A stretch of 10,787 nt of DNA, taken from IMG/VR virus record IMGVR_UViG_2534681766_000003, positions 1 to 10,787 of that record. One strand, 5' to 3'. Below the pieces are notes generated by a model. That model was not told where the DNA came from. It searched no databases and worked only from the letters and a program-made list of their open reading frames with translations. Of this stretch, positions 1 through 10,787 are shown piece after piece (the stretch's first letter is position 1; every line of letters begins with the position of its first letter). The DNA is from a virus (Duplodnaviria; Heunggongvirae; Uroviricota; Caudoviricetes). The position numbers and the translations under genes were made by a program.

Positions 1-662
1 CCCGGGAAGTGCGGCGCTTCCGTCTGAGTGGCCACGGTCACAGCATGGTTATCACTGACCTGCCCGGGGTGGGCGAGAGCCGGGACAGAGATGCAGAGTA
101 TGAAGCCCTGTACCGTGACATTCTGCCCGAACTGGACCTGGTGCTGTGGCTGATTAAAGCCGATGACCGCGCCCTGTCTGTGGATGAGTATTTCTGGCGA
201 CACATCCTGCACCGGGGACATCAGCAGGTGCTGTTTGTGGTGACGCAGGCCGACAAAACGGAGCCCTGCCATGAATGGGATATGGCCGGTATTCAGCCTT
301 CTCCCGCACAGGCACAGAATATTCGCGAAAAAACGGAGGCGGTATTCCGTCTGTTCCGGCCCGTACATCCGGTTGTGGCCGTATCGGCCCGCACCGGCTG
401 GGAACTGGATACGCTGGTCAGTGCGCTCATGACAGCGCTTCCCGACCATGCCGCCAGTCCCCTGATGACCCGCCTGCAGGACGAGCTGCGCACGGAATCT
501 GTCCGGTCTCAGGCCCGTGAACAGTTTACCGGTGCGGTGGACCGGATATTTGACACAGCGGAGAGCGTCTGTATTGCCTCTGTTGCACGCACGGTTCTGC
601 GTGCCGTCCGTGACTCGGTGGTCTCTGTTGCCCGCGCTGTATGGAACTGGATTTTCTTCTGA
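1..662 (+). CDS. YfjP/YkfA/YeeP-family GTPase (50S ribosome-binding GTPase-like), C-terminal part; 5' end lies upstream of the window
   Basis: Open frame runs from the window edge to the stop at 660-662. The translation (…VITDLPGVGESRDRDAEYEALYRDILPELDLVLWLIKADDRALSVDEYFWRHIL…VVTQADK…) carries a DxxG-type switch region and an xxxD-type guanine-specificity region, and resembles the YfjP/YkfA/YeeP GTPases of E. coli CP4-type cryptic prophages as I remember them. Which paralog it is cannot be told from this fragment. Confidence 0.8.
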   Translation, partial: REVRRFRLSGHGHSMVITDLPGVGESRDRDAEYEALYRDILPELDLVLWLIKADDRALSVDEYFWRHILHRGHQQVLFVVTQADKTEPCHEWDMAGIQPSPAQAQNIREKTEAVFRLFRPVHPVVAVSARTGWELDTLVSALMTALPDHAASPLMTRLQDELRTESVRSQAREQFTGAVDRIFDTAESVCIASVARTVLRAVRDSVVSVARAVWNWIFF

Positions 663-745
663 ACACTCTGCCAGGGGAAATGCCTGATTACATTGCGTTA
701 ACCAACTGAAAACATGACCCCCCCCCTCATACCCACCTCTTTCTC

Positions 746-774
746 TTGCGTGACCTCCCTGCTGTTAATAGAAT
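746..774 (+). promoter_or_regulatory. Putative sigma70 promoter (-35 TTGCGT 746-751, 17-bp spacer, -10 TAGAAT 769-774), with predicted start site at about 780-782
   Basis: Hexamers with consensus-like spacing, read by eye in the intergenic region between the GTPase gene and the DUF968-like gene. The predicted start falls on the first GATC of the downstream cluster. Confidence 0.3.
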
Positions 775-778
775 AAAA

Positions 779-823
779 CGATCGATAAAACAGGTATCGA
801 TCGTTACTATCGATCGTTTATAG
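779..823 (+). promoter_or_regulatory. GATC cluster in direct repeats (CGATCGAT / TATCGATCG x3); candidate Dam-methylation/OxyR-type phase-variation operator
   Basis: GATC at 780-783, 799-802 and 812-815, three sites in 36 bp against an expectation of about one per 256 bp. The octamer ATCGATCG or CGATCGAT occurs at 779-786, 796-803 and 809-816, and CTAT / TATAG half-site-like elements flank the third copy. The layout resembles the agn43 (flu) regulatory region, which lies downstream of yeeP in E. coli K-12. Confidence 0.4.
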
Positions 824-928
824 TGGTTAATGGTCTGCGAAAAGGCAGTTGAATCTCTTCATCATGCAGAACGGAATTGCACAAAACGGACTGATACTTC
901 TCTGGCGGATGAGAGAGGGGAAGCATTT

Positions 929-1354
929 ATGTCCGGGAAAAACCACTTTACCCGGGAAAGTGACCTTGTGCCTTCGGTTCCTGCCACCAGCATCATCCAG
1001 GATAAAGCGAAAAAGGTGCTGGCGCTGAAAGTGGATCCGGAGTCGCCGGAGTCTTTTATGTTACGCCCAAAACGTCGCCGCTGGGTTAATGAAAAGTACA
1101 CGCGCTGGGTTAAGACACAGCCGTGTGCATGTTGTGGAAAGCCTGCTGATGATCCCCACCACCTGATAGGTCACGGTCAGGGTGGAATGGGAACAAAAGC
1201 GCATGACCTCTTTGTGTTGCCTTTGTGCAGAAAGCATCACGACGAGCTGCATGCGGATACCGTGGCATTTGAAGAGATGTATGGCTCCCAGCTGGAGCTG
1301 ATATTTCGTTTTATCGATCGTGCGCTGGCGATCGGCGTAATTACGACAGCTTAA
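929..1354 (+). CDS. DUF968-like phage protein with a CxxC…HH…C…HH zinc-binding (HNH-like) motif
   Basis: Six-frame ORF 830..1354. I prefer the internal ATG at 929 (MSGKNHF…) because it follows a GAGAGAGGGGAA Shine-Dalgarno-like tract. The motif …CACCGKPADDPHHLIGHG…LPLCRKHHDELH matches my memory of DUF968 (YdfU-like) prophage proteins. The alternative start at 830 would give 174 aa. Confidence 0.6.
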   Translation: MSGKNHFTRESDLVPSVPATSIIQDKAKKVLALKVDPESPESFMLRPKRRRWVNEKYTRWVKTQPCACCGKPADDPHHLIGHGQGGMGTKAHDLFVLPLCRKHHDELHADTVAFEEMYGSQLELIFRFIDRALAIGVITTA

Positions 1355-2065
1355 GTGTATGGAGCGCTGAGAAGTATGAATCAACAAGACTTGAATTTTG
1401 TCAGAATAGAATTACGTCGTGCGCTGTTTGACTTCTCTGGGGGGACAAAAGGGCAGCTTGAGGCTTTCACTGAACACCCACCAGCAGACAAAAATGCCAC
1501 TCCACGCCGTGGAATTCATCTTGTCGAACTCGAAGGTGATAAGGGACCACGCTTTGTTAACTCGCTTTCCGCGCCATTGTACGTGCAAGAAACACGTAGC
1601 CGCCCCAGGCCAATGCCGCCGATAAAAGATGTAGAATTTGAGTCCGCGCCGTGGCGTAGGGCAGTGTCCGCGCTTAGTGGATACCAGCAGGCTTGGTTGC
1701 GGTACTGTTACGGTTTTGACCTTAACTATACGCACCAGGTGATGATGTGTGAATACGTCTGGAAGGCTTATCAGAAATGCTTGGGTGAAAACTCACTTCA
1801 GGAGCGCGTAGTAAAAAAACTAATAGGCCTAGTATGGCTTGCAGGACAGGAAATTGCTGCAACCCGAAACAATGAAACCTATAAAGACTACGCTGGTGCG
1901 GCGCTGGCCCGTATGGTTAGCGTTGACCGTTCGACATGGTTGCGCGTCTATTCAGGCCACTGGGCTGGGTTAAAGGCCGCTTTTACCCAGCTTGATGAGT
2001 CTGCGCTGGCCATGGCTCTTGAATACTATGAGGATGAAGAAGCTCTCAAAGTGGGAGAAATATGA
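1355..2065 (+). CDS. Probable phage antitermination protein Q-like late regulator (QuuQ / phage-82 Q type)
   Basis: 236-aa ORF. Its GTG start at 1355 abuts the DUF968-like stop at 1352-1354; an alternative ATG at 1376 (MNQQDLNF…) is equally plausible. Size and position match Q-like antiterminators of lambdoid prophages: it follows a DUF968 gene as quuQ neighbours ydfU in Qin, and is followed by a promoter-like stretch plus a terminator and then a moron. The family assignment is from memory, not a search. Confidence 0.45.
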   Translation: MYGALRSMNQQDLNFVRIELRRALFDFSGGTKGQLEAFTEHPPADKNATPRRGIHLVELEGDKGPRFVNSLSAPLYVQETRSRPRPMPPIKDVEFESAPWRRAVSALSGYQQAWLRYCYGFDLNYTHQVMMCEYVWKAYQKCLGENSLQERVVKKLIGLVWLAGQEIAATRNNETYKDYAGAALARMVSVDRSTWLRVYSGHWAGLKAAFTQLDESALAMALEYYEDEEALKVGEI

Positions 2066-2160
2066 CGTAAATTTCACTATCTCCTTCAAACGCGCTTGCA
2101 AAATACAACAAAATAAGCCATATTGGAAGCATATTTGATATGTTGCCAAAGTTTTATAAC

Positions 2161-2183
2161 CCCGCCGACGAGCGGGTTTTTTG
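2161..2183 (+). terminator. Intrinsic (Rho-independent) terminator, tR'-like
   Basis: CCCGC (2161-2165), loop CGACGA, GCGGG (2172-2176), followed by T6 (2177-2182). It lies about 95 nt downstream of the Q-like stop. Confidence 0.55.
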
Positions 2184-2258
2184 ATATGCGACATAACCTA
2201 TAACATTTTTTATAAAATAAAATATAATTGCTTTACCATTATCCTGTGAGTTGAGCAA

Positions 2259-3044
2259 ATGTATATATTTGAATTGACCAAACCTGGCAACTGGCTTGAA
2301 AGTGAAGACAAAGAGTGGTCTTGGAAAATAGAACGGCTTTTGGACCATCTTGAATTTGCATTTTATGAGGCTAATGTTGCATTAAATTTATTTATGCAGC
2401 AGCAAAACAATCAAATAGAACAACAAGGGGTTTCGCAATTGCAATGGGAAAAAGAAATGCAAGAACGAAGAACCATCGAAACACTAGTTCGTGAGGAGTT
2501 AGGTTTATCCCCTTTTGAGAATCCTGAAAACATACAATTTGAGGTGGACGCGAGGTTTAAACGAGAAAAGTGGAGTTCTGGTGAAATTCCACGTAGCCAC
2601 AAACATTGTGTGATTTTTATTTATGCAAAATCTTTTCTTTATTCTCTTGATACTATTGATAAATTTATAAAGGTTATTTCGAATGAACCTTATGCTCCTG
2701 AGTCGATAAAAGCCCTACACGATCAGATAGGTAAAGATTTTCCTGATCTCAGAGGGGTTAGGAATTCAACTCAACACCTCGAAGATAGGGCTCGAGGGCT
2801 TGGCGCAGGGAGAGAACCGAAGCCTTTGAATCTCCAGCCTATAAGTAATACCTTCATAAATGCACCGCAAGGTGCTTTGATATTAAATAATCTGAATGGC
2901 ACCAAATTCGGGTCAACTATGTCTGATGGTCACTATGGTGAAGTGGACATTTCACCTGAATCGTTATCAAAAATGCAAAGTATTGTTCAGGGCGTACTTG
3001 ACTCGTTTAAGTGGGTTGGTAATCAGCAACACTTACCAAGTTAA
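2259..3044 (+). CDS. Hypothetical protein, 261 aa, strongly AT-rich moron of unknown function (candidate defence / abortive-infection / toxin gene)
   Basis: Long intact ORF in a block (about 2070-3130) whose base composition is visibly AT-rich against GC-rich flanks. A TATAAT -10 box sits at 2223-2228 in an A/T-rich upstream tract. A terminator precedes it at 2161-2183 and another follows at 3068-3090. I recognise no family; it has no Walker or HNH motif and a single R-x4-H (RNSTQH). Confidence 0.7.
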   Translation: MYIFELTKPGNWLESEDKEWSWKIERLLDHLEFAFYEANVALNLFMQQQNNQIEQQGVSQLQWEKEMQERRTIETLVREELGLSPFENPENIQFEVDARFKREKWSSGEIPRSHKHCVIFIYAKSFLYSLDTIDKFIKVISNEPYAPESIKALHDQIGKDFPDLRGVRNSTQHLEDRARGLGAGREPKPLNLQPISNTFINAPQGALILNNLNGTKFGSTMSDGHYGEVDISPESLSKMQSIVQGVLDSFKWVGNQQHLPS

Positions 3045-3067
3045 CTAAACTTAATTATTCATATTAA

Positions 3068-3090
3068 GGCTGCCATATGGCGGCCTTTTT
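3068..3090 (+). terminator. Intrinsic terminator downstream of the AT-rich gene
   Basis: GGCTGCC (3068-3074), loop ATAT, GGCGGCC (3079-3085): a 7-bp stem with one G.U pair, followed by T5 (3086-3090). Confidence 0.6.
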
Positions 3091-3137
3091 ATTCCCTTCA
3101 CTTTTGAGAGGATTCACAGCAATTAAGAGGGGGCTAA

Positions 3138-3524
3138 ATGTCCGATCCGATTTCCGGCACAGGGTTAGCTGCTGGAGTCCTGACAGGCGCTAGTGTTTAT
3201 GGACTGCTGACCGGAACTGATTACGGTGTTGTATTTGGCGCATTTGCAGGGGCTGTATTCTACATCGCAACAGCAGCAGATCTGAGTTTATCGCGTCGAC
3301 TGGCATATTTTATCGTGTCGTATATTGCCGGAATCCTTTGCTCTGGGTTGGTTGGCTCCAAGCTGGCAAACTTGACCGGATACAGTGATAAACCTCTGGA
3401 TGCTATTGGTGCCGTAATCGTCTCTGCTTTAGCCGTTAAAATCCTGACGTTTCTGAATAACCAGGATATCGGTTCGCTGGTGGCGCTTATAACGCGCCGG
3501 GGAGGTTCAGGTGGAGCTAAATGA
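3138..3524 (+). CDS. Gly/Ala-rich multi-pass membrane protein (about 4 TM), possibly holin-like
   Basis: 128-aa ORF with a strong AGAGGGGG Shine-Dalgarno sequence before the ATG. It has four hydrophobic stretches (GLAAGVLTGASVYGLL, VVFGAFAGAVFYIATAA, LAYFIVSYIAGILCSGLVG, AIGAVIVSALAVKILTFL) and a charged C-terminus. It sits where lambdoid phages place lysis genes, immediately before HNH/terminase. Its composition matches the phage backbone, not the moron. No endolysin gene follows. Confidence 0.55.
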   Translation: MSDPISGTGLAAGVLTGASVYGLLTGTDYGVVFGAFAGAVFYIATAADLSLSRRLAYFIVSYIAGILCSGLVGSKLANLTGYSDKPLDAIGAVIVSALAVKILTFLNNQDIGSLVALITRRGGSGGAK

Positions 3525-3541
3525 CCCGACAGCAACTATAA

Positions 3542-3763
3542 ATGCGCTGTTACGGAACAAAGTGGGAAGTCATCCGGGAGCGGATACTTAAGCGCGACAA
3601 AGGGCTGTGTCAGAACCATCTACGGCAGGCGATAGTGAAGCAGGCGTCCTGCGTGGACCACATCAAGGCGAAGGCCCACGGCGGTACTGATGAAGACAGC
3701 AACCTTGAAAGCCTGTGCTGGTCGTGTCACGCAGCGAAGACCGCGCGTGAGCGGCTCAAGTGA
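3542..3763 (+). CDS. HNH endonuclease (phage packaging-associated)
   Basis: 73-aa ORF with an HNH signature: …RDKGLCQNH…VDHIKAKAHGGTDEDSNLESLCWSCHAAK… It lies immediately upstream of the terminase small subunit, as in HK97-like phages. An in-frame stop at 3539-3541 fixes the start at 3542; there is no obvious Shine-Dalgarno sequence. Confidence 0.75.
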   Translation: MRCYGTKWEVIRERILKRDKGLCQNHLRQAIVKQASCVDHIKAKAHGGTDEDSNLESLCWSCHAAKTARERLK

Positions 3764-3889
3764 TAATTAATGTCATCATCAGACTGGGGAGGGGGAGGTC
3801 AAATCTCTGCGACCGCGCGCCTTCCGGACTGCCCGCCCCATCGTTTTTTTATACCCGCGAAAAATGAAATTTAACCAGGAGTGCCGCAT

Positions 3890-4384
3890 ATGGCTGGAAC
3901 GGCGGGGCGTTCCGGGCGTCGCCCCAAGCCAACGGCGCGCAAGGCGCTGGCCGGAAACCCCGGCAAGCGAGCCCTGAACAAAGATGAACCTGTTTTTACG
4001 CCCATCAAAGGTGTTGAGCCACCGGAGTGGTTCGCTGAAGAAGATCTCCCTCTCGCCACGATCATGTGGCAACTGACAACCAAAGAACTCTGCGGTCAGG
4101 GCCTGCTGTGCGTGACTGACCTCGCGGTGCTTGAGCGGTGGTGCGTGGCCTATGAGTTCTGGCGACGTGCTGTGAAAAATATTGCCATACAGGGCAACAC
4201 CATCACCGGCGCAATGGGCGGCAGGGTCAAAAATCCGGAGCTGACAGCCAAAAAAGAACAGGAGTCCGAGATGAGCAGCACGGGGGCAATGCTCGGACTC
4301 GACCCCAGCAGCCGCCAGCGTCTGATTGGCCTGGCGGGGCAGAAGAAAGCCACTAACCCGTTTCTGAAAATTATCGAATCATGA
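3890..4384 (+). CDS. Terminase small subunit, P27 family
   Basis: The N-terminus [34 protein letters not shown] matches the P27-family TerS signature (…GNPGKRPLN…). AGGAG lies 8 nt upstream of the ATG at 3890. The stop overlaps the TerL start (ATGA at 4381-4384). Confidence 0.85.
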
Positions 4385-6114
4385 GCCGGAAATCTTACCC
4401 CAACGTAAATGCTGCAAATCAGTATGCCCGGGATGTCGTGCGCGGAAAGATTGTTGCCTGCCAGTTTGTGATTCAGGCCTGCCAGCGCCATCTTGATGAC
4501 CTGATGGCGGAAAAAAGTAAGTCGTTTCGTTACCGCTTCGACAAGGACCTGGCTGAACGGGCCGCCAAATTTATTCAGCTGTTACCGCATACCAAGGGGG
4601 AATGGGCATTCAAGCGGATGCCCATCACGCTGGAGCCGTGGCAGCTCTTTGTGATCTGCTGTGCGTTTGGCTGGGTCTATAAAGGTACCCGGCTGCGCCG
4701 CTTCCGTGAGGTGTATACCGAAATCCCCCGTAAGAACGGCAAATCGGCAATCTCTGCCGGTGTCGCCCTGTATTGTTTTGCCTGTGATAACGAGTTCGGT
4801 GCGGAAGTGTATTCCGGTGCCACGACGGAGAAACAGGCATGGGAAGTCTTTCGTCCGGCACGACTGATGTGTAAACGCACACCCATGCTGACGGAAGCGT
4901 TCGGGATTGAGGTTAACGCCTCAAACATGAACCGTCCGGAGGATGGTGCGCGGTTTGAACCGCTGATCGGTAACCCCGGTGATGGTTCATCACCCCACTG
5001 TGCCGTGGTGGATGAATATCACGAGCACGCCACAGATGCGCTTTACACCACAATGCTTACCGGGATGGGGGCGCGACGCCAGCCACTGATGTGGGCTATC
5101 ACCACCGCCGGGTACAACATTGAGGGGCCGTGCTACGACAAGCGGCGGGAAGTTATCGAGATGCTCAATGGCTCGGTTCCCAACGATGAACTGTTCGGGA
5201 TCATCTATACCGTTGATGAAGGTGACGACTGGACCGACCCGCAGGTGCTGGAAAAAGCCAATCCAAATATTGGCGTGTCGGTTTATCGCGAATTTTTGTT
5301 AAGTCAGCAGCAGCGTGCGAAAAATAATGCCCGTCTGGCAAACGTCTTTAAAACAAAACACCTCAATATCTGGGTGTCGGCGCGTTCGGCGTATTTCAAC
5401 CTGGTGAGCTGGCAGAGCTGCGAGGATAAATCACTGACCCTTGAGCAGTTCGAGGGGCAGCCGTGCATTCTGGCCTTTGACCTGGCGCGTAAGCTGGATA
5501 TGAACAGCATGGCGCGACTTTATACCCGCGAGATTGACGGTAAAACGCATTACTACAGTGTGGCCCCGCGTTTCTGGGTACCGTATGACACGGTGTATAG
5601 CGTCGAGAAAAATGAAGATCGCCGGACAGCCGAACGCTTTCAGAAATGGGTGGAAATGGGCGTCCTGACCGTTACCGATGGTGCAGAGGTGGATTATCGC
5701 TACATCCTCGAAGAGGCCAAAGCGGCGAACAAAATCAGCCCGGTCAGCGAGTCACCCATCGACCCCTTCGGGGCGACCGGGTTGTCACATGACCTTGCTG
5801 ATGAAGACCTGAACCCCGTCACCATTATTCAGAACTACACCAACATGTCCGACCCGATGAAAGAGCTGGAAGCGGCAATTGAATCGGGGCGCTTTCATCA
5901 TGATGGCAATCCCATCATGACCTGGTGTATCGGCAACGTGGTCGGAAAAACCATTCCGGGTAACGATGATGTGGTGAAACCCGTCAAAGAGCAGGCAGAA
6001 AACAAAATCGATGGTGCAGTTGCGCTGATTATGGCGGTTGGCAGAGCCATGCTGTACGAGAAAGAAGACACGCTGTCTGACCACATTGAGTCCTACGGGA
6101 TCCGCTCGCTTTAA
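4381..6114 (+). CDS. Terminase large subunit (HK97-like)
   Basis: 577-aa ORF with a Walker A-like motif ([11 protein letters not shown]) and a Walker B-like motif ([10 protein letters not shown]), with size and position typical of TerL. Translationally coupled to TerS. Confidence 0.9.
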
Positions 6115-6125
6115 CTGAGGTAATT

Positions 6126-6308
6126 ATGATCATGCTGATTCTCGCGCCTCTGGTAGGTGTGCTGGGGGCGCTTTTGCTGGCGTATGGTGCCTGGCTGATT
6201 TATCCCCCGGTGGGTTTTGTTGTTGCCGGGGTGTTGTGCCTGTTCTGGTCGTGGCTGGTGGCGCGATATCTCGACCGTACACAGCAGTCTGTCGGCGGAG
6301 GTAAATAG
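6126..6308 (+). CDS. Small hydrophobic membrane protein (60 aa) between TerL and portal
   Basis: GAGG Shine-Dalgarno before the ATG at 6126. Two predicted TM helices. Its stop TAG (6306-6308) overlaps the portal GTG start (6308-6310), suggesting coupling. Confidence 0.5.
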
Positions 6309-7549
6309 TGTTCTTTTCGGGATTATTTCAACGAAAAAGTGACGCACCGGTGACCACGCCCGCAGAGCTGGCGGATGCTATCGGGTTGTCCTACGACACC
6401 TATACCGGAAAGCAGATCAGCAGTCAGCGGGCCATGCGACTGACGGCGGTTTTTTCCTGCGTCAGAGTGCTGGCAGAGTCGGTCGGGATGTTGCCCTGCA
6501 ATCTGTATCACCTGAACGGCAGCCTTAAACAGAGAGCCACCGGCGAACGTCTGCATAAGCTGATCTCCACGCATCCCAATGGCTATATGACGCCGCAGGA
6601 GTTCTGGGAGCTGGTGGTCACCTGTCTGTGCCTGAGGGGAAACTTTTACGCCTACAAAGTGAAAGCATTTGGCGAAGTGGCTGAACTGCTGCCCGTCGAT
6701 CCCGGCTGTGTGGTACCGAAGCTTAACAGTAGCTGGGAGCCGGTCTATCAGGTCACATTCCCGGACGGCTCAACGGATGTGCTGACCCAGGAGGATATCT
6801 GGCATGTGCGCACGCTGACGCTGGACGGTCTGGTGGGACTGAATCCCATCGCCTATGCCCGCGAGGCAATATCGCTGGCAGCAGCGACTGAAGAGCACGG
6901 TGCCAGACTGTTCAGCAATGGCGCGGTGACGTCCGGTGTGTTGCGTACAGAACAGACGCTGTCGGATCAGGCTTATGAGCGCCTGAAGAAAGATTTTGAG
7001 GAGCGTCACACCGGGCTTGGCAATGCTCACCGTCCGATGATCCTTGAGATGGGGCTGGACTGGAAGTCGATGGCATTGAACGCCGAGGATAGCCAGTTCC
7101 TGGAAACCCGCAAGTTTCAGCTTGAAGAAATCTGTCGTCTGTTCCGTGTGCCCTTGCACATGGTGCAGAACACCGATCGTGCCACCTTCAACAATATCGA
7201 AGAGCTGGGGCTGGGATTTATCAACTATTCACTGGTGCCGTATCTGACCCGCATCGAACAGCGGATCAACACCGGACTGGTACGAAAAAGTAAGCAGGGC
7301 GTTTATTACGCCAAATTTAACGCCGGGGCGTTACTGCGCGGGGATATGAAGTCCCGTTTTGAAGCCTACGCCACCGGGATCAACTGGGGAATTTACTCTC
7401 CCAATGACTGCCGCGACCTGGAAGATATGAATCCGCGTCCCGGTGGTGATGTCTATCTCACACCGATGAACATGACCACGAAACCCTCCGATGGCAGTAA
7501 AGCCGGTAAGCAGAAGGATAACGCCAATGCAGACGAAACAACGTCTTGA
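6308..7549 (+). CDS. Phage portal protein, HK97 family
   Basis: 413-aa ORF with a GTG start preceded by GGAGG (6297-6301). N-terminus MFFSGLFQRK…; size and placement between TerL and the prohead protease fit HK97-type portals. Confidence 0.9.
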   Translation: MFFSGLFQRKSDAPVTTPAELADAIGLSYDTYTGKQISSQRAMRLTAVFSCVRVLAESVGMLPCNLYHLNGSLKQRATGERLHKLISTHPNGYMTPQEFWELVVTCLCLRGNFYAYKVKAFGEVAELLPVDPGCVVPKLNSSWEPVYQVTFPDGSTDVLTQEDIWHVRTLTLDGLVGLNPIAYAREAISLAAATEEHGARLFSNGAVTSGVLRTEQTLSDQAYERLKKDFEERHTGLGNAHRPMILEMGLDWKSMALNAEDSQFLETRKFQLEEICRLFRVPLHMVQNTDRATFNNIEELGLGFINYSLVPYLTRIEQRINTGLVRKSKQGVYYAKFNAGALLRGDMKSRFEAYATGINWGIYSPNDCRDLEDMNPRPGGDVYLTPMNMTTKPSDGSKAGKQKDNANADETTS

Positions 7550-8177
7550 TGTACCGCTGAGTCTGAAATCTGTCAGTGACTCCGGTGAGTTTGAAGGGTA
7601 TGGCTCCGTCTTTGGTGTAAAGGACAGCCACGATGATGTGGTGATGTCCGGGGCATTTGCTGCTTCCCTACGGGCGTGGAGTGACAGAAAAGCGTTACCT
7701 GCGCTGCTCTGGCAGCACCGCATGGATGAACCCATCGGTGTTTACACCGAAATGAAGGAAGACGATGTCGGGCTTTACGTCAGGGGACGGTTGCTTATTG
7801 ATGATGATCCCCTCGCAAAACGCGCACATGCACACATGAAGGCCGGTTCGTTAACCGGCCTTTCTATTGGGTACGTCCTGAAAGACTGGGAATACGACCG
7901 GAGCAAAGAAGCCTTTCTGCTGAAAGAAATCGACCTCTGGGAAGTCAGCCTGGTGACGTTCCCGTCTAACGACGAGGCGCGGATCAGCGACGTCAAGAAC
8001 GCACTGGCCCGCGGGGAAATCCCCGAACAGAAAAAAATCGAAAGAGTCCTGCGTGATGTCGGACTCTCCCGTACCCAGGCCAAAGCATTCATGGCCGGGG
8101 GCTATGGCGCACTGTCCCTGCGCGACGCTGAGGATGTGGGCTCTGCACTGAATGCACTGAAAAATCTGAACTTCTAA
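7527..8177 (+). CDS. Prohead maturation protease, HK97 family (peptidase S78/U35)
   Basis: Six-frame ORF 7491..8177. The preferred start is the ATG at 7527, with AAGGA 8 nt upstream, overlapping the 3' end of the portal gene. Sequence (…GYGSVFGVKDSHDDVVMSGAF…) and position between portal and capsid are typical. Confidence 0.85.
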   Translation: MQTKQRLDVPLSLKSVSDSGEFEGYGSVFGVKDSHDDVVMSGAFAASLRAWSDRKALPALLWQHRMDEPIGVYTEMKEDDVGLYVRGRLLIDDDPLAKRAHAHMKAGSLTGLSIGYVLKDWEYDRSKEAFLLKEIDLWEVSLVTFPSNDEARISDVKNALARGEIPEQKKIERVLRDVGLSRTQAKAFMAGGYGALSLRDAEDVGSALNALKNLNF

Positions 8178-8191
8178 TCAGGAGAAATACG

Positions 8192-9397
8192 ATGGCGGTT
8201 GATATTAAAGATGTCGAACAGGTCGCGCAGGAGCTGCAGCAGAAGTTTGACGACTTCAAAGCAAAGAACGACAAGCGCGTGGATGCGATTGAGCAGGAAA
8301 AAGGCAAACTTGCCGGGCAGGTGGAAACCCTGAACGGGAAACTCAGCGAGCTGGAAAATCTCAAAAGCGACCTTGAAAAAGAGCTGCTTGAGCTGAAACG
8401 TCCGGCAGGTGGTGCGCAAAATAAACTGGCCACAGAGCACAAAGAGGCGTTTGTGGGCTTTCTGCGTAAAGGCCGTGAAGACGGTCTGCGCGATCTGGAG
8501 CGCAAGGCATTGCAGGTGGGCACCGATGAAGACGGTGGCTATGCCGTGCCGGAAGCACTGGATCGCAACATTCTCACCCTGCTGAAAGATGAAGTGGTGA
8601 TGCGCCAGGAAGCCACGGTGATCACTGTTGGCGGTTCCGACTACAAAAAACTGGTGAATCTGGGCGGCACGGCTTCCGGATGGGTGGGCGAGACTGACGC
8701 GCGCTCCCAGACTGCCACCTCAAAACTGGGACTGATTGAACCTTTCATGGGGGAAATCTACGGTAACCCGCAGGCCACTCAGAAAATGCTGGATGATGCC
8801 TTCTTCAACGTGGAGGCCTGGATCAACAGCGAGCTGGCGACCGAATTTGCCGAACAGGAAGAAATTGCCTTTACCACCGGTGATGGCACCAAGAAGCCAA
8901 AAGGGTTCCTGGCGTATGAATCCACCGATGAAACCGATAAGGTTCGTGCGTTCGGTAAACTTCAGCATATTGTATCCGGTGAAGCGACGACGGTGACCGC
9001 AGACGCCATTATCAAACTGATTTACACGCTGCGTAAGGCACACCGCACTGGCGCGAAGTTCATGATGAACAACAACAGCCTGTTTGCCATCCGTCTGCTG
9101 AAAGACACCGAGGGTAACTATCTGTGGCGTCCGGGGCTGGAGCTGGGGCAACCGTCCTCTCTGGCGGGTTACGGTATCGCTGAAAACGAACAGATGCCGG
9201 ATATCGCCGCTGATGCGAAAGCTATTGCATTTGGTAACTTCAAACGGGGTTACACCATCGTTGACCGTATCGGTACCCGCATTCTGCGTGATCCGTACAC
9301 CAATAAACCGTTTGTCGGTTTTTATACCACCAAGCGCACCGGCGGCATGCTGGTCGATTCGCAGGCCATCAAACTGCTGAAGATTGCAGCGGCGTAA
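8192..9397 (+). CDS. Major capsid protein, HK97 family, with N-terminal coiled-coil delta (scaffolding) domain
   Basis: 401-aa ORF with AGGAG before the ATG. The N-terminal roughly 100 aa are coiled-coil-like (…QELQQKFDDFKAKNDKRVDAIEQEKGKLAGQVETLNGKLSELENLKSDLEKELLELK…), followed by a capsid-fold-sized body. No separate scaffold gene is present, as in HK97. Confidence 0.9.
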   Translation: MAVDIKDVEQVAQELQQKFDDFKAKNDKRVDAIEQEKGKLAGQVETLNGKLSELENLKSDLEKELLELKRPAGGAQNKLATEHKEAFVGFLRKGREDGLRDLERKALQVGTDEDGGYAVPEALDRNILTLLKDEVVMRQEATVITVGGSDYKKLVNLGGTASGWVGETDARSQTATSKLGLIEPFMGEIYGNPQATQKMLDDAFFNVEAWINSELATEFAEQEEIAFTTGDGTKKPKGFLAYESTDETDKVRAFGKLQHIVSGEATTVTADAIIKLIYTLRKAHRTGAKFMMNNNSLFAIRLLKDTEGNYLWRPGLELGQPSSLAGYGIAENEQMPDIAADAKAIAFGNFKRGYTIVDRIGTRILRDPYTNKPFVGFYTTKRTGGMLVDSQAIKLLKIAAA

Positions 9398-9402
9398 TCA
9401 CT

Positions 9403-9430
9403 CAGGGGCGCTGAATTGCGCCCCTGTTCT
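9403..9430 (+). terminator. Strong hairpin (9-bp perfect GC-rich stem, 6-nt loop) just after the capsid gene; possible leaky terminator or RNA-stability element
   Basis: CAGGGGCGC (9403-9411), loop TGAATT, GCGCCCCTG (9418-9426), followed by TTCT and no long T-run. Confidence 0.4.
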
Positions 9431-9446
9431 GACAGGTGAAAGAATC

Positions 9447-10574
9447 ATGATCCTGAAACAAGATCTGAAATGGTCACCGGACGGTAAAGCCAGCGAAACT
9501 AATGCTAAATCCAGTGAAACAAACGCGGCGAAATCTGCGGCGGACGCACTTAATTATCGCAACCAGGCGCAAGTAATTGTTGGCGATAATATCGGTCTTG
9601 GCTCAGCCCCGCGTGATTGTCCTGATATTTCCGGCAACCCATCAGGGTATATCGGATTTATGCGCATTATGAGTAATGCAAAAGGCTTTCCATCGATTGC
9701 ATCCGGTGAAAGCAGTCTTACGGGGTTTATTAGTCAGGTAGATGGAACACCAGCGTATACAGGTGTATTTCAGGGATGGACTACGCGCTCGCTTTATACT
9801 TATCGCTGGAATCCGACAATAGGCCCGCAATGGACACGCCACGCAAGAAAAGATGAGGTTATCCGATTTCAGCGTTCAAGCGACACAAGAACCATCATTT
9901 TATCTACTGACGTTCAGGCGGACGGCTGTTACTTACAGGTTGATGCTGACGGTCAGTGGGGCGCATTTAACCCTAAAGCTGGTAGATGGCAACCGCTCGC
10001 AGTTGCGCAAGGTGGCACTGGGGCGAATGATGCAAGTACAGCGCGCTCTAAACTTGAAGTCATGTTTGAAGCAAAAACTGGCCTTGATGCGAATACGAAC
10101 TTAAACGATATAAAAGGTACTACAGCCGGTTTTTATTACCAACCAATGTCTGCCAACGCAAAGCCAGAACTAAATTACCCGATACAGCTTGCTGGTGCAT
10201 TGTTAGTGCAAAGAACTGGTGCTAATGGTAGTGATGGTTGTATCCAGAGCTATTTTGTATATAACAATTCATCAATTCTTTATAGAAGGATATATACCAG
10301 CACACAAGGTTGGAGTGTATGGAAAAAAATAGTATTAACAGAAAGAATTGAAGAAGGCGAATCGACAACTTACGTTTATTCGAATTACTCACCATCAGCG
10401 CCACGACTTCAGGTGTCAACATCTGGATTGTGGGGTTGCCATAACGGATCGTCATGGGTTCCATTACCTATTGGACAAGGAGGCACTAATGCGGCAACTG
10501 TTGATGGTGCCAGAACGAATCTTGGCTTAGGTAGGAACAACAGCCCTCAACTTAACAGTCTATTTCTTGGGTAA
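9447..10574 (+). CDS. Tail fibre-like protein, N-terminal about 374 aa; 3' end interrupted by IS1 (truncated gene)
   Basis: Six-frame ORF 9384..10574. The preferred start is the ATG at 9447, with AGGTGA 8 nt upstream. The N-terminal low-complexity tract KASETNAKSSETNAAKSAADA resembles lambda Stf and T7 gp17 fibres. Two GGTxA…AR(S/T)xL(E/G) motifs (AQGGTGANDASTARSKLEV, GQGGTNAATVDGARTNLGLG) are fibre-repeat-like. The last sense codon and the stop (10569-10574) are supplied by the IS1 terminus GGTAATGAC. Confidence 0.6.
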   Translation: MILKQDLKWSPDGKASETNAKSSETNAAKSAADALNYRNQAQVIVGDNIGLGSAPRDCPDISGNPSGYIGFMRIMSNAKGFPSIASGESSLTGFISQVDGTPAYTGVFQGWTTRSLYTYRWNPTIGPQWTRHARKDEVIRFQRSSDTRTIILSTDVQADGCYLQVDADGQWGAFNPKAGRWQPLAVAQGGTGANDASTARSKLEVMFEAKTGLDANTNLNDIKGTTAGFYYQPMSANAKPELNYPIQLAGALLVQRTGANGSDGCIQSYFVYNNSSILYRRIYTSTQGWSVWKKIVLTERIEEGESTTYVYSNYSPSAPRLQVSTSGLWGCHNGSSWVPLPIGQGGTNAATVDGARTNLGLGRNNSPQLNSLFLG

Positions 10575-10787
10575 TGACTCCAACTTATTGATAGTGTTTT
10601 ATGTTCAGATAATGCCCGATGACTTTGTCATGCAGCTCCACCGATTTTGAGAACGACAGCGACTTCCGTCCCAGCCGTGCCAGGTGCTGCCTCAGATTCA
10701 GGTTATGCCGCTCAATTCGCTGCGTATATCGCTTGCTGATTACGTGCAGCTTTCCTTTCAGGCGGGATTCATACAGCGGCCAGCCAT
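10570..10787 (-). mobile_element. IS1 insertion sequence, partial (right inverted-repeat end; continues beyond the window)
   Basis: 10570-10787 matches the reverse complement of the IS1 right end as I remember it: GGTAATGACTCCAACTTATTGATAGTGTTTTATGTTCAGATAATGCCCGATGACTTTGTCATGCAGCTCCACCGATTTTGAGAACGACAGCG… including the terminal inverted repeat. Confidence 0.9.
10585..10787 (-). CDS. insB: IS1 transposase InsB, C-terminal part (5' end beyond the window)
   Basis: Minus-strand translation ends …[29 protein letters not shown], with the stop codon complement at 10585-10587. This matches the IS1 InsB C-terminus. Confidence 0.85.

Follow-up and report, generated by a model that had tools for sequence, protein, structure and literature searches.

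The window analysed here, a stretch of 10,787 nucleotides that makes up the entire contig APXD01000179.1 of E. coli 2730350, raises the question of how three closely spaced GATC sites at a sigma-70-like promoter came to stand in front of a DUF968 gene and the antiterminator Q gene of a lambdoid prophage. The initial annotation had seen in this arrangement the Dam/OxyR architecture of phase-variable promoters such as agn43 and gtr, and had implied a dedicated switch for a phage late-regulator operon. In K-12 flu/agn43, an experimentally characterised Dam/OxyR switch (PMC3764049, PMC13337833), OxyR that is bound to unmethylated GATCs keeps agn43 repressed and Dam away from the sites, which is the OFF state, and methylated GATCs exclude OxyR, which is the ON state; both states are heritable, and switching occurs at about 1 in 1,000 per generation (PMC3764049, PMC2909390, PMC4872104, PMC13337833). 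The analysis below strongly favours a simple answer, namely that an agn43 switch was joined by a recent microhomology deletion to the truncated DUF968 gene and the Q gene of a prophage remnant, and that the arrangement is very probably a deletion scar and not an evolved design. The features on which this answer draws are collected in Table 1.

Table 1. Features of the window, with their positions, strands and the basis on which each was assigned.
Feature	Position	Strand	Basis and remarks
YeeP-type GTPase gene, 3′ part (217 codons)	1–662	+	CP4-44-type island; cut by the contig start; annotation in WP7-S17-ESBL-04 and position of yeeP in K-12
agn43 promoter	746–774	+	−35 TTGCGT 746–751, 17-bp spacer, −10 TAGAAT 769–774; read from the sequence
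Three Dam sites, GATC-I, -II and -III of agn43	780–815	+	GATC at 780–783, 799–802 and 812–815; offsets 19 and 13 bp
agn43 leader, first 171 nt (5′ part of the IsrC/IS102 RNA)	780–950	+	100% identical to WP7-S17-ESBL-04 12141–12311
Chimeric ORF, 141 aa	929–1354	+	Seven codons of a leader mini-ORF (MSGKNHF) plus DUF968/HNH-like residues 198–331
Deletion junction with 3-nt microhomology TTA	948–950 (950/951)		Three-way alignment; BLAST arms 1–950 (agn43) and 948–3552 (prophage)
Antiterminator Q, intact, 229 aa	1376–2065	+	PF06323, 3.2e-37; phrog_304, 1.2e-71; annotated as antitermination protein Q in CD45
Putative PR′ and tR′-like terminator	2096–2183	+	TTGCAA 2096–2101, 18 bp, ATATTG about 2120–2125 (by eye); hairpin 2161–2176 plus T6 (scan)
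261-aa protein, in the ‘moron’ position after the putative PR′/tR′	2259–3044	+	phrog_5322 (unknown function), full length
Holin	3138–3524	+	PF16931, Phage_holin_8
Second private deletion junction	3551–3552		Holin-2 joined to an HNH endonuclease gene; 2.2 kb missing relative to CD45
Third private junction	9481–9486 (approximate)		Small gene after the capsid gene joined to the interior of a tail-fibre gene
IS1 end	10570–10787	−	Interrupts the tail-fibre ORF; contig ends inside IS1

The promoter hexamers and the three GATCs could all be read in the sequence where the initial annotation had placed them, with a CGATCG core around each GATC (at 779, 798 and 811). Their spacing, GATC-N15-GATC-N9-GATC, occurs a single time in the window, and none of 200 dinucleotide-preserving shuffles reproduced it; since the window as a whole holds 37 GATCs where about 42 would be expected from its length, the cluster is a local one and not an effect of composition. 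A generic promoter scan listed the agn43 promoter neither in the window nor in E. coli WP7-S17-ESBL-04, because its −35 hexamer agrees with the consensus at only three of six positions; we regard this as a limit of the scan and not as counter-evidence. Scoring against the OxyR dimer-of-dimers consensus gave the two top values in the window at 768 and 800, each a moderate match at 13 of the 20 specified positions, and K-12 agn43 scored 14 of 20 at the equivalent places. Transcription is predicted to start at G780, because K-12 isrC is annotated to begin at the G of GATC-I, 5 nt beyond TAGAAT, and this agrees with the earlier prediction of a start at the first GATC. An 11-bp inverted repeat at 777–805 (AACGATCGATA...TATCGATCGTT), whose arms hold GATC-I and GATC-II, was flagged on the minus strand by the terminator scan; it is probably the dyad symmetry of the OxyR operator rather than a terminator.

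Alignment against the agn43 regulatory region, a check that the initial annotation had suggested, revealed 100% identity between window positions 1–950 and the GTPase/agn43 promoter/leader region of E. coli WP7-S17-ESBL-04, a strain in which the feature is flanked by a gene annotated as ‘GTPase family protein’ and an intact gene annotated as ‘Ag43/Cah family autotransporter adhesin’. The segment is common, being carried by about 3,450 (3,448–3,461) of 5,426 complete E. coli genomes; a 291-bp query around the feature, for which WP7-S17-ESBL-04 gave the best match, had matches in 3,461 of them. We sampled the genomic context in six genomes spanning the identity range, and the next gene encoded an Ag43/Cah/AIDA-type autotransporter in five of them, with an IS66 element in the leader of the remaining one. 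The TTG of the −35, TAGAAT and all three GATCs are invariant in an alignment of eight agn43 alleles that includes K-12. The YeeP-family GTPase gene reported upstream is indeed present, as in K-12, where the locus order is yeeP, isrC, flu within the cryptic prophage CP4-44; Pfam GTPase matches to the window gene were weak, and PADLOC gave no defence-system match for its product. Judged by homology, position, promoter and GATC architecture, the window switch is a member of the agn43 family, and its sequence identifies positions 746–830 as the genuine agn43 (flu) regulatory region, in its common non-K-12 allele, and not merely as an agn43-like one.

The window and the common non-K-12 allele share the promoter, the GATC triple and the leader to +171, at identities from 100% (WP7-S17-ESBL-04) to 99.3% (536, F11), and both lie in the same place after a yeeP-type GTPase gene, but the leader of that allele runs on into a terminator and the Ag43/Cah gene, whereas that of the window breaks at +171 into a phage gene. 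K-12 flu/IsrC (IS102, RF00124; CP4-44) likewise shares TAGAAT, the three GATCs at offsets of 19 and 13, the start at GATC-I and the upstream yeeP, but belongs to the other allele class, with 54 of 100 positions identical in an ungapped comparison over 746–845 and with a different leader and a different 15-bp spacer between GATC-I and GATC-II. In architecture, the window switch is unrelated to the gtr/opvAB type. The gtr operon of P22, opvAB and mom of Mu have in common with the window the competition between Dam methylation and OxyR at GATC-containing operators, which in gtr and opvAB gives heritable ON/OFF states (PMC2909390, PMC4856963). However, gtr and opvAB carry four GATCs in two pairs, which form alternative OxyR sites upstream of the promoter, and OxyR is also an activator there (PMC2909390), whereas the window has three GATCs in a single agn43-type repressor site from +1 to +36; in sequence, the window switch is unrelated to gtr, opvAB and mom.

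The agn43 sequence ends where leader position +171 is joined to codon 198 of a 331-codon phage DUF968 gene, and the right arm from there (948–3552) is 99.96% identical to a lambdoid prophage with HK97-type head genes in E. coli CD45. The order of genes given by the initial annotation, DUF968 and then Q with no autotransporter, was correct, but its ‘DUF968-like gene’ consists of the last 134 of 331 codons fused to seven leader codons. Residues 8–141 of the chimeric ORF are 100% identical to DUF968 residues 198–331; the profile matches are to positions 37–171 of 171 in Pfam DUF968, to HNHc_6 and to positions 196–334 of 334 in phrog_96, so that a full-length DUF968 (PF06147) is not present. The common non-K-12 leader contains an 8-codon mini-ORF, MSGKNHFI-stop (window 929–955; WP7-S17-ESBL-04 12290–12316), which is absent in K-12. 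A Shine-Dalgarno-like GAGGGG lies 8 nt upstream of this mini-ORF, and its start codon now serves the chimeric DUF968 ORF.

What the junction removed from the leader can be read from the intact allele. In WP7-S17-ESBL-04 the leader contains a terminator hairpin (12335–12362 plus T6, with a 12-bp stem; −23.5 kcal/mol, z = −6.8) that forms the 3′ end of the IsrC/IS102 RNA, which Rfam RF00124 matches at full length in both K-12 and WP7-S17-ESBL-04; this hairpin sits 24 nt past the crossover point and is therefore missing from the window. RF00124 scored 252.6 bits in K-12, 74 bits in WP7-S17-ESBL-04 and, because the 3′ part of the leader is deleted, only a partial 20.3 bits in the window, where a whole-window Rfam scan at gathering thresholds returned nothing. 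According to Wallecha and colleagues in 2014, the leader hairpin is reportedly a functional rho-independent terminator that attenuates agn43, and from the same work, the K-12 annotation and the folding we take the IsrC RNA to be the terminated agn43 leader. On folding, the chimeric leader appeared unstructured (z = −0.64), and the terminator scan found no strong terminator between 780 and the start of Q at 1376. Both elements expected after an agn43 promoter, the leader terminator and then an Ag43-family autotransporter, are thus absent from the window, and we interpret this as loss by deletion, which is no argument against agn43 homology.

The survivors of the prophage on the other side of the junction are the truncated DUF968 gene, Q, the putative PR′/tR′, the 261-aa protein, one holin, an HNH fragment, the small and large terminase subunits, the portal, the protease and the major capsid protein, and nothing remains from before DUF968 codon 198, the losses being the repressor, replication genes, a phage adenine methyltransferase, RusA and KilA-N. 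The region from 952 to 3100, which comprises Q and the sequence downstream of it, retains 100% DNA identity to the intact CD45 prophage. By analogy with its position after Q in lambdoid phages, the stretch after Q, in which a GC-rich hairpin follows the promoter-like pair by about 35 nt, resembles a short PR′ leader plus tR′, where Q would be expected to act. The 261-aa protein is 100% conserved in intact relatives and had no Pfam match and no PADLOC match. In CD45, the prophage’s own N6-adenine methyltransferase gene (6221–6874) lies a few genes upstream of DUF968, in the part that is deleted in the window.

Two further private junctions mark the rest of the element. The second takes out the endolysin and Rz-like genes, and none of the 5,426 complete E. 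coli genomes spans it; it also creates a 73-aa ORF (3542–3763) in which the HNH motif is kept (PF01844, 9.4e-11). At the third, an ORF at 9447–10574 carries the first 13–15 codons of the post-capsid gene in frame with the tail-fibre interior (phrog_6578 positions 183–544 of 1210); in GCA_049980225.1, a separate draft assembly, the tail-fibre fusion ORF reaches 850 aa and has a Peptidase_S74 domain. The IS1 insertion is younger than the three deletions, because this sister assembly has no IS1 at that place. Between them, the second and third deletions cost the prophage its endolysin and Rz-like genes together with nearly all genes for head completion and the tail, which leaves it a decayed remnant; with endolysin, spanin and tail genes gone it is unable to form particles or lyse the cell.

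From these data we propose that illegitimate recombination at the 3-nt microhomology, in the lineage of E. coli 2730350, joined the agn43 leader to the interior of the DUF968 gene, and that this event would have removed the leader terminator, the agn43 gene and the prophage’s whole early and immunity region. What it left in front of the phage genes would be a weak sigma-70 promoter with three Dam sites in one OxyR operator at the start and in the early transcribed region. In ON-phase cells, transcripts from G780 would cover first the chimeric ORF of 141 codons and then the intact Q gene, probably ending at the terminator near 2161–2183, and Q may then antiterminate transcripts begun at the putative PR′, extending them into the late genes that remain, those for the 261-aa protein, holin, terminase, portal, protease and capsid. 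The dedicated switch for a late-regulator operon that had been implied gives way, in this proposal, to a single microhomology junction that truncates DUF968, occurs in 0 of 5,426 genomes and lies in a prophage remnant.

Phase-variable transcription of the truncated DUF968 gene and Q is plausible and, in our rating, probable. With switch and Q both intact and the leader terminator gone, phase-variable expression of Q would be reasonable to expect, and read-through to Q is made plausible by the absence of a strong terminator over 780–1376, by the unstructured chimeric leader and by the precedent of agn43-yeeR-irmA (PMC4807369). In that operon of uropathogenic E. coli, genes 3′ of the agn43 promoter are co-regulated by OxyR (PMC4807369), which is the likeness to the window; there the passengers follow an intact agn43, whereas the window has lost agn43 and has phage genes in the passenger position. 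The likeness to the lambdoid Q/PR′/tR′ system is that an intact Q (PF06323) precedes a promoter-like site and an intrinsic terminator, with the late genes beyond them, but phage Q is normally transcribed from a repressor-controlled early promoter, and in the window the early region is deleted and the agn43 promoter is the only evident one upstream.

Whether the fused unit does anything for or to the cell is the point on which the closest competing explanation turns. We give somewhat less than an even chance to the view that the junction is real but phenotypically neutral, which could come about in several possible ways: the promoter might be OFF nearly always, the transcript might be terminated or degraded before Q, Q might have no useful target, or ON cells might be lost to holin toxicity, as the holin alone could harm them. 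This view is favoured by the heavy decay of the prophage, with three private deletions and an IS1, by the loss of the endolysin, the Rz-like gene, the tail genes and the immunity region, and by the recency of an event confined to one clone (1 SNP in 10.5 kb), which left no time for selection; against it, the switch, Q and the downstream region are intact and identical to those of working relatives (100% over 952–3100), and the only strong terminator of the leader has been deleted. Effect size is the sole difference between this view and the deletion-scar explanation that we prefer, and the 1 SNP between the two known carriers offers no evolutionary signal for or against selection. At the other end, we consider less likely than not a full natural promoter capture, in which the agn43 switch is the sole upstream promoter for Q and a heritable subpopulation, switching at about 1 in 1,000, turns on those late genes that survive. 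On this reading, losing the endolysin and Rz-like genes, a loss private to this lineage, could even have been a secondary adaptation by which the fusion became tolerable.

As a switch, the element is a textbook agn43 one, and it teaches nothing new about mechanism. Its context is a small curiosity, in that one microhomology deletion put Q under a heritable ON/OFF promoter and removed the attenuating terminator. If active, the fusion would represent a natural regulatory rewiring by genome decay and would provide a ready-made system for the effects of bistable Q expression in a cell with a defective prophage. Strains of the E. coli 2730350 lineage are without Ag43 at this locus, and the 141-aa ‘hypothetical protein’ deserves a warning to annotators as a fusion artefact of the deletion.

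All of this presupposes that the junction exists in the genome, and we conclude that it is real, recent and limited to one clone. GCA_049980225.1 carries the same junction with 1 mismatch over window positions 1–10569, on a contig that is 2.2 kb longer upstream, is without the IS1 that ends the window and also has both other private junctions, and three contigs, including one from this assembly, encode a protein identical to the 141-aa fusion. Since the two assemblies differ by 1 SNP, they represent one clone, and their independence is one of sequencing and assembly, not of the event. Elsewhere the junction was not found: a 201-bp query across it was covered to at least 80% by 0 of the 5,426 complete E. 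coli genomes and was spanned by no plasmid record, and an exact search for the junction 30-mer was negative in GTDB representative genomes, in JGI metagenome contigs and in IMG/VR contigs. A search for the ancestral arrangement found no complete E. coli genome with any of the three private junctions, and it is possible that the rearrangement was more complex than a simple deletion between island and prophage.

The absence of the junction from complete genomes, the short contig that ends in a repeat (IS1) and the near-identical counterparts that both arms have elsewhere would be compatible with an assembly chimera, in which the agn43 island and the prophage are separate in the genome and were wrongly joined, but we consider this very improbable. 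The assembly from the other project has the identical junction as well as both others, differing by one SNP and the IS1, the exact fusion protein recurs on three contigs, and the arms share 3 nt only, far under any assembler word size; because two separate assemblies share the same 3-nt-microhomology join, an assembler artefact is ruled out for practical purposes. A cloning artefact arising from CCCGGG, which occurs at the contig start and at 951–956, was also considered and dismissed, since the copy at 951 belongs to the native sequence of the DUF968 gene, and at the contig start the contig of GCA_049980225.1 continues 2.2 kb further upstream. The last explanation, that the phage brought its own Dam/OxyR switch as the native control of DUF968 and Q, with only a convergent resemblance to agn43, can draw on the Dam/OxyR control known in phages from gtr of P22 and mom of Mu (PMC2909390) and on the N6-adenine methyltransferase encoded by intact prophage relatives, but its probability is negligible and we regard it as refuted, given 950 bp that are 100% identical to agn43 upstream DNA including the GTPase gene, a DUF968 gene cut at codon 198, a KilA-N gene and not an agn43 promoter before DUF968 in intact relatives, and a left arm (window 700–950) for which even a search of 50,697 phage records at distant sensitivity gave no match.

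Two minor observations concern the agn43 region itself. In E. coli AVS0223, a complete genome, an IS66-family element (about 880–1582 of the locus) lies in the agn43 leader, about 100 nt past the start, so that the switch is again separated from agn43. In the window, a run of nine Cs at 718–726, lying past the GTPase stop codon and ahead of the agn43 −35, differs from allele to allele in both length and sequence, and K-12 has no such run; this tract could be prone to slippage.

Follow-up and report, generated by a model that had tools for sequence, protein, structure and literature searches.

The window, that is the whole stretch of 10,787 nucleotides analysed here, belongs to a decayed Escherichia coli prophage of the lambdoid/HK97-head type rather than to a satellite, which the first-pass annotation had named as an alternative to a phage. 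The prophage is a remnant whose lysis and tail genes have been lost. All features described in the following lie on the plus strand. Upstream of the slot under study, the backbone carries the gene of a Q-type late antiterminator (positions 1355–2065; PF06323 Phage_antiter_Q, E 3.6e-37; phrog_304, E 1.3e-71), and the identical gene of strain CD45 is annotated as "bacteriophage antitermination protein Q" in RefSeq. On the downstream side of the slot, the backbone resumes with the gene of a holin (3138–3524; PF16931 Phage_holin_8, E 9e-35; phrog_198). Between these genes lies an open reading frame with an ATG start (2259–3044) that encodes 261 amino acids, was confirmed to be intact and belongs to the uncharacterised family phrog_5322. 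In comparison with sister prophages, homology on the Q side stops at about 2182–2183 and resumes on the holin side at about 3065–3105; the cargo proper (2184–3065) lies between these two breakpoints and has a GC content of 0.37. In lambdoid phages, stx and other morons are found between Q/PR′/tR′ and the lysis genes. With Q at its 5′ and the holin at its 3′ side, the interpretation of this block as a single-gene moron at the stx position is supported.

The block had been described as AT-rich and foreign to its flanks, and computation of GC content, GC3 and codon usage bears this out. GC contents of 0.378 for the block 2066–3137 and of 0.387 for the open reading frame compare with 0.499 for Q, 0.501 for the holin gene, 0.531 for the left and 0.546 for the right flank, and the 1072-bp segment with the lowest GC content of the whole sequence, which starts at 2022, corresponds to the cargo block. 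GC3 amounts to 0.32 for the 261-aa gene versus 0.60–0.66 for the terminase, portal, protease and capsid genes. In codon usage, this gene is further from the pooled phage genes than any other gene of the window, at a distance of 0.80 versus 0.19–0.49 for Q, the holin gene and the head and packaging genes. As is typical of a moron, the composition of the cargo block in GC and GC3 is unlike that of the surrounding genome.

Directly downstream of Q, the sequence suggests a Q-dependent late promoter similar to PR′ (2096–2135), consisting of TTGCAA, 17 nt and CATATT (2119–2124). A second CATATT that can be read at 2130–2135 could represent its pause element. This putative promoter scores 8/12, which is under the threshold of the scanner. 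The 118 bp 3′ of Q, including the putative promoter, have been kept in a prophage of strain Nissle that carries different cargo, and loci with a Q of the ydfT type have TAAATTTGAC..AACGATGGG at the equivalent position, a sequence that we take to resemble lambda PR′. The putative late promoter is followed by an intrinsic terminator similar to tR′ (2161–2182; CCCGC-N6-GCGGG and then T6). The 5-bp all-GC stem of its hairpin (2161–2176) is weak by energy (dG −9, z −0.97), and equivalent hairpins occur 30–105 nt 3′ of Q in 24 of 34 distinct loci. Probably, this hairpin is the late-leader terminator tR′ that is overridden by Q. Two terminators were initially thought to bracket the cassette. Both hairpins are present, but the upstream one has to be assigned to the Q module instead of the cargo, since homology to the Nissle prophage spans Q through the hairpin and stops at about 2183, and since the equivalent hairpin follows all three Q types encountered in this study.

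The cargo gene has a predicted sigma-70 promoter of its own (2200–2228), in which ATAACA (2200–2205) and TATAAT (2223–2228) are separated by a 17-bp spacer and match the consensus at 10/12 positions. Promoter-like sites are not in excess in this AT-rich stretch (4 observed versus 3.6 expected from shuffles). The TATAAT promoter, which had already been pointed out in the first-pass annotation, is therefore credible by its conservation in diverged relatives and not by the frequency of consensus matches: a −10 box of the type TAATATAATTG is located about 30 nt 5′ of the start codon in alleles of 40–100% identity, and the −10 box of the cargo gene is kept behind three unrelated Q types. At the junction between cargo and holin, a strong intrinsic terminator (3066–3092) is formed by a 9-bp stem (3066–3087) and a T run (dG −17.5, z −4.96), and none of 200 shuffled sequences folds as well as this hairpin. 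In 29 of the 34 distinct loci a hairpin is found about 20 nt 3′ of the stop codon, with compensatory changes in three of eight pairs, and similar hairpins are also found behind the unrelated cargo of strains STEC309 and A8. It is more plausible that this terminator keeps transcription from the moron promoter out of the holin gene than that it insulates the cargo. Read-through by Q would be expected to provide a second route of expression of the cargo gene. At the level of sequence, as judged by consensus, hairpin energy and conservation, the block has its own promoter and factor-independent terminator.

A comparison of syntenic prophages with the same backbone confirmed that the slot holds variable cargo. 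Of 5426 complete E. coli genomes, only 25 contain the 261-aa gene at an identity of at least 99%, and in these it is located between backbone genes that elsewhere enclose unrelated genes. It is present in strain CD45, whereas the same slot contains genes for a 198-aa hypothetical protein in STEC309, an 85-aa hypothetical protein in D2, a DUF2513 protein and a 264-aa hypothetical protein in A8 and an SDH protease and a methyltransferase in Nissle. The 264-aa and the 198-aa proteins were considered as distant members of the same family, which they are not. Except for the methyltransferase, no known defence genes are found among these alternative E. coli cargos. The first-pass annotation had named a fixed position in the backbone as an argument against cargo; instead, most sister prophages that share the backbone do not have the gene. 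A family member with 34–100% identity is located between Q and the lysis cassette in 40 of 53 IMG/VR loci. The Q types at these IMG/VR loci are the ydfT type (27), the PF06323 type (11) and the DUF1133 type (8), and one phage with a family member in the Q-lysis slot has a lambda-type Nu1/gpA head module. Judged by sequence features, we are dealing with a classical moron: one foreign gene that has a predicted promoter and terminator of its own and occupies a variable slot between Q and lysis genes.

The gene is no orphan as originally assumed. We obtained 416 matches in a database clustered at 90%, 968 clusters at 50% identity and a match to phrog_5322, and all proteins of this family have a length of about 260 aa and a single domain and do not form fusions. 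With at least 50% identity from Enterobacteria to Desulfuromonadales, the conservation of the family exceeds what is usual for a defence gene. In a collection of phage genomes no match was detected by DNA comparison or tblastn; the family is therefore known from prophages and IMG/VR contigs and not from sequenced isolated phages. Homology to Tai of phi80 was ruled out at the sensitivity of the same searches. We found no papers on the RefSeq accession of the protein or on its PHROG number. The statement that it contains no recognisable domain was substantiated by searches in Pfam (E up to 1) and NCBIfam, and none of the families covered by the 5027 models of PADLOC-DB v2.0.0 matches it at E up to 10. 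AlphaFold2 models (pLDDT 90, pTM 0.84; pLDDT 97, pTM 0.91 with a deeper alignment) predict a long helical bundle together with a small beta domain that is composed of an N-terminal hairpin and C-terminal strands. A Foldseek comparison with PDB and BFVD gave no match with an E-value of 0.001 or lower. The only matches of a sequence-profile search against the PDB, which did not return any HEPN chain, were choline kinase and SRP54, with E-values no better than 0.01, and this likeness was treated as chance.

An R-x4-H motif, RNSTQH (residues 168–173, nt 2760–2777), had been noticed as the only hint to a function, with the reservation that it might have arisen by chance. Its conservation dispels this reservation: R168, H173 and R177 do not vary among 63 sequences taken from the fetched loci and hardly vary among 58 distant representatives. 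In 55–56 of these 58 diverse members the signature R, H and R177 are kept, and residue 169 is an asparagine in 42 and an aspartate in 15 of them. The codons for R168-N-S-T-Q-H173-L-E-D-R177 (2760–2789) specify the family signature R-[ND]-x3-H-x-[ED]-[DE]-R. In the better AlphaFold2 model the motif is part of helix 164–178, which is kinked at H173.

HEPN proteins are metal-independent RNases with the hallmark R-x4-6-H, in which the arginine is commonly followed by a polar residue (N/D/H). They adopt a four-helix up-down bundle whose last core helix begins with the motif; in the dimer two R-x-H motifs are joined, and cleavage of RNA leaves a 2′,3′-cyclic phosphate. A conserved R-x4-6-H is present in our family in the form of R168-[N/D]169-x3-H173, and the motif of Abi_2 is exactly R-N-x3-H. 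However, sequence and profile searches detected no similarity to any described HEPN family. In Pfam, a search with 50 family members at E up to 10 gave scattered noise and no match to any HEPN model. Comparison by hhalign with two HEPN families, for which alignments were built within this analysis, resulted in probabilities of 2% for AbiV and 0.6% for Abi_2, with the motifs unaligned in both cases. At its 2% probability, hhalign paired the catalytic helix of AbiV (YARSFALSH) with helix 120–131 (IYAKSFLYSLD), to which we give no weight. The motif helix is predicted to be short, kinked and positioned behind five other helices, unlike the usual HEPN layout. The homology and fold tests for HEPN membership are all negative or non-specific, the motif notwithstanding. 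The product is possibly an RNase.

Relatives of the gene occur in a variety of mobile contexts. Using an arm-complementarity score calibrated on background, we detected attC-like sites next to the family gene in 13 of 31 genome loci compared with a background of 0.8%. In an integron array of Vibrio parahaemolyticus (L091) with 14 attC repeats, the gene is flanked by repeats at 7861–7982 and 8790–8911, and the array also holds a HEPN_AbiV cassette. In a Photobacterium integron a DRT9 cassette (E 2e-222) is located immediately 5′ of the family gene. The relatives in L091 and L005 are integron cassettes with a single ORF and attC on both sides within an array, whereas the window copy has no attC-like sites and is not a cassette of this kind. 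On the 4168-bp Psychrobacter plasmid pA53P1 there is no accessory gene besides the family gene; the latter is immediately preceded by Abi_2 on two Acinetobacter plasmids, and in one island it is accompanied by type I R-M, RES-Xre and an AAA_21 ATPase. The neighbours at position −1 include an NsnB/AriA-like ATPase and a PD-T4-6-like kinase. No neighbour is conserved among the 31 genome loci, and outside Enterobacteria all neighbour clusters are singletons. A conserved adjacent partner as in type II toxin-antitoxin systems is missing, and both the cassette and the moron comprise one ORF each. In variable loci, 3 of 114 immediate neighbours match defence models, which is near background. The many PADLOC matches among immediate neighbours reduce to three proteins, which corresponds to a weak enrichment. 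Several family loci are plain housekeeping contexts.

Based on its genomic context, the gene product is most likely an anti-phage effector, and it is a good but unproven candidate for a new one that acts as a single protein. In its full form, our preferred explanation is that of a moron in the Q-lysis slot that encodes a stand-alone effector of the abortive-infection type with a HEPN-style RNase site, and we put it forward tentatively, as a reading that may well prove incorrect. It is favoured by the moron anatomy, the variability of the slot, the conserved motif, the lack of a partner gene and the occurrence in integrons, plasmids and a defence island. Further arguments are provided by the precedents of HepS and Tha, single HEPN abortive-infection proteins that are encoded by prophages without partners, and by integron cassettes as defence reservoirs. 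The same reading is weakened by the missing PADLOC, HEPN and Foldseek matches and the near-background neighbours, as well as by the housekeeping loci, the non-defence alternative cargos and the unusually high conservation. We infer that in a lysogen or decayed remnant the TATAAT promoter of the cargo gene would drive its transcription and that the hairpin at 3066–3092 would stop the transcript ahead of the holin gene. Upon induction, Q-modified RNA polymerase would pass tR′, the cargo gene and its terminator, and this read-through would also yield high levels of the 261-aa protein late in the lytic cycle. The effector would stay inactive until triggered by an infecting phage. Its catalytic centre would be formed by the invariant R-[ND]-x3-H...[ED][DE]R, with a HEPN-style metal-independent cleavage of RNA.

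The housekeeping loci without defence genes and the lack of any defence-model match would also agree with a mobile accessory gene of non-phage function, for instance a small-molecule enzyme or a stress or fitness factor, that rides permissive cargo slots. Integron cassettes and morons carry functions of many kinds, the neighbours in arrays include glyoxalase, GNAT and PNPOx cassettes, and the very high conservation across classes resembles that of an enzyme with a fixed substrate. We nevertheless regard this explanation as unlikely: no metabolic fold or cofactor motif can be recognised in the family protein, which combines a conserved R/H/acidic site with the absence of a partner, its gene is repeatedly adjacent to Abi_2, DRT9, R-M and toxin-antitoxin genes, and its role as sole cargo of a 4.2-kb plasmid better suits exclusion or addiction. 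A gene that was maintained as a helper of the lytic cycle should not be missing from the majority of sister prophages that share its backbone, nor should it have a conserved promoter of its own, lie opposite to the lysis genes as in L020, L076 and L080 or be widespread without a phage in integron cassettes, on plasmids and as a lone chromosomal gene. On these grounds it appears improbable that the protein, expressed via Q read-through, degrades host or competitor RNA, tunes the timing of lysis or counters a host defence, even if the gene is the first of the late transcript in the 40 viral loci mentioned above with their three Q types, holds this position from 34 to 100% identity and adjoins lysis genes in some beta-proteobacterial phages, too. 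Finally, a toxin or addiction module that stabilises its vehicle by means of an unrecognised antidote (an RNA, an internal start site or autoregulation) would fit the nuclease-like motif, the minimal plasmid with its sole cargo and the toxin-antitoxin genes (RelE, YafQ, RES) next to family members on plasmids and islands, but appears improbable, too, given that there is no space for a second gene (about 75 nt from tR′ and 16 nt from attC to the start codon), no conserved neighbour and no repeat or antisense feature that we noticed.

The effector that we favour has several known counterparts. HepS of the Salmonella prophage Gifsy-1 (PDB 9OIJ) is a single HEPN abortive-infection protein; it is constitutively expressed, depends on its R-x4-H and is widely distributed, often on prophages (PMC13043305). 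Our candidate resembles HepS as a single protein with R-x4-H that is encoded in an accessory slot of a lambdoid prophage without a partner or inhibitor gene. With AbiV (PF18728) and AbiD/AbiF (Abi_2, PF07751) it shares the organisation as a stand-alone gene on mobile elements and an R-x4-6-H site, and both are direct neighbours or array-mates of family relatives. Unlike AbiV and Abi_2, however, it lacks a Pfam match, and no profile-profile relationship connects it to either of them. Tha of Staphylococcus aureus prophages is a tail-activated HEPN effector that must spare its own phage in the late phase (PMC11087260). Like Tha, the candidate effector is encoded by a prophage and, by analogy, would have to spare its own phage when expressed from the head of the late operon. 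Tha differs in its Gram-positive host, its family and the described trigger and self-immunity logic.

The HK97-type definition of a moron is well established, and HK97 gp15 is cited in PMC11364771. In common with stx-type morons, the present gene follows Q, a late promoter and tR′, precedes the holin gene, has a foreign composition and a flanking terminator and is predicted to be expressed both from its own promoter and by Q read-through. Its cargo, on the other hand, shows no relationship to Shiga toxin, tRNAs, nanS-p, porins or cold-shock genes, and its host element is a remnant without lysis and tail genes. Integron cassettes have been described as reservoirs of phage defence (Kieffer 2025 and Darracq 2025, cited in bioRxiv 10.64898/2026.03.17.712381). 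The relatives from Vibrio and Photobacterium correspond to such cassettes in being compact, bounded by attC and placed in arrays with DRT9 and AbiV, whereas the window copy is without attC and instead has its own predicted promoter and terminator. We found no published test of an integron cassette of this family.

Going one step further, the gene could be the first recognised member of a new and widespread family of single-protein Abi nucleases with an undescribed scaffold in which a helical bundle interrupts a small beta domain; its R-[ND]-x3-H...EDR active site would be independent of canonical HEPN in origin or a far offshoot from it, and the family would shuttle as a module of about 0.8 kb between integrons, late-operon slots of prophages and minimal plasmids. 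We consider this extension somewhat unlikely. The very confident model without a counterpart in the PDB and the sharp motif make the hypothesis cheap to test. If a role in defence proves true, a compact effector family of about a thousand clusters that needs no partner and is absent from PADLOC v2.0.0 would be added to bacterial immunity. It would also be a good case for single defence genes that change their vehicles between integron, moron, tiny plasmid and defence island, and for a gene at the head of a late operon that spares its own phage. Even if defence proves not to be its function, the family would still be large, conserved and mobile and would deserve a function.

The 261-aa ORF at 2259-3044 (plus strand) lies in an AT-rich block (2066-3137) that has 37.8% GC against 53-55% on each side and is the lowest-GC 1072-bp stretch in the window. 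Its GC3 is 32% compared with 60-66% in the head genes and its codon usage is the most deviant, so that the first-pass annotation rightly called the block compositionally foreign. However, the gene is not an orphan as had been proposed: its product matches phrog_5322 (unknown function) with an E value of 1e-124, and 416 relatives are found in a 90%-clustered database. Proteins with at least 50% identity over the full length occur in Klebsiella, Citrobacter, Enterobacter, Acinetobacter, Psychrobacter, Vibrio, Chromobacterium, Limnobacter and Desulfuromonadales. An exhaustive profile search collected 968 clusters at 50% identity, 435 of them at E ≤1e-30; the best 150 of the 968 are mostly 245-285 aa long with a few shorter fragments, and no added domains were seen among them. 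All relatives are annotated as hypothetical, and we found nothing on the family in the searchable literature. As a cargo family it is uncharacterised, and PADLOC v2 does not include it.

The gene sits between a Q antiterminator (PF06323, 1355-2065) and a holin (PF16931, 3138-3524). In a prophage of E. coli Nissle 1917, whose Q is 92% identical, homology runs past the first hairpin and ends at about 2183, the left cargo boundary; on the right, holin-side homology starts at about 3065-3105. The Nissle slot (L002, 6432-9113) contains a hypothetical protein, an SDH-type protease, a small winged-helix protein and a DNA methyltransferase, followed by the holin. Three further E. coli prophages share the backbone 5' (PerC, methylase, LexA-like, RusA, KilA-N, DUF968, Q) and 3' of the slot (holin, holin, GH19 and, further on, HNH, terminase, ymfR, portal) and carry a 198-aa hypothetical protein (STEC309; L087, 4387-4983), an 85-aa hypothetical protein (D2; L088, 4710-4967) or a DUF2513 protein with a 264-aa hypothetical protein (A8; L089, 3697-4970), none of which is related to our protein. 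Apart from the methyltransferase, the alternative cargos had no match in PADLOC. The block is present at ≥99% identity in only 25 of 5426 complete E. coli genomes. Cargo at this slot does vary among syntenic relatives, and the earlier reading of a moron in an stx-like slot stands; its architecture and position are textbook. A family member takes the same place between Q and the lysis cassette in 40 of 53 IMG/VR loci from enterobacterial prophages, with Q proteins of the ydfT (27), PF06323 (11) or DUF1133 (8) type, and a phage whose packaging module is Nu1/gpA of the lambda type is no exception.

The window is a decayed, mosaic E. coli prophage whose exact arrangement was not found in any complete E. 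coli genome searched. Positions 1-950 derive from a different island type, are 100% identical to strain WP7-S17-ESBL-04 and include a fragment (9-662) of a GTPase-family gene present in most E. coli. The junction of this island with the prophage, at about 948-950, falls in the middle of the DUF968 gene (C-terminal part, 830-1354), and therefore the entire early and immunity region is absent; in the intact version of strain CD45, early and replication genes lie upstream. CD45 also carries a second holin, a GH19 endolysin, a DUF2514 spanin and two small genes between its first holin and HNH. The window lacks about 2.2 kb of these genes, from the second holin to HNH (junction 3525-3541), and its HNH gene (3542-3763) is cut at the 5' end, encoding 73 aa versus 116 aa in the intact prophage. 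The element has lost the ability to lyse its host. Small (3881-4384) and large terminase (4381-6114) are followed by ymfR, portal, prohead protease and an intact major capsid gene. Directly 3' of the latter, a tail-fibre fragment (9384-10574) replaces the head-completion and tail genes; it is annotated elsewhere as prophage tail-fibre N-terminal domain protein (matching from about 9481 onwards), and its 3' part is again poor in GC (0.37-0.40 at 10051-10500), the second such patch. The sequence at 10572-10787 (GGTAATGACTCCAACTTATTGATAGTG...) occurs in up to 66 copies per genome and in many plasmid copies, consistent with IS1, and is presumably an IS1 inverted-repeat end that leaves the window and truncates the tail-fibre fragment.

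A TATAAT at 2223-2228 has an ATAACA 17 bp upstream. The proposal that it serves as the gene's own promoter gains support from a TAATATAATTG-type -10 box about 30 nt 5' of the start codon that is kept in alleles of 40-100% protein identity. Across the same range a GC-rich hairpin is kept about 20 nt 3' of the stop codon, with compensatory changes in three of eight pairs. Two terminators had been thought to bracket the gene. Both hairpins with T-runs exist, one strong (3066-3092; -17.5 kcal/mol, z -4.96) and one weak by energy (2161-2182; z -0.97), but the latter lies on the Q side of the left homology boundary and belongs to the Q module. Most plausibly, the terminator at 3066-3092 prevents holin expression from the constitutive moron promoter; Q-modified polymerase would ignore it. 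Equivalents of the first hairpin lie 30-105 nt 3' of Q in most related loci, with any of three unrelated Q families, and TTGCAA-17-CATATT (CATATT repeated) stands 5' of it, by its sequence a plausible late promoter. Since the hairpin follows all three Q types and such a promoter precedes it, we infer a late-leader terminator overridden by Q and not a cargo insulator. In ydfT-type loci, TAAATTTGAC..AACGATGGG at the place of the late promoter looks similar to lambda PR'. Moreover, upstream of the tR'-like hairpin after ydfT-type Q (intergenic regions of loci L046, L066, L069 and L083), the sequence GTAAATTTGAC(G/A)(T/C)TAACGATGGG is conserved; it looks similar to three parts of lambda PR', namely -10 box, start site and pause element.

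Outside enterobacterial prophages no conserved neighbour gene was found. In a Vibrio parahaemolyticus array with 14 VCR-like attC repeats (L091), the family member (8001-8786) is a bona fide integron cassette, with attC repeats at 7861-7982 and 8790-8911 and an SD sequence 14 nt after attC; a HEPN_AbiV cassette (3763-4389) lies four cassettes upstream. In a Photobacterium sanctipauli integron (L005) the family member (2050-2835) directly follows a DRT9 cassette (275-1900), whose full-length reverse transcriptase gene is itself attC-flanked. Overall, attC-like sites abut the gene in 13 of 31 genome loci against a background rate of 0.8%, including Pseudidiomarina, Marinobacterium, Alteromonadales, Paraburkholderia and MAGs of Desulfuromonadales and Campylobacterales. 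In one Desulfuromonadales MAG it belongs to a defence island, flanked on one side by a RES-Xre toxin-antitoxin pair and an AAA_21 ATPase and on the other by a type I R-M system. A block shared by two different 12-kb Rep3 plasmids of Acinetobacter comprises a 177-aa hypothetical gene, Abi_2 and, directly 3', the family member (L101, 1879-4646; L102, 1606-4373); this block may be a mobile defence unit, possibly pdif-bounded. Small A. baumannii and Proteus plasmids carry the gene beside toxin-antitoxin genes, and it is the sole accessory load of the 4168-bp Psychrobacter plasmid pA53P1 (L096, NZ_MN657115.1), as only rep, mobA and mobC are otherwise present. It stands alone as an insertion amid housekeeping genes in Chromobacterium and in one metagenomic contig. 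Defence matches among 114 nearest neighbours comprised only three proteins (DRT9, an NsnB/AriA-like ATPase and a PD-T4-6-like kinase); the association with defence genes is suggestive, not statistically compelling.

The signature R168-[N/D]-[S/T]-x-x-H173-x-[E/D]-[D/E]-R177 does not vary among 63 sequences from the loci compared, 34%-identical ones included, and 55-56 of 58 distant representatives retain it; the three exceptions look degenerate. Further near-invariant positions are G10, F45, W105, G108, P111, A123, F126, D131, P162, T220, G224, W252, G254 and P260. AlphaFold2 (pLDDT 90 with a first alignment; pLDDT 97 and pTM 0.91 with a more diverse one) predicts an N-terminal beta hairpin, long helices (18-55, 60-81, 89-106, 112-141), a helix at 149-160, a motif helix (164-178) kinked at H173, and a small C-terminal sheet with helix 233-248. 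The motif RNSTQH (residues 168-173) has the canonical HEPN form and spacing, an R, a polar residue, three residues and an H, and Abi_2 has exactly R-N-x3-H. The HEPN-like hint of the first-pass annotation therefore holds for the motif, but every homology test failed: none of 50 family members matched Pfam HEPN models even at E up to 10, hhalign gave 2% against AbiV and 0.6% against Abi_2 with motifs aligned in neither, a PDB sequence-profile search returned no HEPN chain, and Foldseek with the model against PDB and BFVD nothing at E ≤0.001. The 2% hhalign pairing of the conserved helix IYA[KR][AS]FLY[AS]LD (residues 120-131, nt 2616-2651) with the AbiV catalytic helix YARSFALSH may have arisen by chance or reflect the faint remnant of a degenerate HEPN helix. 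HepS (Gifsy-1) and Tha (S. aureus phages) are described as partner-less, prophage-encoded HEPN proteins that sense a structural protein of the invading phage and cleave tRNA (PMC13043305; PMC11087260). Our protein is likewise encoded in a prophage and partner-less, and shares R-x4-H with HepS; it resembles a HEPN only in its motif, which falls short of establishing membership.

Four kinds of gene-shuffling vehicle have repeatedly taken up this self-sufficient 0.8-kb module with its invariant R/H/acidic site, never with a partner. Given this, and since it often adjoins Abi, DRT, R-M and toxin-antitoxin genes, we read it as candidate defence; papers cited in a preprint (bioRxiv 10.64898/2026.03.17.712381) report that arrays of integron cassettes serve as reservoirs of phage defence. 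By analogy, our favoured mechanism is abortive infection by an effector that would be inactive by default and act through HEPN-style RNase chemistry. The reading as a defence effector falls somewhat short of an even chance, and the RNase step is less likely. A non-defence accessory enzyme is somewhat less probable still. A role as late-expressed helper in the lytic cycle of its own phage is improbable, as most sister phages lack the gene, its own promoter is conserved, its orientation is opposite to that of the lysis genes in some loci and its family is abundant outside phages. An addiction-type toxin with a hidden antidote is the least probable.

We favour a single-gene candidate for defence that prophages and integrons carry and whose product combines a HEPN-like motif with a non-canonical scaffold. 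Other uncharacterised cargos of the Q-holin slot are further candidates of the same kind. In conclusion, the family represents a well-defined and cheaply testable defence candidate whose distribution is unusually informative.

What the first reader, a model, noticed from the sequence alone, without database searches (positions are those of the whole stretch)
3542..10574. Head-only HK97-type module with a tail-fibre gene fused directly after the capsid gene
The window holds a complete-looking packaging and head set (HNH, TerS, TerL, portal, protease, major capsid protein) but no head-tail adaptor, stopper, tail tube, tape-measure or baseplate genes. A tail-fibre-like gene starts only 49 bp after the capsid stop. 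This is either a deletion-scarred cryptic prophage or a satellite-like element that builds its own capsids, and perhaps supplies its own fibre, while taking tails from a helper phage.
Basis: partly seen in the sequence, partly recalled or inferred. Interest (0 to 1): 0.65.

Follow-up and report, generated by a model that had tools for sequence, protein, structure and literature searches.

The report
Deletion-scarred prophage remnant, not a satellite
This is an ordinary decayed prophage in an E. coli draft genome: three deletions and an IS1 insertion left an intact-looking HK97-type head gene block joined to a fragment of a lambda-type side tail fibre gene, and it lacks the features that define a capsid-forming satellite.

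Summary
Window 3542-10574 holds an HNH remnant, TerS, TerL, YmfR, portal, S78 protease and an HK97-type capsid gene. A fibre-like ORF starts 49 bp after the capsid stop, and there are no connector or tail genes.

The window is the whole contig APXD01000179.1 of E. coli 2730350, and it is a patchwork with three junctions:
- J1 (948-950) joins the upstream region of the Ag43 gene of a CP4-type island to codon 197 of the prophage DUF968 gene.
- J2 (3551/3552) removes 2.2 kb: the second holin, endolysin, spanin-like gene and the first 46 codons of HNH.
- J3 (9485/9486) fuses 13 codons of the small post-capsid ORF in frame to Stf residue 324 of a lambda-type side tail fibre.

IS1 (from 10570) then cuts the fibre gene and supplies its stop codon.

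A second assembly carries the same three junctions without IS1, so they are not assembly errors. Intact relatives with an identical TerL continue after the capsid gene with connector, lambda-type tail, J, Lom and Stf. J3 is therefore best read as one deletion of about 14 kb.

The head proteins are 95-100% identical to phage SfIV. Nothing shows an integrase, AlpA or primase; adaptor and connector genes are absent; a holin is present. The cf-PICI reading fails. Interest is low.

The parts
1..662 (+). 3' part of a GTPase-family gene of a CP4-type genomic island (not prophage)
   Evidence: 100% identical over 1-950 to E. coli WP7-S17-ESBL-04, where it is annotated 'GTPase family protein' and is followed by an Ag43 gene. 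Weak Dynamin_N and GTP_EFTU Pfam hits.
663..950 (+). Upstream region and leader of the Ag43 (agn43/flu) gene, with three GATC sites at 780-783, 799-802 and 812-815. It is cut 83 nt before the Ag43 start codon.
   Evidence: Sequence read and aligned to L004. The Ag43 CDS starts at L004 9033 and the match ends at L004 8950. Three GATC sites in a single OxyR site are the known agn43 switch (PMC2909390).
948..950 (.). Junction J1: island DNA joined to the middle of the prophage DUF968 gene, with TTA microhomology
   Evidence: The match to the island ends at 950 and the match to prophage L001 starts at 948. The junction is absent from all 5,426 complete E. coli genomes and present in a second assembly (L008).
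929..1354 (+). Fusion ORF (141 aa): 6 codons of a short agn43-leader ORF joined in frame to codons 197-331 of DUF968/HNHc_6
   Evidence: Pfam DUF968 matches profile positions 34-171. The intact gene is 331 aa in L001. Frame arithmetic.
1376..2065 (+). Late-gene antiterminator Q (229 aa)
   Evidence: Pfam Phage_antiter_Q, E = 4e-37. 99.96% DNA identity to the intact CD45 prophage.
2259..3044 (+). 261-aa low-GC gene of unknown function in the slot between Q and the holin
   Evidence: phrog_5322, unknown function, E = 1e-124. No Pfam, NCBIfam or PADLOC hit. GC 0.37-0.40.
3138..3524 (+). Holin (128 aa), the only lysis gene left
   Evidence: Pfam Phage_holin_8, E = 9e-35.
3551..3552 (.). Junction J2: a 2,195-bp deletion measured against CD45, removing the second holin, the GH19 endolysin, the DUF2514 gene, two small ORFs and HNH codons 1-46. 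TA microhomology.
   Evidence: blastn of window 948-3552 to L001 18001-20605 and of 3551-9486 to L001 22801-28736. Junction alignment. L001 annotation.
3542..3763 (+). HNH endonuclease remnant: 3 foreign codons plus HNH residues 47-116. No clear ribosome-binding site by eye, and not called as a gene in the source annotation.
   Evidence: Pfam HNH, E = 9e-11. Protein alignment with the 116-aa CD45 HNH. No gene called here, and no record of this product.
3764..3889 (.). Region between HNH and terS where the linear ends of related phage records map (presumed cos region)
   Evidence: The records of SfII, SfIV, SfI and ST64B begin at positions matching window 3765-3875. In SfIV the HNH gene is the last gene and terS the first. 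Cos function is inferred, not shown.
3890..4384 (+). Small terminase subunit, P27 family (164 aa, full length)
   Evidence: Pfam Terminase_4, TIGR01558. 161/164 residues identical to SfIV.
4381..6114 (+). Large terminase subunit (577 aa, full length)
   Evidence: Pfam TerL_ATPase plus TerL_nuclease. 570/577 identical to SfIV. The exact protein occurs in intact prophages.
6126..6308 (+). YmfR-like small membrane protein (60 aa)
   Evidence: phrog_502. Annotated ymfR in L001 and L020.
6308..7549 (+). Portal protein (413 aa, full length)
   Evidence: Pfam Phage_portal, E = 5e-108. 411/413 identical to SfIV.
7527..8177 (+). HK97-family prohead serine protease (216 aa, full length)
   Evidence: Pfam Peptidase_S78. 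216/216 identical to SfIV.
8192..9397 (+). HK97-type major capsid protein (401 aa, full length)
   Evidence: Pfam Phage_capsid, TIGR01554. 397/401 identical to SfIV.
9485..9486 (.). Junction J3: codon 13 of the small post-capsid ORF joined in frame to codon 324 of a lambda-type stf gene. TA microhomology.
   Evidence: Three-way alignment. Matches to prophages end at 9486. The stf match is 100% from 9485 to 10569. Absent from complete E. coli genomes and present in L008.
9447..10574 (+). Fusion ORF (375 aa): M1-G13 of the post-capsid ORF plus Stf residues 324 to about 685. The last codon and the TAA stop come from the IS1 end.
   Evidence: phrog_1020 matches residues 1-15 and tail-fibre phrog_6578 matches residues 13-360 at profile positions 183-544 of 1210. 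Position in the 1160-aa Stf. The IS1-free sibling ORF is 850 aa with Peptidase_S74.
10570..10787 (-). End of an IS1 element (terminal inverted repeat and 3' part of the transposase gene). The contig ends inside it.
   Evidence: Gene call 10585-10787 (-) hits PF03400 DDE_Tnp_IS1. The stf match ends at 10569, and the sibling contig L008 continues with stf sequence at this point. The sequence was read; that GGTAATGACTCCAACTTATTGATAG is the IS1 terminal repeat is recognised from my own knowledge.

Best explanation
The region is the remnant of a temperate lambdoid phage. The ancestor had an SfV/e14-like early and Q region, an HK97-type head module and, most likely, a lambda-type non-contractile tail ending in J, Lom and Stf. 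Four independent lesions disabled it. (1) A deletion or rearrangement, J1, removed everything to the left of DUF968 codon 197. That includes integrase, immunity and replication genes. It joined the rest to the agn43 leader of a neighbouring CP4-type island. (2) A 2.2-kb deletion, J2, removed the second holin, the endolysin, the spanin-like gene and the first 46 codons of the HNH packaging nuclease. (3) A deletion of about 14 kb, J3, removed every gene from the head-tail connector to the first third of the side tail fibre gene. By chance it left an in-frame fusion of 13 codons of the post-capsid ORF to Stf residue 324. (4) In this strain only, IS1 inserted into the fused fibre gene. The junctions and the IS1 insertion are shown. 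The order of events, apart from IS1 coming last, is inferred, as is the ancestor's tail type. The element cannot excise, replicate, lyse the cell or make tails, and its capsids could not join a tail because the connector genes are gone. The intact reading frames of TerS, TerL, portal, protease and capsid most likely reflect how recent the deletions are. Two carriers differ by 1 base in 10.6 kb, so intactness is not evidence of selection for function. Its likely biological role is passive, as a source of head-gene alleles for recombination with incoming related phages.
For: Every segment maps at high identity to a known context. Window 1-950 is 100% identical to a CP4-type island. Window 948-3552 is 99.96% and 3551-9486 is 97.6% identical to the intact CD45 prophage, with a 2,195-bp gap between them. 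The head region is 98.6-99.2% identical to prophages L010-L020. Window 9485-10569 is 100% identical to an internal part of full-length stf genes that sit after gpJ and lom. The junctions show only TTA, TA and TA microhomology. Intact relatives that encode the identical TerL protein continue after the capsid gene with a 62-aa ORF, connector, head closure, gp10-like, gp17, tube, G/T, tape measure, M, L, K, I, J, Lom, Stf and a tfa remnant. A second assembly (GCA_049980225.1, L008) carries all three junctions with one mismatch in 10,569 nt but has no IS1. There the fibre ORF runs to 850 aa with a Peptidase_S74 domain. The head proteins are full length and 95-100% identical to phage SfIV. The exact J1 fusion protein is on only 3 contigs of the whole gene collection, and none of the junctions is in 5,426 complete E. 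coli genomes. This indicates a recent, lineage-restricted decay product.
Against: No intact prophage was found that combines this head module with exactly this stf allele. A65EC's stf differs in the segment concerned, and identical alleles were seen only behind lambda-type or P22-type heads. J3 could therefore be a recombination between two different prophages rather than one internal deletion. The contig ends in repeats on both sides, so the chromosomal site and what lies further out are unknown. All six head genes are intact and a presumed cos region is retained, so capsid production cannot be excluded from sequence alone.
Confidence: 0.9

Rival explanations
1. It is a capsid-forming satellite (cf-PICI-like). 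The element makes its own small capsids and packages itself, takes tails from a helper phage, and perhaps supplies its own fibre.
For: HNH, TerS, TerL, portal, protease and capsid lie together without tail structural genes. That is the superficial signature of cf-PICI packaging modules (PMC10085698). A presumed cos region is retained.
Against: Head-tail adaptor and connector genes, which are core cf-PICI components that set tail compatibility, are absent. A holin, a forbidden component in the cf-PICI model, is present. No integrase, AlpA/regulator or primase-replicase is present in the window or in the 2.25 kb further upstream in L008, and none is annotated within 8 kb upstream in the 100% identical island L004. 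The left boundary is an illegitimate junction inside a gene. The head genes are 97-99% identical to genes of functional phages and intact prophages, not a separate lineage. HNH is 5'-truncated. The right boundary falls 39 nt into a phage gene. The fibre piece lacks its attachment domain.
Confidence: 0.02
2. It is an assembly artefact. The contig is a chimera of unrelated pieces made by a short-read assembler, and the capsid-fibre adjacency does not exist in the cell.
For: The window is one whole contig of a draft assembly that ends in repeats at both ends. None of its three junctions occurs in 5,426 complete E. coli genomes.
Against: An independent assembly of another isolate (GCA_049980225.1) has the same three junctions base for base and differs by lacking the IS1. 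The 375-aa fusion protein is listed from NCBI and from Logan and was read on 2 contigs. Overlaps of 2-3 bp are not what k-mer assemblers join on.
Confidence: 0.02
3. It is a domesticated or co-opted head module. The host keeps the head genes, now placed downstream of the phase-variable agn43 promoter and Q, for a function such as making tailless capsids or particles, or interfering with incoming related phages.
For: All six head ORFs are intact and full length. Q and the region after it are 99.96% identical to an intact prophage. J1 places the agn43 upstream region with its three GATC sites in the sense orientation before DUF968' and Q. Each of the three junctions leaves an ATG-started in-frame ORF.
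Against: The structure is confined to a handful of near-identical assemblies, with 3 contigs and 1 SNP in 10.6 kb. Intactness is therefore explained by recency. IS1 has already hit the block in one carrier. Expressing the retained holin would be harmful. There are no expression data.
Confidence: 0.05

Closest known systems
Shigella/E. coli temperate phages SfIV, SfII, SfI (and Salmonella ST64B), and the related intact prophage of E. coli CD45 at thrW
   Same: The order HNH - (cos) - TerS - TerL - YmfR - portal - S78 protease - HK97-type capsid - small ORF is identical. DNA identity is 96.7-97.6% for SfIV, SfII, SfI and CD45 and about 89% for ST64B, and head proteins are 95-100% identical to SfIV. 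The DUF968-Q-261-aa-holin region is 99.96% identical to CD45.
   Different: Those phages continue with adaptor, head closure, neck, sheath, tube, tape measure, baseplate and a short fibre. The window has none of these. It also lacks integrase, immunity, replication, endolysin and spanin genes, and the 5' part of HNH.
Intact lambdoid prophages with an HK97-type head and a lambda-type tail, for example E. coli A65EC (NZ_CP182331.1) and loci L010-L019
   Same: The TerL protein is identical and the head DNA is 98.6-99.2% identical. These prophages have J - Lom - Stf - tfa remnant at the distal end. This is the layout from which a single deletion gives the capsid-fibre fusion.
   Different: They are complete at about 40 kb. 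A65EC's stf allele differs from the window's in the retained segment, and its Q and lysis regions are of another type.
Lambda-type side tail fibre Stf ('prophage tail fiber N-terminal domain' ... pyocin knob ... S74 peptidase), for example WP_249827430.1 of E. coli AR_0077
   Same: Window 9485-10569 is 100% identical to nt 969-2053 of this 3,483-nt gene.
   Different: The window lacks residues 1-323, the N-terminal domain. Because of IS1 it also lacks about 475 C-terminal residues, including the S74 intramolecular chaperone domain. The start comes from an unrelated head-region ORF.
Capsid-forming PICIs (cf-PICI, for example EcCIEDL933, EcCIGN02175, KpCIDSM30104)
   Same: A block of HNH, TerS, TerL, portal, protease and capsid genes with no tail structural genes.
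   Different: There is no integrase, AlpA or primase-replicase module and no adaptor or connector genes. A holin, a Q antiterminator and a fibre fragment are present. The head genes belong to a phage lineage, and the boundaries are deletion scars inside genes.
Cryptic prophages of E. coli K-12 (e14, Rac, Qin, DLP12) and the thrW remnant of E. coli WCHEC020031 (L005)
   Same: These are defective prophages shaped by internal deletions and IS insertions. L005 shows an independent fusion of an early gene of the same prophage type to the same stf gene, 122 nt from the window's breakpoint.
   Different: A different set of genes survives. Here the head block survives; in L005 the early region does. 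The comparison with the K-12 elements rests on my own knowledge and was not tested here.

Membership tests
cf-PICI (capsid-forming phage-inducible chromosomal island; SatelliteFinder model, PMC10085698) | Integrase at one end of the element | tested here: not met
   No integrase family in any window ORF, nor in the 2.25 kb further upstream in L008. The 100% identical island context L004 has none annotated within 8 kb. Regions beyond the contig could not be seen.
cf-PICI (capsid-forming phage-inducible chromosomal island; SatelliteFinder model, PMC10085698) | Regulator (AlpA, MerR or Stl type) and primase-replicase module | tested here: not met
   None found by Pfam or PHROGs in the window. The upstream genes are a GTPase, a DUF2971 gene and hypotheticals of a CP4-type island.
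cf-PICI (capsid-forming phage-inducible chromosomal island; SatelliteFinder model, PMC10085698) | Own packaging and head genes: HNH, TerS, TerL, portal, protease, capsid | tested here: met
   All are present, but HNH lacks 46 of 116 residues.
cf-PICI (capsid-forming phage-inducible chromosomal island; SatelliteFinder model, PMC10085698) | [quoted passage not shown] | tested here: not met
   Absent. The sequence after the capsid gene goes 39 nt into the small ORF and then into stf. Intact relatives have Phage_connect_1 and Phage_HCP at this place.
cf-PICI (capsid-forming phage-inducible chromosomal island; SatelliteFinder model, PMC10085698) | No holin and no tail genes (forbidden components) | tested here: not met
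   Phage_holin_8 at 3138-3524. Tail-fibre fragment at 9486-10569.
cf-PICI (capsid-forming phage-inducible chromosomal island; SatelliteFinder model, PMC10085698) | Capsid and terminase genes form lineages separate from those of phages | tested here: not met
   No tree was built, but TerL, portal, protease and capsid are 98.8-100% identical in protein to phage SfIV. The exact TerL protein occurs in complete prophages.
HK97-type head and packaging module | HK97-fold major capsid protein, S78 prohead protease, portal, P27-family TerS, TerL and an associated HNH nuclease, in that gene order | tested here: met
   Pfam and NCBIfam hits well above the curated cut-offs. Colinear with SfIV. HNH is truncated. 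The fold itself was not modelled.
Defective (cryptic) prophage derived from a lambdoid temperate phage | Colinear high-identity match to intact prophages or phages, interrupted by deletions that remove essential functions | tested here: met
   Three mapped junctions against L001, L020 and L002. Integrase, repressor, replication, endolysin, connector and tail genes are missing relative.
Defective (cryptic) prophage derived from a lambdoid temperate phage | Inability to excise, replicate or form plaques | not testable with these tools
   Inferred from gene loss. It needs induction experiments.
Lambda-type side tail fibre (Stf) | N-terminal tail-attachment domain ('prophage tail fiber N-terminal domain') | tested here: not met
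   The fusion starts at Stf residue 324 of 1160. The PHROG match starts at profile position 183 of 1210.
Lambda-type side tail fibre (Stf) | C-terminal receptor-binding part with the S74 intramolecular chaperone | tested here: not met
   IS1 cuts it off at 10570 in the window. It is present in the IS1-free sibling L008 (Peptidase_S74).
IS1 | IS1 terminal inverted repeat and IS1 transposase | tested here: met
   PF03400 DDE_Tnp_IS1 on the 10585-10787 (-) gene call. The terminal repeat at 10570 was recognised from my own knowledge of the IS1 sequence. Only one end lies in the contig, so a target duplication could not be checked.

The most novel reading that the evidence does not exclude
The accidental junction J1 has put the Q antiterminator, and through it the surviving late operon (holin, terminase, portal, protease, capsid, fibre fusion), under the Dam/OxyR phase-variable agn43 promoter. 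A subpopulation of cells would then make tailless HK97-type capsids, or head proteins that interfere with or recombine into incoming SfV/HK97-like phages. That would be an early snapshot of how a head-only, satellite-like or domesticated element could arise from a prophage by deletion.
Probability: 0.04. Interest if true: 0.5.

Novelty: already known. Interest (0 to 1): 0.12.

Why it matters
It matters little in itself. Decayed prophages with surviving gene blocks, fused reading frames and IS insertions are common in E. coli. The useful results are negative and methodological. A head-only gene block next to a fibre gene can look like a capsid-forming satellite, and comparison with intact relatives separates the two quickly. 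The telling features are deletion junctions inside genes, missing adaptor and connector genes, a retained holin, and head genes nearly identical to those of functional phages. The case also shows how one HK97-type head module is combined in nature with either Mu-type contractile tails or lambda-type tails. It further shows that the repetitive 5' third of stf has been a deletion endpoint twice in prophages of this type.

Tried and rejected
- An exact scan of one genome per species (genome contigs) for the 52-nt J3 junction found nothing. This is uninformative, because E. coli is represented by one genome there.
- I searched for an intact Mu-type-tail (SfV-like) prophage whose fibre gene carries this stf segment. 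The query was a chimera of the YmfQ gene and the stf segment. No record had the two within joining distance. I therefore dropped the idea that the fibre piece is the cognate fibre of an SfV-type myovirus.
- I first considered that J3 joined two different prophages, SfV-like at thrW and lambdoid at the DLP12 site. A simple deletion between those sites would remove essential genes (my own knowledge of the K-12 map). The idea became unnecessary once prophages with the same head and a lambda-type tail were found.
- An exact look-up of the 73-aa HNH remnant found no record, so J2 could not be confirmed that way. It was confirmed through L008 instead.
- tRNA and Rfam scans of the window found nothing. 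The promoter and terminator scan gave only generic hits.
- PADLOC, NCBIfam and Pfam gave nothing for the 261-aa gene.
- The paper with the agn43 transcription start (PMC135096) is not held. The position of the promoter relative to the GATC sites therefore rests on memory.
- I did not use structure prediction, the large protein searches or covariance models, because nothing in the question depended on them.

Full report
**Source and observation**

The window is the complete 10,787-bp contig APXD01000179.1 of the draft genome of Escherichia coli 2730350, GCA_000356325.2.
- Pfam identifies an HNH motif (3542-3763), a P27-family small terminase (3890-4384) and a large terminase with ATPase and nuclease domains (4381-6114).
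- It also identifies a portal (6308-7549), an S78 prohead protease (7527-8177) and an HK97-type major capsid protein (8192-9397).
- A 60-aa YmfR-like gene lies between TerL and the portal.
- No ORF matches a connector, tube, sheath, tape-measure or baseplate family.
- The capsid gene stops at 9397 and an ORF starts at 9447, 49 bp later. That ORF matches a tail-fibre PHROG at E = 9e-125.

**The window is a patchwork**

Comparison with annotated genomes resolves it into five pieces.
1. Window 1-950 is 100% identical to a CP4-type genomic island. It holds the 3' part of a GTPase-family gene and the region upstream of an Ag43 autotransporter gene.
2. Window 948-3552 is 99.96% identical to an intact prophage of E. 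coli CD45. It holds the 3' part of a DUF968 gene, antiterminator Q, a 261-aa gene of unknown function and a holin.
3. Window 3551-9486 matches the same prophage at 97.6% but 2,195 bp further along. It holds the HNH 3' part, the head genes and the first 39 nt of a small post-capsid ORF.
4. Window 9485-10569 is 100% identical to an internal part (nt 969-2053 of 3,483) of full-length lambda-type side tail fibre (stf) genes. In intact prophages these lie after gpJ and lom.
5. From 10570 the sequence is the end of IS1. The TAA that ends the fibre ORF (10572-10574) lies inside the IS1 terminal repeat.

**The three junctions**

Each junction shows only 2-3 bases of microhomology (TTA, TA, TA), as expected for illegitimate recombination.
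- J1 cuts the agn43 leader 83 nt before the Ag43 start codon. It joins the leader in frame to DUF968 codon 197 of 331.
- J2 removes the second holin, the GH19 endolysin, the DUF2514 gene, two small ORFs and HNH codons 1-46. The surviving 73-aa ORF keeps the HNH core but is not called as a gene in the source annotation.
- J3 joins codon 13 of the post-capsid ORF (MILKQDLKWSPDG) in frame to Stf residue K324 of 1160.

**The junctions are real**

A contig from a different assembly (GCA_049980225.1, JAAPLZ010000041.1, locus L008) matches window 1-10569 with one mismatch. It therefore carries J1, J2 and J3. It has no IS1. There the fused fibre ORF continues to 850 aa and ends with a Peptidase_S74 domain. 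IS1 is thus a later hit specific to this strain. What lies beyond its insertion point in that sibling is simply the rest of stf, not connector or tail genes.

None of the three junctions occurs in 5,426 complete E. coli genomes. The exact J1 fusion protein is on only three contigs of the large gene collection. The structure is therefore recent and confined to a narrow lineage.

**What the ancestor looked like**

Phages SfIV, SfII and SfI and the CD45 prophage share the head block at about 97% DNA identity. They continue after the capsid gene with adaptor, head closure, neck, sheath, tube, tape measure, baseplate and a short fibre.

The exact TerL protein of the window, however, is encoded in intact prophages whose head DNA is closer still (98.6-99.2%). 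Their tails are lambda-type: connector, head closure, gp10-like, gp17, tube, G/T, tape measure, M, L, K, I, J, Lom, Stf and a tfa remnant. In the layout of E. coli A65EC, a single deletion of about 14 kb from codon 13 of the post-capsid ORF to codon 324 of stf reproduces the window's capsid-fibre fusion.

This step is inferred. A65EC's own stf allele differs in the retained segment. Identical alleles were seen only behind lambda-type or P22-type heads, and no SfV-type baseplate gene lies next to this segment in any complete genome. Stf therefore behaves as a freely exchanged module of lambdoid tails. Recombination between two prophages remains a possible origin for J3.

**Function**

The element lacks, or is not seen to carry, the following:
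- an integrase, repressor and replication genes, all lost to the left of J1
- an endolysin and a spanin
- the N-terminal 40% of the packaging HNH nuclease
- all connector and tail genes

The fibre fusion has no N-terminal attachment domain. In this strain it also lacks the C-terminal S74 chaperone domain. From my own knowledge, such fibres need that domain to fold.

TerS, TerL, YmfR, portal, protease and capsid are full length and 95-100% identical to SfIV proteins. With one substitution in 10.6 kb between the two carriers, this intactness says nothing about selection. The best-supported reading is an inert prophage remnant that can at most donate head-gene alleles to related incoming phages (confidence about 0.9).

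**The satellite reading**

The published cf-PICI model has 11 core components. They include integrase, a regulator, primase-replicase, HNH, TerS, TerL, portal, protease and capsid, plus a head-tail adaptor and connector. Holin and tail genes are forbidden components (PMC10085698). The adaptor and connector determine which tails can be taken (bioRxiv 10.1101/2025.02.11.637232).

Here only the packaging and head genes are met, and HNH is truncated. No integrase, regulator or primase was seen in the contig or in the upstream sequence available, and adaptor and connector genes are absent. A holin and a fibre fragment are present. The head genes are of phage lineage, and both boundaries are deletion scars inside genes. 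The block works like, and is, a piece of a phage, not a satellite.

**Other rivals**

An assembly chimera is excluded by the independent second assembly. A domesticated head module cannot be excluded from sequence. It has no support beyond the intact ORFs and the curious placement of the agn43 upstream region before Q.

**Verdict**

This is a known kind of object and of low interest (0.12). The most novel reading still open is phase-variable expression of the surviving head operon from the agn43 promoter. I give it about 4%.

Noticed in passing
window 663-950 (GATC at 780-783, 799-802, 812-815; short ORF from ATG 929): The upstream region of an Ag43 (agn43) gene, including the three Dam GATC sites of the OxyR/Dam phase-variation switch, is retained. 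It now points into DUF968', Q and the late operon. The 8-codon leader ORF is fused in frame to DUF968 codon 197. Whether the phase-variable promoter drives Q is untested, and the promoter position relative to the GATC sites is from memory.
   Followed up: partly
window 2259-3044: A 261-aa gene with low GC (0.37-0.40 against about 0.54 around it) sits between Q and the holin, the slot where lambdoid phages carry cargo genes. It matches phrog_5322 (unknown function). It has no Pfam, NCBIfam or PADLOC hit, and a terminator-like hairpin follows at 3066-3087.
   Followed up: partly
window 948-950, 3551-3552, 9485-9486: All three deletion junctions sit at TTA or TA microhomology. Each leaves an ATG-started ORF in frame with the remainder of the downstream gene (DUF968', HNH', Stf'). 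The chance of three in-frame outcomes is roughly 1 in 27. This could be coincidence or weak selection against polarity.
   Followed up: no
L005 6649-9792 (E. coli WCHEC020031, thrW site; similar fusions are annotated for H35-H49): This is an independent remnant of the same prophage type. The early-region replication (HTH) gene is fused to the same stf gene at a breakpoint 122 nt upstream of the window's, giving a 1,047-aa 'tail fiber domain-containing protein'. The repetitive SETNAK-coding 5' third of stf has thus been a deletion endpoint at least twice.
   Followed up: partly
L001/L009 versus L010-L020, downstream of the capsid gene: The same HK97-type head module (97-99% DNA identity, TerL protein identical in some) is coupled to Mu-type contractile tails in SfIV, SfII and CD45, and to lambda-type non-contractile tails in A65EC and others. 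The swap point lies somewhere just after the capsid gene. The exact mosaic boundary was not mapped.
   Followed up: no
L008 1-77: The left end of the sibling contig matches an IS66-family element in inverted orientation (L004 13264-13188). In that strain the CP4-type island upstream of the remnant is therefore itself interrupted by an IS.
   Followed up: no
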